Origin: Escherichia coli
Lineage (GTDB): Bacteria > Pseudomonadota > Gammaproteobacteria > Enterobacterales > Enterobacteriaceae
DNA length: 64,000 nucleotides
Assembly: GCF_013122565.1 (NCBI RefSeq)
Contig: NZ_CP053258.1
Strand: one strand, 5' to 3'
Shown here: piece after piece, positions 1 through 64,000 of the stretch
How the letters are laid out: the number at the start of each line of letters is the position of its first letter
Position numbering within the stretch: position 1 is the stretch's first letter
Translations under genes and position numbers: made by a program
The notes under the pieces: generated by a model
The model's input: the letters and a program-made list of their open reading frames with translations, nothing else
Database searches by the model: none
Told to the model about the DNA's origin: nothing

Positions 1-837
1 CCCGGTGCTTACCAACGCGCTGACATCCGCATGGTTCAAAGACTGATGATCGGCCAGCGGTACACATTTTTCCGGTTGTACGCCGCACATCTTCAGCGTG
101 GCAAAAAAGCGCGGCGGATGCCCAATCCCCGCCATCGCCACTACATGTTCAAGCTGAGCAACGTCACAACGCGTACCGGTACGTAAATTCACCGCCTGAC
201 CCGGCAGCAGATGCATGGGGATTTCACCGCTGCGGGGGACACCGCCGTTGACGATTACCGCATCAACCGACTTTAAGCGCCCCGCTCGCTCACGCATTGG
301 CCCCGCCGGCAACCACCAGCCATTGCCAAAGCGACGCACACCATCAATAACGACAATTTCCACATCACGCGCCAGACGGTAATGCTGTAAACCGTCGTCG
401 GTTACGATGATCTGCACATCAGGGTGTTGCGCCAGAATGGCTTTTACCGCATCAGAACGCACGGGAGAAACCGCAACGGGCGCGCCAGTGCGTTGATAAA
501 TCAACACAGGTTCATCACCCGCCTGTGCTGTGGTGGTATCTGCCGACAATAACAGCGGATAAGATTCAGCCTTACCACCATATCCCCGCGATACGACCCC
601 CACGCGAATACCGCGCTGTTGCAACTGTTCCACCAGCCAGACAACGACCGGGGTTTTTCCGTTGCCGCCTGCGGTGAGATTACCAACCACGACAACCGGT
701 ACGGGGGCACGCCAGGCGCGCTTCAGTTTTAGTTTATAGCAAAGACGGATCGCGCCACTCACCAGGCCATACAAGCAGGAGAGTGGCAGCAATAGCCGCC
801 ACAAAGGGGATTCACCAGACCAGATTTTTTCGATCAT
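1..837 (-). CDS. lpxK: Tetraacyldisaccharide 4'-kinase (lipid A biosynthesis), 3' end beyond window
   Basis: Minus-strand translation from ATG at 835-837 gives [19 protein letters not shown]...; start overlaps msbA stop (ATGA at 834-837), the known msbA-lpxK arrangement. Runs off the left edge. Confidence 0.9.
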
Positions 838-2582
838 TGGCCAAACTGCATTTTGTGAAGTTGCGCGTAAACGCCACGGTGCTCAAGCAAATCGTTATGC
901 GTACCGCGTTCCACAATGACACCATCCTCGACGACCACGATTTCGTCTGCCTTTTCAATGGTAGACAAGCGGTGGGCAATCACCAGAGAGGTACGGTTTT
1001 TCTGCAACTCATCCAGTGCCGCCTGAATCGCACGTTCGGATTCGGTATCCAGAGCCGAGGTAGCTTCGTCCAGAATCAGAATCGGGCTATCACGCAGCAA
1101 GGCTCGAGCGATAGCAATACGCTGACGCTGACCGCCAGAGAGCAGCACGCCGTTTTCACCAATCACTGTATCGAGACCGTTATCCATCTTATTGATGAAG
1201 TCCATGGCGTAGGCCATACGCGCCGCTTCTTCAATTTGCTCACGGCTGTACTGTTCAGTCCGTGCGTAAGCAATGTTGTTAGCAACCGTATCGTTAAACA
1301 GATGGACATTCTGCGACACCAGAGCAACCTGGTTACGTAACGACGCCAGGGTATACTCGCGCAGATCGTGACCATCCATCAGGATTTCGCCTTCATCAAT
1401 ATCGTAAAAACGCGTGATCAGGCTGGCGATAGTTGATTTACCTGAACCAGAGCGTCCAACCAGAGCAACCGTCTTCCCTGCCGGAATTTTCAGGTTGATG
1501 TTACGCAATGCGGGTACGTCACGTCCCGGATAAGTAAAGGTGACATTGCGGAATTCCACGTCGCCAGTCGCACGCTCGATCACGCGCTTACCTTCGTCTT
1601 TCTCCTGCTCACTGTCCAGAATGGTAAACAGCGTCTGACAAGCCGCCATACCGCGCTGGAACTGGGCGTTAACGTTGGTCAGCGATTTCAGTGGACGCAT
1701 CAGTGCAATCATTGAAGAGAAAACAACGGTAATCGTACCGGCAGTCAGGCTATCCATGACACTTGGGAAGCTCGCCGCATACAGAACAAACGCCAGCGCC
1801 AAAGAGGCGATCAGCTGAATGATCGGATCAGAGATGGAAGAGGCTGAAACCATTTTCATCCCCTGAAGACGCATTCGGTTACTGACTTTATCGAAGCGTT
1901 TCGTTTCCACTTCCTGACCACCGAAAATCAATACTTCTTTGTGGCCCTTCAGCATTTGTTCTGCGCTGGTGGTCACCTGCCCCATTGTGTTCTGCATGTT
2001 TTTACTGATGTTACGAAAACGCTTCGATACAACGCGAATCGCAATCGAAACAATCGGTGCCAGCACAATCAAAATGATCGACAGTTGCCAGCTGTAATAG
2101 AACATCATGATGAACAGGCCGATGATCGACGCACCTTCACGCACAACAGTAATCAGTGCGCTGGAAGAAGAAGAAGCAACCTGTTCGGAATCGTAGGTGA
2201 TACGTGACAACAGCGTACCCGTTGACTGTTTGTCAAAAAATGAAACAGGCATTCCCATCATGTGACCAAACAGGCGGCGACGCATAGTCATTACCACCTT
2301 TCCTGATACCCAGGAGATACAGTAGCTGGAGACATAGCTGGTGATACCACGTAAAATCATCAGCCCGATCACCACCAGCGGCATCCACACCAGCACGGAG
2401 CGATCTGTTTTACCAAAGCCATCATCAAGAAGTGGCTTAAGGAGCGATAACATGAAGGTATCGCTGGCTGCGTTGAGGATTAACGCTACGCCCGCCACGA
2501 TCAGACCCGCTTTAAAAGGCGCAATGGTTGGCCACAGTCGGCGGAACGTCTGCCACGTAGAGAGATCTTTGTCGTTATGCAT
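834..2582 (-). CDS. msbA: Lipid A/LPS ABC exporter (flippase)
   Basis: 582 aa ORF; N-terminal membrane domain plus Walker [10 protein letters not shown] and ABC signature LSGGQRQR; matches E. coli MsbA by recall. Confidence 0.96.
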
Positions 2583-2618
2583 TCAAAAAACCAGCATTTG
2601 TTGAAATAGCCGCATATT

Positions 2619-4883
2619 CTACCCGTTATCCACTGGCACGCCAAACCACTGATGATACCAACGAGGTAAAATTTGCTCCCTGAGGCTGCTAATCCGCCAG
2701 CCTTGCGCTGAAAAATTGACCGCTATTTGCCCCTGATGAGGAGTATCAAGCCACGTATAACCCTGTTGTTGATAGCGATGTTTAACTTTGCTTGAGGGCA
2801 ATCGCCATGCGTTATAGCGCGATGCCGATGCGAGTGCCACTTTTCCATTCACCCGCTGAATTAATGGTAACGATGATGAGGTATTACTGCCATGGTGAGG
2901 TACCTGAAGCAATGTTGCCTGCACTTGCTGCCAGTAACGGCTTAGCATCTTTTGTTCAGCGGGGACTTCAATATCACCGGTTAGAAGAATGCTATTCGTC
3001 CCGTCATCAACCTTAACCACACAGGAATGGTTATTTCCTTTATCGTTGCTAGCTTGTAAAGGCCAGTGCACGCTGAAACGCAATCCTTGCCATTGCCACG
3101 CTTCGCCACGCACACAGGGCTGATGATGTTCCCAGTTTAACGGACTTCTGATCCATAACATCGGCCATGTGTGCAATATTGAGTCCAGCCCTCCCCGGTG
3201 ATCCAGATGTTCATGACTCAGAATAACGCCTTCCGGTTCAAGATTATGCCAGTGGAGCCAGGGGATAATCAGTTGTTGCCCACTATCCCCTTCAGGCCAG
3301 GCCAATCCCGTGTCATAGAGAATCGCTTTGCCGTTTCTGGCTATCACCATTGCCAGCCCTTGCCCGACATCAAGCATGTACACTTGCCACTCGTCAGGTC
3401 GAGGTTTTTGCCACAGCGGCCAGCACATCAGCAAGCCTACAGCCACACACATTGCTGGCAACGTTCGCCAGGCGTTTAATCGCCATACCACCAGTAAGAA
3501 CCATGGGGAAAATGATAGCCATTGCCAACGTTCAGCAATGTTGATCCACCCTTCTGGCAAACTCTTTAACCCCCAGAAAAGTAAAGCCAAAGACCGGTCG
3601 GCAAGAAACCATAACCCTTGCTCCAGGATTAACAGCCCGCTTAAATGCACAACCATCGCGGCGAGGATCAACGGAACCGTGATAAATGTCACCAAGGGAA
3701 TTGCTAATAGATTTGCAATAAACGAGGTCAGACTAATGCCATGAAATATGACGATTTGCACGGGCATAAGCAGAAGTGTGATTCCCAGTTGCAGATGGAT
3801 GAGGGAAACAACTGCACGCAATACCGGCGGCAGTTGCCACTCAGGACAGGGAAACCACTGATACCAAAATATCAATGCCGCGACCGCAGCGGCAGAGAGC
3901 CATAAACTTTGCGAGAGAATGGCAACAGGATCCATCAGCAAAATTGCCGCCAGACAACATATCCATACATCCCAGCCACTCCACTGTCGCCCACTTAACT
4001 TAAGCATTCCCCACGTAGCAAGCGCCACAACGGTACGCAATGCAGGAGGTTGCATTCCCGTCAGCCAGGCATAAAAAGCAGCACAGCAGATTCCGCCAAT
4101 TAATGGCATTTGCCAGTGGATCCAGCGCCCAGGCAGAAAAATTTGTCCACTGCGAATGAGTCCGGCAGCCAGCAACGCCGCAAAAGCGATGTGCAATCCC
4201 GATATCGCCATTAAATGCGCCGTTCCAGTATCACGCATGATATTTTTGATTTCTTTAGGGACGGATAACCGTTCCCCCATACCTAAACCAAGAATAACCG
4301 CATTCCACATATAGGGTTGCAGCGTTGTTTGTAGTGACGCCAGATACTGTGCCCGCAGGCTACAATTCGGTTCAATGACACTTGCCTGCAGAAAGCGGCC
4401 GGTGAGCGGCTGATGCTGGGCAATGGCATAACGCTGGCTATCAAAGCCGCCATCATTAAGTTGACCATGAACTGCACGAACTTTGAGTTTCATTGACCAC
4501 AGTTGTCCGGCACAAACCGCTTGCGGAAGATATTCGCCATACAGCACAAGGCCTGGCGCAGGGAATATACGTCGACCTTGTAGATAAGTAATTTGACCGT
4601 AATGAGTGGTCATGCCGTCAGTAGCAGTGATCTCAACAATTGCATCCTGCGTCGCGCCAGTTAAGGTTTCTCCTGCCCACAAAATTTGCTTTGCTGATAA
4701 TATGCCCCAAACGAAAAACAGCAACGTCAGCGCGATATAACGGACGGTTTTAACAGGGATAAATGCCAGTACGCAGGCGAAGAGAGTCAGAAACGCAAGG
4801 GTTAATGTCCCAGGCAATTGGGGCAAAATCAGCAACGGAAAAATTCCGCAAATTATGCATACGCCGACTGTCGTTATTTTCAT
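2619..4883 (-). CDS. ycaI: ComEC/Rec2-family inner membrane protein with metallo-beta-lactamase domain
   Basis: ORF track 2619..4961 (780 aa); internal ATG at 4881-4883 (MKITTVG...) gives 754 aa; polytopic N-terminus, HEHLDHRGG metal-binding motif. Confidence 0.85.
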   Translation of the reverse strand: MKITTVGVCIICGIFPLLILPQLPGTLTLAFLTLFACVLAFIPVKTVRYIALTLLFFVWGILSAKQILWAGETLTGATQDAIVEITATDGMTTHYGQITYLQGRRIFPAPGLVLYGEYLPQAVCAGQLWSMKLKVRAVHGQLNDGGFDSQRYAIAQHQPLTGRFLQASVIEPNCSLRAQYLASLQTTLQPYMWNAVILGLGMGERLSVPKEIKNIMRDTGTAHLMAISGLHIAFAALLAAGLIRSGQIFLPGRWIHWQMPLIGGICCAAFYAWLTGMQPPALRTVVALATWGMLKLSGRQWSGWDVWICCLAAILLMDPVAILSQSLWLSAAAVAALIFWYQWFPCPEWQLPPVLRAVVSLIHLQLGITLLLMPVQIVIFHGISLTSFIANLLAIPLVTFITVPLILAAMVVHLSGLLILEQGLWFLADRSLALLFWGLKSLPEGWINIAERWQWLSFSPWFLLVVWRLNAWRTLPAMCVAVGLLMCWPLWQKPRPDEWQVYMLDVGQGLAMVIARNGKAILYDTGLAWPEGDSGQQLIIPWLHWHNLEPEGVILSHEHLDHRGGLDSILHTWPMLWIRSPLNWEHHQPCVRGEAWQWQGLRFSVHWPLQASNDKGNNHSCVVKVDDGTNSILLTGDIEVPAEQKMLSRYWQQVQATLLQVPHHGSNTSSSLPLIQRVNGKVALASASRYNAWRLPSSKVKHRYQQQGYTWLDTPHQGQIAVNFSAQGWRISSLREQILPRWYHQWFGVPVDNG

Positions 4884-5038
4884 GCACCCCTCCCTGTTTA
4901 TGGAAAGTGTGCAACTTTGTTGAGCGGTTGTCTGGTGGGAATTTTGCGTTCCCCGAGGCACATTCAGAAGAATTTAACGAAAGGGTGAAAACTGCTCAAA
5001 ACTCTGCGAGGCAGCTTCCAGTTCCTGATTAGAGAAAT

Positions 5039-5062
5039 GAAAAAAGCACCCGACAGGTGCTT
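5039..5062 (-). terminator. Rho-independent terminator downstream of ihfB
   Basis: Hairpin agcaccCGACAggtgct with an A-tract on the plus strand (U-tract on minus) just 3' of the ihfB stop. Confidence 0.6.
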
Positions 5063-5089
5063 TTCTCGCGTTCAAGTTTGAGTAAAAAC

Positions 5090-5374
5090 TTAACCGTAAA
5101 TATTGGCGCGATCGCGCAGTTCTTTACCAGGTTTAAAGTGAGGAACGTATTTTCCTTCCAGTTCTACTTTATCGCCAGTCTTCGGATTACGTCCGGTACG
5201 TGGTGCGCGGTAGTGCAAAGAGAAACTGCCGAAACCGCGGATTTCAATACGCTCGCCCTGCGCAAGAGTCGAGGCCATATGCTCCAGCATCTCTTTTACT
5301 GCATCTTCAACCGTCTTGGCGGGAATGTGCGATTGCTGGGTGGCAAGTCTTTCTATCAATTCTGACTTGGTCAT
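5090..5374 (-). CDS. ihfB: Integration host factor beta subunit
   Basis: 94 aa [13 protein letters not shown]...; HU/IHF fold sequence, matches E. coli IhfB by recall. Confidence 0.97.
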
Positions 5375-5489
5375 GATTCCTCCGGTTCCTTAAAGGCAAA
5401 TTAAGCGGCTGCTGTTGCTGCATTGATTAAGGGCGGCCGTAGCCGCCCTTAGTGCTTGATTACAGGACGAAACCTGCAATCTGTCAAGT

Positions 5490-5524
5490 AAACTCAACAA
5501 ACTTCGGAATAAAAATCCCGAAGA
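5490..5524 (-). terminator. Rho-independent terminator downstream of rpsA
   Basis: Minus strand reads CTCTTCGGGATTTTTATTCCGAAGTTTGTTGAGTTT directly after the rpsA stop: a hairpin followed by a U-rich tract. Confidence 0.55.
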
Positions 5525-5533
5525 GTCAGAGAA

Positions 5534-7207
5534 TTACTCGCCTTTAGCTGCTTTGAAAGCTTCAGCCATTGCGTTGTTGGAGAAGTTTGCATCTTCCTGT
5601 TTGTTAACAGTTGCGATTGCATCTTTCTCGTCAGCTTCGTCTTTCGCACGAACAGACAGGCTGATTGCGCGGTTTTTACGATCAACGCCGGTGAATTTAG
5701 CTTCAACTTCGTCGCCAACGCTCAGAACCAGGGTAGCGTCTTCAACGCGGTCACGGGATGCTTCAGAAGCACGCAGGTAACCTTCAACGCCGTCAGCCAG
5801 TTCTACGGTTGCGCCTTTAGCGTCAACTGCAGTTACTTTACCGGTTACGATAGCGCCTTTCTTGTTCAGAGCAACCCAGTTGTTGAACGGATCTTCTGCG
5901 AGCTGTTTAACGCCCAGGGAGATACGTTCACGTTCTGCGTCGACCTGCAGAACAACTGCAGCGATTTCGTCGCCTTTTTTGTATTCACGAACTGCTTCTT
6001 CGCCTGCAACGTTCCAGGAGATGTCAGACAGGTGAACCAGGCCGTCGATGCCGCCGTCCAGGCCGATGAAGATACCGAAGTCAGTGATAGACTTGATTTT
6101 ACCTTCAACACGGTCGCCCTTGTTGTGGGTTTCCGCGAACTGCTGCCACGGGTTAGCTTTGCACTGTTTCAGACCCAGGGAGATACGACGACGTTCTTCG
6201 TCGATATCCAGAACCATAACTTCCACTACATCGCCAACGTTAACAACTTTGGACGGGTGGATGTTTTTGTTGGTCCAATCCATTTCGGAAACGTGTACCA
6301 GGCCTTCAACGCCTTCTTCGATTTCAACGAAGCAGCCGTAGTCGGTCAGGTTGGTCACGCGACCAGTCAGTTTGGTACCTTCCGGATAACGTTTAGCGAT
6401 AGCTACCCACGGATCTTCGCCCAGCTGTTTCAGGCCCAGGGATACACGGGTACGTTCGCGGTCGAACTTCAGCACTTTAACAGTGATTTCGTCGCCCACG
6501 TTGACGATTTCGCTCGGATGCTTAACGCGTTTCCAGGCCATGTCAGTGATGTGCAGCAGGCCGTCAACGCCGCCCAGATCAACGAATGCACCGTAGTCAG
6601 TGAGGTTCTTAACGATACCTTTAACTTCCATGCCTTCCTGCAGGTTTTCCAGCAGCTGATCGCGCTCTGCGCTGTTTTCGGATTCGATAACGGCACGACG
6701 AGAAACAACAACGTTGTTGCGCTTCTGATCCAGCTTGATTACTTTGAATTCAAGCTCTTTGCCTTCCAGGTGCAGAGTGTCACGCACCGGACGAACGTCT
6801 ACCAGAGAACCTGGCAGGAACGCACGAATACCGTTCAGCTCAACAGTGAAGCCGCCCTTAACTTTGCCGTTGATAACACCGGTAACAGTTTCAGCATCTT
6901 CGTAAGCTTTTTCCAGCGTGATCCAGGCTTCGTGACGTTTAGCTTTCTCACGGGACAGCAGAGTTTCACCGAAGCCGTCTTCTACTGCGTCCAGAGCAAC
7001 GTCAACTTCGTCACCTACCTGGATTTCCAGCTCGCCCTGGGCGTTTTTGAACTGCTCAGCCGGGATGGCGGACTCAGATTTCAGACCAGCGTCAACCAGT
7101 ACTACGTCTTTGTCGATAGCAACAACAACGCCACGAACGATAGAACCCGGGCGGGTTTCGATTTCTTTTAAGGACTCTTCAAAGAGTTGAGCAAAAGATT
7201 CAGTCAT
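5534..7207 (-). CDS. rpsA: 30S ribosomal protein S1
   Basis: 557 aa ORF with repeated S1 domains; matches E. coli RpsA by recall. The long plus-strand ORF 6032..7171 is its antisense artefact. Confidence 0.98.
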
Positions 7208-7317
7208 GTTTAATCTTCAGGTTTATATTTAACGTCCACCTGGCTCCATGCCGGATGGGGTTGTTTAACATACCCGCTGTCATTCCATTGCAACGGGGGT
7301 ACTGCAAATTCGGTCGC

Positions 7318-8001
7318 TTATGCGAGAGCCAATTTCTGGCGCGCGTATTGTAGCGCTTTTTCAATCACTTGCTCAATGCTTAAGGTGGTGGAATCCAACA
7401 CTAAAGCATCGGCTGCCGGAACCAGTGGCGCTACCGCTCGGTTACGATCGCGGTCGTCGCGTTCTTTGATCTCGGCCAAAAGGCGCTCAAAGTTAACACT
7501 AAAGCCCTTCTCCTGCAACTGTAGCATGCGGCGATGCGCACGTTCTTCCGAGGAGGCGTCAAGGAAAATTTTCACTGGCGCATCAGGGAATACCACCGTT
7601 CCCATGTCGCGGCCATCGGCAATCAGGCCTGGTAATTCGCGAAACGCGCGTTGGCGACGCAATAATGCTTCACGAACGCGTGGGAATGCCGCGACTTGTG
7701 AAGCTGCATTCGCCACTTCCTGAGTACGAATTTCGCCGCTGACATCTTCCCCTTCGAGGATCACTTCCAGATTGCCATTGGTCGACACAAAACGTACATC
7801 CAGATGGGATGCCAGCGGTACCAGCGCATCTTCCGACGCAACATCGACATGGTGATGTAATGCCGCTAGTGCCAGTACGCGATAAATTGCACCCGAATCC
7901 AGCAGATGCCATTGCAATGCTTCCGCCATAGCCTTACACAAGGTGCCTTTCCCTGCACCGCTTGGGCCATCAATGGTAATAACCGGGGCAATTGCCGTCA
8001 T
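7318..8001 (-). CDS. cmk: Cytidylate kinase
   Basis: 227 aa ORF with P-loop GPSGAGKGT; matches E. coli Cmk. Confidence 0.96.
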
Positions 8002-8173
8002 CTTTATCTCCTTAAAACAGGCGTACCGTTAACATAACCGCGCGCATTATACGCGCCGACGCCACAAATCGTTAACGTTGTGTGCAAAAACCAGTTTTGT
8101 CTGTATTCAGATGGGGATTTATTGCGCAATTATAGCGGGCTGGCAGAAGACCAGCCCGAAAGATGACAATGAT

Positions 8174-8938
8174 TTACTTACCAGAGGCGATACGATCACG
8201 GATGTGTTGCGCACGCTCTGTTGATGGTGGGTGAGAGTCAAACATGGACTGGGTGCGACCGCCATCCAGGCTAGCCAGTTTTTCAAAGCTGCCAACCAGC
8301 CCCTGGGTGCTGATGCCACGTTTCTTCAACAGATCAAAGGAGAAATCATCTGCTTCGGACTCTTTATCGCGGGAGTATTTCGCATTGATAGCGCCTTCTG
8401 CGATATCGCCTAATTGTGAGCGAGAAAGCTGGGAAGCCACACCGCTGGTAGCGGAAATCGCATCACGTGCGGCCACGATCGCATAAGAAGCTTTCATTTC
8501 AGCCAGAGAGTGACCCAACGCGACGTGGCCCAGTTCATGGCCCAGAACGCCTTCAATTTCGTTGTCGTTCATCATGTCCATCAGGCCACTGTAGACACGA
8601 ACACAGCCGTTCGCCATCGCCCATGCGTTGACGTCGCTGGTCATATAAACCTTATAGTTGACCGGCGTGCCATTAATATTGTTACCCAATGCTTTGGCGA
8701 TTTTTGCCAGACGTTTACCGTACTTGCTGGATTTACTTGCGACTTGATTGCCGCTGTCCATTTCGGCACAGCCCTGATTGGCAATCGCTTTTGCATCGGC
8801 ATCGCTTAATGTTGCTGCTTTATAGGCATTTAAACCGGAGCTGATAGCCATATTGGTATCAATACCGTGGGTATTTTGACACCCTGTCAGTAATGCTGCA
8901 GAGACCGCAATCGCCAGCAGTAATTTAGTATTCTTCAT
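8174..8938 (-). CDS. ycaL: M48-family metallopeptidase lipoprotein
   Basis: ORF track 8174..8962; internal ATG at 8936-8938 gives 254 aa MKNTKLLLAIAVSAALLTGC (lipobox) with HELGH zinc motif. Confidence 0.85.
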   Translation of the reverse strand: MKNTKLLLAIAVSAALLTGCQNTHGIDTNMAISSGLNAYKAATLSDADAKAIANQGCAEMDSGNQVASKSSKYGKRLAKIAKALGNNINGTPVNYKVYMTSDVNAWAMANGCVRVYSGLMDMMNDNEIEGVLGHELGHVALGHSLAEMKASYAIVAARDAISATSGVASQLSRSQLGDIAEGAINAKYSRDKESEADDFSFDLLKKRGISTQGLVGSFEKLASLDGGRTQSMFDSHPPSTERAQHIRDRIASGK

Positions 8939-9036
8939 GTGAATCATCCGTTGATTAATCATATATAAATATTATGTATCAACAACTTACATTGACAAGC
9001 GACGCTACCATTAATCAAAATGACTCACAAGGTCCG

Positions 9037-9067
9037 AAAAAAAACGCCGGCAATGTGCCGACGTTTT
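9037..9067 (-). terminator. Terminator downstream of aroA (possibly bidirectional)
   Basis: GC hairpin cgccggcAATGTgccgacg flanked by an A-tract and a T-tract, immediately 3' of the aroA stop. Confidence 0.5.
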
Positions 9068-9106
9068 GATAAAGAAAGATTTGGCTATTTATTGCCCGTT
9101 GTTCAT

Positions 9107-10390
9107 TCAGGCTGCCTGGCTAATCCGCGCCAGCTGCTCGAAATAATCCGGAAATGTTTTGGCCGTACATTTGGGATCAAGAATCGTCACTGGTGTATCT
9201 GACAACGCCACCAGCGAGAAACACATCGCCATCCGGTGATCATTGTATGTCGCGATCTCGGCAAAGTTCAGTTTTTCCGGTGGAGTGATACGAATGTAAT
9301 CGTGCCCCTCTGCTACTTCTGCACCGACTTTACGCAGTTCTGTTGCCATCGCAAACAGGCGATCGGTCTCTTTAACACGCCAGTTATAGATATTGCGCAG
9401 CGTGGTGGTGCCTTTTGCAAATAACGCCGCGGTGGCAATGGTCATCGCCGCATCGGGAATATGGTTCATATCCATATCAATAGCGTTCAGTTCACCACGC
9501 GTGCAGGAAATATAATCATCGCCCCAGCAAATGGTCGCGCCCATTTTTTCCAGCACATCAGCAAAGCGAATATCACCCTGCATACTGTTGCGTCCAATGC
9601 CGGTCACTTTTACAGTGCCGCCTTTGATTGCTGCTGCTGCCAGAAAGTAAGAAGCGGAAGATGCATCGCCTTCGACCAAATAAGTACCCGGAGACTGATA
9701 AGACTGCCCGCCTTTAACGACAAATTGTTGATAGTGCTGATTTTCAATTTCAACACCAAACGTCTTCATCAGATTGAGTGTGATGTCGATATAAGGTTTA
9801 GAAACCAGATCGCCTTTAATACGAATCACCGTATCTTCCGGCGCAAGAGGCGCAGTCATTAATAGTGCGGTGAGGAACTGGCTGGAAACAGAGCCATCAA
9901 CGTCAACGTTGCCGCCAGTAAAGCCGCCCTGTAAACGCAATGGCGGATAATTTTCTTGTTCCAGGTAAGTGATCTTCGCCCCGCCCAGGCGCAGCGCATC
10001 CACCAGATGACCAATCGGGCGCTCTTTCATACGCGGCTCACCGGTCAGCACAATATCATTGCTACCCAGACAAAGAGCTGCCGCCAGCGGACGCATTGCC
10101 GTTCCGGCGTTACCGAGGAACAACTCCAGGGCGCTTTTTGCGTGTAATGGACCGCCGTTACCGATAATTTCGCAACGCGTACGATCGGCTGAAAGCGTAT
10201 AGCTTACCCCTAACGCTGCTAATGCATTCAGCATATGGCGCACGTCATCGCTATCCAGCAGATTGGTTAATACTGTTTTGCCGTGTGCTAATGCCGCCAG
10301 CAATAAAGCGCGGTTAGAAACGCTCTTGGAACCGGGCAGATTAATAGTGCCATCGACACGAGCGATGGGTTGTAACGTCAGGGATTCCAT
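9107..10390 (-). CDS. aroA: 3-phosphoshikimate 1-carboxyvinyltransferase (EPSP synthase)
   Basis: 427 aa [38 protein letters not shown]...; classic EPSPS N-terminus. Confidence 0.97.
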
Positions 10391-10460
10391 GAACTCAACT
10401 CTCTACAACAGAAATAAAAACCCCACAGGCTGGCTGTGGGGATTAAGCAAAATTTCGGCA

Positions 10461-11549
10461 TTAGCCGTGACGGCGTTCGAACTCAACCATGAAGTCTGTC
10501 AGCGCTTTAACGCCTTCCAGTGGCATGGCGTTATAAATGGACGCGCGCATTCCGCCGACCACACGGTGACCTTTCAGTGCATGAAGGCCAGCAGCAAAAG
10601 ACTCTTCAAGGAACAATTTGTCAAGCGCACTGTCTGCCAACTGGAAGGGTACGTTCATCCGCGAACGGTTAGGTTTCGCCACGTCGTTGCGGTAGAAATC
10701 GCTGTTATCAATCACCCCATACAGCAGTTCTGCTTTTTGCTGATTGATTTTATCCATTGCACCTACACCGCCGTTCGCTTTCAGCCATTTAAAGACCAGA
10801 CCAGACAGATACCAGGCAAATGTCGGTGGCGTGTTAAACATGGAGTCGTTATCGTTGAGGATGGAATAATCCAGAATCGACGGACACGCGATATTCGCTT
10901 TGCCCAGCAAATCTTCACGAACGATGACGATTGTCAGGCCTGCCGGGCCGATATTTTTCTGCGCGCCAGCGTAAATCACACCATAACGGTTAACATCGAT
11001 TGGACGAGAAAGAATGGTTGAAGAGAAGTCGGCGGCAACCACCACATCTTTGCCGAAGTCTGGCGTTTCGTCGATGGCGATACCGTCGATGGTTTCATTC
11101 GGGCAGTAATGCATATAAGCAGCATTATCAGAGAGTTGCCATTCACGCATTGGCTTAACCGCGCGCAGACCATCAACAGTCACTTTGGCGTCAAAGACAT
11201 TAGGCGTGCAGTATTTTTTCGCTTCTTTAATGGCACTTGCCGCCCAGTAACCGGCATCAACATAATCTGCGGTGGTTTTATCACCGAGAATATTCAGCGG
11301 TACCGCAGCAAACTGACCGCGACCACCGCCATGGCAGAATAATACCTTGTAGTTGGAGGGGACATTAAGAAGATCGCGAAAATCCTTCTCGGCTTCCTCT
11401 GCAACCTGAATGAACTCTTTGCCACGGTGACTCACTTCCATCACCGACGTACCAAGACCGTTCCAGTCGCGCAGTTCCTGTTGAGCCTGTTTAAGCACCT
11501 CTGCCGGTAGCATTGCCGGACCAGAACTAAAATTGAAGATTTGAGCCAT
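10461..11549 (-). CDS. serC: Phosphoserine aminotransferase
   Basis: 362 aa [18 protein letters not shown]...; class V aminotransferase; upstream of aroA as in the serC-aroA operon. Confidence 0.97.
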
Positions 11550-11747
11550 TTCCCCTCACCACGTTGCGTTGCTATTAACCCGCGGTCAATCGATTGCGAC
11601 CACAGGTAATACATTATTCCTGTGGCTATCGGTTTTATCATTCAGTGACACACATCGCAATGAGTAAAACCGTTGAGGGCAAAAATGTGGCTTGCATCAC
11701 ACAAAAGAATCTCTCGGATTATTAGCAAAAAGCCGATGTTTTTACTG

Positions 11748-12440
11748 TCAGGTCACCCGTTTTGCCCGACTTGCCTTCGTCCATTCTGGATTTGCACAGC
11801 GCGGACATAATTGTTTTTCCCCCGCGTTCATATGAATGATTTCACTACAACGAATGCAGGCATAGTCCGCCGACTCCGGCACCACTTTGTAACGCTGCGT
11901 ACAATCACTGGGTAAAATAAGTAAACCCGGTTTCACCTTGTCATCTTCAAAGAAATAGACACTGATTTGCCCGTTGGTTTCGAGAATTGCCAGACGTACT
12001 TGCCCCAACTGCTCTACACCACGCAATCGTAGCTCCATAAAGAACTCAAATTCCGTCATGTTGGAGTTATTGAGTTTCGACCAGGCCAGCTCGCCATCTT
12101 CAATAATAACAACCGGCTTGCCTTCCAGAAGATCTTCCAGTTTTTCACTGTGCGCCATCAACCACATTACCAGGCGGTATAACAACGCCAGAGTCATAAA
12201 GACGATAAGTACCGGCACCATCGGCACATCATCATAAAACGCCACATCTCCCGCCGCTGAACCCAGCGTCAGAATGATTAACACTTCAAAAAGCGACATC
12301 TGCCGCACTCCGCGTCGTCCGGTCATTTTGAGGAACAAAAAGACCAGTACAAAGGTATAAAGACTACGTAGTGCAACTTCGCCAAGGAAATCAAAAGGCA
12401 CTTTATCAAATGCCATACGGTGGAGATCGAACGCCTTCAT
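11748..12440 (-). CDS. ycaP: Inner membrane protein, DUF421 family
   Basis: 230 aa ORF with N-terminal transmembrane helices; position and length match E. coli YcaP by recall. Confidence 0.8.
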   Translation of the reverse strand: MKAFDLHRMAFDKVPFDFLGEVALRSLYTFVLVFLFLKMTGRRGVRQMSLFEVLIILTLGSAAGDVAFYDDVPMVPVLIVFMTLALLYRLVMWLMAHSEKLEDLLEGKPVVIIEDGELAWSKLNNSNMTEFEFFMELRLRGVEQLGQVRLAILETNGQISVYFFEDDKVKPGLLILPSDCTQRYKVVPESADYACIRCSEIIHMNAGEKQLCPRCANPEWTKASRAKRVT

Positions 12441-12569
12441 TTTTATGCTCTTATCGTGGTTTATCCGCTAAAAGCATAGTCAACAGTTCATCGGCATGGC
12501 GGCGGTGATAGCGCCTTTGAGATAAAACCCGTATTATTGCGCGCTTTCCGTACGACTAAAGTGATTTTC

Positions 12570-14330
12570 ATGACGCAAACATTTATCCCCGGCAAAGATG
12601 CCGCTCTGGAAGATTCCATCGCTCGCTTCCAGCAAAAACTTTCAGACCTCGGCTTTCAGATTGAAGAGGCCTCCTGGCTGAATCCCGTGCCTAACGTCTG
12701 GTCTGTACATATTCGCGACAAAGAGTGCGCACTGTGTTTTACCAACGGTAAAGGCGCAACCAAAAAAGCAGCGCTGGCTTCTGCACTCGGTGAATATTTC
12801 GAGCGTCTCTCAACCAACTACTTTTTTGCTGATTTCTGGCTGGGCGAAACCATCGCCAACGGCCCGTTCGTACATTACCCCAACGAAAAATGGTTCCCTC
12901 TGACAGAAAATGACGATGTGCCAGAAGGGCTGCTCGATGACCGTCTGCGTGCTTTTTACGATCCGGAAAATGAACTGACCGGCAGCATGCTAATTGACCT
13001 GCAATCCGGTAACGAAGATCGTGGTATTTGCGGTCTGCCGTTTACACGCCAGTCTGATAATCAAACCGTTTATATTCCGATGAATATCATTGGTAACCTG
13101 TACGTTTCTAACGGTATGTCCGCTGGCAATACCCGCAACGAAGCGCGCGTTCAGGGATTATCTGAAGTTTTCGAACGCTACGTGAAAAACCGCATTATTG
13201 CTGAAAGCATCAGCCTGCCAGAGATCCCGGCAGAGGTGCTTGCGCGTTATCCAGCGGTGGTTGAAGCGATCGAAACACTGGAAGCGGAAGGTTTCCCGAT
13301 CTTCGCTTATGATGCCTCGCTTGGCGGTCAATATCCGGTGATCTGCGTGGTACTGTTCAATCCAGCTAATGGTACCTGCTTTGCATCCTTCGGTGCACAT
13401 CCTGATTTTGGCGTTGCACTGGAACGTACCGTGACCGAGTTGCTGCAAGGACGCGGTCTAAAAGATTTGGATGTGTTTACTCCGCCAACCTTCGATGATG
13501 ATGAAGTCGCTGAACATACTAACCTCGAAACGCACTTTATCGATTCCAGCGGTTTAATCTCCTGGGACCTGTTCAAGCAGGATGCCGATTATCCGTTTGT
13601 GGACTGGAGCTTCTCCGGCACCACGGAAGAAGAGTTTGCTACGCTGATGGCTATCTTCAACAAAGAAGATAAAGAAGTTTATATTGCCGATTACGAGCAT
13701 CTGGGCGTTTATGCTTGCCGCATTATCGTGCCTGGCATGTCCGATATTTATCCGGCAGAAGATCTGTGGCTGGCGAATAACAGCATGGGCAGCCATTTAC
13801 GTGAAACGATTCTTTCGCTCCCAGGCAGCGAGTGGGAAAAAGAAGATTACCTGAACCTTATCGAGCAACTGGATGAAGAAGGTTTTGATGACTTTACCCG
13901 CGTGCGTGAGCTATTGGGTCTGGCGACCGGGTCGGATAACGGTTGGTACACCCTGCGTATCGGTGAATTAAAAGCCATGCTGGCGCTGGCTGGTGGCGAT
14001 CTGGAACAGGCTCTGGTCTGGACCGAATGGACGATGGAGTTTAACTCATCAGTATTTAGTCCGGAACGCGCCAACTATTATCGCTGCCTGCAAACGTTGT
14101 TATTACTGGCGCAGGAAGAAGATCGCCAGCCGCTGCAATATTTGAATGCGTTTGTTCGCATGTACGGCGCAGATGCCGTGGAAGCCGCCAGTGCGGCAAT
14201 GAGCGGCGAAGCGGCGTTTTATGGCTTGCAACCAGTAGATAGCGATCTGCACGCGTTTGCTGCACATCAGTCGTTGTTGAAAGCCTACGAAAAGCTGCAG
14301 CGCGCCAAAGCAGCATTCTGGGCAAAATAA
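12570..14330 (+). CDS. ycaO: YcaO-domain protein (ribosomal protein S12 methylthiotransferase accessory factor)
   Basis: ORF track 12537..14330; ATG at 12570 (MTQTFIPGK...) gives 586 aa; stand-alone YcaO with no adjacent partner gene. Confidence 0.85.
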   Translation: MTQTFIPGKDAALEDSIARFQQKLSDLGFQIEEASWLNPVPNVWSVHIRDKECALCFTNGKGATKKAALASALGEYFERLSTNYFFADFWLGETIANGPFVHYPNEKWFPLTENDDVPEGLLDDRLRAFYDPENELTGSMLIDLQSGNEDRGICGLPFTRQSDNQTVYIPMNIIGNLYVSNGMSAGNTRNEARVQGLSEVFERYVKNRIIAESISLPEIPAEVLARYPAVVEAIETLEAEGFPIFAYDASLGGQYPVICVVLFNPANGTCFASFGAHPDFGVALERTVTELLQGRGLKDLDVFTPPTFDDDEVAEHTNLETHFIDSSGLISWDLFKQDADYPFVDWSFSGTTEEEFATLMAIFNKEDKEVYIADYEHLGVYACRIIVPGMSDIYPAEDLWLANNSMGSHLRETILSLPGSEWEKEDYLNLIEQLDEEGFDDFTRVRELLGLATGSDNGWYTLRIGELKAMLALAGGDLEQALVWTEWTMEFNSSVFSPERANYYRCLQTLLLLAQEEDRQPLQYLNAFVRMYGADAVEAASAAMSGEAAFYGLQPVDSDLHAFAAHQSLLKAYEKLQRAKAAFWAK

Positions 14331-14661
14331 AATCAAATAGCCTACGCAATGTAGGCTTAATGATTCGTCTGAGTTATATTATGGGGCATTTTTTTAATGC
14401 CCCGCTTTACATATATTTGCATTAATAAAATAATTGTAATTATAAAGTTAAATATCGGTAATTTGTATTTAATAAATACGATCGATATTGTTACTTTATT
14501 TGCCTGATGCTCCCTTTTAATTAACTGTTTTAGCGGAGGATGCAGAAAAAATTCAACTCATTTGTTAATTTTTAAAATTTATTTTTATTTGGATAATCAA
14601 ACATTTACTCCGTATTTGCATAAAAACCATGCGAGTTACGGGCCTATAAGCCAGGCGAGAT

Positions 14662-14676
14662 ATGATCTATATCAAT
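14662..14676 (+). promoter_or_regulatory. Candidate FNR site in the focA-pflB control region
   Basis: aTGATctatATCAAt is one mismatch from the FNR consensus TTGAT-N4-ATCAA, inside the AT-rich 400 bp upstream of focA; TATAAT lies about 10 bp downstream. Exact promoter assignment not resolved. Confidence 0.45.
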
Positions 14677-14735
14677 TTCTCATCTATAATGCTTTGTTAG
14701 TATCTCGTCGCCGACTTAATAAAGAGAGAGTTAGT

Positions 14736-15593
14736 GTGAAAGCTGACAACCCTTTTGATCTTTTACTTCCTGCTGCAATGGCCAAAGTGGCCGAAGAGGC
14801 GGGTGTCTATAAAGCAACGAAACATCCGCTTAAGACTTTCTATCTGGCGATTACTGCCGGTGTTTTCATCTCAATCGCATTCGTCTTCTATATCACAGCA
14901 ACCACTGGCACAGGCACAATGCCCTTCGGCATGGCAAAACTGGTTGGCGGCATTTGCTTCTCTCTGGGGCTGATTCTTTGTGTTGTCTGCGGAGCCGATC
15001 TCTTTACTTCCACAGTGTTGATTGTTGTTGCTAAGGCGAGTGGGCGCATCACCTGGGGTCAGTTGGCGAAAAACTGGCTAAATGTCTATTTCGGCAACCT
15101 GGTCGGCGCACTGCTGTTTGTACTTTTAATGTGGCTTTCCGGCGAGTATATGACCGCAAATGGTCAATGGGGACTAAACGTCCTACAAACCGCCGACCAC
15201 AAAGTGCACCATACTTTTATTGAGGCCGTCTGCCTTGGTATCCTGGCAAACCTGATGGTATGTCTGGCAGTATGGATGAGTTATTCTGGCCGTAGCCTGA
15301 TGGACAAAGCGTTCATTATGGTGCTGCCGGTCGCGATGTTTGTTGCCAGCGGTTTTGAGCACAGTATCGCAAACATGTTTATGATCCCGATGGGTATTGT
15401 AATCCGCGACTTCGCATCTCCGGAATTCTGGGCCGCTGTCGGTTCTGCACCGGAAAATTTTTCTCACCTGACCGTGATGAACTTCATCACTGATAACCTG
15501 ATTCCGGTTACGATCGGTAATATTATCGGCGGTGGTTTGTTGGTTGGGTTGACATACTGGGTCATTTATCTGCGTGAAAACGATCACCATTAA
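14736..15593 (+). CDS. focA: Formate channel
   Basis: GTG start at 14736 (VKADNPFDLLLPAAMAKV...), 285 aa, in frame with ORF track 14562..15593; FNT-family membrane protein directly upstream of pflB. Confidence 0.9.
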   Translation: MKADNPFDLLLPAAMAKVAEEAGVYKATKHPLKTFYLAITAGVFISIAFVFYITATTGTGTMPFGMAKLVGGICFSLGLILCVVCGADLFTSTVLIVVAKASGRITWGQLAKNWLNVYFGNLVGALLFVLLMWLSGEYMTANGQWGLNVLQTADHKVHHTFIEAVCLGILANLMVCLAVWMSYSGRSLMDKAFIMVLPVAMFVASGFEHSIANMFMIPMGIVIRDFASPEFWAAVGSAPENFSHLTVMNFITDNLIPVTIGNIIGGGLLVGLTYWVIYLRENDHH

Positions 15594-15647
15594 TGGTTGT
15601 CGAAGTACGCAGTAAATAAAAAATCCACTTAAGAAGGTAGGTGTTAC

Positions 15648-17930
15648 ATGTCCGAGCTTAATGAAAAGTTAGCCACAGCCTGGGAAGGTTTTACCAAAGG
15701 TGACTGGCAGAATGAAGTAAACGTCCGTGACTTCATTCAGAAAAACTACACTCCGTACGAGGGTGACGAGTCCTTCCTGGCTGGCGCTACTGAAGCGACC
15801 ACCACCCTGTGGGACAAAGTAATGGAAGGCGTTAAACTGGAAAACCGCACTCACGCGCCAGTTGACTTTGACACCGCTGTTGCTTCCACCATCACCTCTC
15901 ACGACGCTGGCTACATCAACAAAGCGTTGGAAAAAGTTGTTGGTCTGCAGACTGAAGCTCCGCTGAAACGTGCTCTTATCCCGTTCGGTGGTATCAAAAT
16001 GATCGAAGGTTCCTGCAAAGCGTACAACCGCGAACTGGACCCGATGATCAAAAAAATCTTCACTGAATACCGTAAAACTCACAACCAGGGCGTGTTCGAC
16101 GTTTACACTCCGGACATCCTGCGTTGCCGTAAATCCGGTGTTCTGACCGGTCTGCCAGATGCTTATGGCCGTGGTCGTATCATCGGTGACTACCGTCGCG
16201 TTGCACTGTACGGTATCGACTACCTGATGAAAGACAAATACGCTCAGTTCACCTCTCTGCAGGCTGATCTGGAAAACGGCGTAAACCTGGAACAGACTAT
16301 CCGTCTGCGCGAAGAAATCGCTGAACAGCACCGCGCTCTGGGTCAGATGAAAGAAATGGCTGCGAAATACGGCTACGACATCTCTGGTCCGGCTACCAAC
16401 GCTCAGGAAGCTATCCAGTGGACTTACTTCGGCTACCTGGCTGCTGTTAAGTCTCAGAACGGTGCTGCAATGTCCTTCGGTCGTACCTCCACCTTCCTGG
16501 ATGTGTACATCGAACGTGACCTGAAAGCTGGTAAGATCACCGAACAAGAAGCGCAGGAAATGGTTGACCACCTGGTCATGAAACTGCGTATGGTTCGCTT
16601 CCTGCGTACTCCGGAATACGATGAACTGTTCTCTGGCGACCCGATCTGGGCAACCGAATCTATCGGTGGTATGGGCCTTGACGGTCGTACCCTGGTTACC
16701 AAAAACAGCTTCCGTTTCCTGAACACCCTGTACACCATGGGTCCGTCTCCGGAACCGAACATGACCATTCTGTGGTCTGAAAAACTGCCGCTGAACTTCA
16801 AGAAATTCGCCGCTAAAGTGTCCATCGACACCTCTTCTCTGCAGTATGAGAACGATGACCTGATGCGTCCGGACTTCAACAACGATGACTACGCTATCGC
16901 TTGCTGCGTAAGCCCGATGATCGTTGGTAAACAAATGCAGTTCTTCGGTGCGCGTGCAAACCTGGCGAAAACCATGCTGTACGCAATCAACGGCGGCGTT
17001 GACGAAAAACTGAAAATGCAGGTTGGTCCGAAGTCTGAGCCGATCAAAGGCGATCTCCTGAACTACGATGAAGTGATGGAGCGCATGGATCACTTCATGG
17101 ACTGGCTGGCTAAACAGTACATCACTGCACTGAACATCATCCACTACATGCACGACAAGTACAGCTACGAAGCCTCTCTGATGGCGCTGCACGACCGTGA
17201 CGTTATCCGTACCATGGCGTGTGGTATCGCTGGTCTGTCCGTTGCTGCTGACTCCCTGTCTGCAATCAAATATGCGAAAGTTAAACCGATTCGTGACGAA
17301 GACGGTCTGGCTATCGACTTCGAAATCGAAGGCGAATACCCGCAGTTTGGTAACAACGATCCGCGTGTAGATGACCTGGCTGTTGACCTGGTAGAACGTT
17401 TCATGAAGAAAATTCAGAAACTGCACACCTACCGTGACGCTATCCCGACTCAGTCTGTTCTGACCATCACGTCTAACGTTGTGTATGGTAAGAAAACTGG
17501 TAACACCCCAGACGGTCGTCGTGCTGGCGCGCCGTTCGGACCGGGTGCTAACCCGATGCACGGTCGTGACCAGAAAGGTGCTGTAGCGTCTCTGACTTCC
17601 GTTGCTAAACTGCCGTTTGCTTACGCTAAAGATGGTATCTCCTACACCTTCTCTATCGTTCCGAACGCACTGGGTAAAGACGACGAAGTTCGTAAGACCA
17701 ACCTGGCTGGTCTGATGGATGGTTACTTCCACCACGAAGCGTCCATCGAAGGTGGTCAGCACCTGAACGTTAACGTGATGAACCGTGAAATGCTGCTCGA
17801 CGCGATGGAAAACCCGGAAAAATATCCGCAGCTGACCATCCGTGTATCTGGCTACGCAGTACGTTTCAACTCGCTGACTAAAGAACAGCAGCAGGACGTT
17901 ATTACTCGTACCTTCACTCAATCTATGTAA
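15648..17930 (+). CDS. pflB: Pyruvate formate-lyase (glycyl radical enzyme)
   Basis: 760 aa [18 protein letters not shown]... with C-terminal glycyl-radical motif RVSGYAV. Confidence 0.98.
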
Positions 17931-17972
17931 TTAGATTTGACTGAAATCGTACAGTAAAAAGCGTACAATAAA

Positions 17973-17998
17973 GGCTCCACGAAAGTGGGGCCTTTTTT
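17973..17998 (+). terminator. Rho-independent terminator of pflB
   Basis: ggctccacGAAAgtggggcc followed by TTTTTT, 43 nt after the pflB stop. Confidence 0.7.
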
Positions 17999-18121
17999 AG
18001 CACGAGAGCCTTTTTTGTCAGCTATCTATACTTTAAGGTGACTGCCAAAACAGACTCGACGTAGCCTTCGAGCTGCGCACCAACACGGCCTCAGATGGGC
18101 CACATCTGGAGAAACACCGCA

Positions 18122-18862
18122 ATGTCAGTTATTGGTCGCATTCACTCCTTTGAATCCTGTGGAACCGTAGACGGCCCGGGTATTCGCTTTATCACCTTTT
18201 TCCAGGGCTGCCTGATGCGCTGCCTGTATTGTCATAACCGCGACACCTGGGATACGCATGGCGGTAAAGAAGTTACCGTTGAAGATTTGATGAAGGAAGT
18301 GGTGACCTATCGCCACTTTATGAACGCTTCCGGCGGCGGCGTTACCGCATCCGGCGGTGAAGCAATCCTGCAAGCTGAGTTTGTTCGTGACTGGTTCCGC
18401 GCCTGCAAAAAAGAAGGCATTCATACCTGTCTGGACACCAACGGTTTTGTTCGTCGTTACGATCCGGTGATTGATGAACTGCTGGAAGTAACCGACCTGG
18501 TAATGCTCGATCTCAAACAAATGAACGACGAGATCCACCAAAATCTGGTTGGAGTTTCCAACCACCGCACGCTGGAGTTCGCCAAATATCTGGCGAACAA
18601 AAATGTGAAGGTGTGGATCCGCTACGTTGTTGTCCCAGGCTGGTCTGACGATGACGATTCAGCGCATCGCCTCGGTGAATTTACCCGTGATATGGGCAAC
18701 GTTGAGAAAATCGAACTCCTCCCCTACCACGAGCTGGGCAAACACAAATGGGTGGCAATGGGTGAAGAGTACAAACTCGACGGTGTTAAACCACCTAAGA
18801 AAGAGACCATGGAACGCGTGAAAGGCATTCTTGAGCAGTACGGTCATAAGGTAATGTTCTAA
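18122..18862 (+). CDS. pflA: Pyruvate formate-lyase activating enzyme (radical SAM)
   Basis: ATG at 18122 ([23 protein letters not shown]...), 246 aa; radical-SAM CxxxCxxC motif CLMRCLYC. Confidence 0.95.
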
Positions 18863-18872
18863 TTTCCCCGTA

Positions 18873-18906
18873 AAGCGGCAACTTTATTGAGTTGCCGCTT
18901 TTTTAT
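18873..18906 (+). terminator. Terminator after pflA
   Basis: aagcggcaactTTATTGagttgccgctt followed by TTTTAT. Confidence 0.6.
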
Positions 18907-18943
18907 TCCGCGCTTCATTCTGCTACAGCGTTTTTAACACATT

Positions 18944-19534
18944 TTATAGTGCATCTACCATATCCCGTACCTGAGATAATAACGACTGATAATAGCTCGC
19001 ATGAAGTTCTTGCCCATCGAATACCACTGTATTACACAAGAAAGTGACATCGGCATCTTCAATACCAAGATAACTGCACATATTTATCAAATAATCGCTT
19101 ATATTTTTTTCCCAGCCCATCTGGACAAATGATTCTTTGTCTCCTCCAACCAGCGCCACCCAACGAACTTTATTGAATGGTAATTTGTGCCCATCTCCAT
19201 AAGCCAGCCCATTATTCCATACTCTGTCAATATATCCTTTTAGCATTGCCGGGAAGCTGTACCACCAGAGAGGAAAAACCACCACTAACGTGTCATGTTC
19301 AAGCAGCTCTGAATAAAGCTGATGAACCTCTGGAGAATAACGTTTATCCATATTCTTCCAGTCTGGTTCATCTTCTGGCGTCATCACCGGGTTGAAATTA
19401 CGCCGATATAAATCGAGTTCCGTCACCTGTATTTTCCGCTCCATTGCCCGCTGATGGATCGCATCAGCAATATGTGCGGTCAATGAATCATGACGAGGAT
19501 GGGCCCATACCAAATAAATACGTTCAGACTGCAT
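18944..19534 (-). CDS. ycaK: Flavodoxin-like NAD(P)H dehydrogenase (quinone) family protein
   Basis: 196 aa ORF MQSERIYLVWAHPRHDSLTAH...; KefF/MdaB-like fold by recall. Confidence 0.8.
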   Translation of the reverse strand: MQSERIYLVWAHPRHDSLTAHIADAIHQRAMERKIQVTELDLYRRNFNPVMTPEDEPDWKNMDKRYSPEVHQLYSELLEHDTLVVVFPLWWYSFPAMLKGYIDRVWNNGLAYGDGHKLPFNKVRWVALVGGDKESFVQMGWEKNISDYLINMCSYLGIEDADVTFLCNTVVFDGQELHASYYQSLLSQVRDMVDAL

Positions 19535-19633
19535 AATTTTACCTCCACGTTAAGTTCTGGAGCGCACTTTACGCAGGCGGCATAATCATGTAAACGTGAT
19601 GATTCAGGATGAGTTAATGAAGGATTTTCACTA

Positions 19634-20542
19634 ATGCGGATGAATATGTCTGACTTTGCCACTTTCTTTGCTGTGGCCCGTAATCAAAGCTTTCGTGCAG
19701 CGGGCGATGAGTTAGGCTTATCCTCGTCCGCCATTAGCCATAGTATTAAAACACTGGAACAACGTCTTAAAATTCGCTTATTCAATCGGACAACCCGAAG
19801 CGTATCGTTAACGGAAGCGGGTTCTAATCTCTATGAACGATTGCGCCCAGCTTTCGACGAAATTCAGATCATGTTAGATGAAATGAATGATTTTCGTCTG
19901 ACACCGACAGGAACGCTCAAAATCAATGCCGCCCGGATAGCTGCACGTATATTTTTAATGCCTTTACTGGTTGGTTTCACACGTGAATATCCTGATATTA
20001 AAGTCGAGCTCACAACTGACGACTCTCTTATCGATATCGTCCAGCAGGGCTTTGACGCTGGCGTTCGACTTAGTGGCATCGTCGAAAAAGATATGATCAG
20101 CGTGGCGATCGGCCCGCCAGTGAAATTATGTGTAGCAGCAACGCCAGAGTACTTTACAAGATATGGCAAACCCCGCCATCCTCATGATCTGCTTAATCAT
20201 CAATGTGTTGTTTTTCGTTATCCCAGCGGTAAACCTTTCCACTGGCAATTTGCAAAGGATCTGGAAATTGCTGTCGCAGGGAATATCATTCTGGATGATG
20301 TTGATGCTGAACTGGATGCCGTTTTGATGGGGGCTGGTATCGGGTATCTGCTCTATGAACAGATCAAGGAGTACCTTGATACCGGTCGTTTAGAATGTGT
20401 ACTGGAAGACTGGATCACAGAGCGTCCAGGCTTCCAGGTCTATTACCCAAACCGCCAGTATATGTCCTGCGGCTTGCGCGCATTTCTCGATTATGTAAAA
20501 ACGGGCCAGATCTGCCAGAGTCAGCGTCACCGACCACAATAA
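19634..20542 (+). CDS. ycaN: LysR-family transcriptional regulator
   Basis: 302 aa ORF; N-terminal LysR HTH region (FATFFAVARNQSFRAAGDELGLSSSAISHSIKTLE...); divergent from ycaK. Confidence 0.8.
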   Translation: MRMNMSDFATFFAVARNQSFRAAGDELGLSSSAISHSIKTLEQRLKIRLFNRTTRSVSLTEAGSNLYERLRPAFDEIQIMLDEMNDFRLTPTGTLKINAARIAARIFLMPLLVGFTREYPDIKVELTTDDSLIDIVQQGFDAGVRLSGIVEKDMISVAIGPPVKLCVAATPEYFTRYGKPRHPHDLLNHQCVVFRYPSGKPFHWQFAKDLEIAVAGNIILDDVDAELDAVLMGAGIGYLLYEQIKEYLDTGRLECVLEDWITERPGFQVYYPNRQYMSCGLRAFLDYVKTGQICQSQRHRPQ

Positions 20543-21973
20543 TTATTTACTATTCGCTTTACGCGCCAGCAGCGGGAATATCAGTCCTAATCCTACCAGC
20601 ACAAACGGCGTTGCAACATTCAGCGCCAACTGGAAGGTCCACTCTGCAGTGAAGGCTTCCATTTTCGGGAAGATCCCCGTCAAACAGGCAAAGGCGGTAA
20701 AGGCAAAACACCAAATCCCGACGGTCATTGCCAGAGACTTATTACGAATAAAGACATATTCTGGTTTATATTTCTGCGCCAGGCGAACGACTGCAATAAA
20801 TGCAACAAATACCCATAAATAACGCAGCGGCATCACTACCGAGTTAAGATTCAACAGCCATTTATAGAGATTGTTCATATCACCGATGCCGAGAGTCGGC
20901 AGCATAATCAGGATCGCCACCAGCACCAGGGTCAGAAAATAGCCATTAACGGGCGTACCAGAAGCGTTGGTACGACATAAACTGGCAGGAATATATTTGC
21001 TGTCAGCGTCGCCTAATAGCACTTTAAGCGGGGCATCAATCGAGAATACCAGCGCAGCTACTTGTCCCAGGGTATTCGCAATGGCGTAAATCACCATTAA
21101 AGTATTCCCCATGTTGTAATACTCGCCCAGCTTCTGAAAGGCGTAATACTGACCGTTAGTCATTAAGTCATCCGGGATATTACGCGAGTCAAACATCATT
21201 CCCATCGCCAGTGAGCCCAGAATGGCACAAACCGCAACCATCACCGCCAGGCATAGCATCCCTTTTGGAAATTCTTTTCCTGGGTTGCGCGTTTGATTAA
21301 CGTAAGGAGAAATCTTCTCTGCTCCGCCAACCGCGAAAACCAGCATTGAAATAGTGGTAATGTAGGTAAAGTCGATATGAGGAATGAACGTTTCCCAGGT
21401 AATGTTTGTGGTCGCAATATGCACTTCAGTAATCGCAGGCGCGGTTACTGCCATCGCCACATACAGGAGCGACATAACAAACATCGCAATCCCTGCCACA
21501 GAACCGACGATTTTCAGCGATTTCATACCGCGTGAAGCAACCCACATAAAGAAGATAAACAGCACCAGCGTTAACCCCTGTAACGCTACGACTGAATATT
21601 CTTTGATTAGCGAACCGTCGCCTTTCATCGCCCAACCGAGCGCAATCAGAATTGCCTGGGGTTTTTGTGCCAGATAGGGAATATGCACCACCCAGTAGGT
21701 CCACGCGGCGAGATAAGCCAGTCCGGGTCCCATCGTGTGTTTAATCCAGGTACTGACCCCGCCCTTCCCATCTTTGAAGGTCGAGCCTAACTGTCCAACA
21801 ATTAGCGCATAAGGTGTGAAATAGAGCGCAAAGATAAACACCCATGAAAAAACAACCACCAGCCCCTGGTTGGCATAGTTATTAACAACATTGCCAAAAC
21901 CCCAGACAGTGATAAAAGACATCAGCGCAATGTTGTACCATCGCAGCTGTTTTTCCTGAACATTCCCAGCCAT
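20543..21973 (-). CDS. ycaM: APC-superfamily amino acid transporter
   Basis: ORF track 20543..22165; ATG at 21971-21973 (MAGNVQEKQLRWYNIALMSF...) gives 476 aa, about 12 TM segments. Confidence 0.8.
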   Translation of the reverse strand: MAGNVQEKQLRWYNIALMSFITVWGFGNVVNNYANQGLVVVFSWVFIFALYFTPYALIVGQLGSTFKDGKGGVSTWIKHTMGPGLAYLAAWTYWVVHIPYLAQKPQAILIALGWAMKGDGSLIKEYSVVALQGLTLVLFIFFMWVASRGMKSLKIVGSVAGIAMFVMSLLYVAMAVTAPAITEVHIATTNITWETFIPHIDFTYITTISMLVFAVGGAEKISPYVNQTRNPGKEFPKGMLCLAVMVAVCAILGSLAMGMMFDSRNIPDDLMTNGQYYAFQKLGEYYNMGNTLMVIYAIANTLGQVAALVFSIDAPLKVLLGDADSKYIPASLCRTNASGTPVNGYFLTLVLVAILIMLPTLGIGDMNNLYKWLLNLNSVVMPLRYLWVFVAFIAVVRLAQKYKPEYVFIRNKSLAMTVGIWCFAFTAFACLTGIFPKMEAFTAEWTFQLALNVATPFVLVGLGLIFPLLARKANSK

Positions 21974-22182
21974 AGACAAATCCTTCGCCAAAATTAAAGG
22001 GGCATCTGTAAAACGAGGGATTATGCGCGGCAAATAAGAAGTGCGGAAATAGCGAAATGCAAAATTATAACCTGCTGCACATTTTATTTTTAAACGAATA
22101 AAATTTGGAAAAAAGCAAGTCAGATAGAAGAAACAAAAAAGCAGAGTGTGAAACAGTAAGTTCACACTTTGCTTGAATTCAT

Positions 22183-23331
22183 TTACACGTGAGCAACGGG
22201 TTTCGGCGTATGACCGGCGTTGCGAAGCAACATCAGCAAATAGATAAACGATACGCTGGCGATCATGATAAACAATAAATTATCGGAGAAATTCTGCATT
22301 AGCATAGCGGTAAATGACGGGCCAAGCAGACTTCCCACGGTATAGCTCAACAGTAAGGCCTGGTTCATCGCCACCAGTTGATGATGTTCAACTTTCTCGC
22401 AAGCCCAGGCCATCGCCACCGGATATAGCGTAAAGCCAGCGGCACCGAGGATGAATAACGCTGGGGCCATCGCCGCCTGGCTAAGCATCGCGATACTGCC
22501 GAGAATGACGACAAAGACCTGAACACGCAACACCAGCAGTCGACCAAACTTATCCGCCAGACGTCCGATCGGCCATTGTCCGAGGATACCCGCACTGACC
22601 AGTACCGCCATCCAGAAACCAATGCTGGCATTGCTCACCCCTTTGTGATTGAGGTACAGCGGCATCAGGCCATATAGAGATCCCAGAACGATTCCTGAGA
22701 TAATGCAGCCATTCACGCCAAGCCGCGCCTGACGGAGTTTTAGCATTGACGTAATTGACGTCGAATCATGGTTTTCAGCCTGCTGATTCAGGACACGTGT
22801 AAACAACAGCGGTAAGATCCCTGCCAACGTCAAACCTGTAACCCACGGCAATACGCTCATCAGCTCGGTTGAGACTTTGCTGACCAGTAACTGGCCTAAA
22901 AATGTTCCCACGTAATAAACCATCATATACGCAGCAAGCAAACGCCCACGGTTACGTGACGTTCCACTGCACATCAGCGCGCTCTCAACGACTACCCAAA
23001 TCATGGCACAGCCGACGCCCGCGACAAAACGCCACGCCAACCAGCTCCAGAAACCAATCATCAGGCCAAGGCCGGCACAGCCAGCGGCAAAAATGAAGGA
23101 GGCCAGATAATAGCTGCGGTTAAAGCCAATGCGTTTAATGACATACCCTGTCAGCAATGTACCGACAAGGTTGCCGGTAAAATAGGATGAGCTGACAACG
23201 CCTACCTGCCATGTGGACATGTGTTCCTGGGCGAGCCAAAGCGGCACGAGTGTATTTAACACCGCGATCGCCAGAGTCAACAAAAGCAGGCCAGACAGCA
23301 AAAGCATGACAGGCCGGGTATACGTGGACAT
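22183..23331 (-). CDS. ycaD: MFS transporter
   Basis: 382 aa hydrophobic [26 protein letters not shown]... Confidence 0.85.
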
Positions 23332-23645
23332 GAATTAAAACCGTGAGGAAGTTCAAATTTCATGCGCATCATGCCACCGCCAAAAACATTGTCAATGGGT
23401 GAAAATACGCGCATATCGCAGCGGCGGTATTATCGATTTATATTACTCATTCATAACGCTAATGCTGAAGAGATGATTAGTCTCATCTGATTGTTTTTAT
23501 TGATCTAACACAAATTTCATACGCTTCGTTCAGTCGAAAAATTTCATGGTCACAGCAAACTCATATTTCCCGTCTATGCTTTCAGAGCAATGCATCGCGT
23601 CTGACCGATTTCAGACGTACCACTGACTCTCGAAAGGAGAAGAGG

Positions 23646-24272
23646 ATGACCAAACCGTATGTTCGTCTTGATAAAAATGATGCTGCCGTTTTGCTTGTTG
23701 ATCACCAGGCTGGTTTACTTTCCCTTGTACGGGATATCGAACCCGATAAGTTTAAAAATAACGTGCTGGCGCTGGGTGACCTGGCTAAGTATTTCAACTT
23801 ACCAACTATTCTTACCACCAGTTTTGAAACCGGTCCTAACGGCCCATTAGTTCCAGAACTGAAAGCACAATTCCCCGATGCACCTTACATTGCTCGCCCG
23901 GGCAATATTAACGCCTGGGATAACGAAGATTTTGTAAAAGCAGTCAAAGCGACAGGTAAAAAACAGTTAATTATTGCCGGTGTGGTAACCGAAGTTTGCG
24001 TGGCATTCCCGGCGCTTTCAGCCATTGAAGAGGGGTTTGATGTGTTTGTCGTGACTGACGCATCAGGGACCTTTAATGAAATTACCCGGCATTCGGCGTG
24101 GGATCGCATGTCGCAAGCTGGTGCGCAATTGATGACATGGTTCGGCGTGGCTTGCGAGCTGCACCGTGACTGGCGTAATGATATTGAAGGACTGGCGACG
24201 TTGTTCTCTAACCACATTCCTGATTATCGTAATTTGATGACCAGTTATGACACGTTAACGAAGCAGAAATAA
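23646..24272 (+). CDS. ycaC: Isochorismatase-family hydrolase
   Basis: 208 aa ORF MTKPYVRLDKNDAAVLLVDHQAGL...; cysteine-hydrolase fold with active-site Cys in VTEVCVAFP. Confidence 0.85.
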   Translation: MTKPYVRLDKNDAAVLLVDHQAGLLSLVRDIEPDKFKNNVLALGDLAKYFNLPTILTTSFETGPNGPLVPELKAQFPDAPYIARPGNINAWDNEDFVKAVKATGKKQLIIAGVVTEVCVAFPALSAIEEGFDVFVVTDASGTFNEITRHSAWDRMSQAGAQLMTWFGVACELHRDWRNDIEGLATLFSNHIPDYRNLMTSYDTLTKQK

Positions 24273-24307
24273 AAGAGAACCGGGGCCGAAACCCCGGTTG
24301 TTACTGA

Positions 24308-25171
24308 TTAGCTTGCGACGGCCATCCCCACGGTCATATGCAAACCATAGAATACGCCGCGACCGATTAATTCCCCTGCCAGAAGCAGAATGAATGAGAC
24401 AGATAGTAGCGGAACCGCAGGCTGATAACCTTTTAGCTGTGGTGCAATCCACAAGCACAGGGCAACAGCCAAAAGCACGATCCGCCAGGACATCAGCGCA
24501 CCATAGTCCGGCACCAGCGCTGCGGCCTGCTGCACAGAACTATGAATAGTCGCCAGCTCAGCGCCCTGCATCACTGACATCACTCCACTCACTACTAGTG
24601 CAAGTACAGAAATGGCTGGCAGCAGACGCATCGCCCAGCCATCGACGCCAGACAGACTCAGCAACAGGTAACCCAGTAACGGGCCGCCCATAAACATTGT
24701 CAGGAAGAAGCCCATCGGCGTCCAGATGCTGTACCAGGTCGGAACGGTATCAATGCTGTTATACACACGCACCATCATCCAGACAAAGATGACGCCAAGA
24801 ACCATCGTCACTACCAGCCACAGCGTACGCAATGCCGGTGACAGCTTTTTCAGCATTGCCAGCAACCAGCCGATGCCGCCTACGGCAAAAAAGATCGAAC
24901 CGCTGGCGATTTCGTTACTGAGTGCTGAAGCCCCTACCCGGTTGAGCGAGTTAAAAGCGCGCATCGGTGAACCAAGATGGAGCATAGAGGCGATAAAGCC
25001 AATGCCCATCAGCACCCATAAGCCAAACATGCAGGCGATAACACGCTGCTGGGCTTCTGCTCGCAGGTCGCCTTTGAGCAGCGCCAAAGCCAGAACGATA
25101 AAACCACCCGCCACACATTGCCCGAAGACCGTGAAGATCATCAGCGGCCATTCATGCCATCCACTTCCCAT
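24308..25171 (-). CDS. dmsC: DMSO reductase membrane anchor subunit
   Basis: ORF track 24308..25234; ATG at 25169-25171 (MGSGWHEWPLMIFTVFGQ...) gives 287 aa; polytopic; follows dmsB. Confidence 0.9.
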   Translation of the reverse strand: MGSGWHEWPLMIFTVFGQCVAGGFIVLALALLKGDLRAEAQQRVIACMFGLWVLMGIGFIASMLHLGSPMRAFNSLNRVGASALSNEIASGSIFFAVGGIGWLLAMLKKLSPALRTLWLVVTMVLGVIFVWMMVRVYNSIDTVPTWYSIWTPMGFFLTMFMGGPLLGYLLLSLSGVDGWAMRLLPAISVLALVVSGVMSVMQGAELATIHSSVQQAAALVPDYGALMSWRIVLLAVALCLWIAPQLKGYQPAVPLLSVSFILLLAGELIGRGVFYGLHMTVGMAVAS

Positions 25172-25172
25172 C

Positions 25173-25790
25173 TCACACCTCCTTCGGGTTTGCCAGATAG
25201 CCAGTGGTATCCCCGGTCGGGCGGCTATTGGCATTGGGTTTGATCACAATATTCGGTTTGGTAAAGTGAGCTCGCGGCAACGGCGCAACGGCCGCCAGAT
25301 CGCCATGTTTTTTACGCAGCTCGTCGATAGGGCCGAAATCCAGCGCCCGCAGCGGACAAGATTCAACACAGATCGGCTTTTTACCCTCCGCAACACGGTC
25401 ATAACAACCATCGCATTTGGTCATATGGCCTTTCGTTTCGTTATATTGCGGTGCGCCATACGGGCAAGCCATATGGCAGTAGCGGCAGCCAATGCACACA
25501 TCCTCATCGACCACAACAAAACCATCTTCACGTTTATGCATCGCACCGCTCGGGCAGACTTTAGTACAAGCCGGATCTTCGCAGTGGTTGCACGAGATCG
25601 ACAGATAGTAGGCAAACACGTTCTGGTGCCAGACACCGTTATCTTCCTGCCAGTCGCCACCAGCATATTCATAAATGCGGCGGAAGCTGACTTCTGGTGT
25701 CAAATCTTTGTAGTCTTTACAAGCCAGCTCGCAGGTTTTGCAACCGGTGCAACGGCTGGAATCAATAAAAAATCCATACTGGGTTGTCAT
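25173..25790 (-). CDS. dmsB: DMSO reductase iron-sulfur subunit
   Basis: 205 aa with four Cys-cluster ferredoxin motifs (CTGCKTCELAC, CNHCEDPAC, CIGCRYCHMAC, CDGC...). Confidence 0.95.
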   Translation of the reverse strand: MTTQYGFFIDSSRCTGCKTCELACKDYKDLTPEVSFRRIYEYAGGDWQEDNGVWHQNVFAYYLSISCNHCEDPACTKVCPSGAMHKREDGFVVVDEDVCIGCRYCHMACPYGAPQYNETKGHMTKCDGCYDRVAEGKKPICVESCPLRALDFGPIDELRKKHGDLAAVAPLPRAHFTKPNIVIKPNANSRPTGDTTGYLANPKEV

Positions 25791-25800
25791 CGGTTACTCC

Positions 25801-28245
25801 TTACACCTTTTCAACCTGAACAAGGTTTGTATGTGACGGATTCCCCTTAGCGAGAGGAGACGGACGTTGAGTGGTCAGTACGTTAATACAACCACCCTTA
25901 TCGACACGTTTTGCATCCGGGTCATACCAGGCACCTTCACCCAGTGCGACCACACCCGGCATCATTCGTGGCGTCACTTTCGCCTCAATATGAACCTCAC
26001 CACGATCGTTAAAGATCCTGACTTTATCGCCGTTGTGGATACCGCGTTTTTGGGCATCAAGCGGGTTGATCCACATTTCCTGACGGCAAGCCGCTTTCAG
26101 CACATCAACGTTGCCGTAAGTTGAGTGAACGCGAGATTTATAGTGGAAACCTGTAAGCTGCAGCGGATACTGTTTGTTCAGCGGATCCTGATAACTTTCA
26201 AAGCCCGGCGTGTAGATCGGCAGTGGATCGATCACATCGCCTTCTGGCAATTCCCAGGTAGCGGCAATGTCAGCCAGCGCCTGCGAATAAATCTCAATTT
26301 TGCCCGATGGCGTAGTCAGTGGGTTTGCCTGCGGATCTTCACGGAAGGCTTTATAAGCAACGTGATGCCCTTGTGGGTCGCGCTTTTTAAAGATCCCCTG
26401 CTTGCGGAACTCTTCAAACGTTGGCAGTTCAGGAATCGCTTCCCGCGACTGGGCATACAGATGCCGCATCCACTCTTCCTGGGTACGGCCTTCAGTAAAC
26501 TGTTGCTCAACGCCAAGACGTTTTGCCAGTTCGCTGGTCATTTCATAGATGGTCTTACATTCAAAGCGCGGTTTAATCACCTGATCGTTGAAAATCACGT
26601 AAGACATATTCCCGCAGGATGCATCCAGTGCAAAGTCCATCTGTTCGGAAGCGGTGCAGTCAGGCAGCAGGATGTCAGCATATTTCGCCGATGAGGTCAT
26701 GTGGCAGTCGATAACCACAATCAGCTCGCACTTCTTATCATCCTGGAGGATTTCATGGGTACGGTTGATTTCAGAATGCTGGTTAATCAGGCAGTTACCG
26801 GCATAGTTCCAGATCATTTTGATCGGCACATCCAGCTTATCTTTCCCGCGCACACCATCACGCAGCGCCGTCATTTCCGGGCCACGTTCAATGGCATCGG
26901 TCCACATAAACATAGAAATGCTGGTCTGGATCGGGTTTTCCAAGGTCGGCATACGGACAAACGGTAAGCTGTATGAACCTTCACGCGCGCCGCTGTTCCC
27001 TCCATTAATACCAACGTTACCGGTCAGAATCGCCAGCATCGAGATAGCACGGGTTGCGATTTCACCGTTAGCGTGACGCTGCGGGCCCCATCCCTGGCTG
27101 ATAAACGCCGGTTTGGTACTGCCGATTTCACGAGCCAGTTTGATGATTTTGTCTGCCGGAACACCGGTGATTTGCGAGGCCCATTCCGGTGTTTTAGCCA
27201 CGCCATCTGGCCCTTCACCCAGAATATAAGCTTTATAGTGGCCATTTTTCGGCGCACTGGCTGGCAGGGTTTTCTCATCGTAGCCAACGCAATATTTATC
27301 GAGGAATGCCTGATCCACCAGGTTTTCGGTGATCATGACATACGCCAGACCGTTAACCAGTGCGGCATCTGTTCCCGGACGAATAGGGATCCACTCATCT
27401 TCGCGCCCGGCACCGGTGTCGGTATAGCGCGGATCGATGATGATCATGCGGGCATTAGATTTCTGGCGTGCCTGTTCAAGATAGTAAGTCACCCCACCGC
27501 CACTCATTCGCGTTTCGCCAGGGTTATTACCAAACAGCACTACCAGTTTACTGTTTTCGATATCCGACGGGCTGTTACCATCTGCCCAGCCGCCGTAGGT
27601 ATAGTTCAAACCTTCCGCAATTTGCGCGGAAGAGTAGTCACCGTAATGGTTCAGATAACCGCCGCAGCAGTTCATCAGGCGCGCAACCAGGGTATTTCCC
27701 GGGGGCCAGGAGCGGGTCATGGTGCCGCCCAGCGTACCGGTGCCATAGTTCAGATAGATGGATTCGTTGCCGTACTCTTTGATCAGGCGCTGCATATTGG
27801 TCGCGATGATGTCGTAGGCTTCTTCCCAGCTAATGCGCTCGAATTTGCCTTCACCGCGCGCCCCGACTCGTTTCATCGGATATTTCAGGCGGTCCGGATT
27901 ATAGACACGGCGACGCATGGAACGCCCACGCAAACAGGCGCGAACCTGGTGCAGGCCGTCGTAATTGTCATCGCCGGTATTGTCCGTTTCGACATATTTG
28001 ATTTCACCGTCCACGACGTGCATACGTAGCGGGCAGCGACTACCACAGTTAACTGTACAGGCGCTCCAGATAACCTTTTCGTCTGATTTTGTTGGAATGG
28101 CGCTATCGACAGCGTGCGCAATCCGACTAAAAGGTAATGTTAATGCGCTGCTGGCCATTGCCAGGCCGCCGATCGCTGTCGTTTTTACCAAACCACGGCG
28201 ACTCACCTCAGCAGCCAATACCGCATCAGGGATTTTCGTTTTCAT
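25801..28245 (-). CDS. dmsA: DMSO reductase catalytic molybdopterin subunit (Tat-exported)
   Basis: 814 aa; twin-arginine signal (VSRRGLVKTTAIGG), N-terminal Cys cluster, molybdopterin oxidoreductase body. Confidence 0.95.
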   Translation of the reverse strand: MKTKIPDAVLAAEVSRRGLVKTTAIGGLAMASSALTLPFSRIAHAVDSAIPTKSDEKVIWSACTVNCGSRCPLRMHVVDGEIKYVETDNTGDDNYDGLHQVRACLRGRSMRRRVYNPDRLKYPMKRVGARGEGKFERISWEEAYDIIATNMQRLIKEYGNESIYLNYGTGTLGGTMTRSWPPGNTLVARLMNCCGGYLNHYGDYSSAQIAEGLNYTYGGWADGNSPSDIENSKLVVLFGNNPGETRMSGGGVTYYLEQARQKSNARMIIIDPRYTDTGAGREDEWIPIRPGTDAALVNGLAYVMITENLVDQAFLDKYCVGYDEKTLPASAPKNGHYKAYILGEGPDGVAKTPEWASQITGVPADKIIKLAREIGSTKPAFISQGWGPQRHANGEIATRAISMLAILTGNVGINGGNSGAREGSYSLPFVRMPTLENPIQTSISMFMWTDAIERGPEMTALRDGVRGKDKLDVPIKMIWNYAGNCLINQHSEINRTHEILQDDKKCELIVVIDCHMTSSAKYADILLPDCTASEQMDFALDASCGNMSYVIFNDQVIKPRFECKTIYEMTSELAKRLGVEQQFTEGRTQEEWMRHLYAQSREAIPELPTFEEFRKQGIFKKRDPQGHHVAYKAFREDPQANPLTTPSGKIEIYSQALADIAATWELPEGDVIDPLPIYTPGFESYQDPLNKQYPLQLTGFHYKSRVHSTYGNVDVLKAACRQEMWINPLDAQKRGIHNGDKVRIFNDRGEVHIEAKVTPRMMPGVVALGEGAWYDPDAKRVDKGGCINVLTTQRPSPLAKGNPSHTNLVQVEKV

Positions 28246-28415
28246 AATGGCTCACTCAAGCTTGCTCACGATTGATTCCAGTAACAAACCGTATTGTGTA
28301 ATTATTTCTATAGCAGTTCGCTATATAGGCTTGTATACATCGAATGATTTGAAAATCAAAGAGATAGGTAGATTTTCACTCGAAAGTAGTATTACGTGTA
28401 AGTGAGGAGTAATTA

Positions 28416-28429
28416 TTGTTCGGTATCAA
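28416..28429 (-). promoter_or_regulatory. FNR binding site of the dmsABC promoter
   Basis: Minus strand reads TTGATaccgAACAA, which I recall as the FNR half-consensus site described for dmsA; it lies about 170-185 bp upstream of the dmsA start. Confidence 0.6.
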
Positions 28430-28435
28430 AGGGAG

Positions 28436-28463
28436 ACAAAAAAAGCGCCCGCAGGCGCTTTTT
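28436..28463 (-). terminator. Terminator downstream of serS
   Basis: A-tract, hairpin agcgcccGCAgggcgct, then T-tract about 20 nt 3' of the serS stop; looks bidirectional. Confidence 0.6.
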
Positions 28464-28483
28464 AGATTCAGAAAAATTGGGTA

Positions 28484-29797
<1,314 letters not shown>

Positions 29798-29866
29798 TTA
29801 AATGGGAGATGTGGCCACAGCCTGCGACCACAGGGATACAGTAACAACATTACCGCAACGATAACA

Positions 29867-31210
29867 TTAACGGTAGCGTTTTATGGGGCTATTTTGATCC
29901 TGTTCAGCCAGCCAGGCGAGCTTTTCGCCAATCTTGCCTTCAAGGCCCCTGTTTGTCGGGAAATAATAGCGTGTTTGTGCTATTTCCGGCGGGAAGTAAA
30001 CCTCACCGGCAGCATAAGCGTTTGCTTCATCATGAGCGTAACGATATTCCTGCCCGTAGCCCATTTCCTTCATTAATTTCGTCGGCGCATTACGCAAATG
30101 AACCGGTACGTCATAATCCGGACGTTCGCGAGCATCTGCCAACGCGGCTTTAAACGCAGTGTAGACAGCGTTACTTTTTGGCGCGCAGGCCAGGTAAACA
30201 ATCGCCTGGGCAATGGCGCGTTCACCTTCCGCCGGGCCAACGCGAGTAAAGCAATCCCAGGCCGCAATTGCCACCTGCATCGCTCGTGGATCAGCATTAC
30301 CCACATCTTCAGACGCTATCGCCAAACAGCGACGCGCGACATATAACGGATCGCCACCGGCGGTAATAATTCGCGCATACCAGTATAGCGCCGCATCGGG
30401 TGCGCTACCACGTACCGACTTATGCAGTGCGGAAATGAGATCGTAAAAGCGATCGCCTTTGTTATCAAAGCGGGCGCTTCGCTCACCGGCGATTTCGGTC
30501 AGTAATTCAGGCTTCAGGACCCGCTTACCGCTATCATCGACTTCGGCCATATCCGCCATCATTTCCAGCGTATTTAACGCCCGGCGCGCGTCGCCATTCA
30601 CCAGTTCAGCAATGGCGCGTCGTGTTTCATCTGGCAGAACAATATCCTGACCACCATAGCCACGGGTTTTGTCTTCCATCGCCTGAGTTAGTACTTGCTC
30701 AATATCCTCTGTACTCAGGGATTTCAACAGATAGACACGGGCACGGGAAAGCAGTGCCGAATTAAGCTCAAACGACGGGTTTTCAGTGGTTGCGCCAATA
30801 AAAGTGATGGTGCCGTCTTCAATATGTGGCAGGAATGCATCCTGCTGGCTTTTGTTGAAACGGTGAACTTCGTCAACAAAAAGAATAGTGCGGCGACCTG
30901 CATTGCGGTTTTGCCGGGCGCGCTCGATCGCCTCGCGAATCTCTTTCACGCCAGAGGTGACGGCAGAAATACGTTCCACATCAGCGTTCGCATAGCGGGC
31001 AATCACTTCAGCGAGGGTTGTTTTGCCGGTACCCGGTGGCCCCCAGAGGATCATAGAATGTAAATGCCCGGCTTCGATAGCGCGCGGCAACGGCTTCCCC
31101 GCAGCCAGCAAATGTTGCTGACCGATATACTGTGCTAAATTTTCTGGCCGCATACGCGCGGCCAGAGGTTGAAAAGTATTATCCGAAAAATCGAGCGACA
31201 GATTGCTCAC
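29867..31210 (-). CDS. rarA: Replication-associated recombination protein A (AAA+ ATPase)
   Basis: 447 aa, GTG start; Walker [10 protein letters not shown]. Confidence 0.95.
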
Positions 31211-31220
31211 TCAGGTGCCT

Positions 31221-31832
31221 CTACTTACGTTGATCATCTACCGTGACGCCTTGCGGCGGGGTGAAGGTAAATTTCGCTGCATCCACAGCCCCATTTTGCT
31301 GGGATTTCAGCTGATAACTGCTGCGCTGATCGTCCTGCTCCACCGCGCTAAACTGATGGATTGTGCCATCACGTCCCACGTTAATGGTGAACTGCTTCAG
31401 ATTGCCATTGCTGGCTTTCGGCGTCAGGACAAAATCATCGCCATTCTGTTTGATATTGTACTGCTGCCAGTCGCTGGACTGGTTGCGGGCAATCAGCATA
31501 AACGGCGTATTACCGGTGGCATCTTTCAGCCAGGTTGCCGTAGCTTGCTCAACGAACGGGTTATAGAACCACAGTGTTTTACCGTCAGAAACCAGAATGC
31601 TTTCATCAGGTTGTGTCATATGCCAGTTGAATAAGTTTGGACGTTTCACCCACAGATCGCCCTGACCTTCCTGCACCGCCGCGCCGCTACCGTCAGTCAC
31701 TTTTTGTGTGAAGCTGGCGTGGAAGCTGCTGACTTTATCCAGGCGGCTTTTCAGATCGCTTGCGGCATCAGCCCAAACGCTGCTTGCTACTAAGCTTGAG
31801 AGTAATGCACAGGTGATGGCAATTTTTTTCAT
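31221..31832 (-). CDS. lolA: Periplasmic lipoprotein chaperone
   Basis: ORF track 31221..31835 (MMKKIAIT...); second ATG gives 203 aa with a signal peptide ...SSVWA. Confidence 0.93.
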
Positions 31833-31986
31833 CATTATTCCTCAAATTACGTCACTCCCGATCGGGAGTTCCCTCTACTCTCTATTCCAGGCTAATAATC
31901 AGCTTGAGGAAAGAAGAAAATACTGAATTTTCAGTTGATAGAGTGCCGGATGCGACGCTACCGCGCCTTATCCGGCAATGCATTAA

Positions 31987-34900
31987 TTAGTCAAACGGCG
32001 GTGGGGCCAGCACTTCACGATTACCGTTGTGCCCCTGTTCGCTGACAATCCCCTGCGCTTCCATCTGTTCGATAATACGCGCTGCACGGTTATAACCAAT
32101 GCGGAACTGACGCTGTACGCCTGAAATTGACGCTTTGCGTTTTTCAGTGACAAACTGCACCGCCTGATCGAACAACGGATCCAGTTCTTCAGCGCCATCG
32201 AAACCGCCCGCGCCACCTTCGCTTTCGCTGTCGGAGGTGATGCCATCAACATACTGTGGGCGACCACGCGCTTTCCAGTCCTGCACCACGGCATGAACTT
32301 CCTGATCGCGAACAAAAGCACCATGGACACGTACCGGTAACGTGGAGTTCGGCCCAGAGTAGAGCATATCCCCCATACCCAGCAGTGATTCCGCACCAGC
32401 CTGATCAAGAATGGTACGTGAGTCAATCTTACTGGATACGGTAAAGGCGATACGGGTCGGAATATTCGCTTTAATCAGACCAGTAATAACATCAACCGAT
32501 GGACGCTGAGTTGCCAGTACGAGGTGGATACCCGCGGCACGGGCTTTTTGCGCCAGACGTGCTATCAGCTCTTCCACTTTTTTACCTACCGTCATCATCA
32601 GGTCGGCAAATTCGTCCACCAACACCACAATGTATGGTTCTTTTTTCAGCACCGGATGCTGGGCGTCCATACTGTCACCCGGCTTCCAGTACGGGTCTGG
32701 AATCGGACGCATCATGCGATCGGCTTCAGCAATTTTTTCGTTATAACCCGCCAGATTACGCACACCCAGCGCAGACATCAGTTTATAACGACGCTCCATC
32801 TCGTTAACACACCAGCGCAGCGCGTTGGCGGCATCTTTCATATCAGTAACGACTTCCGTTAACAGGTGCGGAATGCCTTCATAAACCGAAAGCTCCAGCA
32901 TTTTCGGGTCGATCATGATGAAACGCACATCTTCTGGCTGCGCTTTATAAAGCATGCTCAGGATCATCGCGTTCACACCGACAGACTTACCGGAACCGGT
33001 AGTCCCCGCAACCAACAAGTGCGGCATTTTCGCCAGATCGGCAACCACCGGCTCACCGGCGATATCTTTACCCAGCACCACGGTTAATGGCGACGGATTA
33101 TCGCGGAATTTGGCGTTATCCAAAACTTCGCGCAGATATACGGTTTGTCGTTTTTTATTCGGTAACTCCAGACCTACATAGGGTTTGCCAGGAATAACTT
33201 CAACGACACGCACCGCCACCGTCGAAAGTGAACGGGCAAGGTCCCGTGACAAGTTAGAAATGCGCGCCGCTTTTACGCCAGGAGCCAAGTTAAGTTCAAA
33301 GCGAGTGATAACTGGCCCCGGAGAGTAATTGACGACATCGGCTTTAATACGGAAATCAGCCAGACGCGCTTCCACCAGGCGCGCCATTTGTTCAAGCGCA
33401 AAGGCATCTACCGGCTCCACTTCGCTCGGCGGAGGTGTCAGCAAATCCAGAGAAGGCAGCGGCGTCGTCGGTTTATGCAACGGACGGCTGTCGCCATTAC
33501 GCATCAACAGCGGATGAAGCAGGGTATCCTGCGGCTGTGGCGCAACTGGCTGTTGTGGCTGCTGATACTGCGGCTGCGGTGCAACCGGTTGTTGCGGCTG
33601 CTGATACTGCGGCTGCGGTGCAACCGGTTGTTGCGGCTGTTGATACTGCGGCTGCGGCGCAACTGGTTGTTGCGGCTGCTGATATTGCTGCTGTGGCGCA
33701 ACCGGTTGTTGCGGCTGCTGATATTGTGGCTGCGGCGCAACCTGCTGTTGTGGCTGCTGATACTGCGGCTGCGGCGCAACCGGCTGTTGCGGCTGCTGAT
33801 ATTGCTGCTGTGGCGCAACCGGTTGTTGCGGCTGCTGTACAGGTTCAACAATTGGCGTAAACAGCGGTTCGTGTGGACCATCATCCAGCAACGCTTTCAT
33901 TGGCGAAAATTCAAAATCATCCAGCGAGAACGGATTCGCCCCAGCCGGTTGTTCGCCGGAATAACGTTGTTGTTGAGTTTGCGCAAACTGACGAGCCAGT
34001 TCAGCCTCTGCCGCAGCATCTGCATCTTCTGCGTTTACGGGCACATCATGTTGATACTGTTCGCCATAGCGTTGCTGCTGTGTCTGGGCGAACTGACGTG
34101 CCAGTTCATCCTGCTGCATCGCATCGATTTCATCATCGTTGTACTGATCGCCAGAATCGTACTGATTGCGCTGGGCTTCACGGGCTTTTTCTTCCGCCGC
34201 ACGCTGTGAGGGCAGCTTAATACCGTAAGACGCCAATTCACGACGAGTTGGCACGCGGATACGTTTCGGTCGTGGCAACTGCGGGCCAATCCCCTCTTTG
34301 ACCTGCGGACGCGGTCCACCGCTATTTGCCAGACTGAAGACTGGCGCGGCAACGGTTGCGGCAGCCCCCGTCGCCAGTGTCGCTTTTTTCACGCCAGATG
34401 CCAGCGGAGAAACAGCGGCAGCGGCTTCTACTGGAGGTACTGCTGCAACAGAAGGTGCTTTCAGCGAAGATTTGATCGGTTCTGGTTCTTTAACCGGTTC
34501 TGGAATCGGTTGATACCAGGCCGCAAGTTGTTCACGTTCACGGGCTCGCTTCTCTTCCACTTCTTCAAAGTAGTAAAGCGGCGGACGCGCGGGTTTTGTC
34601 TCTTCTACAACGGGTTCAGGCTCCACAACAGGCTGCTGTTCAACAGGTTGCGGCTGTTGGTACAACGGCTCCTGAGCGGCTGGCTGCTGATAAGTTTGCT
34701 CAGTCTGGTATGTAGACTGTGGAGCAAAAGTGGATTGCTGCTCTTCGGCTTGCCAGGCGTTACCTGCCACCGGTTGTTCTGGCGCAGGGGCATAATACGG
34801 CTGTTGCGCAGGCTGTTCCGGCGCAGTTGCGTAATACGGTTGCTGAACAGGTTGTTCCGCCGCAGGAGCGTAGTAAGGTTGTTGCGCAGGTTGTTCAGCT

Positions 34901-36132
34901 GCAGGTGCATAATACGGCTGATGCGGCTGTACTGGTTGTTGCAGCGGCTCATTATATTGCACTGCAGGCTGCGCATATTGTGACTGCTGTGGGTAACCTT
35001 CCGGTGCAGGAGCAATAACCGGCTCTCCCGTTTGTGGACCCGGTACAGGCTGCCAGGCTACTGTAGGTTGCGAAGGTGGAACATCAACAGAGGCAACAGG
35101 CGGCGTCTGAGTCACAGGTTCAACCGACGCAGCCCAGCTTTGTGTCGCCGTGGTAGCAGCAGCTGCTACAGCGACAGGTTCGGTAATTGGCGCACCGTTT
35201 AATAATGGATCGTATTCGTCATATTCTGGCTGCGTTGCACGATTGCCCGAAAATAGGACGTCGTCAGGGTCGGCAACCACACCGCGTGCAGTGTAGGTAA
35301 TCTCTTCTTCATCATCCATCCGCTTACCGGAGAACAGCGCAGCATCTGTTTGCCGCCCCATCGGATTAATGAATTTTTCCGCCAACCGTTTACGACGCGC
35401 TAGCGCGCCGCGAAGAATACGGGCACGGCGTGATTCATGCTGTTTGCCGTGATTTTCATCTTCATACTCTTCGTCGTCTTCATACTCATCTTCATCGACC
35501 CAGGTATCATCGCGACGGGTACGATTACTGGCGAAGGTGAGAATGTTTAAAATCCAGCCGCCGAGTTTTTCAGCAATGGTCACCCATGACCAACCGGTGA
35601 ACAACGTCAGGCCCGCTGCCCAAACGCAGAGCAGCGCAATAGTTCCCCCGCTACTGTGTAGCAGTGGTTGTAGCGTAGTGCTTAGTAAGCTGCCAATGAC
35701 GCCACCGGAGGCAAAATACCAGATATCGTCAGCGTTGATTGCCGCCAGACCACAGGAGGTAAGGATGAGCGCCAAAACGCCAATGATGCGTAGCGAAACG
35801 GCAAAATAATCAATGTATTCGTCGCTGGACTGATGACGCCAGGCAAACCAACAACCGCCGACAATAATGACGGGAATGGTGTAAGCCATCACGCCAAAAA
35901 TAAAGAACAGCGTATCTGCCAGCCATGCACCGGGCATTCCACCTAAATTATGGATAGGTTCATGCCAGGCCGTTTGCGACCAGCTGGGGTCCGAAGGGTT
36001 AAAGCTTAGTAAGGCAGCCATCAACCAGACGGCAAACAGGACAATAAGGATCAGCAACGCCTCCAGAAGGCGGCGGCCGCTACTTAACTTTGTCAATGTG
36101 ACTTCTTTGTCTTCAGTGTATTCCTGGCTCAA
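31987..36132 (-). CDS. ftsK: DNA translocase FtsK (divisome / chromosome dimer resolution)
   Basis: 1381 aa, TTG start; N-terminal TM domain, Pro/Gln-rich linker with tandem 13-aa repeats, C-terminal motor with Walker A GTTGSGKS and gamma domain. Confidence 0.95.
33525..33845 (-). repeat. About 8 tandem copies of a 39-bp repeat inside ftsK (encodes [10 protein letters not shown](P/Q)QY units)
   Basis: Plus strand shows ctgcggctgcggYgcaaccggttgttgcggctgctgata repeated head-to-tail with minor variants. Confidence 0.9.
34770..34925 (-). repeat. About 4 tandem copies of a second 39-bp repeat inside ftsK (encodes PYYAPA(A/P)EQP(A/V)QQ units)
   Basis: Plus strand shows ggttgttcYgg/cgcaggRgcataatacggctgttgcgca-like units repeated four times. 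Confidence 0.85.
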
Positions 36133-36266
36133 GAAAGGCTCTCCAGGTTACAGGCTTTTCCTGCCCGATGCTAAAACGGACAACAGTACCAGGTTACCCC
36201 AGTACTGTTGCTGTATGGATTAACAGGAGTGTAATCAAAATACGCCGATTTTGCACCTGTTCCGTG

Positions 36267-36761
36267 TTAGCGCGTCTTTATAACCAGACGATTACTCTGC
36301 TTGACTTCTTCCATAACAACGTATGTCCGTGTGTCATTGACGCCAGGCAGACGCAGCAGGGTTTCCCCCAGCAACTTACGGTAAGCTGACATATCCGGCA
36401 CGCGTGTTTTCAACAGGTAGTCGAAATCACCAGATACTAAATGACACTCCTGAATTTCTTCAAGTTTTTGTACAGCGGTATTGAATTGTTCAAACACATC
36501 CGGTGCGCCACGATTCAGAGTAATCTCAACGAATACCAGAAGTGATGCATCCAGATAATGGGGGTTCAGCAGCGCAGTATAGCCCTGAATAAACCCTTGT
36601 CTTTCCAGCCGACGCACACGCTCAAGGCACGGCGTTGGGGAAAGTCCCACACGTTTAGAAAGCTCGACGTTAGAAATACGCCCATCCTTTTGCAACTCAT
36701 TAAGAATGTTACGATCGATACGGTCGAGATCTTTGCCAGGGCGCTTCTTGCTATCTACCAT
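36267..36761 (-). CDS. lrp: Leucine-responsive regulatory protein
   Basis: ORF track 36267..36815; ATG at 36759-36761 (MVDSKKRPGKDLDRIDRNILNELQKDGRISNVELSKRVGLSPTPCLERV...) gives 164 aa. Confidence 0.96.
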   Translation of the reverse strand: MVDSKKRPGKDLDRIDRNILNELQKDGRISNVELSKRVGLSPTPCLERVRRLERQGFIQGYTALLNPHYLDASLLVFVEITLNRGAPDVFEQFNTAVQKLEEIQECHLVSGDFDYLLKTRVPDMSAYRKLLGETLLRLPGVNDTRTYVVMEEVKQSNRLVIKTR

Positions 36762-37188
36762 TATTATTGTCTCTCTGTATTCCTTCCCTACTCCTGTCTG
36801 ACCCTGAAACATCACTGTTCAGAGTCGCTACCCGTCACGATAGACCGAAATCATGAAGATTCACGGCGCGCAATGCCTGGGTCTACGGTGAGAAGACCGT
36901 TGCCTTGTGGCAGCTATCGACATCACGAATGGCGTCTGTCCACGCCATACGTAGATTTCACTAGCACGGTAAACATGGTATTTACATGCATGGTTATGCG
37001 CATATAAGAATACTGTTTTTTTTCTTCCTCGAATGTTTTCGCAAAACACCAGGGGATTGTCAAAGCAAAACATCGATTTTTAGTACAACATGCCAGATAT
37101 TCATTAACAGGGGCGTTTATTCATCATTTAATCGGCTTATAAAGCGGGAAATTTAAGTAGCAGAGGTGATAATGACGGGAGAATTTGA

Positions 37189-38271
<1,083 letters not shown>

Positions 38272-38393
38272 TTTTACAAATCAGTAACAAAAGTAAAGAA
38301 GGCGACACCATGCGACTATGGGTCGCCTTTATTTTTTCCTCGTTGTAACATTGCTCTGCAAATAATTCTGATAACTCACCTGCTAAGCGTGCA

Positions 38394-40160
38394 ATGAATA
38401 AATCCCGTCAAAAAGAGTTAACCCGCTGGTTAAAACAGCAAAGCGTCATCTCCCAACGTTGGCTGAATATTTCTCGTCTGCTGGGCTTTGTGAGCGGCAT
38501 ATTGATCATTGCCCAGGCCTGGTTCATGGCGCGAATTCTGCAACATATGATTATGGAGAATATTCCCCGTGAAGCCCTGCTGCTTCCCTTTACGTTACTG
38601 GTTCTGACCTTTGTACTGCGCGCATGGGTGGTCTGGTTACGCGAACGGGTGGGTTATCACGCCGGGCAGCATATCCGCTTTGCCATCCGCCGTCAGGTTC
38701 TCGACCGTCTGCAACAAGCAGGGCCAGCGTGGATTCAGGGTAAACCTGCGGGGAGCTGGGCGACGCTGGTACTCGAGCAAATTGACGATATGCATGATTA
38801 CTATGCACGCTACCTGCCGCAAATGGCGCTGGCAGTGTCGGTGCCGTTGCTGATTGTGGTGGCGATCTTCCCCTCTAACTGGGCTGCGGCGCTCATTCTG
38901 CTGGGCACTGCTCCGTTAATTCCGTTGTTTATGGCGCTGGTTGGAATGGGGGCTGCCGATGCTAACCGACGTAACTTTCTCGCTCTTGCTCGCTTAAGTG
39001 GGCATTTCCTCGATCGCCTGCGCGGCATGGAAACATTGCGTATTTTTGGTCGTGGTGAAGCTGAAATTGAAAGTATTCGTTCTGCTTCGGAAGATTTCCG
39101 CCAACGGACAATGGAAGTGCTACGGCTGGCGTTTTTATCCTCCGGCATTCTCGAATTTTTTACCTCGCTATCAATTGCTCTGGTGGCGGTCTACTTTGGT
39201 TTTTCCTATCTCGGCGAGCTGGATTTTGGTCATTACGATACTGGCGTGACGCTGGCTGCGGGTTTTCTGGCCCTGATCCTTGCGCCAGAGTTTTTCCAGC
39301 CATTACGCGATCTCGGTACGTTTTATCATGCTAAAGCCCAGGCTGTTGGTGCAGCTGACAGTCTGAAAACGTTTATGGAAACCCCGCTCGCCCATCCGCA
39401 ACGTGGTGAGGCGGAATTAGCATCGACCGATCCGCTGACCATTGAGGCCGAGGATCTGTTTATCACGTCGCCGGAAGGTAAAACGCTGGCCGGACCGCTG
39501 AACTTTACTTTGCCAGCAGGCCAACGTGCAGTGTTGGTTGGTCGTAGCGGTTCAGGTAAAAGCTCACTGCTGAACGCGCTTTCTGGTTTTCTCTCATATC
39601 AGGGATCATTACGAATCAACGGGATAGAATTACGCGATTTATCACCAGAATCATGGCGTAAACATCTCTCCTGGGTTGGGCAAAACCCACAATTACCGGC
39701 AGCAACATTGCGGGATAACGTACTACTGGCGCGACCTGATGCCAGCGAACAAGAACTACAAGCAGCGCTGGATAACGCCTGGGTCAGCGAGTTTCTACCG
39801 CTCCTGCCACAAGGCGTTGATACGCCTGTTGGCGACCAGGCTGCCCGCCTTTCCGTGGGGCAGGCGCAGCGCGTGGCGGTGGCCCGTGCGTTACTAAATC
39901 CCTGTTCGCTATTACTGTTGGATGAACCCGCTGCCAGCCTTGATGCTCACAGTGAACAGCGCGTAATGGAGGCGCTGAATGCCGCCTCTCTGCGCCAGAC
40001 AACGTTAATGGTCACCCACCAGTTAGAAGATCTTGCTGACTGGGATGTCATTTGGGTTATGCAGGATGGCCGGATTATTGAGCAAGGACGTTACGCGGAA
40101 TTAAGTGTGGCTGGTGGTCCATTCGCCACATTACTGGCCCATCGTCAGGAGGAGATTTAA
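38394..40160 (+). CDS. cydD: Cysteine/glutathione ABC exporter subunit needed for cytochrome bd assembly
   Basis: 588 aa; six TM segments plus NBD with Walker [10 protein letters not shown]. Confidence 0.93.
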   Translation: MNKSRQKELTRWLKQQSVISQRWLNISRLLGFVSGILIIAQAWFMARILQHMIMENIPREALLLPFTLLVLTFVLRAWVVWLRERVGYHAGQHIRFAIRRQVLDRLQQAGPAWIQGKPAGSWATLVLEQIDDMHDYYARYLPQMALAVSVPLLIVVAIFPSNWAAALILLGTAPLIPLFMALVGMGAADANRRNFLALARLSGHFLDRLRGMETLRIFGRGEAEIESIRSASEDFRQRTMEVLRLAFLSSGILEFFTSLSIALVAVYFGFSYLGELDFGHYDTGVTLAAGFLALILAPEFFQPLRDLGTFYHAKAQAVGAADSLKTFMETPLAHPQRGEAELASTDPLTIEAEDLFITSPEGKTLAGPLNFTLPAGQRAVLVGRSGSGKSSLLNALSGFLSYQGSLRINGIELRDLSPESWRKHLSWVGQNPQLPAATLRDNVLLARPDASEQELQAALDNAWVSEFLPLLPQGVDTPVGDQAARLSVGQAQRVAVARALLNPCSLLLLDEPAASLDAHSEQRVMEALNAASLRQTTLMVTHQLEDLADWDVIWVMQDGRIIEQGRYAELSVAGGPFATLLAHRQEEI

Positions 40161-41882
40161 ATGCGCGCTTTGCTACCCTATCTGGCACTGTATAAACGTC
40201 ATAAATGGATGTTAAGTCTTGGTATTGTGCTGGCAATTGTGACGCTGCTCGCCAGTATCGGTCTGTTGACACTTTCCGGCTGGTTCCTCTCGGCCTCAGC
40301 GGTTGCGGGGGTTGCCGGACTGTACAGCTTCAACTATATGCTACCCGCTGCGGGCGTGCGTGGTGCAGCAATCACCCGTACTGCCGGGCGTTATTTTGAA
40401 CGTCTGGTAAGTCACGACGCGACTTTCCGCGTGTTGCAGCATCTGCGCATTTACACCTTCAGCAAATTGTTGCCCCTCTCCCCTGCCGGACTGGCGCGCT
40501 ATCGTCAGGGCGAATTGCTCAACCGCGTGGTGGCGGATGTTGATACGCTCGATCATCTTTACCTGCGCGTTATCTCGCCGCTGGTGGGCGCTTTTGTGGT
40601 GATTATGGTGGTGACAATCGGGTTAAGTTTCCTTGATTTCACCCTCGCCTTTACGCTGGGCGGCATTATGTTACTGACGCTTTTCCTGATGCCACCGCTG
40701 TTTTATCGTGCGGGAAAAAGCACCGGGCAAAATCTGACTCATCTTCGCGGACAGTATCGCCAACAACTGACGGCCTGGCTGCAAGGGCAAGCTGAGCTGA
40801 CCATTTTTGGTGCCAGCGATCGTTATCGCACGCAACTAGAGAATACAGAAATTCAATGGCTGGAAGCGCAACGCCGTCAATCTGAACTGACCGCATTGTC
40901 GCAAGCGATAATGCTGCTCATTGGCGCGTTAGCGGTGATCCTGATGCTGTGGATGGCGTCTGGCGGCGTTGGCGGCAATGCTCAACCCGGCGCGTTAATT
41001 GCCCTGTTTGTCTTTTGCGCGTTAGCCGCGTTTGAAGCACTGGCACCAGTAACGGGTGCATTTCAGCATCTGGGGCAAGTCATTGCCTCTGCCGTTCGGA
41101 TCACTGATTTAACGGATCAAAAACCGGAGGTCACCTTCCCTGATACCCAAACTCGTGTTGCCGATCGCGTTTCGCTGACGTTACGGGATGTTCAGTTCAC
41201 TTATCCGGAGCAATCTCAACAGGCACTTAAAGGGATTTCTCTTCAGGTAAACGCCGGGGAACATATAGCGATTCTCGGGCGAACCGGATGCGGCAAATCA
41301 ACACTGTTACAACTGCTGACCCGCGCATGGAACCCGCAACAGGGCGAGATTTTGCTTAACGATAGCCCCATAGCCAGCCTGAATGAAGCGGCTCTACGAC
41401 AGACCATCAGCGTTGTTCCCCAGCGAGTGCATCTGTTTAGCGCCACGCTGCGTGATAATCTGTTACTCGCCTCACCTGGCAGTAGTGATGAGGCTCTGGC
41501 GGAGATCTTGCGTCGAGTTGGTCTGGAGAAGCTGCTCGAGGATGCAGGTCTCAACAGTTGGTTAGGTGAAGGCGGACGCCAGCTCTCCGGTGGAGAACTG
41601 CGCCGTCTGGCTATCGCCCGTGCGCTGTTACATGATGCGCCGCTGGTATTGTTGGATGAACCTACAGAAGGCTTAGATGCCACAACCGAAAGTCAGATCC
41701 TTGAATTGCTTACAGAAATGATGCGTGAGAAAACGGTGTTAATGGTCACCCATCGACTTCGGGGACTCTCTCGTTTCCAACAAATAATAGTTATGGACAA
41801 CGGGCAAATTATTGAGCAAGGTACTCACGCAGAACTGCTTGCCAGACAGGGGCGTTATTACCAGTTCAAGCAGGGTTTGTAA
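40161..41882 (+). CDS. cydC: Cysteine/glutathione ABC exporter subunit
   Basis: 573 aa; starts immediately after the cydD stop; Walker A GRTGCGKST, signature LSGGELRR. Confidence 0.93.
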   Translation: MRALLPYLALYKRHKWMLSLGIVLAIVTLLASIGLLTLSGWFLSASAVAGVAGLYSFNYMLPAAGVRGAAITRTAGRYFERLVSHDATFRVLQHLRIYTFSKLLPLSPAGLARYRQGELLNRVVADVDTLDHLYLRVISPLVGAFVVIMVVTIGLSFLDFTLAFTLGGIMLLTLFLMPPLFYRAGKSTGQNLTHLRGQYRQQLTAWLQGQAELTIFGASDRYRTQLENTEIQWLEAQRRQSELTALSQAIMLLIGALAVILMLWMASGGVGGNAQPGALIALFVFCALAAFEALAPVTGAFQHLGQVIASAVRITDLTDQKPEVTFPDTQTRVADRVSLTLRDVQFTYPEQSQQALKGISLQVNAGEHIAILGRTGCGKSTLLQLLTRAWNPQQGEILLNDSPIASLNEAALRQTISVVPQRVHLFSATLRDNLLLASPGSSDEALAEILRRVGLEKLLEDAGLNSWLGEGGRQLSGGELRRLAIARALLHDAPLVLLDEPTEGLDATTESQILELLTEMMREKTVLMVTHRLRGLSRFQQIIVMDNGQIIEQGTHAELLARQGRYYQFKQGL

Positions 41883-41923
41883 GCTATTATTGAACGATCC
41901 GACTTGCGTGGAGTTTTGCGGTC

Positions 41924-42628
41924 ATGCGCCTGGTTCAGCTTTCTCGCCATTCAATAGCCTTCCCTTCCCCGGAAGGCGCATTACGTGAGCCTAACGGCCT
42001 GCTGGCACTGGGGGGCGATCTTAGCCCTGCGCGCCTGTTAATGGCTTACCAGCGTGGTATTTTTCCGTGGTTTTCTCCAGGCGACCCCATCCTCTGGTGG
42101 TCGCCCGATCCTCGCGCGGTGCTTTGGCCTGAATCACTGCATATCAGCCGTAGTATGAAGCGATTTCATAAACGCTCGCCCTATCGTGTCACGATGAATT
42201 ACGCTTTTGGTCAGGTCATTGAAGGCTGTGCCAGCGATCGCGAAGAAGGAACCTGGATCACGCGTGGCGTGGTCGAAGCCTACCATCGCCTTCACGAACT
42301 CGGTCATGCCCACTCCATTGAAGTCTGGCGTGAAGATGAGCTTGTCGGCGGTATGTACGGCGTGGCCCAGGGAACGCTATTTTGTGGCGAGTCCATGTTC
42401 AGCCGGATGGAAAATGCGTCTAAAACGGCGCTTCTGGTATTCTGTGAGGAATTTATCGGTCATGGCGGTAAGCTTATCGACTGCCAGGTCCTTAACGATC
42501 ACACAGCATCGCTTGGTGCCTGCGAAATTCCCCGCCGGGATTATCTGAATTATCTCAACCAAATGCGCCTCGGACGCTTGCCGAATAATTTCTGGGTACC
42601 ACGATGCTTGTTTTCACCACAAGAATGA
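41924..42628 (+). CDS. aat: Leucyl/phenylalanyl-tRNA--protein transferase
   Basis: 234 aa [53 protein letters not shown]... Confidence 0.93.
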
Positions 42629-42909
42629 ATGTTTTCGGCACATTTCTCCCCAGAGTGTTATAATTGCGGTCGCAGAGTTGGTTACGCTCATTACCCCGCT
42701 GCCGATAAGGAATTTTTCGCGTCAGGTAACGCCCATCGTTTATCTCACCGCTCCCTTATACGTTGCGCTTTTGGTGCGGCTTAGCCGTGTGTTTTCGGAG
42801 TAATGTGCCGAACCTGTTTGTTGCGATTTAGCGCGCAAATCTTTACTTATTTACAGAACTTCGGCATTATCTTGCCGGTTCAAATTACGGTAGTGATACC
42901 CCAGAGGAT

Positions 42910-43131
<222 letters not shown>

Positions 43132-43162
43132 TTGTTTTACCGCCTGATGGGCGAAGAGAAAG

Positions 43163-43190
43163 AACGAGTAAAAGGTCGGTTTAACCGGCC
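43163..43190 (+). terminator. Rho-independent terminator of infA
   Basis: aaaaggtcggttTAaaccggcc followed by TTTTTATTTT, about 30 nt after the infA stop. Confidence 0.7.
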
Positions 43191-43312
43191 TTTTTATTTT
43201 GTGATATGTATGAAGTACTTTGGAAGTATAAGTCCATATCTTGTCTCGATGTAGATATACTGCACAAGTTGTTTACAGTATGAGCAAACAATAATTATCA
43301 TTAAAATTCTTC

Positions 43313-43341
43313 TTGACCGTTTTACTCCAACTCCCTATAGT
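43313..43341 (+). promoter_or_regulatory. Sigma-70 promoter of tRNA-Ser (serW)
   Basis: -35 TTGACC, 17-bp spacer, -10 TATAGT, then a GC-rich discriminator (agcgcccc) typical of stable-RNA promoters; about 40 nt upstream of the mature tRNA 5' end. Confidence 0.6.
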
Positions 43342-43384
43342 AGCGCCCCGTTGCCACCCATGAGGTTTGGCAGCAAAACAATTT

Positions 43385-43472
43385 GGTGAGGTGTCCGAGT
43401 GGCTGAAGGAGCACGCCTGGAAAGTGTGTATACGGCAACGTATCGGGGGTTCGAATCCCCCCCTCACCGCCA
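43385..43472 (+). tRNA. serW: tRNA-Ser (anticodon GGA)
   Basis: 88-nt sequence GGTGAGGTGTCCGAGTGGCTGAAGGAGCACGCCTGGAAAGTGTGTATACGGCAACGTATCGGGGGTTCGAATCCCCCCCTCACCGCCA: long variable arm, GGA anticodon, encoded CCA end. Confidence 0.95.
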
Positions 43473-43483
43473 TATTTAAAGAA

Positions 43484-43512
43484 GAGCTCGTACGAAAGTA
43501 CGAGCTTTTTTT
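43484..43512 (+). terminator. Rho-independent terminator of serW
   Basis: gagctcgtacGAAAgtacgagc followed by TTTTTTT immediately after the tRNA. Confidence 0.8.
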
Positions 43513-43630
43513 CGCATAATGCACTCCAGGGGGGTGAGAAGCCCCGACCGGGGTTCGACAACTGGCGCAGCCAGTTGGACAGACCACGAACGCAGTGAGT
43601 GGGCTGCCCGCAGGGCGAGCGAAGCGAGTC

Positions 43631-43695
43631 AATCCCCCCCTCACCGCCATATTTAAAGAAGAACTCGTACGAAAGTACGGGCTTTTTTTTCGCAT
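43631..43695 (+). repeat. Direct duplicate of the tRNA-Ser 3' end plus terminator (copy 2)
   Basis: aatcccccctcaccgccatatttaaagaagaActcgtacgaaagtacgGgcttttttttcgcat repeats positions about 43455-43518 with 2-3 substitutions. Confidence 0.8.
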
Positions 43696-43841
43696 TTTAT
43701 CTGCCTGTACGGCAGTGAATATGGTGGGCGGGTGGAGTATGTTACCAGTGAATTTCTAAGCTGCCAGTACGGCAGTGAACGTTCGCTGCAACCGCTAGCC
43801 AAGACGGTAGGTTTTTCTAAGCTGCCTGTACGGCAGTGAAC
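43693..43841 (-). CRISPR. Orphan type I-F CRISPR mini-array (3 repeats, 2 spacers), no adjacent cas genes
   Basis: 28-bp repeats at 43693-43720 (degenerate), 43753-43780 and 43814-43841; plus strand reads TTTCTAAGCTGCC(T/A)GTACGGCAGTGAAC, the reverse complement of the E. coli I-F repeat GTTCACTGCCGTACAGGCAGCTTAGAAA. Spacers are 32 and 33 bp. AT-rich putative leader at 43842-44054. Confidence 0.8.
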
Positions 43842-44054
43842 TCAAATACTACACGTTTAGCCCGTTGTTAATAAAGCAAAACCATCTCATTCTCATGCTA
43901 CCACCCTTTTTTATCCTTACCTTCCCGCAGCACTAATTATCAACAACTTACCATCATTATTAAAAAAAGGGTCTGAACCTCCTCCACCCCATAAACAAAA
44001 AGTCCGTAACCTCTTTCGAGATTACGGACTTCATCAACCTACCTGACAATCAGA

Positions 44055-46331
44055 TTAATGCGCTGCTTCCGCCTTGTGCTTTTGTGCACTCTGGAATCCG
44101 TAAGTCAGCTCATTTTTCTCTTTATCCAGCGCGACGGTGACCTGACCGCCGTCCACCAGCGAACCAAACAACAGTTCGTTGGCGAGCGGTTTTTTCAGGT
44201 TGTCCTGGATGACACGCGCCATCGGACGTGCGCCCATTGCCCGGTCGTAACCTTTCTCGGCCAGCCAGTTACGCGCTTCCTGGCTCACTTCCAGAGAAAC
44301 ACCTTTCTGATCCAGCTGAACCTGCAACTCGACGATGAATTTATCCACCACCTGATGGATCACGTCAGTTGACAGATGATCGAACCAGATAATGTTGTCG
44401 AGACGGTTACGAAATTCCGGTGTAAAGATCTTCTTGATCTCTTCCATCGCATCGGTGCTGTTATCCTGGTGGATAAGACCAATGGATTTGCGCTCAGTTT
44501 CCCGTACCCCGGCGTTAGTGGTCATCACCAGCACCACGTTACGGAAGTCCGCTTTGCGTCCGTTGTTATCGGTCAGCGTACCGTTGTCCATCACCTGCAA
44601 CAGAATATTGAACACGTCCGGATGCGCTTTCTCGATTTCGTCCAGCAGCAGCACCGCATGTGGATGCTTGATTACCGCATCGGTCAGCAAACCGCCCTGA
44701 TCAAAACCAACGTATCCCGGAGGCGCACCAATCAGACGGCTGACGGTATGGCGTTCCATATACTCGGACATATCAAAGCGCAGCAGCTCAATGCCCAACG
44801 CTTTCGAAAGCTGTACCGTCACCTCTGTTTTCCCGACCCCGGTAGGGCCGGCAAACAGGAACGAACCGACCGGTTTATGTTCGTGACCTAAACCTGCACG
44901 AGCCATCTTAATGGCTTCAGTCAGCGCCTCAATGGCATTATCCTGACCGAAGACCAGCATTTTCAGGCGATCGCCGAGGTTTTTCAGGGTATCACGATCA
45001 CTCTGAGAAACACTCTTCTCTGGAATGCGTGCAATACGGGCCACCACGGACTCAATATCCGCCACATTTACGGTTTTCTTGCGTTTGCTTACCGGCATCA
45101 GGCGTGCGCGAGCGCCCGCTTCGTCGATAACATCAATCGCTTTATCCGGCAGATGACGATCGTTAATGTATTTCACCGCCAGCTCTACCGCCGCACGCAC
45201 CGCTTTTGCGGTATAACGCACGTCGTGGTGCGCTTCATACTTCGGTTTCAGGCCATTGATGATTTGAACAGTTTCTTCGATCGACGGTTCAGTAATATCA
45301 ATTTTCTGGAAGCGACGCGCCAGAGCACGGTCTTTCTCGAAAATGTTGCTGAACTCCTGATAGGTTGTCGAACCAATTACGCGAATTTTACCGCTGGAGA
45401 GCAACGGTTTGATCAGGTTAGCCGCATCGACCTGACCACCAGACGCTGCACCCGCACCGATAATGGTGTGGATCTCATCAATAAACAGGATGCTGTTAGT
45501 GTCCTGCTCCAGCTGCTTGAGCAACGCTTTAAAACGTTTTTCAAAGTCGCCGCGATATTTTGTGCCCGCTAACAGAGAACCGATATCGAGAGAATAAATC
45601 GTACAGTCAGCCATCACTTCCGGCACATCACCCTGAACAATTCGCCAGGCAAGACCTTCTGCAATCGCGGTTTTACCGACACCAGACTCCCCCACCAGCA
45701 GCGGGTTGTTTTTACGGCGACGGCAGAGAACCTGAATAGCACGCTCCAGCTCTTTCTCACGACCAATCAGTGGGTCGATTCCGCCCACACGCGCAAGCTG
45801 GTTCAGGTTCGTCGTGAAATTCTCCATACGTTCCTCCCCACCAGCTTGTTCTTCGCTGTTTGGCTGGCTGCCAGGATCAGAAGACTGTGTCGGCTCGTCT
45901 TTACGCGTGCCATGAGAGATAAAGTTCACCACATCGAGACGGCTGACTTCATGTTTACGCAACAGATATGCCGCCTGCGACTCCTGTTCGCTAAAGATAG
46001 CGACCAGAACGTTTGCACCGGTAACCTCATTGCGACCGGAGGACTGGACATGGAAGACCGCACGTTGCAGTACACGCTGAAAACTCAGCGTCGGCTGTGT
46101 GTCGCGCTCCTCTTCACTGGCAGGCAGAACGGGTGTGGTTTGTTCAATAAAGGCTTCCAGTTCCTGACGGAGCGCAACCAAATCCACAGAACACGCTTCC
46201 AGCGCCTCCCGGGCAGATGGGTTACTGAGCAGCGCCAGTAACAAGTGCTCGACGGTCATAAACTCATGACGGTGCTCGCGCGCTCTGGCGAAAGCCATAT
46301 TTAAACTGAGTTCCAGTTCTTGATTGAGCAT
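44055..46331 (-). CDS. clpA: ATP-dependent Clp protease ATP-binding subunit ClpA
   Basis: ORF track 44055..46346; ATG at 46329-46331 ([19 protein letters not shown]...) gives 758 aa; two AAA+ modules ([16 protein letters not shown]). Confidence 0.97.
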
Positions 46332-46361
46332 AGGCACCTCCCCCAATTTTTATGCCTGCAT

Positions 46362-46682
46362 TCAGGCTTTTTCTAGCGTACACAGCAATGGATGCTCATT
46401 CTCCCTCGCGTACTTGTTCACCATCGCCACTTTGGTTTCTGCAACCTCGGCGGTAAAGACTCCGCAAATGGCCTTCCCCTGGTAGTGAACAGCGAGCATC
46501 AATTGCGTTGCACGTTCTACATCATAAGAAAAGAATTTTTGTAACACGTCAATAACAAACTCCATCGGAGTGTAATCATCATTGACTAATATCACTTTAT
46601 ACATAGATGGCGGTTTTAGCGCGTCGCGAACTTTTTCTTCCGCCAGTTGATCAAAGTCCAGCCAGTCGTTCGTTTTACCCAT
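46362..46682 (-). CDS. clpS: ClpA adaptor for N-end rule substrates
   Basis: 106 aa [46 protein letters not shown]...; 30 nt upstream of clpA. Confidence 0.96.
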
Positions 46683-47004
46683 TGTCAGTTATCATCTTCG
46701 GTTACGGTTATCGGCAGAACGCCCTGCCGCTGACAAGAGCTTATTTGCCTGACCAATCTACTCCATATGATAGATAACTATCATCTATCGTTGGCATCAG
46801 CGACATCTGTCACATTCCTGTCAATAGCGTTAACTGCTTCAAATTTTTGATTCATACCTGCCCCCTGGCCCCTGTCAAATGCTTGACGGCTCGCCCTAAT
46901 TCTCTAAATTGTATTTCTAGAGTTGGCGAGGTTTTGAACAGCCCCCTCTCTGACCCCGGTTTATTCCATCTTACTTGTATAAGATTTGCGAAGGATGTCG
47001 AAGC

Positions 47005-47229
47005 ATGGAAAAGGGTACTGTTAAGTGGTTCAACAATGCCAAAGGGTTTGGTTTCATCTGCCCTGAAGGCGGCGGCGAAGATATTTTCGCTCATTATTCC
47101 ACCATTCAGATGGATGGTTACAGAACGCTAAAAGCTGGACAATCGGTTCAGTTTGATGTCCACCAGGGGCCAAAAGGCAATCACGCCAGTGTTATTGTGC
47201 CCGTCGAAGTAGAAGCGGCAGTCGCATAG
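47005..47229 (+). CDS. cspD: Cold-shock-domain protein CspD
   Basis: ORF track 46975..47229; ATG at 47005 (MEKGTVKWFNNAKGFGFICPEGGGEDIFAHYS...) gives 74 aa. Confidence 0.95.
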   Translation: MEKGTVKWFNNAKGFGFICPEGGGEDIFAHYSTIQMDGYRTLKAGQSVQFDVHQGPKGNHASVIVPVEVEAAVA

Positions 47230-47266
47230 CTCTTCTGTCTCATTGTGTACATCCTAAAGGCAAAAT

Positions 47267-47294
47267 GCCAGCCCGATCGGCTGGCATTTTTATC
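47267..47294. terminator. Bidirectional terminator between convergent cspD and macB
   Basis: aaaatGCCAGCCCGATCGGGCTGGCattttt: perfect 9-bp stem flanked by an A-tract and a T-tract. Confidence 0.75.
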
Positions 47295-47301
47295 TCAAAA
47301 A

Positions 47302-49248
47302 TTACTCTCGTGCCAGAGCATCTACTGGATCCAGTCGTGCCGCATTTCGTGCGGGTAACCAGCCAAATAAAATCCCGGTGACCGTCGAGCAGAGAAACGC
47401 CAGCAGCAGCGCCAACGGTGAAAAACCAATCTCCCAGCCGGGTAAGAAAAGCTGTAAGGTGAAAGCAATTAACAGTGACAGTGTTATTCCCAACGCGCCA
47501 CCGACCAGGCAAACCAGTACGGCTTCGATCAGGAACTGTTGCAAAACATCGCTTGCTCGCGCACCTACAGCCATGCGAATGCCAATTTCCCGCGTCCGCT
47601 CGGTCACTGACACCAGCATAATATTCATTACACCAATACCGCCCACCACCAGCGAAATCACCGCCACCAGCGTCAGAAACAGTTGTAAAGTACGTGTGGT
47701 CTTTTCAACAGTTTTCAAGACGCCGTCCATGTTCCAGGTAAAGAAATCCTTCTTACCGTGGCGCAGTGAAAGTAAACGCGTGAGTTGCTGTTCCGCCTCG
47801 GCGCTGTCAAATCCTTCTTTTACCCTGACAGTAATGGAGTTAAGCCACGACTGGCCCATAACTCGCCCGGACATCGTGCTGTAAGGTAGCCAGACACGCA
47901 GCACTTTACTGCTACCAAACATCGACTGTTTTTCTTCCGCCACACCAATGACTCTGGCGGGCATGTTTCCGACCAGAATCACCTCGCCAACCACATCGGC
48001 TTTATGGGGGAAAAGCTGGCGGCGAGTATTACTGTCGAGAACCACGACCTGCGCACGACCGTTCAGCTGCTCCTGATTAAAGGTGTTCCCTTCACTGAAG
48101 GTCATGCCATAGACATTAAAATAATCGCCGCTCACGCCATTGGCACTGGCAGCAACATCAACATTGTTATAACGCAGGCGCAGGTTTTGCGAGACGGCAG
48201 GTGTGGCTGAAGCGACCCACGGTTGTTTTTGGATGGCGATTAAGTCATCGTACTTCAGCGCCTGCTGATATTGCGGATCGTCATCGCCAAAATCTTTCCC
48301 GGGATAGACATCAATAGTATTCGTACCAATAGAACGAATATCCGCCAGCACCATTTGTTTGGCGGCGTCGCCCACCACGACAATGGAAACCACCGACGCA
48401 ATACCGATTATAATCCCCAGCATGGTCAGTAAAGTACGCATTTTATTCGCTGCCAGCGCCCGCCATGCCATCGTCAGCGCCTCATTAAAACCGCTGACAA
48501 ACTGCCGCCAGCCAGACGCCGTGTTGACAACAGGTTCCGTCCCGCCAGCAACATTCACTTGTTCAATGGCGGGAGGATTGCGCACAATTTCTCCGTCGCG
48601 AATTTCGATCACCCGCTCGGCCTGAGCAGCGACCTGCGGATCGTGGGTGACGATAATCACCGTATGCCCGCGATCACGCAGCTGATGCAGGATCGCCATC
48701 ACCTCTTCGCCAGAATGGCTGTCCAGTGCGCCGGTCGGTTCATCGGCAAGAATTACCTGACCGCCGTTCATCAATGCCCGCGCGATGCTGACGCGCTGTT
48801 GCTGACCACCCGAAAGCTGTGCCGGATAATACTCTGTACGGTCTTCCAGCCCCAGTCGTTGCAGCAACTCCTGGGCGCGAAGCAGCCGCTGTTTCCGCTC
48901 AAGACCAGCATAGACGGCAGGTACTTCAACGTTCTGCTCGGCGGTTAAATGTGAAAGCAAATGGTAACGCTGGAAAATAAAGCCGAAATGCTCGCGGCGC
49001 AGTTGTGCCAGCTCATCGGCGTCCAGCGTGGCAACATCCTGACCGGCTACGCGATAGGTGCCGCTGGTGGCCTTATCCAGGCAGCCGAGAATATTCATCA
49101 GGGTCGATTTACCGGAACCCGAAGCGCCGACAATCGCTACCATCTCACCGGCATAAATATCGAGGGTGATGCCCTTCAGCACCTCAACCTGCTCATCACC
49201 GGCAGGATAGCTGCGACGAATATCCTTTAATTCGAGCAAGGGTGTCAT
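47302..49248 (-). CDS. macB: Macrolide ABC exporter, fused ATPase/permease
   Basis: 648 aa; N-terminal NBD ([18 protein letters not shown]), C-terminal FtsX-like permease; start overlaps macA stop. Confidence 0.95.
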
Positions 49249-50360
49249 TGCGCAGCTCCTGGTTTGGCCTCACCAATCACCACTTCATCGCCCGCTTCCA
49301 GCCCTTTGACAATCTCAACATCGGTATCGTTACGTGCGCCAATCGTCACTTCACGCTCGCGTGTTTCACCATTACGCAACAATTTGACTTTATAACGATT
49401 ATCGCCAACCGGATCGCCTAACGCCGACAGAGGGATCGTCAGCACATTTTTCACATCGGTGAGCTGAATATGCACTTGCGCAGTCATATCCAGCCGCAGC
49501 AAACCATTGGGGTTGGGGACTTCAAAACGGGCGTAATAGAAAATAGCGTCGTTAACCTTTTCCGGCGTCGGTAGTACATCCTTGATTTGCCCCTCGTAGC
49601 GCGTCAGTGGATCGCCAAGTACCGTAAACCAGGCTTTTTGCCCCGGCTTCAGGTGGATTACATCTGCTTCAGAAACCTGCGCTTTTACCAGCATGGTGCT
49701 CATATCTGCCAGCGTCAGAATGTTCGGTGCTTGTTGTGCGGCAATCACCGTCTGGCCTTGCAGAGTGGTGATTTGCGTGACTTCCCCGGCCATCGGGGCA
49801 ACGATGCGAGTGTAATCGAGATTGGTTTTAGCCGTATCGAGAGAAGCCTGATTGCGCTTGATTTGCGCGTCAATGGTGCCAATTTGCGCCTGTTTCACAG
49901 CCATCTCCGTCGCGGCGGTGTCGAGATCCTGCTGTGAAACCGCCTGCGTTTGTGCAAGACGTTGCTGACGGGAATATGTCACCCGCGCCAGTTTCAGCTC
50001 CGCTTCCGCCTGCTGCCGCTGCGCGCGTAGCTCCATCAGCGTTGCTTCCACCTCCTTGATCTGGTTTTCAGCCTGTTCAGGATCAATAACCCCTAAAAGC
50101 TGGTCTTTTTTAACTTTATCGCCAATCGCCACCGACAGCGTTTTCAACTGACCGCTGACCTGCGCGCCCACGTCAACCTTACGCAGCGCGTCCAGCTTTC
50201 CGGTCGCCAGCACGCTTTGCTGTAAATCACCGGGGCGCACAATCAGCGTCTGATAAGTCGGAACGGGTGCGTTAAGAATTCTCCATAACGTAATCAGTCC
50301 GGCGATGACTATCACCAGCGCAATAACGTAACGCTTCTTCACGGTTTTCCGCTTTTTCAT
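49245..50360 (-). CDS. macA: Macrolide efflux membrane fusion protein
   Basis: ORF track 49245..50387; ATG at 50358-50360 ([18 protein letters not shown]...) gives 371 aa. Confidence 0.93.
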
Positions 50361-50474
50361 AAATATTCTGAATACTCCATATGCCAATCCGGGTCATTAA
50401 CTTCAACGAAATATCAACAAAACCCTAAAATTTACGTTAGTAATCACACTATTGATGTTTGGTTAAGATACGCA

Positions 50475-51467
50475 ATGATGAAATCGACGTCATGTACAAC
50501 CATTGATTTCATGAATATGTCGCAGCTAACTGAACGGACCTTTACGCCATCTGAATCTCGCAGCAGCCTGTCACTTTTTCTTAGTCTGGCACGTGGACAG
50601 TGTCGGCCGGGTAAATTCTGGCATCGCCGTAGTTTTCGCCAGAAATTTTTGCTGCGCTCGTTGATTATGCCGCGTTTAAGCGTTGAGTGGATGAACGAAC
50701 TTTCACACTGGCCTAATCTCAATGTGTTGTTAACGCGCCAGCCGCGACTGCCTGTACGTCTGCATCGCCCTTACCTTGCGGCGAATCTTAGCCGTAAGCA
50801 ATTGCTGGAGGCGTTACGTTACCATTATGCGTTACTCCGCGGGTGTATGTCGGCGGAAGAATTCAGCTTATATTTGAATACCCCCGGGCTGCAACTGGTG
50901 AAGCTGGAAGGCAAAAACGGCGAGCAGTTCACGCTTGAGCTGACCATGATGATCTCAATGGATAAAGAAGGTGACAGCACAATCCTGTTCCGCAACAGCG
51001 AAGGTATTCCTCTGGCAGAGATCACGTTTACCCTGTGTGAATATCAGGGGAAAAGAACGATGTTTATTGGCGGACTGCAAGGCGCAAAATGGGAAATCCC
51101 ACATCAGGAAATCCAGAATGCGACGAAAGCCTGCCACGGGCTATTTCCCAAACGCCTCGTGATGGAAGCGGCCTGTCTGTTTGCCCAACGTTTGCAGGTA
51201 GAGCAGATTATTGCCGTCAGCAATGAAACGCATATTTACCGCAGCCTGCGTTATCGCGATAAAGAAGGCAAGATCCATGCCGATTACAACGCTTTCTGGG
51301 AATCGGTTGGCGGCGTATGTGATGCTGAACGCCATTACCGCCTTCCAGCACAGATAGCACGAAAAGAGATTGCCGAAATCGCCAGTAAAAAACGGGCTGA
51401 ATACCGTCGGCGCTATGAGATGCTCGACGCTATTCAGCCACAAATGGCCACGATGTTTCGCGGTTAA
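50475..51467 (+). CDS. ybjX: VirK-like protein (DUF535 family)
   Basis: 330 aa ORF; family assignment is from recall of E. coli YbjX / Salmonella VirK, not a search; 3' end overlaps the convergent ybjD by 4 nt. Confidence 0.75.
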   Translation: MMKSTSCTTIDFMNMSQLTERTFTPSESRSSLSLFLSLARGQCRPGKFWHRRSFRQKFLLRSLIMPRLSVEWMNELSHWPNLNVLLTRQPRLPVRLHRPYLAANLSRKQLLEALRYHYALLRGCMSAEEFSLYLNTPGLQLVKLEGKNGEQFTLELTMMISMDKEGDSTILFRNSEGIPLAEITFTLCEYQGKRTMFIGGLQGAKWEIPHQEIQNATKACHGLFPKRLVMEAACLFAQRLQVEQIIAVSNETHIYRSLRYRDKEGKIHADYNAFWESVGGVCDAERHYRLPAQIARKEIAEIASKKRAEYRRRYEMLDAIQPQMATMFRG

Positions 51468-53122
51468 TCCGCGCGACCGCGCGCCAGCCACAGCACGCGT
51501 GAGAACATTTTTTTCAGCAGCGTCGGTACGGAGTCCACACCACGACGTCCGGCCTCCATTGCCACTTCAATGGCAAGATCGGGTTTGGAAGAGCGATGGA
51601 TCGCTTTCGAGATAATTTTGCGCAGATTCATCGGTACATTTTCCGGGATTTGCGCCACGCGGTGGAACACATCGGAAAATCCCTGGCGATACATAAAATG
51701 TTCCATATCCAGCGCCGGTAACGCCGTTAAATGTTCTCGTTCGGCTTCCCGATCATTATTCAACAGGCTGCGTACCGTAGCGGCATATTTCTTCCCTGCT
51801 TCATCGCCATCGACCAGTACATGCCATTCAATCCCCATTCGCCGGGCAAATTTAACCAGTGGCTTTAGCCCGGACTGGGCAAACTCAATGACCTTGATCC
51901 CTTCGGCATCAAAATGATGTCCGCACTGACGCGCCAGTTCATTTATAACCCAGGTTTCCGTTTCCCCTTCCACCAGCAACCAGCAGCGAGCAAACAGCGA
52001 TGACGGACGATTAAAACGAATGTGAAAAGAGATGCGGCGGCTGTCTTCGGTGCTCAAGCCACTTGGCCCCAGACGCCAGGCGGCAACACGAGAAGATTCA
52101 CGCACCAGGCGGCAAACATGTTCCACTGGAGTTAACGAAAGCAGCTCGCCAGAGTTGGTGGTAGCAATACGTTGTAAAGGCAAAAGATTCAACAGATGCC
52201 AGGCAACTGAAAGCATAATGGGGTGTAAACGCGTTTCTGGATCTTCGATCAGCAACAATGGACGGGCGTCTTTATCCAGTCGCAATGTGCCTTTTGCCTG
52301 CAATAAAGTAGCAAACAGGCCGAGCAAAATAACCCGATACGAGCGCCCTCCAGGTCGGTCAATCATCCGGTTGATGATGTCCAGATAGCGCCAGCTTCGT
52401 TGCTCATTGCTGGCCCGCCGCCGCATTAAACGATATCGCGCCTGTCCAGCCCCCTGCTCAGAGAAATAATGCTCAAGCAACTGCACCATTGCGGAAAGTC
52501 CCTGACGAATCTGTCCATCAGAGAGATTTTGCGGATGTGAGGACAACTCACGGGCGAGGAAATCGAGCTGGCGCGCGGTGACTTCCACATTGGGGACATT
52601 TGGCACCGTGCCGTTACGAATACGGCGCATAAAACGGGCATCACGCAAGCGCAGCACCGGCATTAAACGCACCAGATGGCGTGCCTGATCGTTAATATCC
52701 TCAACATCAATCGGATGTCCGTCTTTATCGAGAAAACTGCGCAGTGTCATCACGCTGCCGTCTTCCGCACTCTCCCCTTCCAGACGATAAAAAATACGGT
52801 GATAGCCATCGGTGCATGGCGTCCAGCACGCTTCCAGCGGTCGATAGCGGCGAACCCGATGTCGGCCTGGCAGCGATTCGCGGAAGGTCAAAATAATATG
52901 CAGATGATGTTCCCGACCGTTGATATCTCCCGGCGGGAACCAGAAATCGTCGCGCTCAAAATGGTAGAGATCTGATTCTGGCGATAGCAGCAGGGTTAAG
53001 GCGTCCAGCAAGCTGGATTTACCCCACGCGTTCTCCCCAATCAGGACGTTGTTTTGTTCCAGCATCAACGACAAACGGTTGATACCGCGAAAACCCACAA
53101 TTTCAACGCGCTCAAGAATCAT
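51464..53122 (-). CDS. ybjD: OLD-family protein: N-terminal ABC-type ATPase plus C-terminal Toprim nuclease-like domain
   Basis: 552 aa; Walker A GENAWGKSS near the N-terminus, acidic LLVEGETE Toprim-like motif in the C-terminal third. Confidence 0.85.
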   Translation of the reverse strand: MILERVEIVGFRGINRLSLMLEQNNVLIGENAWGKSSLLDALTLLLSPESDLYHFERDDFWFPPGDINGREHHLHIILTFRESLPGRHRVRRYRPLEACWTPCTDGYHRIFYRLEGESAEDGSVMTLRSFLDKDGHPIDVEDINDQARHLVRLMPVLRLRDARFMRRIRNGTVPNVPNVEVTARQLDFLARELSSHPQNLSDGQIRQGLSAMVQLLEHYFSEQGAGQARYRLMRRRASNEQRSWRYLDIINRMIDRPGGRSYRVILLGLFATLLQAKGTLRLDKDARPLLLIEDPETRLHPIMLSVAWHLLNLLPLQRIATTNSGELLSLTPVEHVCRLVRESSRVAAWRLGPSGLSTEDSRRISFHIRFNRPSSLFARCWLLVEGETETWVINELARQCGHHFDAEGIKVIEFAQSGLKPLVKFARRMGIEWHVLVDGDEAGKKYAATVRSLLNNDREAEREHLTALPALDMEHFMYRQGFSDVFHRVAQIPENVPMNLRKIISKAIHRSSKPDLAIEVAMEAGRRGVDSVPTLLKKMFSRVLWLARGRAD

Positions 53123-53547
53123 ATCCCCTCCAGAAATATGTGACTTATCCTTTACGCTGGCAGTATAACGGGAAAGGCCTTGCTAATACGTGATGACATC
53201 ACATTTAAGCATGGCAAATGTCTGAAAAATGAGCGAATAATCGCGTTATACTCCCTCTTGCTGATAAGTCTGCAAAAACAACAAAATCAAATAATTAGCA
53301 TGATAAATTATTTTTTATTACGCCTAAAGGATTAAATCTTTTGCTTGCACTACACTGTCAATCAGACAAATGACTATATGGGGCAACCCGCTGTTGCCCT
53401 AAATCAAATTTACTGGATTTATTTATCTGGTGAATGGCTCACCTTCGTTTTTAAAATAGCCGCGCATTATTTCCGTCGTCACTTATTTACGACGACCCTA
53501 TATAACGACCATATTTTTCACAGGGTCAATTTTTAATTGAGGTGGAT

Positions 53548-54243
53548 ATGTTCAGAAAATTAGCAGCTGAATGTTTTGGTACTTTCTGGCTTGTTTTTGG
53601 TGGCTGTGGTAGTGCTATTCTGGCCGCAGGCTTCCCGGAATTAGGCATCGGTTTTGCCGGCGTGGCGCTGGCATTCGGTTTGACCGTTCTGACGATGGCC
53701 TTTGCTGTTGGTCACATTTCTGGTGGTCATTTTAACCCGGCGGTCACTATTGGTTTATGGGCTGGCGGACGTTTTCCGGCAAAAGAAGTCGTTGGCTACG
53801 TAATTGCCCAAGTTGTCGGCGGTATTGTTGCAGCGGCGCTGCTGTATTTAATTGCCAGTGGTAAAACGGGTTTTGACGCGGCAGCCAGCGGTTTTGCTTC
53901 TAACGGTTATGGCGAGCATTCACCAGGCGGTTATTCCATGCTTTCCGCGCTGGTAGTTGAACTGGTATTGAGTGCAGGTTTCCTGTTGGTGATCCACGGC
54001 GCAACCGACAAATTCGCTCCGGCAGGTTTTGCGCCGATCGCGATTGGTCTGGCCTTAACCCTGATTCACTTAATCAGTATTCCGGTGACTAACACTTCTG
54101 TTAACCCGGCGCGCAGCACCGCGGTTGCCATCTTCCAGGGCGGCTGGGCATTAGAACAACTGTGGTTCTTCTGGGTGGTGCCAATTGTCGGCGGCATTAT
54201 CGGTGGTCTGATTTACCGGACTCTACTGGAAAAGCGTAATTAA
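53548..54243 (+). CDS. aqpZ: Aquaporin Z
   Basis: ATG at 53548 ([19 protein letters not shown]...) gives 231 aa; two NPA motifs (HFNPAVT, VNPARS). Confidence 0.96.
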
Positions 54244-54289
54244 TTAGTATTGGCATTTTATCTGCCCTGGTTATTTTATCTTCGACGTT

Positions 54290-54540
54290 ACAAACCGCAC
54301 GGGTGTTGGTGGCGTCAAAATCGCTGAAGCGTTCCCCGAAGGCCGGGGCAGCCCACATGGATGTGGGCTGAGGGCGCGTCTTACAGGGACGTTACCTCGC
54401 GCCCGACCCGGTAGCCGAAGGGGATAAGCTGAAGGTACCGCGCAGCGGCGATTTTGTTCGCCAGAGCCCGGGGGTGCAGGGGGCGGCGGCGACTGGCCGC
54501 CCCCTGCGCGCTCCCTGCGCCAGTGGCTTTATATGGCATT
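54290..54540. other. GC-rich intergenic element with several perfect hairpins
   Basis: Perfect inverted repeats cagcccacat/atgtgggctg (about 54349-54370), cagggggcggc/gccgccccctg (about 54477-54506) and gggcgcg/cgcgccc with a 19-nt loop (about 54372-54404); GC content far above flanks. Function unknown. Confidence 0.5.
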
Positions 54541-54701
54541 GCACATGAAAGGAGCGCAACAATGCTAAACGCTCATATAGAATTAAAAATCCCCCTCTGA
54601 TGCATAACATTTCCTTTTAATTGCAACTTTACTCGTCCTTCCGCTTTCAGTAGTGTGTCATCGCGCATTTCGACTTCTTTCTTTGCAAGGACTGGGTTTT
54701 C

Positions 54702-55601
54702 ATGTTTTCTGGGCTGTTAATCATTTTGGTTCCCCTGATTGTGGGTTACCTCATTCCTCTTCGCCAAAAAGCTGCATTAAGAGTTATTAATCAGCTATTA
54801 AGCTGGATGGTTTACCTCATTCTCTTTTTTATGGGTATCAGTCTGGCGTTTCTCGATAACCTCGCCAGTAACCTGTTGGCGATTCTGCATTATTCTGCCG
54901 TCAGTATTACCGTTATTTTACTGTGTAATATTGCCGCCCTGATGTGGCTGGAGCGCGGTCTGCCGTGGCGCAATCACCATCAGCAAGAAAAACTCCCATC
55001 GCGTATTGCGATGGCACTGGAGTCGCTAAAACTGTGCGGCGTAGTAGTGATTGGTTTTGCCATTGGTCTGAGTGGACTGGCTTTCTTACAACACGCGACC
55101 GAAGCCAGTGAATACACCTTAATTCTGCTACTTTTCCTCGTCGGTATTCAGTTGCGCAATAATGGCATGACCTTAAAGCAGATTGTCCTTAATCGCCGGG
55201 GAATGATTGTCGCCGTGGTGGTGGTTGTCAGTTCATTAATTGGTGGTTTAATTAACGCCTTTATTCTTGATCTCCCCATCAATACCGCGCTGGCAATGGC
55301 CTCCGGTTTCGGCTGGTATTCTCTTTCCGGTATTTTATTGACCGAATCTTTTGGTCCGGTAATCGGGAGCGCGGCGTTTTTTAATGATCTGGCCCGTGAA
55401 CTGATTGCTATTATGTTGATCCCTGGGCTGATTCGCCGCAGCCGCTCTACTGCACTGGGCTTATGCGGTGCCACATCAATGGATTTCACCCTGCCCGTTC
55501 TTCAACGTACTGGCGGACTGGATATGGTCCCGGCGGCAATTGTTCACGGTTTTATTCTTAGCCTGTTAGTGCCGATCCTCATCGCCTTTTTCTCTGCATA
55601 A
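54702..55601 (+). CDS. ybjE: Lysine exporter LysO
   Basis: 299 aa polytopic membrane protein MFSGLLIILVPLIVGYLIPL... Confidence 0.85.
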   Translation: MFSGLLIILVPLIVGYLIPLRQKAALRVINQLLSWMVYLILFFMGISLAFLDNLASNLLAILHYSAVSITVILLCNIAALMWLERGLPWRNHHQQEKLPSRIAMALESLKLCGVVVIGFAIGLSGLAFLQHATEASEYTLILLLFLVGIQLRNNGMTLKQIVLNRRGMIVAVVVVVSSLIGGLINAFILDLPINTALAMASGFGWYSLSGILLTESFGPVIGSAAFFNDLARELIAIMLIPGLIRRSRSTALGLCGATSMDFTLPVLQRTGGLDMVPAAIVHGFILSLLVPILIAFFSA

Positions 55602-55744
55602 TACCTCTCTGGCGGTAGATCCCTGCCGCCAAAATTGCGCTAAATCAATCTCCCTTAAAGTTGCATGAAAAATCCCTTTTATCCCCGCGTTAAGCGTCTT
55701 AACCTTAAACATGTATATTAAATATAACTTTAAAAGGTGTGATC

Positions 55745-57397
55745 ATGTTTTGTGTGCAATGTGAACAAACTATCCGTACTCCGGCAGGAAACGGCTGCTC
55801 ATACGCGCAGGGGATGTGTGGTAAAACGGCGGAAACCTCTGACCTTCAGGATTTACTCATCGCGACGCTGCAAGGGCTTTCGGCCTGGGCGGTAAAAGCG
55901 CGTGAATACGGCATCATCAACCACGATGTAGACAGCTTTGCGCCACGCGCATTTTTCTCAACCCTGACCAACGTTAACTTCGATTCTCCACGTATTGTCG
56001 GCTACGCTCGTGAAGCGATTGCCCTGCGCGAGGCGCTGAAAGCACAATGCCTGGCTGTAGATGCCAACGCCTGCGTCGATAATCCGATGGCTGACCTGCA
56101 ACTGGAGAGCGACGATCTCGGCGAGCTGCAACGTCAGGCAGCTGAATTTACGCCAAATAAAGATAAAGCGGCGATTGGCGAAAACATTCTCGGCCTGCGT
56201 CTGCTGTGCCTGTATGGCCTGAAAGGTGCGGCGGCCTATATGGAACACGCCCACGTTCTCGGTCAATACGACAACGATATTTATGCCCAGTACCATAAAA
56301 TCATGGCGTGGCTGGGGACCTGGCCTGCCGATATGAACGCGCTTCTTGAGTGTTCAATGGAAATCGGCCAGATGAACTTCAAAGTGATGAGCATTCTGGA
56401 TGCAGGCGAAACCGGTAAATACGGTCACCCGACGCCAACCCAGGTCAACGTCAAAGCGACGGCGGGTAAATGCATCCTGATTTCCGGTCACGATCTCAAA
56501 GATCTCTACAACCTGCTGGAACAGACCGAAGGCACGGGCGTTAATGTCTACACCCACGGCGAAATGCTGCCTGCGCATGGCTACCCGGAGCTGCGTAAAT
56601 TCAAGCATCTGGTCGGTAACTACGGCAGCGGCTGGCAGAATCAGCAAGTTGAGTTCGCTCGCTTCCCTGGCCCTATCGTGATGACGTCGAACTGCATCAT
56701 CGATCCAACCGTAGGCGCTTATGACGATCGTATCTGGACCCGCAGCATCGTTGGCTGGCCGGGTGTGCGTCATCTGGATGGCGAAGATTTTTCTGCGGTC
56801 ATCGCCCAGGCGCAACAAATGGCGGGCTTCCCGTACAGCGAAATTCCGCACCTGATCACCGTGGGCTTTGGCCGCCAGACGCTGCTTGGCGCAGCGGATA
56901 CGCTGATTGATCTGGTGAGCCGTGAAAAACTGCGTCATATCTTCCTGCTTGGTGGCTGTGACGGCGCACGCGGCGAGCGCCACTACTTCACCGATTTCGC
57001 CACCAGCGTGCCGGATGACTGCCTGATCCTGACTCTCGCCTGTGGTAAATATCGCTTTAACAAACTTGAGTTTGGCGATATCGAAGGTCTGCCGCGTCTG
57101 GTAGATGCAGGTCAATGTAACGATGCTTACTCAGCAATTATTCTGGCGGTAACGCTGGCAGAAAAACTGGGCTGCGGTGTCAACGATCTGCCGCTGTCGC
57201 TGGTGCTCTCCTGGTTTGAACAGAAAGCGATCGTCATTCTGCTGACGCTGCTTTCTCTGGGCGTGAAAAATATCGTCACCGGCCCGACTGCACCTGGTTT
57301 CCTGACACCAGACCTGCTGGCGGTGCTGAACGAGAAATTCGGCCTGCGTTCTATCACCACTGTTGAAGAAGACATGAAGCAACTGTTGAGCGCGTAA
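55745..57397 (+). CDS. hcp: Hybrid-cluster protein (hydroxylamine reductase)
   Basis: ORF track 55739..57397; ATG at 55745 ([27 protein letters not shown]...) gives 550 aa; N-terminal Cys cluster. Confidence 0.94.
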
Positions 57398-57408
57398 GGA
57401 GTTTGTCG

Positions 57409-58377
57409 ATGACGATGCCAACGAATCAATGCCCGTGGCGGATGCAGGTTCATCACATTAAGCAAGAAACGCCGGATGTGTGGACGATTTCCCTGATTTG
57501 CCACGATTACTACCCATATCGCGCCGGGCAATATGCACTGGTCAGCGTGCGGAACTCAGCGGAAACGCTGCGTGCTTACACCATTTCCTCCACGCCAGGC
57601 GTGAGTGAATACATCAGCCTGACCGTGCGGCGGATTGATGACGGTGTCGGCTCCCAGTGGCTGACGCGCGATGTAAAACGCGGTGATTATCTCTGGCTTT
57701 CGGACGCGATGGGGGTATTTACCTGTGACGATAAAGCAGAAGATAAATTCCTGTTGCTGGCGGCAGGCTGCGGCGTCACGCCGATTATGTCGATGCGTCG
57801 CTGGCTGGCGAAGAACCGTCCACAGGCCGATGTGCAGGTGATCTACAATGTGCGTACGCCGCAGGATGTTATTTTCGCCGATGAGTGGCGTAACTATCCG
57901 GTAACGCTGGTGGCGGAAAATAACGTTACCGAAGGCTTTATCGCTGGTCGTCTCACTCGCGAACTGCTGGCAAGCGTTCCTGATTTAGCCTCACGTACCG
58001 TGATGACTTGTGGTCCAGCACCGTATATGGATTGGGTAGAACAGGAAGTGAAGGCGCTCGGCGTGACGCGTTTCTTTAAAGAGAAATTCTTCACCCCAGT
58101 AGCGGAAGCGGCGACCAGCGGTCTGAAATTCACCAAACTGCAACCGGCACGAGAATTTTACGCCCCGGTTGGCACTACGCTACTGAAGGCGCTGGAAAGC
58201 AATAACGTTCCGGTTGTCGCCGCCTGCCGCGCGGGTGTTTGCGGCTGCTGTAAGACGAAAGTGGTTTCCGGTGAATATACGGTGAGCAGTACAATGACGC
58301 TGACCGACGCCGAAATCGCTGAAGGTTACGTACTGGCCTGCTCCTGCCATCCGCAGGGGGATTTGGTTCTCGCATAA
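57409..58377 (+). CDS. hcr: NADH oxidoreductase partner of Hcp
   Basis: ATG at 57409 (MTMPTNQCPWRMQVHHI...) gives 322 aa; C-terminal 2Fe-2S motif CRAGVCGCCKTK. Confidence 0.94.
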   Translation: MTMPTNQCPWRMQVHHIKQETPDVWTISLICHDYYPYRAGQYALVSVRNSAETLRAYTISSTPGVSEYISLTVRRIDDGVGSQWLTRDVKRGDYLWLSDAMGVFTCDDKAEDKFLLLAAGCGVTPIMSMRRWLAKNRPQADVQVIYNVRTPQDVIFADEWRNYPVTLVAENNVTEGFIAGRLTRELLASVPDLASRTVMTCGPAPYMDWVEQEVKALGVTRFFKEKFFTPVAEAATSGLKFTKLQPAREFYAPVGTTLLKALESNNVPVVAACRAGVCGCCKTKVVSGEYTVSSTMTLTDAEIAEGYVLACSCHPQGDLVLA

Positions 58378-58509
58378 TCGCCTTATGCCCGATGATATTC
58401 CTTTCATCGGGCTATTTAACCGTTAGTGCCTCCTTTTTCTCCCATCCCTTCCCCCTCCGTCAGATGAACTAAACTTGTTACCGTTATCACATTCAGGAGA
58501 TGGAGAACC

Positions 58510-60228
58510 ATGAAACAAACGGTTGCAGCTTATATCGCCAAAACACTCGAATCGGCAGGCGTGAAACGCATCTGGGGAGTCACGGGCGACTCTCTGAACG
58601 GTCTTAGCGACAGTCTTAATCGCATGGGCACCATCGAGTGGATGTCCACCCGCCATGAAGAAGTGGCGGCGTTTGCCGCTGGCGCTGAAGCACAACTTTC
58701 AGGAGAACTGGCGGTCTGTGCCGGATCTTGCGGCCCCGGCAACCTGCACTTAATCAACGGCCTGTTCGATTGCCACCGCAATCACGTTCCGGTACTGGCG
58801 ATTGCCGCTCATATTCCCTCCAGCGAAATTGGCAGCGGCTATTTCCAGGAAACCCACCCACAAGAGCTATTCCGCGAATGTAGTCACTATTGCGAGCTGG
58901 TTTCCAGCCCGGAGCAGATCCCACAAGTGCTGGCAATTGCTATGCGCAAAGCGGTGCTTAACCGTGGCGTTTCTGTTGTTGTGTTACCGGGCGACGTGGC
59001 GTTAAAACCTGCACCAGAAGGGGCAACTACCCACTGGTATCATGCGCCACAGCCAGTCGTGACGCCGGAAGAAGAAGAGTTACGCAAACTGGCGCAACTG
59101 CTGCGTTATTCCAGCAATATCGCCCTGATGTGTGGCAGCGGCTGCGCGGGAGCGCATAAAGAGTTAGTTGAGTTTGCCGGTAAAATTAAAGCGCCTATTG
59201 TTCATGCCCTGCGCGGTAAAGAGCATGTCGAATACGATAATCCGTATGATGTCGGAATGACCGGGTTAATCGGCTTCTCGTCAGGTTTCCATACCATGAT
59301 GAACGCCGACACGTTAGTGCTACTCGGCACGCAATTTCCGTACCGCGCGTTCTACCCGACCGATGCCAAAATTATTCAGATTGATATCAATCCAGCCAGC
59401 ATCGGCGCTCACAGCAAGGTGGATATGGCACTGGTCGGCGATATCAAATCGACTCTGCGTGCATTGCTGCCACTGGTGGAAGAAAAAACCGATCGCAAGT
59501 TTCTGGATAAAGCGCTGGAAGATTACCGCGATGCCCGCAAAGGGCTGGACGATTTAGCTAAACCGAGCGAGAAAGCCATTCACCCGCAATATCTGGCGCA
59601 GCAAATTAGTCATTTTGCCGCCGATGACGCCATCTTTACCTGTGACGTCGGCACGCCAACGGTATGGGCGGCACGTTATCTGAAAATGAATGGCAAGCGT
59701 CGCCTGTTAGGTTCGTTTAACCACGGTTCGATGGCTAACGCCATGCCGCAGGCGCTGGGCGCGCAGGCAACCGAGCCAGAACGCCAGGTGGTCGCCATGT
59801 GCGGCGATGGCGGTTTTAGCATGTTGATGGGCGATTTCCTCTCAGTAGTGCAGATGAAACTGCCGGTGAAAATTATCGTCTTTAATAACAGTGTGCTGGG
59901 CTTTGTGGCGATGGAGATGAAAGCCGGAGGCTACCTGACAGACGGTACTGAGCTGCACGACACCAACTTTGCCCGTATCGCCGAAGCATGCGGCATTACG
60001 GGTATCCGTGTAGAAAAAGCGTCTGAAGTTGATGAAGCCCTGCAACGCGCCTTCTCCATCGACGGTCCGGTATTGGTGGATGTGGTGGTCGCCAAAGAAG
60101 AGTTAGCCATTCCACCGCAGATCAAACTTGAACAGGCCAAAGGTTTCAGCCTGTATATGCTGCGCGCAATCATCAGCGGACGCGGTGATGAAGTGATCGA
60201 ACTGGCGAAAACGAACTGGCTAAGGTAA
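58510..60228 (+). CDS. poxB: Pyruvate oxidase (ubiquinone-dependent, TPP/FAD)
   Basis: 572 aa [37 protein letters not shown]... Confidence 0.97.
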
Positions 60229-60264
60229 AAAGGGTGGCATTTCCCGTCATAATAAGGACATGCC

Positions 60265-61266
60265 ATGATTGATTTACGCAGTGATACCGTTACCCGACCG
60301 AGCCGCGCCATGCTCGAAGCGATGATGGCCGCCCCGGTTGGGGACGACGTTTACGGAGACGACCCTACCGTTAATGCTCTGCAGGACTATGCGGCAGAGC
60401 TTTCCGGTAAAGAAGCCGCCATTTTTCTGCCTACCGGCACTCAGGCCAACCTGGTCGCTCTGCTCAGTCACTGCGAACGTGGCGAAGAGTATATTGTCGG
60501 TCAGGCCGCGCATAACTATCTGTTTGAAGCCGGTGGCGCGGCGGTGCTGGGCAGTATTCAACCGCAACCCATCGACGCGGCTGCCGACGGCACGCTACCG
60601 CTGGATAAAGTGGCGATGAAAATCAAACCCGACGATATCCATTTCGCCCGCACCAAATTACTCAGTCTGGAAAACACCCACAACGGCAAAGTGCTGCCGC
60701 GTGAATACCTTAAAGAAGCATGGGAATTTACCCGCGAGCGCAATCTGGCGCTGCATGTTGACGGTGCGCGCATCTTTAACGCCGTGGTGGCTTACGGCTG
60801 CGAACTGAAAGAGATCACGCAATATTGTGATTCGTTCACCATTTGCCTGTCGAAAGGTCTTGGGACGCCAGTCGGTTCATTACTCGTCGGTAATCGTGAT
60901 TACATTAAACGTGCCATTCGCTGGCGGAAAATGACCGGCGGTGGGATGCGCCAGTCCGGCATTCTGGCTGCCGCCGGGCTGTATGCCCTGAAAAATAACG
61001 TTGCACGCTTGCAGGAAGACCACGACAACGCTGCCTGGATGGCGGAGCAGCTGCGTGAAGCAGGCGCGGATGTGATGCGTCAGGACACCAATATGCTGTT
61101 TGTTCGCGTCGGGGAAGAAAATGCTGCCGCGTTAGGCGAATACATGAAAGCGAGAAACGTGCTGATTAACGCCTCGCCGATAGTCCGCCTGGTGACCCAT
61201 CTTGACGTCTCGCGCGCTCAGCTGGCGGAAGTCGCCGCCCACTGGCGCGCATTCCTGGCGCGTTAA
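60265..61266 (+). CDS. ltaE: Low-specificity L-threonine aldolase
   Basis: 333 aa [43 protein letters not shown]... Confidence 0.94.
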
Positions 61267-61276
61267 GGAGGGAGAC

Positions 61277-62707
61277 GTGCCGCAACGCATTTTAGTTCTC
61301 GGTGCCAGTGGCTACATTGGTCAGCATCTGGTGCGCACACTCAGCCAGCAAGGACATCAGATCCTGGCGGCGGCACGTCATGTCGACAGGCTTGCAAAGC
61401 TGCAACTGGCAAACGTCAGTTGCCATAAAGTCGATCTCAGCTGGCCAGATAACCTTCCGGCCCTGTTGCAGGATATCGATACGGTCTATTTTCTGGTGCA
61501 CAGCATGGGCGAAGGCGGCGATTTTATCGCTCAGGAGCGCCAGGTGGCTCTCAACGTCCGCGATGCGCTACGTGAAGTACCAGTTAAGCAATTAATCTTT
61601 CTCAGTTCGTTGCAGGCCCCGCCACATGAGCAGTCGGATCATCTGCGTGCTCGTCAGGCTACGGCGGATATTCTTCGTGAAGCAGGTGTCCCGGTGACCG
61701 AACTTCGGGCCGGAATTATCGTTGGCGCAGGTTCCGCGGCGTTCGAAGTCATGCGCGATATGGTCTACAACCTGCCAGTCTTAACGCCTCCGCGCTGGGT
61801 TCGTTCACGCACCACGCCCATTGCGCTGGAAAACTTGCTGCACTATCTGGTGGCGCTGTTAGATCATCCGGCCAGCAAACACCGCATCTTCGAAGCCGCC
61901 GGACCAGAGGTGCTCAGTTATCAGCAACAGTTTGAACATTTTATGGCGGTGAGCGGTAAGCGCCGCTGGTTGATCCCCATCCCCCTCCCCACCCGCTGGA
62001 TTTCGGTGTGGTTTCTCAATGTGATTACTTCCGTACCGCCCACCACCGCCAGGGCGTTGATTCAGGGGCTGAAACACGATCTGCTGGCGGATGATACCGC
62101 GCTACGTGCACTCATCCCACAACGGCTGATCGCTTTCGATGACGCGGTACGTAGCACGTTGAAAGAGGAAGAAAAACTGGTCAACTCCAGCGACTGGGGC
62201 TACGACGCTCAGGCCTTTGCCCGCTGGCGACCGGAGTACGGTTATTTCGCCAAACAGGCGGGGTTTACCGTTAAAACGTCCGCCAGCCTTGCTGCTTTAT
62301 GGCAGGTAGTGAACCAAATCGGCGGTAAAGAGCGTTATTTCTTTGGCAATATTTTGTGGCAGACACGGGCGTTGATGGACCGCGCGATCGGTCATAAGCT
62401 GGCGAAAGGCCGCCCGGAGCGCGAATATTTACAGACTGGCGATGCGGTGGATAGCTGGAAAGTCATTGTCGTTGAACCGGAAAAACAACTTACGTTGTTA
62501 TTTGGCATGAAAGCGCCGGGGCTGGGACGACTGTGTTTTAGCCTGGAAGATAAAGGCGACTATCGTACTATCGATGTCCGCGCTTTCTGGCATCCGCACG
62601 GTATGCCGGGGCTGTTTTACTGGTTATTGATGATCCCCGCGCATCTGTTTATTTTTCGCGGAATGGCAAAACAAATCGCCAGACTGGCAGAACAAAGCAC
62701 AGATTAA
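61277..62707 (+). CDS. ybjT: NAD(P)-binding Rossmann-fold protein with C-terminal DUF2867-like domain
   Basis: GTG start at 61277 ([19 protein letters not shown]...) gives 476 aa, in frame with ORF track 61202..62707. Confidence 0.8.
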
Positions 62708-62805
62708 TCGACAAAACCTGCGTTATTCTTTCATGTTTCCCATTGCATCATGGGGGAAATCACGGAAGAATGCGCACGTTATTTTCTCAACAACAGTGGA
62801 TTGAT

Positions 62806-63819
62806 ATGAAGGTACTGGTTACCGGCGCCACCAGCGGCTTAGGTCGAAACGCGGTAGAGTTTTTATGCCAGAAAGGCATCAGCGTGCGAGCGACCGGTCG
62901 CAACGAGGCAATGGGTAAATTGCTGGAAAAAATGGGCGCAGAGTTTGTTCCGGCGGATCTGACCGAGCTGGTTTCATCACAAGCTAAAGTGATGCTCGCG
63001 GGCATTGATACGCTGTGGCACTGCTCCAGCTTTACCTCGCCCTGGGGGACACAACAGGCTTTCGATCTGGCTAACGTTCGCGCCACTCGCCGCCTGGGTG
63101 AATGGGCTGTCGCCTGGGGTGTGCGTAACTTTATTCATATCTCTTCCCCCTCCCTGTACTTCGATTATCACCACCATCGCGATATTAAAGAAGATTTTCG
63201 CCCTCACCGCTTCGCCAACGAGTTTGCCCGCAGCAAAGCAGCCAGCGAAGAGGTGATCAATATGCTTTCGCAGGCGAATCCACAAACGCGCTTTACTATT
63301 CTGCGCCCACAAAGTCTGTTCGGACCGCACGATAAAGTCTTTATCCCCCGTCTGGCGCATATGATGCACCACTATGGCAGCATTCTGTTACCGCATGGCG
63401 GCAGTGCGCTGGTCGATATGACGTACTATGAAAATGCCGTGCACGCCATGTGGCTGGCAAGCCAGGAAGCCTGCGATAAGCTACATTCCGGGCGTGTGTA
63501 CAACATCACCAACGGCGAGCATCGCACACTGCGCAGCATCGTGCAGAAGCTGATCGACGAATTGAATATTGACTGTCGTATTCGTTCCGTCCCTTACCCG
63601 ATGCTGGATATGATCGCCCGCAGCATGGAGCGTTTAGGCCGCAAGTCAGCAAAAGAGCCGCCGCTGACCCACTACGGCGTCTCCAAGTTGAATTTTGACT
63701 TTACGCTGGATATTACGCGTGCGCAGGAAGAGTTAGGTTATCAGCCAGTCATCACCCTGGATGAAGGTATCGAGAAAACTGCCGCCTGGCTACGCGACCA
63801 CGGAAAACTGCCGCGCTAA
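62806..63819 (+). CDS. ybjS: NAD-dependent epimerase/dehydratase family protein
   Basis: ORF track 62743..63819; ATG at 62806 ([20 protein letters not shown]...) gives 337 aa. Confidence 0.82.
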
Positions 63820-64000
63820 TCCTGCCCGTATTTCTCCAGCAACGCTTCGGCAATCGCCTGAGTTTCTGCATCCGCTTCGCCGTTATATAACGTCGGGCGG
63901 AAATGCATCTGGAACGCCATAATCACGCGCCGCTGCTCGCGCGGTGTCATATCAGGCTTTACGTCATAACCGTAGCGCGCCAAAAGCTCCAGCAATGACG
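63816..64000 (-). CDS. amiD: N-acetylmuramoyl-L-alanine amidase AmiD, C-terminal end only (5' end beyond window)
   Basis: Minus-strand translation ends ...[59 protein letters not shown]-stop, with the stop overlapping the ybjS stop by 4 nt (convergent). Confidence 0.8.

Follow-up and report, generated by a model that had tools for sequence, protein, structure and literature searches.

The question raised by this locus is whether its ycaO gene belongs to a cryptic RiPP cluster or encodes a stand-alone enzyme that acts on a protein. YcaO domains are a hallmark of azoline-forming RiPP pathways, and a gene of this kind could mark a thiopeptide or azoline cluster whose precursor is small, unannotated or encoded elsewhere. 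EcYcaO, on the other side, has been reported as an ATP-dependent enzyme that thioamidates Met82 of ribosomal protein uL16, a conclusion drawn from a deletion strain and from reconstituting the reaction in vitro (Rice et al. 2026, PMC13063428). We have examined the gene and its surroundings in a 64-kb stretch of E. coli DNA, referred to here as the window, and the features discussed are collected in Table 1. We conclude with high confidence that the window ycaO encodes the EcYcaO orthologue of Escherichia, a stand-alone modifier of a protein and not of a RiPP peptide. The gene is already known and belongs to the Escherichia core; the structure of its product dates from 2014 and the identification of the substrate from 2026, and the window adds nothing new on the YcaO enzyme itself.

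Table 1. Features at and around ycaO, in window coordinates.
Feature	Position	Strand	Details
ycaP (DUF421/YetF membrane protein)	11748..12440	-	Divergent neighbour; Pfam DUF421 and YetF_N
Near-invariant element just upstream of the ycaO start	12505..12566	+	About 60 bp; cross-species conservation
ycaO CDS	12570..14330	+	586 aa plus TAA stop; intact ORF; ATG at 12570, TAA at 14328-14330
YcaO catalytic (ATP/Mg2+-binding) domain	12744..13742	+	aa 59-391; Pfam PF02624, E = 3.5e-76
YcaO_C, C-terminal TPR-like domain	13788..14312	+	aa 407-581; Pfam PF18381, E = 2.5e-65, 220 bits
ycaO-focA spacer	14331..14735	+	AT-rich, GC 34%; focA-pfl promoters; no precursor gene
GC-rich hairpin AGCCTAC-GCAAT-GTAGGCT	14339..14357		Read from sequence; 9 nt past the ycaO stop
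focA (formate channel)	14736..15593	+	Downstream neighbour; NCBIfam NF008069, 632 bits

The ycaO gene and its product

The start and stop of ycaO match the RefSeq annotation in E. coli. A longer form beginning at a TTG at 12537, with 11 extra N-terminal residues, was considered but discarded; in 13 of 45 loci the added stretch is interrupted or lies out of frame, in Pantoea and Erwinia its length varies, conservation over it spans all three codon positions and runs on upstream of the TTG, and both RefSeq and the crystal structure begin with MTQTF.

The predicted protein is a member of the YcaO superfamily, scoring 573 bits with TIGR00702 (cut-off 75.65), and it matches the whole PF02624 profile (positions 1–325) at 257 bits (cut-off 25.7). 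The score with the NCBIfam equivalog NF040716 is 917.4 bits (cut-off 700), and a homologue search returned only close relatives, all containing both YcaO and YcaO_C. The latter is described as a dimerisation domain and possible uL16-binding domain, and a TPR domain of 150 residues has been described for EcYcaO (PMC13063428). E. coli K-12 YcaO (UniProt P75838) is likewise 586 residues long, with the same two domains and the same context, serC-ycaP-ycaO-focA-pflB. The window protein is identical at 582 of 586 residues to the E. coli YcaO of PDB entries 4Q84, 4Q85 and 4Q86, and differs from 4Q84 only at D222E, G249A, E311D and N347S, all of which are conservative. Residues E75, E78, E199, E202 and R203 are all found in the window protein, and E75, E78 and E199 (EcYcaO numbering) are reportedly among the acidic positions that bind ATP/Mg2+ (Dunbar et al. 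2014). E202 is an ATP-site residue that was mutated in PMC13063428, and each of the 12 interface residues tested in the same study (L55, F57, R79, D88, R295, T317, E320, D325, L329, R444, R463 and F491) is unchanged. The pI of the window protein is 4.38, reflecting 92 Asp plus Glu versus 42 Lys plus Arg; EcYcaO has a published pI of 4.4, which is unusually low and complementary to the basic uL16 (PMC13063428).

Of 5426 complete E. coli genomes, 5425 contain ycaO, and in 80 Enterobacterales species it sits at the corresponding position on the chromosome. Comparison with seven other loci (two E. coli-labelled records, Citrobacter, Salmonella, Klebsiella, Enterobacter and Siccibacter) gives dN/dS values of 0.009–0.043, indicating very strong purifying selection, in keeping with an enzyme whose substrate is static and essential. 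The central 600 bp of the gene (12950–13550) is a rare allele whose DNA is 90–95% identical to that of 5421 of the 5426 E. coli records; almost all of the differences are synonymous.

Search for RiPP partners and a precursor

The azoline-forming cyclodehydratases (TOMM SagD/BalhD/McbD, cyanobactin LynD/PatD) share with the window YcaO the ATP-binding fold and amide O-phosphorylation, but they use a Cys, Ser or Thr side chain as nucleophile, whereas for the window YcaO this would be external sulfide. These systems have an adjacent precursor, a fused or adjacent E1-like/ThiF or RRE partner and an FMN-dependent azoline dehydrogenase of the nitroreductase fold, none of which was found with the window ycaO. 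Pfam scans of all the large ORFs between 0.8 and 28 kb identified no ThiF/E1-like, PqqD-type RRE, nitroreductase-fold dehydrogenase, TfuA, lanthipeptide or C39-peptidase domains, and within 12 kb on either side of ycaO there is no E1-like/ThiF protein, RRE, SagB/McbC-type dehydrogenase, protease or dedicated exporter. With the TOMM/SagD model TIGR03604 the window YcaO scores 46.5 bits, far short of the cut-off of 219.25. The sole flavoprotein encoded between 0.8 and 28 kb is YcaK, with a Flavodoxin_2 fold, 4.6 kb from ycaO. It was rejected as an azoline dehydrogenase, since it is of the wrong fold family, lies on the opposite strand and is dispensable; strain KE55 keeps ycaO but has no counterpart of the YcaK-bearing segment (window 18919–20429).

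Small ORFs were surveyed from 11.5 to 15.0 kb, where 73 are listed (12–110 aa). All of those with at least 30% Cys/Ser/Thr sit within ycaP or ycaO, in another frame or antisense, and none of them has a Shine-Dalgarno-like motif; among all 73 there is no candidate that combines such a motif with Cys/Ser/Thr enrichment and an intergenic site. Comparison across 71–80 species revealed no conserved coding small ORF on either flank of ycaO. Those at 14357–14422 (-), 14360–14425 (+), 14397–14507 (+) and 14565–14630 (-), and at 12371–12508 (+), 12488–12619 (-) and 12534–12635 (-), are not kept open across species and were rejected as precursors. Five ORFs lie between ycaO and focA, and four of these are intact in E. 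coli only (one of 71 species). The fifth, a 12-codon ORF at 14662–14700 whose last residue is Cys, is intact in 60 of 71 species, which counts in favour of a hidden precursor, but it has no coding signature: variable sites are distributed 8:7:9 over the codon positions, 45 of 57 differing site-states are non-synonymous, and there are in-frame stops in about 10 loci. The positions in it that never vary correspond to the FNR half-sites TGAT/ATCA and to the -10 TATAAT of the focA promoter, and a pattern match places an FNR-like box, ATGATctatATCAA, at 14662–14675, followed by TATAAT.

Support for a RiPP cluster has also come from E. coli C91, in which antiSMASH calls a 'thiopeptide BGC' and deletion of ycaO lowers siderophore output by 61%; however, these data are termed correlative by their own authors, BAGEL4 finds nothing, and the antiSMASH similarity is 14%, and to an O-antigen cluster (PMC12837419). 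The neighbours of the gene are moreover conserved core genes, and loss of either leaves ycaO in place. We regard the presence of a RiPP cluster here as extremely improbable. The 'thiopeptide' flag raised at ycaO by genome-mining tools is a false positive, and this is directly supported at the sequence level because the cross-species tests gave neither a precursor nor a partner. A preliminary description of this DNA had presented ycaO as a stand-alone gene without a nearby precursor, partner protein or dehydrogenase, and not as a cryptic natural-product cluster; both the Pfam scans and the small-ORF survey bear this out. The observation it named as capable of overturning that view, a conserved Cys/Ser/Thr-rich small ORF beside ycaO, was sought in 71–80 species with a negative outcome.

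Ribosomal proteins as substrates

The thioamide of uL16 was seen independently in 2020 by cryo-EM and mass spectrometry, with YcaO named as the prime candidate (PMC7550191), and the assignment of uL16 as the substrate is that of one 2026 paper from one laboratory together with this earlier structural observation. In the 2026 study the backbone thioamide at Met82 is abolished by deletion of ycaO, which alone gives no growth phenotype, and purified EcYcaO thioamidates uL16 in a reaction that requires ATP, Mg2+, sulfide (as Na2S, which is non-physiological) and a folded uL16, to which it binds with a Kd of 9.8 nM; orthologues from Klebsiella and Pseudomonas were also validated, and a proteome-wide AlphaFold3 screen gave uL16, uL29 and YcaO itself as the only confident partners (PMC13063428). 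As described in the literature for E. coli K-12, YcaO is an acidic homodimer, with a pI of about 4.4, that docks onto folded, basic uL16 over an extensive surface of complementary charge, an AlphaFold3 model places the uL16 loop bearing Met82 in the ATP/Mg2+ active site, and the Met82 backbone carbonyl oxygen is swapped for sulfur. This follows the general YcaO mechanism of the literature, in which the amide is attacked by a nucleophile and O-phosphorylated by ATP, and phosphate is then lost. The thioamide adjoins the peptidyl-transferase centre, next to the beta-hydroxy-Arg81 made by RoxA (E. coli K-12, literature), and a modification in this position makes YcaO of real biological interest.

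The window YcaO would be expected to thioamidate uL16 Met82 as EcYcaO does, because it shows four conservative differences only and keeps every ATP-site and interface residue examined. It has the features of the uL16-modifying clade, namely an NF040716 score above the cut-off, a low pI and a YcaO_C domain, with no RRE, partner, TfuA or small precursor ORF nearby. A further mark of the clade would be a uL16 in the same genome with the loop Arg81-Met82-Gly83 and with the thioamide on it, a modification that only high-resolution mass spectrometry or cryo-EM can reveal. The genes rplP (encoding uL16), roxA and rimO are all outside the window, and with its substrate gene, rplP, elsewhere on the chromosome YcaO would not depend on a precursor, partner or dehydrogenase encoded next to it.

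The preliminary description had assigned YcaO a housekeeping role in helping the modification of ribosomal protein S12. The housekeeping, ribosome-linked part of this stands, and the role in S12 modification is out of date in view of the uL16 Met82 thioamidase activity (PMC13063428). It follows the database name, 'S12 methylthiotransferase accessory factor', which is still used by NCBIfam NF040716 and RefSeq and is probably misleading for ycaO. Judged from secondary accounts of Strader 2011, it is unlikely that YcaO is chiefly a chaperone-like accessory of the radical-SAM protein RimO in the beta-methylthiolation of S12 Asp88. Besides the name, this reading draws on co-purification of YcaO with S12, on reduced methylthiolation in a ycaO deletion and on overlapping transcriptional phenotypes of rimO and ycaO deletions (2011 review, PMC3347575), but the reduction was only from 99% to 84% (summarised in PMC13063428), whereas deletion of rimO removes the S12 mark completely and RimO can modify an S12 peptide in vitro by itself (PMC13063428). 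The AlphaFold3 interface scores are low, with no confident complex predicted, at 0.31 for YcaO with uS12 and 0.16 for YcaO with RimO, compared to 0.8–0.87 for uL16 (PMC13063428), and an ATP-using, amide-activating site has no obvious job in radical-SAM methylthiolation. YcaO may still have a secondary or indirect effect on S12 methylthiolation.

Two groups of relatives bear on thioamidation of uL16 by the window YcaO. The methanogen YcaO that acts with TfuA (McrA Gly465; TIGR03266; PDB 6PE3/6PEU, MJ1094) likewise uses ATP to put sulfur in place of a backbone oxygen in a folded protein, but it is distant, and the window YcaO scores 40.2 bits with TIGR03266 (cut-off 365) and matches 6PE3 with E = 7e-4. 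Neither TfuA nor a ThiS-like sulfur carrier was found near the window ycaO, which on both score and context falls outside the TfuA-associated family, and E. coli has no TfuA homologue (PMC13063428). The methanogen enzyme also takes short peptides, whereas EcYcaO needs folded uL16, and it has no counterpart of the extra C-terminal TPR-like domain. Much closer are the OsmC-YcaO fusions (TIGR03549), represented by the 729-residue P0123, whose YcaO and YcaO_C parts are 54% identical to the window protein over its full length and which is also acidic (pI 4.7). These fusions carry an N-terminal OsmC-like domain of about 147 residues that Pfam does not find in the window YcaO, which aligns to profile positions 148–722 only and scores 683.8 bits with TIGR03549 against a cut-off of 900. 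The OsmC-like thiol domain of P0123 has three cysteines, at positions 50, 59 and 112, and neither RiPP genes nor obvious sulfur-relay genes are seen around the P0123 gene. If the fusion in this closest sister group is read as a clue to function, a free-standing OsmC-family cysteine protein of E. coli might serve uL16 thioamidation in vivo as its sulfur or redox partner; we consider this quite unlikely.

Neighbouring genes and flanking DNA

The immediate neighbours of ycaO are ycaP and focA, as had been noted from the sequence at the outset and as is confirmed by the ORFs, the Pfam and NCBIfam matches and the RefSeq annotation, and pflB and pflA come after focA in the window. These neighbours are context and not partners of ycaO; of the 80 orthologous loci with ycaO, about 35 lack ycaP. 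The adjacency to focA-pflB-pflA could be taken as a sign that YcaO is functionally tied to anaerobic formate metabolism, perhaps by way of sulfide availability or by modifying a glycyl-radical enzyme, much as YcaO acts on methyl-coenzyme M reductase. The order ycaO then focA-pflB-pflA is indeed found in 71 of the loci examined, with the spacer held at about 405 bp, and the same synteny extends across Gammaproteobacteria (PMC7550191); however, serC-aroA upstream is equally conserved, and the adjacency therefore has the look of chromosomal backbone, not of an operon. In five loci (L046, L047, L063, L066 and L074) ycaO is kept with no focA-pfl downstream, the focA promoters lie within the spacer itself, focA-pfl transcription is independent of ycaO and the thioamide occurs in aerobically grown cells (PMC7550191), and PflB and PflA are not among the confident AlphaFold3 partners of YcaO (PMC13063428). 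Such a link to formate metabolism is thus very improbable.

Within the spacer a promoter scan identifies a sigma-70 site, TTTACA-17-AATAAT, at 14406–14434, with the same hexamers as those given for focA-pflB in PMC3946193. The hairpin close to the ycaO stop is terminator-like on the minus strand in a scan that counts no more such sites in the region than in shuffled sequence, and it is a possible, if weak, candidate for a transcription terminator or boundary.

As a side observation, we note the near-invariant, promoter-like element of about 60 bp upstream of ycaO. It contains a conserved GATAGCG block (12507–12513) and a -10-like TATTAT (12532–12537) followed by the GC-rich TGCGCGC (12538–12544), and it is conserved in Enterobacterales loci both with and without ycaP. 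The element is at least 99% identical in 4861 of the 5426 E. coli records, whereas the adjoining coding DNA reaches 97% at best. A role as the repeated operator of a regulon was rejected, as BLAST finds a single copy per E. coli genome. A structured 5' leader RNA found no support, with a folding energy of -12.8 kcal/mol (z = +0.55) that is equalled by 140 of 200 shuffles; an Rfam search of the ycaO region gave no matches. Judging by its sequence and conservation, the element is probably the ycaO promoter, and ycaO appears to be transcribed from it as a single gene, independently of focA-pfl.

Identity and conservation of the ycaO gene

The ycaO gene is a single unbroken ORF of 586 codons followed by TAA (12570-14330, + strand), whose product matches the whole Pfam YcaO profile at residues 59-391 (E = 3.5e-76), YcaO_C at residues 407-581 (E = 2.5e-65), and the NCBIfam equivalog NF040716 (917 bits; cut-off 700). 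It is identical at 582 of 586 positions to the protein in the E. coli YcaO crystal structures (PDB 4Q84/4Q85/4Q86), the substitutions relative to the 4Q84 protein being D222E, G249A, E311D and N347S, and its start and stop are those of E. coli ycaO in RefSeq. Around ycaO the window ORFs and their Pfam families agree with the standard E. coli gene order annotated in strain KE55 (...rpsA-cmk-ycaL-aroA-serC-ycaP / ycaO-focA-pflB-pflA-...-ycaM-ycaD-ycaC-dmsCBA), and the 3-kb ycaO region is present in 5425 of 5426 complete E. coli genomes. The coordinates, gene call and neighbours (ycaP and focA) in the preliminary description are therefore correct, and the feature is real, correctly placed and already known.

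The central 600 bp of the gene (12950-13550) are a rare allele: of 5426 E. coli records, 5421 are 90-95% identical to it and just five reach 96-97%; most 500-bp windows around it show 97-100% identity. The differences are nearly all synonymous, with three amino-acid changes; the segment was probably acquired by recombination from a divergent lineage of Escherichia, and looks to be without functional consequence. The window as a whole is E. coli-like, yet has no very close complete RefSeq E. coli genome; identity to KE55 is 98.4% over 1-18.9 kb, and that to the best of 5426 genomes is 98.6% over 28-52 kb. With an identity of only 94.3%, the GTDB entry that bears the name E. coli SCPM-O-B-8794 probably belongs to another Escherichia lineage.

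A single scan of species-representative genomes yielded 80 orthologous ycaO loci, ranging from Escherichia to Serratia, Erwinia and Lonsdalea, among which the order serC-(ycaP)-ycaO-focA-pflB-pflA is widely retained. Because ycaP is absent from about 35 of these, and five complete loci have common backbone genes (serS and rarA, for example) downstream of ycaO in place of focA-pfl, neither is an obligatory ycaO partner. The dN/dS of ycaO is 0.009-0.043 against seven other loci (two E. coli-labelled records, Citrobacter, Salmonella, Klebsiella, Enterobacter and Siccibacter), which fits the argument of PMC13063428 that a static, essential substrate keeps the enzyme unchanging.

Search for RiPP partners and precursors

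A Pfam scan of every large ORF in 0.8-28 kb of the window revealed no ThiF/E1-like, PqqD-type RRE, nitroreductase-fold (SagB/McbC), TfuA, lanthipeptide or C39-peptidase domain. The sole flavoprotein in this region, YcaK, has a Flavodoxin_2 fold; its gene lies on the opposite strand, 4.6 kb from ycaO. We note that ycaK (a flavodoxin-like NAD(P)H oxidoreductase) and ycaN (a LysR regulator) occupy 18919-20429, just past pflA, and that both are also present in strain 40EC; KE55 keeps ycaO and has no counterpart of this segment, with a short LysR pseudogene remnant in place of the two genes, and the segment is therefore a strain-variable indel.

Among 73 small ORFs of 12-110 codons listed from 11.5-15.0 kb, those with at least 30% Cys/Ser/Thr are all contained in ycaP or ycaO, either antisense or in a different frame, and lack a Shine-Dalgarno-like motif. 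Of 71 other loci, only the E. coli one keeps the four longer ORFs of the ycaO-focA spacer intact, and ORFs around the ycaP-ycaO spacer likewise show no upkeep across species. With domain scans, small-ORF listing and cross-species tests all negative, the absence of RiPP partners, first described by eye, is confirmed.

A conserved small ORF with a Cys/Ser/Thr-rich core beside ycaO had been named beforehand as the finding that would speak against this, and a 12-codon ORF in the ycaO-focA spacer was examined because it formally corresponds to that case; it is the sole such candidate and shows no coding signature. Its variable sites fall 8:7:9 at codon positions 1:2:3, 45 of 57 differing site-states are non-synonymous, and about ten loci carry in-frame stops, on which grounds it was rejected as a gene. 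It lacks a Shine-Dalgarno motif, and Cys/Ser/Thr make up just 3 of the 12 residues. The bases that never vary are those of the FNR-box half-sites and of a TATAAT hexamer, and conservation continues equally strongly past its stop into the focA leader. The ORF is therefore focA promoter sequence that is open by accident. The same spacer contains a sigma-70 site with hexamers identical to those listed as a constitutive RpoD promoter of focA-pflB (PMC3946193).

Predicted function of the window YcaO

In a proteome-wide AlphaFold3 screen of 4,403 proteins (Rice et al., March 2026), the only confident YcaO partners were uL16, uL29 and YcaO itself, and the model put the uL16 Met82 loop in the YcaO ATP site (PMC13063428). 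The thioamide is missing from ribosomes of a ycaO deletion strain. In vitro, purified YcaO acts on folded uL16 of full length and requires ATP, MgCl2 and Na2S for the thioamidation, leaving 11- and 21-residue peptides unmodified; binding is tight (Kd = 9.8 nM) over a large electrostatic surface, and the Klebsiella and Pseudomonas orthologues have the same activity (PMC13063428). The window protein contains the YcaO_C/TPR domain, 12 of 12 probed interface residues are unchanged, as is ATP-site E202, and neighbourhood scans found no RRE, TfuA or nearby small ORF. Also unchanged are E75, E78 and E199, which we take to be ATP/Mg2+-binding positions of E. coli YcaO. The pI is 4.38, compared to a published value of 4.4, and all sequence-level features set out in PMC13063428 are present. 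On the strength of this agreement we consider the window YcaO very probably the uL16 Met82 backbone thioamidase; the substrate gene rplP lies outside the window.

The preliminary description had YcaO helping ribosomal protein S12 modification, because it drew on the S12/RimO story, which was described in a 2011 review (PMC3347575) and is still the database name ('S12 methylthiotransferase accessory factor' in NCBIfam NF040716 and RefSeq). This is the sole point of substance to be corrected, the function being replaced by uL16 Met82 backbone thioamidation (PMC13063428). That YcaO is mainly an S12-methylthiolation accessory factor is improbable, as the change in S12 modification is only from 99% to 84%, RimO alone is sufficient in vitro, and the YcaO-uS12 and YcaO-RimO models are not confident (PMC13063428). 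A functional link of ycaO to formate metabolism is very unlikely given the five loci in which focA-pfl is missing, and it is less credible still that ycaO marks a cryptic RiPP cluster, a reading whose sole trace in the literature is a 'thiopeptide' call by antiSMASH, accompanied by correlative phenotypes (PMC12837419); against it stand the lack of any partner domain in 0.8-28 kb and of a conserved coding small ORF beside ycaO, bearing out the earlier view that this is not a cryptic natural-product cluster. Both the S12 label and the 'thiopeptide' label of antiSMASH-type tools conflict with the 2026 experimental assignment.

Thioamidation of uL16 resembles that of McrA by methanogen YcaO proteins in that oxygen is exchanged for sulfur on a folded protein in an ATP-dependent manner. 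The window YcaO falls outside the methanogen McrA family (TIGR03266, score 40, cut-off 365; no TfuA) and the azoline-forming TOMM family (TIGR03604, score 46.5, cut-off 219). Closest to it among distinct relatives are the OsmC-YcaO fusions (TIGR03549, score 684, cut-off 900, with the alignment starting only at profile position 148), whose N-terminal OsmC-like domain has three cysteines; the wider family is for the most part acidic. One such fusion (P0123, 729 aa, locus L083 6001-8190) is 54% identical to the window YcaO, with Pfam OsmC, YcaO and YcaO_C domains and no RiPP genes in its gene context. The fusion is a possible clue to a sulfur or redox partner of uL16 thioamidation.

Regulatory and other elements

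Positions of regulatory and RNA features in the window
Feature	Position	Strand	Remarks
Near-invariant ~60-bp element	12505-12566	+	directly upstream of ycaO ATG
Sigma-70 site TTTACA-17-AATAAT	14406-14434		ycaO-focA spacer; promoter scan
12-codon ORF MIYINFSSIMLC	14662-14700	+	intact in 60/71 loci
FNR-like box aTGAT-ctat-ATCAA	14662-14675		within 12-codon ORF, focA promoter; pattern match
STnc130 sRNA (enterobacterial)	28336-28470	+	serS-dmsA spacer; full-length Rfam match, 139 bits
tRNA-Ser(GGA)	43385-43472
59-nt direct repeat	43454-43512, 43631-43689		duplicate of tRNA-Ser(GGA) 3' end and downstream hairpin
Mini-array, three 28-nt repeats	43693-43720, 43753-43780, 43814-43841		two match Rfam CRISPR-DR4

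The single-copy element upstream of ycaO is almost invariant across Enterobacterales, whether ycaP is present or not, with at least 99% identity in 4861 of 5426 E. coli records, compared to 97% at best for the adjoining coding DNA. RNA folding gave no structure signal in it. A -10-like TATTAT/TATCAT in it precedes a GC-rich TGCGCGC, and at the -35 position it has a conserved GATAGCG block that does not look like TTGACA. Judged by the general features of bacterial promoters, the element is probably the promoter of ycaO, of an unusual kind, or an operator, and may combine a stringent-type GC-rich discriminator with an unusual -35 or activator site.

Elsewhere, no cas genes are evident near the tRNA-Ser(GGA) gene and mini-array (43385-43841), and the array resembles the orphan remnant of a type I-F CRISPR that lies between infA and clpA in E. 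coli. The STnc130 match overlaps an FNR-like box (28416-28429) upstream of dmsA.

Follow-up and report, generated by a model that had tools for sequence, protein, structure and literature searches.

The 405 bp between ycaO and focA (positions 14331 to 14735 of the window, the whole stretch of 64,000 nucleotides of Escherichia coli DNA analysed here) form the ycaO-focA intergenic region, where the classical anaerobic control region of focA-pflB, with its several factors, very probably lies. This control region is already known and is not a novelty, as the initial annotation had put it, and the occupancy data published for FNR, ArcA and sigma-70 in K-12 map onto the same sites. The textbook oxygen-responsive control region is thus intact in the present strain. 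Across 101 species, the half-sites for FNR and both overlapping -10 elements, the distances between them, the GTG codon that starts focA, and the blocks for IHF and ArcA are all strongly constrained.

Boundaries and conservation of the ycaO-focA spacer

The spacer is bounded by the following features:

14328-14330 (+): ycaO stop codon TAA, which bounds the intergenic region on the left; RefSeq annotates DNA of 98.9% identity in the same way.
14724-14738 (+): Shine-Dalgarno-like GAGAGAG (14724-14730) and focA GTG start (14736-14738), read from the sequence, with the GTG kept.
14366, 14382, 14388, 14446, 14501, 14544 and 14602: spacer single-nucleotide differences (SNPs) from K-12.

The upstream neighbour is a 586-codon open reading frame (ORF) that ends at 14330, and the downstream ORF begins with the GTG at 14736. 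With an average G+C content of 30%, the spacer confirms the earlier description of about 400 bp of AT-rich DNA upstream of focA-pflB; in a sliding window the G+C content is 24-31% within the spacer, against approximately 50% in the flanking genes. The identity of the locus is clear from comparison with annotated E. coli ycaO, focA and pflB loci (98.3-98.9% at the DNA level) and with the K-12 proteins, to which FocA is identical at 284 of 285 positions, PflB at 756 of 760, YcaO at 582 of 586 and PflA at all 246. Of 5,426 complete E. coli genomes, 5,425 gave matches of 95-99% identity, annotated as ycaO and focA. For the 5.5 kb from 12537 to 18000, the top match among these 5,426 genomes is just 98.3-98.4% identical, so that the DNA seems to derive from an Escherichia or Shigella lineage absent from this set.

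The K-12 MG1655 reference (NC_000913 953609-956632) runs in the opposite orientation to the window, and a K-12 position x (U00096.2) was converted to a window position w as w = 14736 + (953689 - x). In the alignment with MG1655, 398 of the 405 spacer bases are identical, and the remainder comprises the seven SNPs listed above and no indels. Two of the seven are ordinary E. coli polymorphisms and five are absent from the best-matching complete E. coli genomes; the FNR site and the promoter 6 elements are free of SNPs.

Conservation was assessed with one genome per species, using a degenerate pattern for focA codons 2-11, which gave 102 Enterobacterales loci; the upstream sequence was usable in 101 of them and included 55 distinct sequences. 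The block AAGAGAGAGTTAGTGTG, in the part with the Shine-Dalgarno sequence and the focA start, is nearly invariant across the Enterobacterales focA loci compared. Among the 101 Enterobacterales loci in which the codon is present, 100 start focA with GTG, the exception being ACG in Candidatus Sodalis endolongispinus (L104), so the non-ATG start is itself conserved.

The FNR site and the overlapping promoters

The start-proximal part of the region contains four features:

14662-14675, centre 14668.5 (no strand assigned): FNR binding site ATGATCTATATCAA, matching nine of the ten positions of TTGAT-N4-ATCAA, with conserved half-sites and identical to the K-12 site under a ChIP-seq peak.
14685-14690 (+): perfect -10 TATAAT of an overlapping upstream promoter, probably 'P6A', with a published start at 14699; its -35 position, 14662-14667, is the left FNR half-site, at a spacer of 17 bp.
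14695-14703 (+): TGtTAGTAT, the extended -10 for promoter 6, which depends on FNR; transcripts with a leader of 26-27 nt are predicted to start at 14709/14710.
14640-14661 (+): G+C-rich block GGGCCTATAAGCCAGGCGAGAT, conserved, which adjoins the FNR site on its upstream side and covers about -69 to -48 relative to promoter 6.

The FNR-like 15-mer reported in the initial annotation, aTGATctatATCAAt, lies exactly at 14662-14676, and its first 14 bases are the nine-of-ten consensus match. By count alone this motif is marginal and statistically weak: the 64-kb window holds four sequences within one mismatch of TTGAT-N4-ATCAA, where 2.7 are expected, and when the spacer was dinucleotide-shuffled 20,000 times, 4.8% of the shuffles contained a match of nine or more positions. 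These figures would be in keeping with a palindrome that arose by chance in A/T-rich DNA or serves CRP, the A/T richness then reflecting just a spacer bound by nucleoid proteins. The half-sites, however, are of the TTGAT/ATCAA type and not of the CRP TGTGA/TCACA type, they are invariant in 101 species while the spacer between them varies, and the same sequence lies under an FNR ChIP-seq peak in K-12 (PMC3688515). Conservation and ChIP data together refute a chance or CRP origin, to which we give practically no credence. The FNR match is significant because conservation and published occupancy carry the case, not the motif statistics.

Other palindromes of this kind occur elsewhere in the window. 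One nine-of-ten FNR-type palindrome of the dmsA type, TTGTTCGGTATCAA, lies at 28416-28429, inside a strong Rfam match to the small RNA (sRNA) STnc130 (28336-28470, + strand, 138.8 bits), upstream of an 814-aa ORF (25801-28245, - strand) that is dmsA by synteny. Another nine-of-ten FNR-like sequence, TTGATGATGTTCAA, is found at 22378-22391, adjoining the ORFs 20543-22165 and 22183-23331, both on the - strand.

In the 55 distinct sequences from 101 Enterobacterales species, the focA half-sites ATGATC and TCAA show no or almost no variation, and positions 14668 (T/C/G) and 14670 (T/C/A) of the N4 spacer vary freely. No indel separates the FNR site from the downstream -10 in any of the 101 sequences, and all of them have the extended -10 TGtTAGTAT unchanged, at the same distance from the FNR site. 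Conserved half-sites, a free spacer and a fixed distance to the -10 are the pattern that would be expected of the site of a dimeric factor. The left half-site (14662-14667) reads ATGATC in 54 of the 55 distinct sequences, never the consensus TTGAT. Its position 17 bp upstream of the perfect TATAAT suggests that it may double as a -35 element, and such double use by the overlapping promoter would explain the conserved non-consensus A of ATGAT.

Published work on K-12 places FNR at this site. The sequence TTGATATAGATCAT at 953750 (U00096.2), of which the window site is the reverse complement, was identified as the focA FNR site with a position weight matrix score of 14.37 bits (Myers et al. 2013, PMC3688515). 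In the same study an FNR ChIP-seq peak at 953741-953746 covers it, sigma-70 occupancy increases anaerobically at 953695 and 954032, and expression is FNR-dependent and higher anaerobically (PMC3688515). The focA operon was accordingly listed there in category 1, 'directly activated' by FNR, with its best site at -40.5, a position counted from a start that the authors drew from EcoCyc (PMC3688515 Table 1, supplement 6). Fnr ChIP-exo regions at 953406-954037 and 953498-953789 have been described for K-12 (Federowicz et al. 2014, PMC3974632). FNR is said to act at promoter 6 (PMC3181329), and a review gives a 10- to 12-fold induction of the operon by FNR and ArcAB (PMC11841067).

The position of the promoter 6 start was predicted from the sequence. 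The distance from the FNR centre (14668.5) to the first base of TAGTAT is 29.5 bp, which gives a predicted start at 14709-14710. This start would put FNR at -40.5/-41.5, in agreement with the published value of -40.5 (PMC3688515). A genome-wide survey reported a different K-12 focA start, 953726, with a 5'UTR of 37 nt (Kim et al. 2012, PMC3415461 supplement 2). It maps to window position 14699 and fits the TATAAT at 14685-14690, and its comparison with the FNR site gave no contradiction. Relative to this start FNR is centred at -30.5, a repressor-like position. The TATAAT promoter is probably 'P6A'; a promoter of that name, overlapping, FNR-independent and repressed by FNR, was reportedly described by Kaiser and Sawers (1997). 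Its -10 reads TATA(A/C)T in all species, with TATACT in distant genera. The several TATAAT-like hexamers of the initial annotation were likewise found, the perfect one at 14685-14690 and other TAnnnT hexamers elsewhere in the spacer. The short leader from 14699 has no special structure (z = +0.75), and the long leader from 14405 to 14735, folded as a single sequence, gives z = -2.6.

These positions raise the question of whether FNR acts here mainly as a repressor, sitting over the -35 of the TATAAT promoter and shutting it off. The only genome-wide start read is the one at 953726 (PMC3415461), and the 17 bp between ATGATC and TATAAT are exact, with both elements invariant, as such a role would have it. 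Against it, the operon is listed as directly activated by FNR, with sigma-70 occupancy and expression that are higher anaerobically (PMC3688515), and 10-13 bp downstream of TATAAT there is another conserved -10, of the extended kind, at the right distance for a site at -41.5. Repression and activation by FNR are compatible, and the best explanation includes both; a mainly repressive FNR is very improbable.

Upstream ArcA and IHF sites, promoter 7 and the ycaO 3' end

Upstream of the FNR site the central part of the spacer carries:

14423-14476 (+): multi-repeat site for phosphorylated ArcA, TGTAAT (14436), aGTTAA (14447) and GGTAAt (14458), 11 bp apart, mapped from published ChIP motifs.
14516-14530 (-): second ArcA box AGTTAATTAA (14517-14526), with no mismatch to WGTTAATTAW.
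14552-14557 (+): conserved TTCAAC, resembling an FNR half-site, with conservation of 90% or more in all the 26 other genera compared, Serratia and Sodalis among them.
14572-14607 (+): predicted IHF site, in which the A/T tract TTTAAAATTTATTTTT precedes the core AATCAAACATTTA (14595-14607); consensus WATCAANNNNTTR.

In K-12, a four-repeat ArcA site was predicted at 953949-954002, under an ArcA ChIP peak (Park et al. 2013, PMC3798270 supplement 4), and it maps to 14423-14476 of the window. A ChIP-exo motif at 953964-989 falls in the same repeat region (PMC3974632 supplement 11), and the ArcA motifs of that study map to 14436-14450, 14447-14461, 14516-14530 and 14594-14608. Of these, the motif AAACAGTTAATTAAA at K-12 953895-909 corresponds to the second box (PMC3974632). 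The features expected of ArcA sites, TGTTAA-like repeats phased at 11 bp and a WGTTAATTAW box, are therefore present in the sequence and coincide with the motifs derived from ChIP. In an alignment of 28 genera, the repeat cores TGTAAT, GTTAA and GGTA are at least 90% conserved in Enterobacteriaceae, as is the block TTAATTAAC, which contains the second box. Position 14446, inside the repeat, is A here and in other E. coli and G in K-12.

The core AATCAAACATTTA is the sole match to the IHF consensus in the spacer, with the A/T tract on its 5' side. The tract and the ATCAA and TTA positions are conserved across Enterobacterales, and TTTAAAATTTATTTTT is kept even in Serratia, Sodalis and Hafnia. 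The SNP at 14602 (C here, T in K-12) lies in the N4 spacer of the core, and the published ArcA motif at 14594-14608 overlaps the core. Sirko et al. (1993) reportedly obtained an IHF footprint at pfl and described a role of IHF in ArcA-dependent and pyruvate-dependent induction. The suggestion that the A/T tracts are of the type bound by IHF or ArcA is thus well founded, given the IHF core at 14595-14607, the perfect ArcA box at 14517-14526 and the published ArcA motifs (PMC3798270, PMC3974632). No strict NarL heptamer (TACYYMT) occurs in the spacer, and for this reason no NarL site was assigned.

The initial annotation had treated 14340-14735 as a single control region. This stands for the known focA-pflB anaerobic region, and needs amending for the first ~80 bp (14331-14410), which are the structured 3' end of ycaO and not plain promoter DNA. 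The features of this part are:

14339-14357 (+): first ycaO 3' hairpin, AGCCTAC-gcaat-GTAGGCT, 7 bp, from the RNA fold; a terminator scan saw the hairpin on the minus strand.
14373-14382 (+): conserved motif CTATATTAC, here TTATATTAT, with a -10-like TATATT (14375-14380); promoter 7 candidate or ycaO 3'UTR RNA motif.
14382-14404 (+): terminator-like hairpin GGGGCAT-loop-ATGCCCC at the ycaO end, a seven-pair consensus stem in RNAalifold, with which the single-sequence fold agrees.
14406-14434 (+): sigma-70-like promoter TTTACA-17 bp-AATAAT, second promoter 7 candidate, matching at 10 of 12 positions, with a predicted start at about 14441.

Folding of 14328-14420 gave three hairpins with z = -4.69. 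The pairing of the first is kept in Escherichia and Citrobacter, and other genera pair GTAGGC with downstream bases. Hairpins are present upstream of CTATATTAC in most genera in differing registers, and RNAalifold supported no consensus for them. The terminator-like hairpin is conserved in approximately 80 species, and its two inner pairs stay paired through 27 and 13 double changes. A T-run (TTTTTT) follows the stem in most genera; it is interrupted in Escherichia, where it reads CTTTACATATATTT in the present strain. A simple terminator scan of the spacer made no call on the + strand; its one call was a minus-strand hit on the first ycaO hairpin. Two SNPs fall in this element: 14382, in both the conserved motif and the stem, is T here and otherwise a C that is more than 90% conserved, and 14388 is A here and G in K-12, turning a G-U pair of the stem into A-U.

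No family reached its gathering score in an Rfam scan of the spacer, and a match to DapZ (RF02551) was rejected at 24.8 bits against a gathering score of 56 (E = 0.19). Elsewhere in the window, a tRNA gene (43385-43469) is followed by two CRISPR-DR4 repeats at 43753-43780 and 43814-43841 (RF01317, 41.7 and 50.1 bits), 61 bp apart, and this pair looks like a two-repeat orphan CRISPR remnant.

The motif CTATATTAC lies directly 5' of the terminator-like stem and is invariant in most Enterobacteriaceae while the flanking hairpins change. It is at least 90% conserved in Enterobacteriaceae, and TATATTA is invariant in all 43 aligned sequences. Klebsiella and Raoultella keep the hairpin and have lost the motif, which is therefore not needed for termination. 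The K-12 sigma-70 ChIP peak at 954032, which increases anaerobically (PMC3688515), maps to about 14393. From the deeply conserved TATATT, transcription would begin near 14387, within the 5' arm of the stem. The alternative TTTACA-17-AATAAT is confined to Escherichia and not conserved beyond it. A simple promoter scan of the spacer returned one promoter-like site, no more than in shuffles. A third candidate for promoter 7, TAAAAT at 14573-14578, was set aside as it lies ~190 bp from the sigma-70 peak. The title of one cited paper names promoter 7 as the principal target of ArcA. We place it somewhere within 14375-14441 and lean slightly towards the TATATT candidate over AATAAT.

The same features could have another origin, in which 14336-14412 is an sRNA derived from the ycaO 3'UTR, composed of a hairpin, a conserved single-stranded CUAUAUUAC and a terminator, and is not promoter DNA. 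The strong fold and the covarying terminator stem agree with this, as do a linker that is invariant while the hairpins change and the full-length, if weak, Rfam match to the 3'UTR sRNA DapZ. That match is, however, far under its gathering score, the register of the upstream hairpin differs between genera, the sigma-70 peak that rises anaerobically at ~14393 would suit TATATT as a promoter just as well, and no small RNA of the ycaO 3'UTR was found in the literature searched. We consider such an sRNA improbable. That CTATATTAC and the terminator-like hairpin (14373-14404) form a functional element of their own rather than a by-product of termination, either the -10 of promoter 7 or an sRNA seed or protein-binding motif of the ycaO 3'UTR, is somewhat less improbable, if still unlikely. 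With CTATATTAC as the -10 of promoter 7, transcripts would begin within the stem's 5' arm and would in this way avoid the terminator that halts ycaO read-through. The promoter 7 and sRNA readings of the motif both go beyond the descriptions in the literature consulted. Three conserved blocks, CTATATTAC, TTCAAC and GGGCCTATAAGCCAGGCGAGAT, are possible leads for work on pfl regulation.

Proposed mechanism and comparison with known systems

Combining these sites, a working model of the control region can be proposed. When oxygen is absent, dimeric [4Fe-4S]-FNR would bind ATGATCTATATCAA, ~41 bp upstream of the start at 14709/14710, where the site would replace the -35 for the extended -10 TGtTAGTAT, and RNA polymerase would be recruited by class II activation. 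The left FNR half-site would also be the -35 position of the second promoter, with its -10 TATAAT and start at 14699; this promoter would supply FNR-independent aerobic basal transcription and would presumably be occluded when FNR is bound. Further upstream, phosphorylated ArcA is expected to bind the direct repeats at 14423-14476, the box at 14517-14526 and a site at ~14600, and IHF may bend the DNA at 14572-14607. Together, ArcA and IHF would add ArcA-dependent and pyruvate-dependent induction by way of the upstream promoter P7, putatively located in 14375-14441.

The ycaO 3' region resembles Rfam RF02551 DapZ, an sRNA from the Salmonella dapB 3'UTR, in having two hairpins, with a terminator-like end, directly after a stop codon. 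Unlike DapZ, it follows a different gene, and it scores 24.8 against 56, with no established sequence homology.

The closest known system is the focA-pflB region of E. coli K-12 (P6/P6A and P7; FNR, ArcA and IHF), with which the window shares the gene order ycaO-focA-pflB-pflA. The FNR site, both -10 elements of the promoter 6 region, the Shine-Dalgarno sequence and the GTG are identical, and the ArcA repeats and the IHF core occupy the same positions. Among the seven SNPs that separate it from K-12 are those in the ArcA repeat (14446), in the IHF N4 (14602) and in the ycaO hairpin (14382 and 14388).

The focA promoter is also like the class II FNR promoters dmsA, narG and yfiD (~-41.5), in which a TTGAT-N4-ATCAA inverted repeat replaces the -35 at a fixed distance from the -10. 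In contrast to this class, nearly every species has ATGAT in place of TTGAT as the left half-site at focA, a second promoter that does not depend on FNR overlaps the site, and the focA promoter lies within an upstream region of ~400 bp that carries ArcA and IHF sites.

What the first reader, a model, noticed from the sequence alone, without database searches (positions are those of the whole stretch)
33525..33845. Expanded 39-bp tandem repeat in the ftsK linker (8 copies of a [13 protein letters not shown]-like unit)
The ftsK ORF is 1381 aa, while I recall the K-12 protein as 1329 aa; the 52-aa excess equals four 13-aa units. The DNA shows near-perfect head-to-tail 39-bp repeats, a substrate for slipped-strand or recombinational copy-number change. 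Linker length affects how the membrane anchor is coupled to the motor domain.
Basis: partly seen in the sequence, partly recalled or inferred. Interest (0 to 1): 0.35.

Follow-up and report, generated by a model that had tools for sequence, protein, structure and literature searches.

The report
Known ftsK linker VNTR (CVN001/ms07)
The 39-bp tandem repeat in the ftsK linker is real, but it is the well-known strain-typing locus CVN001/ms07, and its 8 copies here fall inside the ordinary 4-12 copy range seen in E. coli, so the finding is ordinary.

Summary
The 52-aa excess over K-12 is 2 extra units in this array (8 vs 6) plus 2 extra units in a second 39-bp array upstream (window 34765-34944; 4 vs 2). 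Both arrays are established MLVA typing loci whose published primers match the window: the flagged array is CVN001 = ms07 and the upstream one is ms06. Among E. coli/Shigella FtsK alleles on record, array B runs from 4 to 12 units and array A from 1 to 5, while the rest of the protein stays at 1217 aa. In systematic samples of 5,426 complete genomes, 6 and 7 units dominate, 8 units is a minority allele (about 3-12%), and 4 units at ms06 is the commonest allele. The array sits at the same position in Salmonella, Citrobacter and E. whittamii. It is best read as an in-frame minisatellite in the disordered Pro/Gln-rich linker that changes by replication slippage or unequal exchange and is tolerated. 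Already known; low interest.

The parts
31987..36132 (-). ftsK coding sequence, 1381 aa, TTG start; DNA translocase FtsK
   Evidence: ORF list. Exact protein is WP_171459563.1/QJU24789.1 'DNA translocase FtsK [Escherichia coli]'. Pfam FtsK_4TM aa 20-191, FtsK_alpha 892-992, FtsK_SpoIIIE 1000-1213, FtsK_gamma 1316-1376. Neighbouring ORFs in the window match lrp, lolA and rarA as annotated in K-12 and eight other genomes.
33529..33840 (-). Array B (the flagged repeat): 8 x 39 nt, aa 765-868, units (V/Y)QQPQQ(P/Q)VAPQ(P/Q)Q; MLVA locus CVN001 = ms07
   Evidence: TRF; unit table; lag-39 statistics; primers bracket it; PMC4644529 Table 1 equates ms07 with CVN001.
34765..34944 (-). Array A: second 39-bp repeat, 4 units of (P/T)A(A/P)EQP(A/V)QQPYYA type, aa 397-456; MLVA locus ms06; holds the other 26 aa of the excess over K-12
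   Evidence: TRF 34772-34925, period 39, 3.9 copies, 77% matches; alignment gap vs K-12; ms06 primers exact; 2/3/4-unit alleles in the genome sample.
33437..33458 (+). CVN001 reverse primer site (ECMLV4-R)
   Evidence: Exact match; primer from PMC11773471 Table 1.
33932..33952 (-). CVN001 forward primer site (ECMLV4-F); predicted amplicon 33437-33952 = 516 bp
   Evidence: Exact match.
33433..33452 (+). ms07 reverse primer site (1 mismatch at the primer's 5' base)
   Evidence: primers from PMC5013238 and PMC4644529.
34078..34097 (-). ms07 forward primer site; amplicon 665 bp, so (665-353)/39 = allele 8
   Evidence: Exact match; offset 353 bp from PMC4644529 Table 1.
34655..34674 (+). ms06 reverse primer site
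   Evidence: Exact match.
35014..35033 (-). ms06 forward primer site; amplicon 379 bp, so (379-223)/39 = allele 4
   Evidence: Exact match; offset 223 bp from PMC4644529 Table 1.
33157..33459 (-). FtsK alpha domain (aa 892-992), first folded domain after array B
   Evidence: Pfam PF17854. The E. coli FtsK C-terminal crystal construct 2IUS aligns from aa 870, two residues after array B ends.

Best explanation
The flagged feature is the known variable-number tandem repeat CVN001 (= ms07) in the E. coli/Shigella ftsK gene. It is an in-frame minisatellite of 39-bp (13-codon) units that encodes the last stretch of the Pro/Gln-rich, structure-less linker just before the FtsK motor. Shown here: each unit is a whole number of codons, so gain or loss of units never breaks the reading frame; copy number ranges from 4 to 12 among alleles while the rest of the protein keeps a constant length; the window carries 8 units here and 4 units at the sister locus ms06. 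Inferred: copy number changes by replication slippage or unequal homologous exchange between in-register units, usually one to a few units at a time and at a low rate, so copy number tracks lineages. Also inferred: changes of a few units are tolerated because this segment acts as a flexible spacer between the membrane anchor and the motor. The 8-unit allele is ordinary standing variation, not a special expansion.
For: Identity with the named loci: CVN001 primers match exactly at 33437-33458 and 33932-33952. The ms07 primers match at 33433-33452 (1 mismatch) and 34078-34097. PMC4644529 Table 1 writes 'ms07(CVN001)', 39-bp repeat, and PMC11773471 lists 'CNV001 (ftsK)'.

Polymorphism, flank-only query on a systematic sample of 60 of 5,426 complete genomes, spans tallied by hand: 4 units x1, 5 x2, 5.5 x1, 6 x23, 6.4 x3, 7 x27, 8 x2, unresolved x1. 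A second sample gave seven rows with the 8-unit span, and fetched loci showed 5.4 to 9 units. Among 131 full-length alleles on record, array B has 4-12 units, array A has 1-5 units, and the non-array length is 1217 aa in 124 of them. Published typing data: CVN001 alleles 4-8 in 116 Swedish isolates and monomorphic in ST131 (PMC5217547).

Stepwise change: the 7-unit array of strain CEC03102 is identical at the DNA level to window units 3-6 and 8, and window unit 7 differs from unit 6 by 1 nt. Long alleles show 2-unit higher-order duplications. The longest exact in-register repeat in the window's array is 53 nt at an offset of 117 nt.

Location in unstructured linker: there is no Pfam domain between aa 192 and 891. 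Solved structures start at aa 848-870. The array is 77% Gln+Pro. The literature calls FtsKL an unstructured, low-complexity Pro/Gln-rich linker of variable length (PMC5357621, PMC5391129).

Age: the array lies at the orthologous position in E. whittamii, Salmonella enterica subsp. arizonae and Citrobacter. The Salmonella ftsK 39-bp locus is the MLVA marker SENTR2 = STTR7 (PMC2430564).

Tolerance: exchanging a two-repeat (28-aa) ftsK linker indel between two S. Enteritidis strains did not change survival in egg white (PMC6137255).
Against: The mutational mechanism (slippage versus RecA-dependent unequal exchange) was not measured here and is inferred from allele structures. Neutrality is not shown. 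The peptide unit is better conserved than the DNA: 8 of 10 variable nucleotide columns are third-codon positions (P = 0.0034), pairwise differences are 71 in synonymous against 15 in nonsynonymous codon changes, and the same [13 protein letters not shown] unit occurs in three genera. This argues that the peptide sequence, and perhaps a minimum array length (none shorter than 4 units was seen), is under selection. The only functional test of a two-repeat change found in the literature used a single phenotype in Salmonella.
Confidence: 0.9

Rival explanations
1. The 8-unit count is an assembly artefact: the repeat was expanded or mis-joined during assembly, and the true allele is shorter, perhaps K-12-like.
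For: Draft assemblies do have trouble here. 'Partial' FtsK proteins of 752, 762 and 769 aa, on 16, 5 and 4 contigs, end at the first units of array B. The exact 1381-aa protein is on record from only one contig, and no reads are available to check.
Against: That contig is 4.82 Mb, i.e. a finished chromosome. The array is in frame with intact flanks. Independent assemblies carry the same architecture: a Shigella flexneri allele on 37 contigs has an identical array B peptide and differs from the window protein at 7 residues in all, an E. coli allele on 106 contigs is also A4/B8, and the complete genome PS10-3 has 8 units with 0-3 nt differences per unit. The units differ enough (1-9 nt) to be placed unambiguously.
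Confidence: 0.04
2. Copy number is adaptively tuned: the number of [13 protein letters not shown] units sets the reach or stiffness of the tether between the septal anchor and the DNA pump, or the number of binding sites for a partner, and the 8-unit allele was selected in this lineage.
For: The peptide unit is under purifying selection and is conserved across Escherichia, Salmonella and Citrobacter. No allele with fewer than 4 units was seen. Large linker deletions impair division and dimer resolution, and parts of the linker interact with FtsQ, FtsL, FtsI and FtsZ (PMC5357621 summarising Bigot 2004 and Dubarry 2010).
Against: A wide range of copy numbers (4-12) coexists in one species, with combinations such as A3/B9 and A4/B8 giving the same total length. 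Copy number follows lineage rather than any obvious niche in the samples. A two-repeat allele swap had no effect in the one test published. Other bacteria manage with linkers of about 125-200 aa (PMC5357621).
Confidence: 0.07
3. It is a phase-variable (contingency) repeat that switches ftsK expression or product on and off.
For: It is a tandem repeat inside a coding region and varies in copy number.
Against: The unit is 39 nt = 13 codons, so unit gain or loss keeps the frame. All 131 full-length alleles examined are open through the array. The N-terminal part of ftsK is essential (PMC3140498). Copy number is stable within lineages: K-12 derivatives all have 6 units, O157:H7 mostly 7, and ST131 is monomorphic.
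Confidence: 0.01

Closest known systems
CVN001 (generic E. coli MLVA, Lindstedt et al. 2007) = ms07 (Shigella/E. coli MLVA panel of Gorge et al. 2008)
   Same: Same locus. Published primers bracket the flagged array, with a 39-bp unit inside ftsK, and it is polymorphic among strains. The window scores as allele 8 under the ms07 offset convention.
   Different: Nothing structural. Counting conventions differ by about one unit between schemes: ST131 is '6' in PMC5217547 but has 7 units by my anchor-based count. The window would therefore probably be called 7 in the Lindstedt convention.
ms06 (Shigella/E. coli MLVA panel)
   Same: The upstream array A in the same gene is this locus. Primers match exactly, the unit is 39 bp, and alleles of 2, 3 and 4 units are common.
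   Different: It has a different unit sequence ([13 protein letters not shown] type), lower unit identity (77%), and lies in a different part of the linker (aa 397-456).
SENTR2 = STTR7, the 39-bp ftsK VNTR of Salmonella enterica MLVA schemes
   Same: A 39-bp tandem repeat in the ftsK linker, with 9.3 copies in S. Enteritidis (PMC2430564). In S. enterica subsp. arizonae the [13 protein letters not shown] units sit at the orthologous position before ...[12 protein letters not shown].
   Different: Different species and different unit variants at the array ends. The indel reported in S. Enteritidis is 84 bp, not a multiple of 39 (PMC6137255).
FtsK linker domain FtsKL (Pro/Gln-rich, low-complexity, variable length between species)
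   Same: Both arrays lie in this region, between the 4TM anchor and the alpha domain. The literature describes it as unstructured, non-conserved, about 650 aa in E. coli, and involved in divisome interactions (PMC5357621, PMC5391129, PMC3140498).
   Different: The literature read here treats the linker as a whole or in large segments. It does not address natural unit-number variation. From memory (not checked here), Dubarry et al. 2010 mapped the division-relevant parts to aa 179-331 and 332-641 of K-12 FtsK. That would include array A (K-12 aa 397-430) but not array B (K-12 aa 739-816).

Membership tests
VNTR locus CVN001 / ms07 | Flanked by the published locus-specific PCR primers | tested here: met
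   CVN001 primers match exactly at 33437-33458(+) and 33932-33952(-). ms07 primers match at 33433-33452(+, 1 mismatch) and 34078-34097(-). Each has a single site in the 64-kb window and none in shuffles.
VNTR locus CVN001 / ms07 | 39-bp tandem repeat unit located in ftsK | tested here: met
   TRF period 39, 7.9 copies, inside the 1381-aa FtsK ORF. The repeat size of 39 bp is stated in PMC5013238 and PMC4644529.
VNTR locus CVN001 / ms07 | Copy number polymorphic between strains | tested here: met
   4 to 8 units in a systematic sample of 60 genomes, 9 units in fetched loci, and up to 12 in alleles on record. Published allele table in PMC5217547.
VNTR locus ms06 (array A) | Flanked by ms06 primers, 39-bp unit, polymorphic | tested here: met
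   Primers match exactly at 34655-34674(+) and 35014-35033(-). TRF period 39. Alleles of 2, 3 and 4 units occur in 20, 15 and 25 of 60 genomes.
FtsK DNA translocase (FtsK/SpoIIIE family) | N-terminal 4TM anchor, alpha domain, FtsK_SpoIIIE motor domain and gamma domain | tested here: met
   Pfam PF13491, PF17854, PF01580 and PF09397 are all above their curated cut-offs. PDB 2IUS (E. coli FtsK C-terminal domain) aligns to aa 870-1381.
Contingency locus (phase-variable coding repeat) | Unit length not a multiple of 3, so copy-number change shifts the reading frame | tested here: not met
   The unit is 39 nt = 13 codons. All 131 full-length alleles remain open through the array.
Contingency locus (phase-variable coding repeat) | High switching rate, with variation inside clonal lineages | tested here: inconclusive
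   Copy number is uniform in K-12 derivatives (6) and nearly so in O157:H7 (7, with one 5.5-unit exception), and CVN001 is monomorphic in ST131. No mutation rate was measured.

The most novel reading that the evidence does not exclude
The [13 protein letters not shown] unit is not a neutral spacer but a selected peptide module, for example a polyproline-II-like stiff segment or a multivalent binding site for a divisome or chromosome-segregation partner placed directly in front of the FtsK motor. Natural copy-number variation (4-12 units) would then tune how far or how firmly the pump is held from the septum, giving lineage-specific differences in the timing of chromosome clearance and division. 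The hints are the excess of synonymous over nonsynonymous differences between units, the conservation of the unit across Escherichia, Salmonella and Citrobacter, and the absence of alleles with fewer than 4 units.
Probability: 0.08. Interest if true: 0.4.

Novelty: already known. Interest (0 to 1): 0.07.

Why it matters
It matters little beyond bookkeeping. The locus has been used as a strain-typing marker (CVN001/ms07, with ms06 beside it) since about 2007-2008, and the window simply carries alleles 8 and 4. Three practical points follow. First, FtsK length differences between E. coli strains should not be read as anything unusual, because they come from two independent 39-bp VNTRs. Second, K-12 is a short allele (2 and 6 units) rather than a species standard. 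Third, short-read assemblies often break at array B, so copy numbers taken from draft genomes need care. One open and modestly interesting question remains: does the conserved peptide unit or its number have a function at the linker-motor junction?

Tried and rejected
1. Full-gene and array-containing megablast queries left about 12 of 60 rows unresolved, because overlapping repeat pieces were not joined. I replaced them with flank-only queries, which resolved 59/60 and 60/60 rows.
2. I guessed that the unresolved rows were all alleles with more than 8 units. Fetching seven of them showed a mixture of 5.4, 6.4, 7 and 9 units.
3. The look-up of encoding contigs for the exact protein found nothing, so the source record and its sequencing technology could not be identified. 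I also suspected that the window came from Shigella, but the exact protein is labelled E. coli.
4. The full-length protein search returned only E. coli/Shigella alleles among the best 120, so it gave no cross-genus view. A degenerate DNA pattern scan of one genome per species supplied that, but it finds only genomes with an exact [12 protein letters not shown] unit and therefore understates the taxonomic spread.
5. Dubarry et al. 2010 (Mol Microbiol) is not held in the library. Its linker sub-regions are quoted from memory and marked as such.
6. Concerted evolution: within-genome versus between-genome unit distances show only a weak signal (about 4-5 against 5-7 differences per 39 nt). I make no claim of strong homogenisation.
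7. The phase-variation reading was rejected because the unit is 13 codons long.
Full report
**Observation**

Tandem Repeats Finder reports a period-39 array of 7.9 copies at window 33529-33837, with 90% matches, no indels and score 478. Using conserved protein anchors (PLFTPIVEP upstream, DTLLHPLL downstream), the array is exactly 312 nt = 8 units at 33529-33840 on the minus strand, residues 765-868 of the ORF. The units encode [13 protein letters not shown] followed by seven YQQPQQ(P/Q)VAPQ(P/Q)Q units, and they differ from one another at 1-9 of 39 nt.

Identity at lag 39 is 0.89, against 0.286 +/- 0.026 (maximum 0.399) in 5000 shuffles. This is the strongest lag-39 signal in the whole window. 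Together with a second array in the same gene, it is the only tandem repeat scoring 60 or more in 64 kb.

The ORF is 31987-36132 (-), 1381 aa, TTG start. K-12 MG1655 ftsK (b0890) is 3990 nt = 1329 aa, also with a TTG start. The observation and the recalled K-12 length are both correct.

**Where the 52 extra residues are**

The alignment with K-12 FtsK shows two separate 26-aa gaps. One lies in the flagged array: 8 units in the window against 6 in K-12. The other lies about 1 kb upstream in a different 39-bp array (TRF 34772-34925, 3.9 copies, 77% matches; anchor-defined 34765-34944, aa 397-456). That array encodes [13 protein letters not shown]-type units, 4 in the window against 2 in K-12.

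**What it is**

Both arrays are named typing loci.

| Locus | Primer sites in window | Amplicon | Allele |
|---|---|---|---|
| CVN001 (ftsK) | 33437-33458 (+) and 33932-33952 (-), both exact | 516 bp | - |
| ms07 | 33433-33452 (+, one 5' mismatch) and 34078-34097 (-, exact) | 665 bp | (665-353)/39 = 8 |
| ms06 | 34655-34674 (+) and 35014-35033 (-), both exact | 379 bp | (379-223)/39 = 4 |

The CVN001 primers come from the generic E. coli MLVA scheme, listed as 'CNV001 (ftsK)' in PMC11773471 Table 1. The ms06 and ms07 primers come from the Shigella/E. coli panel of Gorge et al. PMC4644529 Table 1 writes 'ms07(CVN001)' and gives the offsets of 353 bp (ms07) and 223 bp (ms06) used above. K-12 is 6 at ms07 and 2 at ms06. 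In Salmonella, the 39-bp ftsK repeat is the MLVA locus SENTR2 = STTR7, with 9.3 copies in S. Enteritidis (PMC2430564).

**How common the window's alleles are**

I queried 5,426 complete E. coli genomes with flank-only sequences, so that the span of the match reports the array length, and took the tool's evenly spaced sample of 60 genomes. The tallies below were made by hand from the tables.

| Array | Units | Genomes (of 60) |
|---|---|---|
| B | 4 | 1 |
| B | 5 | 2 |
| B | 5.5 | 1 |
| B | 6 | 23 |
| B | 6.4 | 3 |
| B | 7 | 27 |
| B | 8 | 2 |
| B | unresolved | 1 |
| A | 2 | 20 |
| A | 3 | 15 |
| A | 4 | 25 |

- An earlier sample with the array included gave seven rows with the 8-unit span. 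Fetched loci showed 5.4, 6, 6.4, 7, 8 and 9 units.
- Among 131 full-length FtsK alleles returned by the protein search, array B spans 4-12 units and array A spans 1-5 units. The non-array part is 1217 aa in 124 of them, and total lengths reach 1433 aa.
- A 9-unit, 1394-aa allele is seen on at least 1000 contigs. The same 1381-aa length also arises as A3/B9 (179 contigs).
- Published data agree: CVN001 alleles 4-8 in 116 Swedish isolates (40% each for 5 and 6, 13% for 7, 5% for 8), monomorphic in ST131 (PMC5217547). That scheme appears to count one unit fewer than I do, since ST131 is '6' there and has 7 units.

Eight units is therefore a minority but ordinary allele (about 3-12%), four units at ms06 is the modal state, and K-12 is a short allele.

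**Is it an assembly artefact?**

- The exact 1381-aa protein is on record (WP_171459563.1 / QJU24789.1, E. coli) from a single 4.82-Mb contig. The contig look-up returned nothing, so the reads and platform are unknown.
- Independent assemblies carry the same architecture. A Shigella flexneri allele on 37 contigs has an identical array B peptide and 7 residue differences overall. An E. coli allele on 106 contigs is also A4/B8. The complete genome PS10-3 has 8 units that differ from the window's at 0-3 nt each.
'Partial' FtsK proteins of 752, 762 and 769 aa (16, 5 and 4 contigs) stop at the first units of array B.

I put the artefact reading at about 4%.

**How it most likely works**

Shown:
- The unit is 13 codons, so unit gain or loss keeps the frame, and every allele examined is open through the array.
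- The array lies in the region with no Pfam domain between the 4TM anchor (aa 20-191) and the alpha domain (aa 892-992).
- It ends two residues before the start of the E. coli FtsK C-terminal crystal construct (2IUS aligns from aa 870). No solved structure covers it.
- The peptide is 77% Gln+Pro.
- The literature describes the linker FtsKL as an unstructured, low-complexity Pro/Gln-rich region whose length varies between species. Its removal disturbs division and dimer resolution, and parts of it contact FtsQ, FtsL, FtsI and FtsZ (PMC5357621, PMC5391129, PMC3140498).

Inferred:
- Copy number changes by replication slippage or unequal homologous exchange between in-register units. The 7-unit array of strain CEC03102 is identical at the DNA level to window units 3-6 and 8, and window unit 7 is a 1-nt variant of unit 6, as expected for a one-unit duplication.
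- Long alleles contain 2-unit (78-bp) higher-order duplications. The longest exact in-register repeat in the window's array is 53 nt at an offset of three units.
- Copy number is stable within lineages (K-12 derivatives 6, O157:H7 mostly 7, ST131 monomorphic), so the rate is low.
- A two-repeat (28-aa) linker indel exchanged between two S. Enteritidis strains did not alter the one phenotype tested (PMC6137255).

**Age and constraint**

A degenerate back-translation of [12 protein letters not shown], scanned across one genome per species, hit an E. coli-labelled genome, E. whittamii, Salmonella enterica subsp. arizonae, two Citrobacter amalonaticus genomes and a Citrobacter MAG. In each, the units sit at the orthologous place between ...GPHEPLFTP... 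and ...L(L/I)[10 protein letters not shown]..., with about 4-7 units. The scan finds only exact units, so the real spread is wider.

Within the window's array, 8 of 10 variable nucleotide columns are third-codon positions (P = 0.0034 under equal rates), and pairwise differences are 71 in synonymous against 15 in nonsynonymous codon changes. The peptide is thus better conserved than the DNA. This leaves some room for a functional module rather than a purely neutral spacer, but it says nothing about whether 8 units behave differently from 6.

**Comparison with the known, and verdict**

The flagged feature is CVN001/ms07, and all three defining features were tested and met: primers, a 39-bp unit in ftsK, and polymorphism. 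The neighbouring array is ms06. It is not a contingency locus, because the unit is a multiple of three.

Novelty: already known. Interest: low (0.07). The most novel reading still open is that unit number tunes the tether between the septal anchor and the pump, or the valency for a partner. I give it about 8% probability and moderate interest if true.

Noticed in passing
window 34765-34944 (-), aa 397-456 of FtsK: A second 39-bp VNTR in the same gene (MLVA locus ms06, [13 protein letters not shown]-type units).
   Followed up: yes
proteins P0004, P0010, P0011 (cluster of the window's FtsK); equivalent to window ~33800-33845: 'Partial' FtsK proteins of 752, 762 and 769 aa, on 16, 5 and 4 contigs, end exactly at the first units of array B. 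Draft (short-read) assemblies commonly break at this repeat.
   Followed up: partly
window 31987-36132 and flanks 36200-58000: The window's lineage is poorly represented. The best identity to any of 5,426 complete E. coli genomes is 99.0% for ftsK and 98.6% for 21.8 kb of flank (best hits O145:H28). FtsK residues E275, V286, S336, H404 and A910 differ from K-12 and from the closest same-length alleles listed. The exact protein is on record from one 4.82-Mb contig only.
   Followed up: partly
window 33388-34209 (+): A 273-aa antisense ORF runs through the repeat (Leu/Arg-rich '[10 protein letters not shown]...' translation). It looks like a by-product of the repeat's composition, and there is no evidence that it is a gene.
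   Followed up: no
proteins P0082, P0038, P0132 (E. coli FtsK alleles of 1420-1433 aa): The longest arrays (12 units) contain alternating two-unit (78-bp) higher-order repeats, e.g. ([26 protein letters not shown])x4. This indicates multi-unit duplications as well as single-unit steps.
   Followed up: partly
L007 and L008 (array B of 70 and 83 aa); also 769-nt spans, including strain Nissle: Some alleles carry a truncated 5-aa unit (QQPQY), so array length is not always a multiple of 39 nt. This implies deletion between short repeats inside a unit, and it would give non-integer MLVA calls.
   Followed up: partly
summary lines (E. coli genome collection): Eight matches of the flank-only ftsK queries lie on records labelled as plasmids. 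These could be misassigned chromosomal contigs or ftsK fragments on plasmids.
   Followed up: no
window 43385-43472 (+): A single tRNA-Ser (anticodon GGA) is the only tRNA in the window. Nothing unusual was seen around it.
   Followed up: no

Follow-up and report, generated by a model that had tools for sequence, protein, structure and literature searches.

The 39-bp tandem repeat in the ftsK gene analysed here is a coding minisatellite of four in-frame units in the linker of the DNA translocase FtsK, and it is the published Escherichia coli/Shigella typing marker ms06, so that the locus as such was already known. The variation of its copy number among natural strains is most likely a nearly neutral, slippage-prone variation of a spacer. 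Below we report the evidence for this reading in the window, i.e. the whole stretch of 64,000 nucleotides analysed here from the E. coli contig NZ_CP053258.1, together with comparisons among E. coli genomes and other genera.

A four-unit array in the FtsK linker

The array lies within a coding sequence on the minus strand (31987-36132, TTG start, 1381 aa), for which the ORF, Pfam, NCBIfam and RefSeq orthologue annotation of E. coli all indicate the DNA translocase FtsK. The original prediction had named the gene ftsK, and four Pfam domains, an equivalog match and the synteny agree with that name. At the N-terminus, FtsK_4TM (aa 20-191, E 5e-42) gives the four-helix membrane domain, while FtsK_alpha (892-992), FtsK_SpoIIIE (1000-1213) and FtsK_gamma (1316-1376) give the alpha, beta and gamma domains at the C-terminus, and the NCBIfam equivalog PRK10263 is matched with 3109 bits against a cutoff of 1566. 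The gene neighbourhood has the E. coli order serS-rarA-lolA-ftsK-lrp-trxB, in which lrp and trxB are annotated at the orthologous RefSeq loci, and the window neighbours which we take to be lolA, rarA and serS are named by recognition of their translations. Judged by its sequence, the gene encodes an FtsK DNA translocase of the gamma-proteobacterial long-linker type.

The array occupies 34762-34917 on the minus strand (aa 406-457), with four units of 39 bp arranged head-to-tail: unit 1 at 34879-34917, unit 2 at 34840-34878, unit 3 at 34801-34839 and unit 4 at 34762-34800. Each unit encodes 13 residues with the consensus P-Y-Y-A-P-A/V-P/A-E-Q-P-V-Q-Q, referred to below as the PYY unit. Unit 3 is absent, alone or together with unit 2, from the shorter E. 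coli alleles, and unit 4 is a boundary unit, whose orthologue is the last unit of the array in every Escherichia species examined. The unit peptide given in the original prediction is exactly that of unit 1, and its interval of 34770-34925 does hold the array, though it departs from the in-frame unit boundaries by 8-10 bp, which reflects only the arbitrary phase of a repeat; TRF likewise reports a phase of 34772-34925, with a period of 39 bp, 3.9 copies, 77% matches and 0 indels. The four-copy periodicity claimed for the linker is real also by self-comparison, the self-identity of 34770-34925 reaching 0.77 at lags of 39 and 78 and 0.85 at a lag of 117, whereas neighbouring lags give 0.19-0.42, and none of 5000 codon shuffles reaches the observed value (shuffle maximum 0.59). 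No degenerate PYY-like unit flanking the array scores above the shuffled null (the best score, 35, equals the 95th percentile), and the array consists of exactly four units. In the 64-kb window, the only tandem arrays with a TRF score of at least 60 are the two in ftsK, in keeping with the original suggestion that ftsK would vary more in length than any other gene there. No Rfam family overlaps the array region on either strand. Long ORFs also cover the arrays on the plus strand (34510-34983 and 33388-34209); we regard them as a mere consequence of the Pro/Gln codons, which give no stops when read in antisense.

As had been predicted, the array lies in the linker, with the 4TM domain (aa 20-191) on its N-terminal side and the alpha domain (aa 892-992) on its C-terminal side. 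The linker (aa 192-891) has no Pfam family, and a PDB sequence search with aa 371-546 gives no match up to E = 1. The linker context, with P 20, Q 19, A 14, E 10 and Y 8%, plots with disordered sequences in the charge-hydropathy test. FtsKL has been called unstructured, PQ-rich and variable in length (PMC5357621; PMC5391129), and the PYY segment would probably be disordered, as part of a flexible tether. At the linker start there is also a weak acidic micro-repeat (35455-35496, minus strand, period 6, TRF score 35), and a similar acidic repeat of 15-21 bp recurs at aa 212-228 in many genera.

Identity with the VNTR ms06

The ms06 forward primer (AAACGGGAGAGCCGGTTATT) matches the minus strand at 35014-35033 and the reverse primer (TGTTGGTACAACGGCTCCTG) matches the plus strand at 34655-34674, each with 0 mismatches and at a single site in the window (primers from PMC8215070, PMC4553163). 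The resulting amplicon is 379 bp, and (379-223)/39 = 4 gives allele 4. The published marker has a 39-bp unit, an offset of 223 bp and alleles 2, 3 and 4 in the range of 301-379 bp, and it has been scored by PCR in published MLVA work (PMC8215070, PMC4553163). As the later papers cite it, ms06 belongs to the Shigella/E. coli MLVA panel of Gorgé et al. 2008 (J Clin Microbiol 46:1026), re-used in PMC8215070, PMC4553163 and PMC4644529; our identification is made with the primers and offsets reprinted in these three papers. Because the primer matches are perfect and the amplicon arithmetic is exact, a location of ms06 elsewhere is very unlikely, and the array and the marker are one and the same locus, with no difference at the locus level. 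While the ms06 papers give sizes and diversity indices only, the present analysis adds the unit-by-unit structure of the alleles, the size homoplasy, the restriction to Escherichia and an analysis of selection.

Copy-number variation within E. coli

On the whole, the array region is carried by 5425 of 5426 complete E. coli genomes. Copy number was called in 60 complete genomes taken at even steps down the match ranking, a sample which could miss rare alleles of one unit or of at least five units, and 4 units are found in 20 genomes, 3 units in 21 and 2 units in 19. These calls correspond to match spans of 701, 662 and 623 bp (699 and 660 bp in three matches ending 2 bases short of the query), except that H60 was called from its fetched sequence. 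The Simpson index of the 60 genomes is about 0.67, versus the published 0.63, and the copy number of natural E. coli and Shigella strains is 2, 3 or 4. At the level of the whole gene, the annotated ftsK lengths of 3990, 4029, 4068 and 4146 bp and the BLAST match spans of 3990-4146 bp follow 39-bp steps; since the whole-gene BLAST sample is broken up by both arrays, rows of full coverage alone were used for gene length. The expectation that the linker arrays vary among E. coli thus holds, with 2-4 PYY units and, in the four alleles compared, 5-7 QYQQ units.

The array sequences were verified in ten alleles, and the shorter ones are built in different ways. In K-12 and O157:H7 the two units are unit 1, its last codon being that of unit 3, and then unit 4; in 2014C-4135 the first unit combines unit 1 with a 3' end like that of unit 2, and in CB8671 the first unit is a hybrid of units 1 and 2. 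From these structures it follows that at least two routes led to the 2-unit state and likewise to the 3-unit state, and the hybrid units, as read from the alleles, indicate in-register loss of units. A plasmid copy of the ftsK region was also considered and rejected, the matched "plasmids" being Mb-scale or non-mobilizable records which carry the chromosomal ftsK and not a mobile copy.

We consider that misalignment of units in register, by replication slippage or unequal recombination, would change the copy number, slippage being the probable mechanism, and that the reading frame would stay intact as whole units are gained or lost. Each unit adds 13 residues to a Pro/Gln/Ala-rich linker of about 700 residues without recognisable fold, which tethers the hexameric DNA pump of FtsK to the anchor of four helices in the septal membrane. 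The copy number appears nearly neutral, because two extra units change the linker length by less than 4% and because K-12 and O157:H7, with two units, are fully functional.

Distribution, age and constraint of the units

PYY units are present only in Escherichia species, with 2-5 units. About 70 species representatives from Citrobacter, Klebsiella, Enterobacter, Kosakonia and other genera lack them, and none was seen in the Salmonella fragments. The representatives were taken from genome contigs instead of the protein database, as a linker-fragment search of 5.8 billion proteins returned almost only short or frameshifted fragments, serving to list allele types and not taxonomic breadth. Every named Escherichia genome examined has at least two units, and single-unit forms are seen only in two divergent sequences. 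Across E. coli, E. albertii, E. whittamii and the cryptic clades, first units group with first units and last units with last units, showing that the array is old; the pS between units is about 0.7.

In a rival reading, PYYAPxxEQPVQQ would be a functional short linear motif, which binds a divisome partner or drives Tyr-mediated self-association of the linker at the septum, with the copy number tuning avidity. We regard this reading as unlikely, though several results speak for it. When paralogous units are compared without the boundary unit, pN/pS is about 0.09 with synonymous sites near saturation, and Tyr2, Tyr3, Glu8 and Gln9 are kept unchanged in all 19 units. As the unit peptide is kept despite such synonymous divergence, some purifying selection must act on the sequence and not on length alone. 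The retention of at least two units in all named Escherichia genomes examined also favours a motif, as does a review (PMC5357621) according to which FtsQ, L, I and Z each contact parts of the linker, and the unrelated Tyr-spaced repeats found in the same linker zone of other genera hint at a shared requirement.

However, the special constraint on the units which the paralogue comparison suggested does not hold between species, where pN/pS is 0.10-0.23 for the array and 0.06-0.17 for the rest of the linker, against 0.01-0.03 for the membrane and motor domains. As the array is no more constrained than the non-repeat linker, the argument for a special motif has to be downgraded. Furthermore, alleles of 2, 3 and 4 units are about equally common, the PYY unit is missing outside Escherichia among the representatives and fragments above, many of these FtsKs having no tandem repeat in this zone, and according to the same review the linker is not commonly conserved among FtsK homologs (PMC5357621).

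Comparison with other linker repeats

The other ftsK array (33529-33837, minus strand) is a PQ repeat with 7.9 copies of a 39-bp unit by TRF, and is the VNTR ms07 or CVN001, allele 8. The ms07 primers match 34078-34097 and 33433-33452, giving an amplicon of 665 bp with an offset of 353, and CVN001 is labelled ftsK in the literature (PMC11773471). The PYY array lies 925 bp upstream of it in gene orientation, close to the 1 kb originally estimated. The two arrays, together with STTR7 (SENTR2) of Salmonella, are alike in gene, linker, 39-bp (13-aa) period, frame, polymorphism and use in typing. However, the PQ unit is not significantly similar to the PYY unit, the best BLOSUM62 cross-score of 29 matching the average of the shuffled null (whose 95th percentile is 35), as against 71-74 for true units; the view that one linker holds two separate repeat families is thereby upheld, and we reject the possibility that the PYY array is a form of the PQ repeat (ms07/CVN001/STTR7). 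Unlike the PYY array, the ms07 array adjoins the motor domain. It also has more copies (about 8 here, with published alleles 1-12) and units more alike (90% vs 77%), for which reasons ms07 is the more variable marker. In distribution, the PQ repeat is widespread in Escherichia, Citrobacter and Salmonella, whereas the PYY array is restricted to Escherichia.

Other genera have arrays of their own in the position of the PYY array. The 72-bp (24-aa) YQPEPAPYQQP array of Klebsiella/Raoultella and the 42-bp array of Shimwellia are located like it between conserved landmarks, the first of which is APEGY, and share with it the reading frame, the richness in Pro, Gln and Glu and the regularly spaced Tyr, but differ in period and unit sequence, which points to apparently independent origins. 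Regularly spaced Tyr repeats are further found in this zone in Leclercia (24, 45 and 60 bp) and Pseudenterobacter (66 bp), while many FtsKs of other genera without PYY units have no tandem repeat at all here. One may speculate, with a low expectation of being right, that the linker zone between these landmarks needs regularly spaced tyrosines in a disordered context rich in Pro, Gln and Glu, a need met independently in each lineage (13 aa in Escherichia, 24 aa in Klebsiella/Raoultella, 14 aa in Shimwellia, and others), such that the Escherichia units would be multivalent stickers for self-association of the linker or for a divisome partner, with the copy number setting the valency. By analogy, the tolA VNTR (CVN004 in E. 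coli, SENTR1 in Salmonella) may be compared with ms06, as a coding minisatellite in the non-globular spacer of a compartment-bridging protein that serves as a typing marker, although the protein, the unit and the cell compartment are different and the likeness is an analogy only.

Improbable readings: adaptive tuning and phase variation

It might be supposed that the copy number is adaptively tuned, the length of the linker being selected by lineage or niche, for example through septum geometry or growth rate. FtsK does range from 1181 to 1393 aa among complete Enterobacteriaceae genes, the difference being mostly due to linker repeats, and in Salmonella an in-frame linker-repeat deletion is found in one of two strains differing in egg-white survival, with causality not tested in that work (PMC6137255). 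We find this reading very improbable for the PYY array, which accounts for a difference of no more than 26 residues in a linker of about 700; its three alleles are similarly frequent and the same copy number has been reached via different events, which looks like mutation and drift, and in the sampled rows we see no link between allele and host or source.

We give practically no credence to a phase-variable contingency locus, an assembly artefact or a chance periodicity. It is true that intragenic tandem repeats can switch a gene on and off, and that many database fragments end or shift frame at the array. However, with a unit of 39 bp, or 13 codons, no gain or loss of copies can disturb the frame, and each array sequence that we examined reads through as whole PYY units. 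The fetched coding sequences with 2, 3 and 4 units are intact in RefSeq (except A20, with a flagged frameshift whose site was not located), and these readings are refuted by the frame, the presence of the array throughout the complete genomes, the PCR scoring in MLVA and the shuffles.

Implications

The array has little biological import as it stands. It is a typing marker already on record, and the repetitive nature and variable length of the linker are likewise known. The practical use of ms06 is that of a slow typing marker, by which the strain of the window types as ms06 = 4 and ms07 = 8. For this use, equal ms06 sizes mask differing unit structures, and amplicon size alone therefore overstates relatedness. 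The two arrays also explain the frequently fragmented or frameshifted ftsK in draft assemblies, being a nuisance for assembly from short reads. If the Tyr-periodic units should after all be contact sites, the natural alleles of 2, 3 and 4 units would provide a ready-made series for relating linker valency to the coupling of division and segregation.

The repeat array and its gene

The original prediction placed a four-copy 39-bp repeat at 34770-34925 as the second repeat family of the ftsK linker, and observation and interpretation are both borne out, in the periodicity as in the placement of the two blocks. The self-identity of this stretch is 0.77 at lag 39 versus 0.19-0.42 at adjacent lags, a level that none of 5000 codon shuffles attained (shuffle maximum 0.59 over all in-frame lags), which excludes chance periodicity. 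Tandem Repeats Finder reports this PYY array at 34772-34925 on the minus strand, with a period of 39 bp, 3.9 copies, 77% matches and no indels, and the only other repeat scoring at least 60 in the 64-kb window is the PQ array (33529-33837, minus strand; period 39 bp, 7.9 copies, 90% matches). The PYY array is genuine, well beyond chance. Both arrays lie in one ORF of 1381 aa (31987-36132, minus strand), which scores 3109 bits against the NCBIfam FtsK equivalog (cutoff 1566) and carries the Pfam domains FtsK_4TM (aa 20-191), FtsK_alpha (aa 892-992), FtsK_SpoIIIE (aa 1000-1213) and FtsK_gamma (aa 1316-1376), with no family in aa 192-891. Translated in this frame, the PYY array covers aa 406-457 ([52 protein letters not shown]), that is, units u1 to u4 in gene order, u4 being the boundary unit.

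The linker zone around the array consists of 20% P, 19% Q, 14% A, 10% E and 8% Y and a charge-hydropathy test places it beyond the boundary, on the disordered side, in agreement with reviews that describe the FtsKL linker as Pro/Gln-rich, unstructured and of species-dependent length (PMC5357621; PMC5391129). A PDB sequence search with aa 371-546 returned no chain at E up to 1, and no Rfam family overlaps the array region. Two Leu/Arg-rich plus-strand ORFs lie exactly over the arrays, at 34510-34983 (157 aa) and 33388-34209 (273 aa); they look like by-products of stop-free antisense Pro/Gln/Ala codons, not genes. At the linker start there is an acidic Asp/Glu/Tyr micro-repeat ([14 protein letters not shown]; 35455-35496, minus strand, aa ~212-228), and a comparable 12-24-bp repeat occurs at this site in many genera.

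The start codon at 36130-36132 is TTG, as in the RefSeq ftsK CDSs of K-12 and two other fully fetched E. coli genomes (L001-L003). Upstream of ftsK are lrp, trxB and cydD, according to the window ORFs and the RefSeq annotation of orthologous loci, while the downstream neighbours, recognised from window translations, are serS, rarA and lolA. In the complete genome of E. coli 2014C-4135 (L003), the annotation treats lrp as a pseudogene with a frameshift.

Identity with the typing marker ms06

The MLVA panel for Shigella and E. coli has two 39-bp loci, ms06 and ms07 (=CVN001) (PMC8215070; PMC4553163), the latter labelled ftsK in PMC11773471. The published ms06 primers match the window without mismatch at 35014-35033 (minus) and 34655-34674 (plus), giving an amplicon of 379 bp; with the published offset of 223 bp this means exactly four units, the upper limit of the published alleles 2, 3 and 4, which span 301-379 bp (PMC8215070; PMC4553163). 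The PYY array is thus already known, as the VNTR ms06 in the FtsK linker. The ms07 primer sites (34078-34097 and 33433-33452) flank the PQ array, whose 665-bp amplicon with an offset of 353 corresponds to allele 8; its counterpart in Salmonella is STTR7/SENTR2.

Copy-number variation in E. coli

When the 701 bp around the array were used as query, 5425 of the 5426 complete E. coli genomes gave a match. We took 60 of them at even steps down the match ranking and read the units from the match span, which is 701, 662 or 623 bp, apart from three matches of 699 and 660 bp ending 2 bases before the query end; one allele (H60) was called from fetched sequence. Four units are present in 20 genomes, three in 21 and two in 19, with no 1-unit or 5-unit allele in the sample, and the Simpson index is ~0.67 (published, 0.63; PMC8215070; PMC4553163). 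Through both arrays, the annotated ftsK differs in 39-bp steps: 3990 (K-12), 4029, 4068 and 4146 bp (window).

Unit structures were compared in ten alleles. The 4-unit allele reads u1-u2-u3-u4. Three-unit alleles are either u1-u2-u4 (B strain, SCU-106, A20) or a u1/u2 hybrid followed by u3-u4 (CB8671), and 2-unit alleles are either u1 ending in the last codon of u3, followed by u4 (K-12, O157:H7), or a u1/u2 hybrid followed by u4 (2014C-4135). Such hybrids are the residue that in-register misalignment would be expected to leave, and the different structures behind equal sizes point to size homoplasy, same-size alleles having arisen in separate events. Plasmid-labelled matches (8 places; H121-H131) belong to records of 0.07-4.9 Mb, all non-mobilizable; they are parts of chromosomes deposited under a plasmid label, and a mobile ftsK copy is rejected.

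Distribution, age and constraint

Among 80 species-representative loci recovered via the FtsK N-terminal domain, PYY units are confined to Escherichia: five in E. whittamii, four more diverged ones in E. albertii, four in a record titled E. coli SCPM-O-B-8794 (L011) and two apiece in two further species. None was found in ~70 Citrobacter, Klebsiella, Raoultella, Enterobacter, Kosakonia, Leclercia and other genomes, nor in the Salmonella FtsK fragments among the protein-database matches; two protein-database sequences of ~53% identity carry a single unit. The units group by position and not by genome, first and last units being the closest relatives across species, and recent internal duplications are only two (E. 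whittamii u1~u4; L011 u1~u3). Together with a pS of ~0.7 between units, this positional clustering implies an array that is older than the splits within Escherichia and has not undergone homogenisation. Directly upstream, ~17 residues ([19 protein letters not shown]; window aa ~385-405, ~34918-34980) are absent from the FtsKs of the cryptic clades and E. whittamii (L004, L005, L011); this is one more linker indel, and it involves no tandem repeat. L011 resembles E. whittamii and the cryptic clades in this indel and in its unit types, and its ftsK differs from that of the window by a pS of ~0.42 in conserved domains; this genome probably lies outside E. coli sensu stricto.

Tyr2, Tyr3, Glu8 and Gln9 are invariant in all 19 units, and pN/pS between paralogous units is ~0.09, boundary unit excluded. 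Between species it is 0.10-0.23 for the array and 0.06-0.17 for the remaining linker; at 0.01-0.03, the membrane and motor domains are five- to tenfold tighter than both. As judged from these ratios, the unit peptide is under moderate purifying selection equal to that of its probably disordered surroundings, and nothing marks it out as a special motif.

Interpretation

The evidence best supports a minisatellite that lies in frame within a flexible tether. The chief alternative would make the Tyr-containing unit a multivalent contact site, as might be suggested by the conservation of the peptide across units, by the at least two units kept in the named Escherichia genomes, and by other genera, where the same linker position is taken by in-frame repeats of unrelated sequence whose Tyr residues recur at regular intervals (aa ~360-530; L014, L016, L020, L026, L036, L040, L029, L031, L033, L063, L065, L038). 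These are 72 bp (24 aa, YQPEPAPYQQP...) x3-7 in Klebsiella, Raoultella and some Enterobacter, 60 bp x7.3 in Raoultella sp. BIGb0138, 42 bp x7.5 in Shimwellia, 66 bp in Pseudenterobacter and 24, 45 and 60 bp in Leclercia. However, the array is no more constrained than the remaining linker, the alleles are about equally frequent, and in many related genera surveyed neither the PYY unit nor any tandem repeat occurs in this zone. Complete genes encode FtsK of 1181-1393 aa. In the complete genome of Leclercia adecarboxylata NCTC13032 (L063), the ftsK frame ends at 497 aa, right after the 45-bp repeat, which could be a genuine truncation or a sequencing error.

Phase variation and assembly artefact are excluded by the presence of the array in 5425 of 5426 complete genomes and by the unit structures of the ten alleles. 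Many protein-database matches are contig-end fragments or wrong-frame reads through the array (P0007, P0015, P0020, P0028, P0031), and ftsK of E. coli A20 (L085) is annotated as frameshifted; it would seem that assemblies often break or acquire indel errors at the two arrays.

For the minisatellite, the hybrid units suggest that slippage or unequal recombination would add or remove entire units, each adding 13 residues to a linker of ~700. The effect of copy number is probably near neutral, since alleles of two, three and four units occur side by side in similar proportions and 2-unit laboratory strains are fully functional. The narrower allele range of ms06 (2-4, versus 1-12 for ms07; PMC8215070; PMC4553163) fits its fewer copies and lower unit similarity (77% versus 90%). 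The PYY array is, on the whole, a known marker of low interest.

Follow-up and report, generated by a model that had tools for sequence, protein, structure and literature searches.

A cas-less type I-F CRISPR array with spacers matching cas1f and cas3f between serW and clpA of an Escherichia coli genome

The stretch between serW and clpA of the E. coli genome studied here raises the question of what a CRISPR array of only three repeats is doing at a site that has no cas genes. The original prediction had described it as an orphan type I-F mini-array with a putative leader, and had noted from the literature that arrays at this clpA-infA locus can carry spacers against I-F cas genes and may block the uptake of an active I-F system. 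We analyzed the locus within a window of 64 kb, by which we mean the whole stretch of DNA under study (64,000 nucleotides), and concluded that the array is the known orphan type I-F CRISPR of the E. coli/Shigella clpA-infA locus, and that it probably blocks establishment of I-F systems. It is a well-known feature that has already been described, retained by most E. coli after loss of their type I-F cas genes, and the window adds no new biology to it. Its parts, and those of its surroundings, are as follows.

42913-43131, plus strand: infA, a flanking gene
43385-43472, plus strand: serW, tRNA-Ser(GGA), a flanking core gene
43514-43689, plus strand: RtT-like element with a second serW 3′ end and terminator, outside the CRISPR array and filling the gap from serW to the terminal repeat
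43693-43720, minus strand: degenerate terminal repeat, ATTCACTGCCGTACAGGCAGATAAAATG, with its hairpin intact, its 3′ part diverged and a private substitution at 43720
43721-43752, minus strand: spacer a, anti-cas1f, 32 nt, TTCACTGGTAACATACTCCACCCGCCCACCAT in the crRNA sense, matching codons 33-43 of cas1f
43753-43780, minus strand: middle repeat, whose hairpin loop has a single private base change at 43766 (GUACA to GUACU)
43781-43813, minus strand: spacer b, anti-cas3f, 33 nt, AACCTACCGTCTTGGCTAGCGGTTGCAGCGAAC in the crRNA sense, matching codons 201-212 of cas3f (cas2-3)
43814-43841, minus strand: leader-proximal repeat, a perfect I-F consensus, whose reverse complement is GTTCACTGCCGTACAGGCAGCTTAGAAA
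43842-43998, minus strand: leader, A+T-rich, with a homologue upstream of the array next to cas1f in I-F-positive strains
43999-44032, minus strand: intrinsic terminator of clpA, a 15-bp stem followed by a T run, conserved in the leader alignment
44055-46331, minus strand: clpA, a flanking core gene, seen as an open reading frame

Array anatomy was observed directly and agrees to the nucleotide with what had been proposed, namely three 28-nt direct repeats (43693-43720, 43753-43780, and 43814-43841), the leader-distal one degenerate, which start 60 and 61 nt apart and enclose spacers of 32 and 33 nt whose boundaries were likewise placed exactly. These lengths and this period are those of type I-F arrays (spacers of ~32 nt, repeated every ~60 nt). 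Relative to the I-F consensus, GTTCACTGCCGNACAGGCAGCTTAGAAA, the three copies have 0, 1, and 6 mismatches. The leader-proximal copy is identical at 28/28 positions to the repeat of annotated I-F arrays, including the one beside the cas genes of strain NGF1, and the pattern of its reverse complement, with up to three mismatches allowed, occurs twice in the 64-kb window and not at all in 100 shuffles. On the minus strand, the Rfam model CRISPR-DR4 (gathering score 35) scores 50.1 bits at 43814-43841 and 41.7 bits at 43753-43780, and 26.6 bits, which is under the gathering score, at the terminal copy. The latter is 75% identical to the reference copy, and K-12, SCU316, and XH990 share this terminal repeat.

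One might suppose that so few copies, adjoined by an RtT-like repeated element, are chance or unrelated repeats, such as REP/BIME or RtT-related sequences, rather than a CRISPR. We give practically no credence to this idea, and a non-CRISPR repeat family is refuted by the Rfam CRISPR-DR4 matches (E-values of 2e-10 and 7e-8), the perfect 28/28 I-F repeat, the regular spacing of 60-61 nt, and the protospacers, flanked by a PAM, that are described below. The original prediction had named repeats that do not resemble the I-F consensus as grounds for its rejection; the leader-proximal copy matches that consensus perfectly, and its reading of the repeat as a type I-F repeat on the minus strand is borne out by the Rfam match and by the identity to the NGF1 array repeat.

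All three repeats are predicted to form the 5-bp CUGCC/GGCAG stem of the Cas6f stem-loop type, with hairpin energies of -8.6 (43814-43841), -7.8 (43753-43780), and -8.6 kcal/mol (43693-43720). The 8-nt 5′ handle, CUUAGAAA, is intact in both of the repeats that are required to supply one; that of the cas3f-targeting crRNA comes from the repeat at 43814-43841. Since the hairpins and the needed handles have been kept, both crRNAs could, by these predictions, mature if Cas6f were supplied.

Minus-strand reading, as had been proposed, is supported by four independent features: the orientation of the repeat; the position of the degenerate copy, at the end far from clpA; the homology of the clpA-side flank to the leader that precedes the cas1f-adjacent array of I-F-positive strains; and a CC PAM that adjoins both protospacers in the minus-strand orientation only. 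The homology of the leader was observed in an alignment of the window with NGF1, K-12, and four other strains, which showed almost no variation over the ~105 nt that adjoin the first repeat. A+T content is 61% over 43842-43992, as against 49% for the whole window. The leader had been proposed to extend over 43842-44054; an A+T-rich leader is indeed present, but the last ~55 nt (43999-44054) consist of the clpA terminator and the spacing to the stop codon. Because the terminator occupies 43999-44032, the true leader is ~43842-43998, and transcription of clpA is separated from it. On the minus strand, from 43963 to 43936, there is a sigma-70-like site (TTAATA, 16 nt, GATAAT), which is a consensus match only. 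We also looked for an IHF site in the leader, where the consensus match was too weak to claim one.

The gene order infA, serW, array, clpA is matched in annotated E. coli genomes, and the top identity of clpA to that of any complete E. coli genome is 99.4%. A tblastn search of the 64-kb window with the six Cas proteins of NGF1 found no Cas homologue, the only matches being the two spacers themselves, which confirms for this window that the locus has no cas genes. The cas1, cas2-3, csy1-3, and cas6f genes that would adjoin a type I-F array are thus missing from the window, and the canonical locus of the strain is I-F-negative. It is on account of this absence that the array is called "orphan"; the absence is no argument against type I-F. 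The further claim that infA/serW and clpA flank the array directly held for the genes themselves, but not for the interval on the serW side, in which an RtT-like element and a second serW 3′ end lie between serW and the array. The RtT-like part (43514-43649, 136 nt) scores 41.8 bits with the Rfam RtT model, whose gathering score is 45, and the second serW 3′ end with its terminator (43631-43689) is a 97% identical copy of 43454-43512 (repeat family D1). The element is present in SCU113 and absent from K-12, SCU316, and XH990, and in some genomes RefSeq annotates an "RtT sRNA" beneath the matches to our serW-clpA query. Repeat and pattern searches of the window for the remnant of a second array on the infA side found none. 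We also looked for the junction of a deletion where the serW flank meets the terminal repeat; no clear one could be defined, and the orphan terminal repeat is unlike that of NGF1.

The serW gene itself differs between the two kinds of strain compared. The T-stem of the I-F-negative window (43385-43472) reads GGGGG...CCCCC, and that of I-F-positive NGF1 (positions 4744-4831 of its locus, L001) reads CGGGG...CCCCG. As this double change is compensatory, it suggests that the 3′ part of serW may travel with the cas island upon exchange of the locus.

What, then, are the two spacers directed against? The original prediction had left it to a search whether they match I-F cas genes, and they do: spacer a matches cas1f with 0-2 mismatches and spacer b matches cas3f with 2-4, depending on the allele. 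In every cas allele that we examined, both protospacers were observed with a 5′-CC PAM beside them. The seed of an I-F crRNA reportedly comprises positions 1-5, 7, and 8, a definition that is said to go back to Wiedenheft et al. in 2011. The alleles compare as follows.

E. coli E69 (CP089930.1): spacer a, 0 mismatches; spacer b, target outside the fetched locus; PAM CC
TCM_B_2/503025: spacer a, 2 mismatches (positions 4 and 10); spacer b, 2 mismatches (positions 11 and 33), with the seed intact; PAM CC
NGF1/LF82/ATCC 11775: spacer a, 1 mismatch (position 4, in the seed); spacer b, 4 mismatches (positions 2, 11, 19, and 20, of which position 2 is in the seed); PAM CC

The background in such comparisons is far higher, as 50 shuffled spacers gave 12-16 mismatches to the operon and NGF1's own ten spacers gave 13-15. 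The GG/CC PAM of E. coli I-F systems has been documented before (PMC3506596). All differences between the two spacers and the cas1f and cas3f genes of NGF1 are synonymous changes at third codon positions, and the spacers therefore derive from diverged alleles of these genes.

A search of a phage database found no target of either spacer in phages. In PLSDB, none was found in genuine plasmids, where the matches were to repeats only, in the I-F arrays of Legionella, Acinetobacter, Serratia, and others, together with one further weak match to a Vitreoscilla cas1f gene (81.6%). When genome contigs were scanned for an exact 26-mer of the cas1f spacer, only two loci were recovered, namely E69, which has the perfect protospacer, and a contig of a metagenome-assembled genome. 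A degenerate pattern covering both cas3f alleles gave 0 matches in the contig scan; it matches NGF1 and ATCC 11775 locally, and these genomes are perhaps outside the collection, or degenerate codes are perhaps unhandled. A search of a library of papers for the spacer sequences found no occurrence.

Several database records that emerged from these searches call for comment in their own right. The metagenomic contig (JADFJT010000085.1, labeled "Proteobacteria bacterium") is of E. coli type over 1-1400, where serW and a K-12-like two-repeat array accompany the 3′ end of clpA, and the proteins that it encodes over 1500-12277, one of them YaaA-like, are at odds with the E. coli aat-cydCD gene order; it is probably a chimeric or contaminated assembly. 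In PLSDB, the 73.7-kb E. coli "plasmid" NZ_CP148399.1 consists of a chromosomal macB-cspD-clpS-clpA-array-infA-aat-cydCD segment, and several other E. coli "plasmid" records are chromosome-sized; all of these are most likely mislabeled chromosomal contigs.

That the only significant matches of the spacers are to I-F cas genes, which are absent from the window, bears on another explanation, in which the minus-strand transcript would act independently of Cas proteins as a small antisense RNA, for example on serW/RtT or on another host target. Such a role would draw on the promoter-like site in the leader and on the course of the transcript, which would run convergently into the RtT/serW terminator region. 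We consider it very improbable, as a host target is not evident and the features that have been conserved, namely the hairpin, the handle, and an orientation consistent with the PAM, are exactly those that Cas6f and the Csy complex need.

The preferred reading, that of a resident array turned against incoming I-F systems, would work as follows, where transcription, processing, and interference are taken from the literature or inferred. A minus-strand transcript of the array would arise from the array's own leader beside clpA, and in a cas-less cell, which has no Cas6f, the transcript would be without effect. Were an I-F operon to enter, its Cas6f would be expected to cleave the transcript already present in the cell at its three repeat hairpins, all of them intact, and so to yield a crRNA against cas1f and another against cas2-3 (cas3f). 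The incoming Csy complex would load them, recognize the CC-flanked protospacers within the incoming cas genes, and recruit Cas2-3, leading to destruction of the very DNA that encodes it, while a spacer with seed mismatches would instead prime the acquisition of further spacers. On balance, the cell would block establishment of the I-F system. The principle is a known one, in which a bacterium turns a CRISPR array on CRISPR-Cas itself and so excludes an immune system that would restrict gene flow.

If the array acts in this way, spacer and target should not meet in one genome. We surveyed 5,426 complete E. coli genomes with queries of 82-83 nt, each composed of a spacer and its cas-gene flanks. 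At the E-value used, only exact copies of a spacer are detectable, and on this basis the cas1f spacer was present in 545 of the 5,426 genomes and the cas3f spacer in 472, while cas1f/cas3f were present in 241. A cas gene together with an exact spacer against that gene was observed in none of the 5,426. As I-F carriers belong mostly to one clade (PMC2886076), this mutual exclusion of spacer and cas gene is partly phylogenetic.

The same two-spacer array recurs in many E. coli genomes, as the comparison called for by the original prediction established. The whole 149-nt array was matched at 98.7% identity and full length in each of the 25 best-listed genomes, and was covered to at least 80% in 171. 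Aligned with that of XH990, it has only two differences, at 43720 and 43766, both in repeats. Elsewhere the array has changed more. In C10 (L006, 644-788) and GPEC206 (L003, 644-849), a 4-nt deletion shortens the cas1f spacer to 28 nt, and GPEC206 also has a tandem duplication of the cas3f spacer unit; SCU113 has a different cas3f spacer. Given that the array has decayed in C10, GPEC206, and K-12, selection on every spacer is not absolute. In RefSeq complete genomes the orphan array is unannotated in nearly all cases, a "CRISPR" feature being given there in few. Its spacers would make useful lineage markers.

Such decay, in the form of the 4-nt spacer deletion, the loss of a spacer unit, and repeat substitutions in some lineages, is also compatible with an inert fossil, in which self-targeting of cas1 and cas2-3 had selected for deletion of the cas operon and left a functionless array behind. 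That origin was proposed by Diez-Villasenor et al., as quoted in PMC2886076 and PMC8616872, and it accords with the position of the array, at the exact place of the cas1f-adjacent array of I-F-positive strains and with the same leader. As an account of the present state of the array we nevertheless regard it as unlikely. The hairpins, the 5′ handles, the ~105 leader-proximal nt, and the spacers are well kept across divergent lineages, and the best spacer matches are to allele groups other than the main E. coli one, which fits the targeting of incoming variants. Moreover, in the view of Touchon and Rocha, these spacers have persisted amid the turnover of others, and arrays that lack cas genes represent the ancestral state (PMC2886076). 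Experiments are also reported to have shown that native orphan arrays interfere (PMC8616872, PMC5972030). An origin by self-targeting and a present anti-cas function are compatible, and the part of the fossil explanation that concerns origin may well be correct.

Returning to an array that acts on incoming cas genes, we asked which of their alleles it would affect. The NGF1/LF82/ATCC 11775-type allele accounts for ~200 of the 241 I-F carriers, and the TCM_B_2/503025-type cas3f is found in ~40 genomes. Against the majority allele, of the NGF1 type, both spacers have a mismatch in the seed, at position 4 for cas1f and at position 2 for cas3f, and for that reason direct interference is expected to be weak and any effect to depend on priming. 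The best fits lie elsewhere: the cas1f spacer is perfect to the cas1f of E69, and the cas3f spacer is seed-intact to the cas3f of TCM_B_2/503025. This fit to minority alleles is a modest observation that goes beyond the literature we examined. It may mean that exclusion of I-F systems is lineage-specific, each spacer fitting a minority allele best, although we put this forward tentatively and think it rather less probable than not. If it were true, the array would strongly block some I-F lineages, the majority B2-type allele would escape it or elicit priming alone, and this would explain why the majority allele has spread.

Among the I-F-positive strains, we made two further observations. In E. 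coli VTB96815v (L012, 33-2154), cas1f, a pseudogene in the annotation, is cut short by an ISCro1 element of the IS66 family, and the array on the clpA side is still present; the I-F locus of this strain appears to be in decay. The other concerns the 330 nt between cas3f and csy1 in I-F-positive E. coli, which hold a degenerate mini-array antisense to the cas genes. In NGF1 (L001, 8991-9070), it is composed of a first repeat-like element (CCCAAACTGCCTTGAGCAGCTTAGAAA), a 25-nt spacer-like element (TAGAGGTATCTCCGGATACGGACTT), and a second repeat-like element (GTAAACTGCCGTACAGGCAGCTCGCGCC), with the 5′ handle and hairpin intact. A single CC-flanked partial target lies ~100 nt away (L001, 8887-8900) and matches at positions 1-11 except 6. 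In TCM_B_2, the mini-array is at 5356-5435 of L011 and its target at 5251-5264, and a G-to-T change at position 5 is shared by the spacer-like element and the target. This covariation argues for a candidate guide-target pair that is functional. Its architecture is that of the CreTA/CreR elements in the cas3-csy1 intergenic region of the I-F systems of Acinetobacter and P. aeruginosa, as presented in PMC10097628 and bioRxiv 10.64898/2026.06.02.729485; the searched passages of these two sources do not describe such a module in E. coli I-F.

The closest known counterpart of the array in the window is the one that Touchon and Rocha named CRISPR3 in 2010, proposing for it an anti-CRISPR role (PMC2886076). 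These authors matched spacers "1 and 2" of the array to Ypest Cas1 and Cas3 and noted at least one such spacer in every cas-less strain (PMC2886076). The Mojica group calls it CRISPR4.1-2, at locus CRISPR-III (PMC3903273; Diez-Villasenor 2010; Almendros 2014, 2016). According to two reviews by the same group (PMC8616872, PMC5972030), Almendros et al. (2016) found in other strains that native orphan arrays are transcribed constitutively, give interference against plasmids that bear I-F cas genes, and induce primed adaptation. What the original prediction had stated of clpA-infA orphan arrays, with their anti-cas spacers and their block to uptake, was thus correct by PMC2886076 and by the two reviews. 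The window shares with CRISPR3/CRISPR4.1-2 the locus, the repeat, the modified terminal repeat, the leader, the absence of cas genes, and the cas1 and cas3 spacers; like them, it occupies the clpA-serW/infA site of a strain without I-F cas genes there, has spacers that match cas genes, and belongs to a set of spacers and targets that do not co-occur. It differs in the private substitutions at 43766, in the loop of the middle repeat, and at 43720, the first base of the terminal repeat, and in having, between the array and serW, an RtT-like unit that is confined to some strains. The arrays of XH990, EC1515, O157:H16 Santai, and many others differ from it at 2 of 149 nt.

The mini-array of K-12 MG1655 shares the locus, the leader, the terminal repeat, and a cas1f-derived spacer with the window, but has two repeats and one spacer; its cas1f spacer is one base off, at crRNA position 6, and it is without the cas3f spacer. 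In NGF1, the I-F locus is ordered infA, CRISPR, serW, cas6f-csy3-csy2-csy1-cas3f-cas1f, CRISPR, clpA, and the array in the window is the counterpart of the clpA-side array, with an identical repeat, a homologous leader, and the same chromosomal site. Unlike the window, I-F-positive strains have cas1f, cas3f, csy1-3, and cas6f, in an operon that sits between serW and the array, as well as long arrays and, between infA and serW, a second array, and the spacers of NGF1, unlike those of the window, do not match cas genes. Finally, isolated or orphan arrays in general are cas-less arrays with cognate repeats that can be used by Cas proteins from elsewhere (PMC2886076). The array described here differs from that general case in that an invader would bring the Cas proteins, and it is the cas genes of this same invader that the spacers target.

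Follow-up and report, generated by a model that had tools for sequence, protein, structure and literature searches.

In phage lambda, the attB and attP partners are organized as BOB' and COC', with a core that has a 7-bp overlap. Among satellites of the PICI type, Fillol-Salom 2018 (PMC6092414) names an island EcCIO42/EcCI042, which may be the island of interest here. In this study we analyzed a 64,000-nucleotide stretch of Escherichia coli DNA (contig NZ_CP053258.1 of assembly GCF_013122565.1; hereafter the window), in which the initial annotation had pointed to a palindrome about 80-100 bp upstream of clpS, with 6-bp arms TGATAG/CTATCA around a 4-bp spacer, and had read it as a likely operator of a dimeric regulator. 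The sequence that it quoted, ccatatgatagataactatcatctatcg, was found in the window, and the palindrome was present at 46768-46783, in the spacer between the divergent genes cspD and clpS and 86-101 bp upstream of the ATG of clpS, so that both the arms and the distance were borne out. We consider it highly likely that the palindromic cluster at 46767-46789 is the empty attB of PICI-type satellites, laid over the -35 and spacer region of a clpS promoter and over the stop codons of the small gene yljB. The genes and repeats concerned are as follows.

44055-46346, minus strand: clpA (macB is also among the neighbouring genes)
46362-46682, minus strand: clpS coding sequence, the gene downstream of the palindrome
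47006-47229, plus strand: cspD
46781-46855, minus strand: yljB, a small ORF of 24 aa (RefSeq annotation and translation)
46768-46783, read on the plus strand: palindrome TGATAG-ATAA-CTATCA, within 46760-46790
46767-46773 and 46778-46784, read on the minus strand: the same palindrome as a 7-4-7 repeat, ATGATAG-TTAT-CTATCAT, with perfect 7-bp arms ATGATAG/CTATCAT

A second perfect inverted repeat, GATAGAT/ATCTATC, overlaps the first, with arms at 46769-46775 and 46783-46789 and 7 nt between them. The exact pattern of the palindrome is expected 0.07 times per window. Perfect 7-bp inverted repeats with a spacer of 0-8 nt were found in 11% of shuffles of the 323-bp spacer, and the whole window holds 70 of them compared to 33 in shuffles. 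Because repeats of this class are common in shuffled sequence, the palindrome alone is not statistically remarkable, and its significance therefore rests on comparative evidence. Just outside the palindrome arm, position 46766 is an A in this genome (CTATCATATGG) and a G in MG1655 and most E. coli (CTATCATGTGG); the substitution lies 2 nt upstream of a minor clpS start at 46764 and also creates a CATATG palindrome.

The 323-bp spacer was matched in 5,424-5,425 of 5,426 complete E. coli genomes and was contiguous in 5,056 of them, as it is in the window, which carries the empty allele. A complete attL junction was present in 364 of the 5,426 genomes (6.7%); set against the number of contiguous spacers, this count means that one satellite family accounts for nearly all interruptions of the spacer. 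The interruption was likewise seen in 16 metagenomic loci, which follow the E. coli sequence exactly as far as ...GATAGATGATAGTTAT before unrelated sequence begins. An ORF of 415 aa begins approximately 160 bp past the attL breakpoint and matches Pfam Phage_integrase (2.6e-18), Arm-DNA-bind_3 (7.9e-17) and the integrase family PHROG 1. In E. coli 042, the RefSeq annotation and PHROG matches place an element of approximately 9.8 kb between yljB and clpS, with genes for an integrase, an AlpA-like excisionase/regulator, a repressor, a primase-helicase and a fusion of head protease and major capsid protein; the element, of about 10 kb, is without tail or lysis genes. As judged from gene content and size, it is a PICI-type phage satellite. 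The junctions and the sites derived from them are listed below, with a slash at the breakpoint.

46769-46789, minus strand: putative attB core in the order B-O-B', GATAGAT (46789..46783), GATAGTT (46782..46776), ATCTATC (46775..46769)
46774-46784, minus strand: 11-bp segment ATGATAGTTAT, identical in attB and attP and present as a direct repeat at both satellite ends
E. coli 042, attL: ...CGATAGAT GATAGTTAT/TTATCAG...
The same attL junction in the direction of clpS: ...CCAACGATAGAT GATAGTTAT/TTATCAGTTAGTGTTCG...
E. coli 042, attR: ...TTATAAAT GATAGTTAT/CTATCATGTGG...
The same attR junction in the direction of clpS: ...GTTATAAAT GATAGTTAT/CTATCATGTGGAGTAGATT...

The left 45 nt of attB are identical to attL at 45/45 positions and the right 45 nt to attR at 44/45, and the other flanks are identical to attP at 38/45 and 34/45 positions; the junctions are thus hybrids, with attL composed of B and P' and attR of P and B'. 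An intact attP, TATAAAT-GATAGTT-ATTTATC, is carried by an IMG/VR contig of 10,780 bp (L221/L284), where it joins both ends of the element across the core. The first 25-mer of this contig recurs 306 nt from its end, a terminal redundancy which indicates a circular or concatemeric assembly. The scan of viral contigs for attP gave six matches, and L221/L284 was the only satellite among them, the other five being chance matches in unrelated AT-rich contigs. Both partners hold inverted core sites around the same GATAGTT centre, with 7/7 pairs in attB (GATAGAT-GATAGTT-ATCTATC) and 6/7 pairs in attP, which corresponds to the classical B-O-B'/C-O-C' layout. The 7-7-7 and 7-4-7 registers are about equally preserved in attP; we chose the 7-7-7 register on account of the 6-8 bp overlap known for tyrosine recombinases. 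The overlap and the cleavage positions are those that we infer from this symmetry and from the analogy with lambda/P4-type integrases. The repeat families TTGTTCG.. and GGTGTAGTT are present in both attP arms and are candidate arm-type integrase sites.

Three further observations concern relatives of the satellite and of its junction. In the phage collection, the satellite was absent except for two non-coding matches of approximately 200 bp to lambdoid Stx phages. These stretches, at coordinates 8516-8717 and 9377-9552 of the L203 element (the E. coli 042 island), share 80-85% identity with parts of lambdoid Stx-converting phages that carry no annotation, and may be a borrowed cos/packaging signal that points to the type of helper phage. 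Among the IMG/VR contigs, the integrases of the L235-L283 group are 76-78% identical to the clpS-site integrase and adjoin other host sequences; their junction core differs (ATTTTATCA(A/T)TTAGTG...), the arm repeat GGTGTAGT is the same, and the group looks like a satellite integrase family with diversified attB specificity. Finally, two metagenomic loci, L122 (OGXD01013585.1) and L153 (OGHJ01000557.1), break at the identical nucleotide, GATAGTTAT/AGAGATTTT..., and continue into low-GC DNA that codes for a PTS-like membrane protein and for a regulator of the LacI type, the latter truncated. None of the 5,426 complete E. coli genomes has this junction; we considered a second element at the breakpoint, judged these loci to be probably chimeric assemblies (alternatively a rare second insertion) and left them out of the analysis.

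The sequence arrangement suggests a mechanism in which two protomers of the satellite tyrosine integrase would each occupy one of the inverted core sites, GATAGAT or ATCTATC, the arm-binding domain of the integrase would hold the repeated sites in the attP arms, and strand exchange would take place across the 7-bp overlap GATAGTT that is common to attB and attP. The observed product of integration is an island of approximately 9.8 kb between yljB and clpS, flanked by ATGATAGTTAT, in which attL keeps the stop codons of yljB. At the other end, attR rebuilds ATGATA, the spacer and TAGATT, so that the core clpS promoter survives. After integration this promoter lies 9.8 kb from the upstream CRP-like sites and from the long leader transcripts that contain yljB, and integration may alter the expression of ClpS and ClpA in the approximately 7% of strains that carry the island. 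The promoter and its neighbouring sites are as follows.

46748, minus strand: clpS-clpA transcription start (MG1655 v2 922070; 166 reads, stationary phase, sigma call D/S; Cho 2014 supplement)
46764, minus strand: minor clpS start (v2 922054; 77 reads, heat condition; Cho 2014 supplement)
46755-46760, minus strand: -10 hexamer TAGATT of the proximal clpS promoter, conserved and correctly spaced from the start at 46748
46779-46784, minus strand: likely -35 hexamer ATGATA of the proximal clpS promoter, assigned by its position relative to the mapped start
46883-46919, plus strand: cspD promoter, TTGACG, a 16-nt spacer and TAAATT, with the start at 46919
46799-46814, minus strand: CRP-like site TGTGACAGATGTCGCT, conserved, centred at -112.5 from the cspD start and about -58.5 from the clpS start
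46828-46843, minus strand: CRP-like site TTTGAAGCAGTTAACG, centred at -83.5 from the cspD start and inside an invariant 25-nt block
46809-46826, plus strand: PhoB box TGTCACATTCCTGTCAAT, weakly occupied in ChIP-seq (PMC10294691) and overlapping CRP-like site II at 46799-46814

The starts at 46748 and 46764 were placed by means of the upstream 50-mers printed in the Cho 2014 supplement; that of the former, ...GATAGTTATCTATCATGTGGAGTAGATTGGTCAGG, matches the window. Relative to the start at 46748 the palindrome covers -19 to -36; the minor start lies 3 nt downstream of the palindrome, and its -10 region would fall inside it. The hexamer ATGATA has 4/6 matches to TTGACA and an 18-nt spacer, which makes it a weak -35 element, and it sits inside the conserved core described below. 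Because the two hexamers together score 8/12, below the threshold of the consensus promoter scan, the proximal clpS promoter is unreported by that scan. Kim 2012 gives a distal clpS start and the cspD start (window 46919) and has no start at the proximal site, so that the proximal promoter is condition-dependent. Distal clpS-clpA starts at v2 921540 and 921583 are given by Cho 2014, and SMRT-Cappable-seq places further starts upstream of yljB; the starts of transcripts that cover the palindrome are v2 921540 and 921583 and v3 922359, 922632 and 922665. The start at v2 921583 corresponds to about 47235 of the window on the minus strand, just past the cspD stop, and is the strongest published clpS start (368-1011 reads). 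Its transcript runs antisense to the whole of cspD, with a 553-nt leader that contains yljB, and transcription of clpS may interact in antisense with the toxin gene cspD. In two Enterobacter asburiae-like sequences (L007 and L131) only about 25 nt separate the conserved -10 sequence GTAGATT from the clpS ATG; since most of the leader, approximately 67 nt in E. coli, is deleted there, the proximal leader appears dispensable.

Both CRP-like sites are conserved. Their 29-bp spacing and their positions at -83.5 and -112.5 fit the layout of CRP sites that Uppal 2014 reportedly describes at cspD, and from this layout and the spacing to the start at 46919 we take TGTGACAGATGTCGCT to be a probable cspD CRP site II; TTTGAAGCAGTTAACG is presumably a CRP site on the same grounds. 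A class II CRP-dependent clpS promoter was considered and rejected, the CRP-like site being centred at about -58.5 rather than at -41.5. The only ChIP signal reported in the spacer is that of PhoB, 25 bp away from the palindrome, weak and transcriptionally inert: expression of cspD and clpS was unchanged in a phoB mutant (PMC10294691). On the plus strand, a sub-threshold match to the Rfam cspA thermoregulator RF01766 (43.1 bits against a gathering threshold of 78; E = 1e-9) extends over 46900-47293, that is, the cspD leader and coding region, and is probably due to cspD and cspA being paralogues.

To compare the spacer across species, we aligned it with those of ten other Enterobacteriaceae and seven more distant Enterobacterales, and with 46 distinct unoccupied sequences including metagenomic ones. 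Among the 46, which come from several enterobacterial genera, the 17-nt core ATAGATGATAGTTATCT was 80-99% conserved and the sequence GTAGATT, which includes the -10 hexamer TAGATT, at least 90% conserved. GTAGATT aligns with an extended -10 element, TGGTAAAAT, in Serratia, Yersinia, Rahnella and Pectobacterium, an alignment which supports an ancestral proximal clpS promoter. Conversely, the clpS-proximal arm of the palindrome was only 40-60% conserved in the same 46 sequences, and the dyad kept on average 4.7/7 pairs in the 7-4-7 register and 5.2/7 in the 7-7-7 register, being perfect only in Escherichia. Thus the expectation that the motif should be conserved in orthologous promoters held for the core and failed for the symmetry. 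The more distant Enterobacterales retain the -10 hexamer but not the 17-nt core. Klebsiella, Citrobacter, Enterobacter and Salmonella do keep ATAGATGATAGTTATCT, and the satellite integrase may therefore be able to act in these genera too. This core is longer than a -35 element requires, and part of its host-side function is unaccounted for.

Part of the palindrome is also coding sequence, in that the yljB stop TGA (46783..46781) and the next in-frame TAG (46780..46778) make up its right arm, CTATCA. YljB is among the small proteins validated by western blot from Weaver 2019, and a Salmonella homologue exists; in several genera its frame is interrupted or has no start, cases being Citrobacter, Enterobacter sp. 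Bisph1 and a soil MAG. A second small frame on the minus strand, 46740-46803, with ATGs at 46803 and 46794, crosses the palindrome and the -10 hexamer and is open in 11/11 Enterobacteriaceae, with the conserved peptide M..IDDSYL..(E)VD; it shows no synonymous variation in its core codons and no obvious Shine-Dalgarno sequence, and we regard it as a probable artefact of the conservation of promoter DNA. Coding constraint was therefore rejected as the reason for conservation, since the yljB frame is not kept, and since core codons that are invariant at synonymous positions indicate a constraint on the DNA rather than on a peptide. Upstream, a 25-nt block at 46822-46846 (AAAATTTGAAGCAGTTAACGCTATT, minus strand), which overlaps yljB codons 4-12, is invariant in all Enterobacteriaceae examined and near-invariant in Serratia, Yersinia and Pectobacterium. 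As the frame and start of yljB are not kept despite this block, the DNA itself is what is conserved; the block probably corresponds to CRP site I of cspD, and YljB may arise by translation of regulatory DNA in particular lineages.

The unexplained length of the core bears on the claim that the palindrome is a regulator operator. A symmetric site over promoter DNA is indeed present, but the protein to which the evidence points is the satellite tyrosine integrase, whose site is occupied in 364 of 5,426 genomes, and evidence for a host regulator was not found. That a host transcription factor also acts here, as a dimer which occupies -39 to -23 and represses or activates the proximal clpS promoter while the satellites share its site, is compatible with the attB and, in our estimation, unlikely. 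The 80-99% identity of ATAGATGATAGTTATCT in 46 sequences, the conservation at synonymous positions of two overlapping small frames, the extent of the conserved block beyond the -35 hexamer into the place where repressors act, and the condition-specific (stationary-phase) start would all suit such a factor, but the dyad symmetry is not conserved, at 4.7/7 and 5.2/7 pairs with the clpS-proximal arm at 40-60%, and distant Enterobacterales keep the -10 without the core. Resemblances to known motifs are imperfect leads, none of them convincing: the core fits the LysR/Nac-type pattern ATA-N9-TAT, the palindrome agrees with the DeoR operator TGTTAGAATTCTAACA at 11/16 positions and with Fur at 9/19, its spacing is wrong for the OxyR pattern ATAG-N7-CTAT, and the motifs of IHF, Fis, ArgR, MntR, Zur and Cra presumably do not fit it. 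No regulator site at the palindrome was found in the searchable literature (main texts), in which the core sequence is not printed, and the inert PhoB peak is 25 bp off. It appears quite improbable that the 17-nt core (-39 to -23) is the operator of a conserved enterobacterial regulator which gates stationary-phase production of ClpS, the N-degron adaptor, and ClpA, and that the satellite rewires their levels. If this were true, the satellite would keep the core promoter, swap ATAGAT for ATAAAT and put 9.8 kb between this promoter and both the yljB leader and the CRP-like sites, and approximately 7% of E. coli would have altered N-degron proteolysis through satellite carriage. The chances are about even that, for the host, the perfect symmetry is a by-product without function of AT-rich promoter DNA with GATA/TATC repeats: an equally good inverted repeat arises in 11% of shuffled spacers, and the symmetry decays outside Escherichia while the promoter elements persist. 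Against this, the symmetric site serves an integrase in 6.7% of genomes and its layout recurs in attP, so that an absence of function would be wrong for the mobile element, and the explanation covers only the use of the symmetry by the host.

The symmetry could also act in RNA, as a hairpin in the long clpS leader that folds around the yljB stop and affects yljB termination, mRNA stability or coupling to clpS, an idea to which we give hardly any credence. Transcripts do cover the region, from starts mapped upstream of yljB, and the predicted 9-bp stem, which includes the yljB stop, has a folding energy of -10.2 kcal/mol (z = -2.15), with 5/200 shuffles folding as well. However, the pairing is not kept in other genera and no consistent compensatory changes were seen there, no Rfam family matches the palindrome, and the yljB frame itself is broken or startless in several genera, for example Citrobacter. 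The stem is AU-rich and without a U-tract, and neither a terminator call nor an RNA 3' end between yljB and clpS was found (Adams 2021), which also led us to reject an intrinsic terminator or attenuator. In the reading that we prefer, the palindromic cluster is the satellite attB; the host would preserve the core for its role as promoter DNA, and this conserved, partly symmetric promoter sequence would be exploited by the satellites.

A palindrome that looks like an orphan operator thereby gains a concrete function, and a dyad found in promoter DNA may point to a target of a recombinase, not to a regulator site. The attB of a common E. coli satellite family is defined to the nucleotide as an 11-bp core with a putative 7-bp overlap. 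Possible uses are the typing of strains as occupied or empty and a docking site for engineered PICI vectors.

Compared to repressor operators that lie over the -35 and spacer region, the site is similar in having a dyad centred near -27 of a mapped promoter and a strongly conserved core; it is different in that the symmetry is not conserved across orthologues, and the symmetric use of the site is accounted for by a recombinase. The island shares with Gram-negative PICIs (EcCI) a length of approximately 10 kb, an integrase, an AlpA-like regulator, a primase-helicase and capsid-related genes, the lack of tail and lysis genes, site-specific integration and presence in E. coli 042. The single protease-capsid fusion of the E. 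coli 042 island resembles capsid-forming PICIs, the evidence being this one capsid gene rather than a full module. In comparison with lambda- and P4-type attachment sites, the clpS site differs in its target, which combines promoter DNA (-35 and spacer) with the stop codon of a small ORF and is neither a tRNA gene nor a coding 3' end, and in its identity segment, which is short (11 bp) and has putative cleavage positions. It agrees with them in several respects: a short core shared identically by attB and attP recurs on either side of the insert; in each partner a 7-bp centre lies between imperfect inverted sites of the core type; the integrase gene adjoins attL and encodes an N-terminal arm-binding domain; repeats are present in both attP arms; and the population contains empty as well as occupied alleles. 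As the attB of a tyrosine integrase from a PICI-type satellite, the site is typical and of a known kind.
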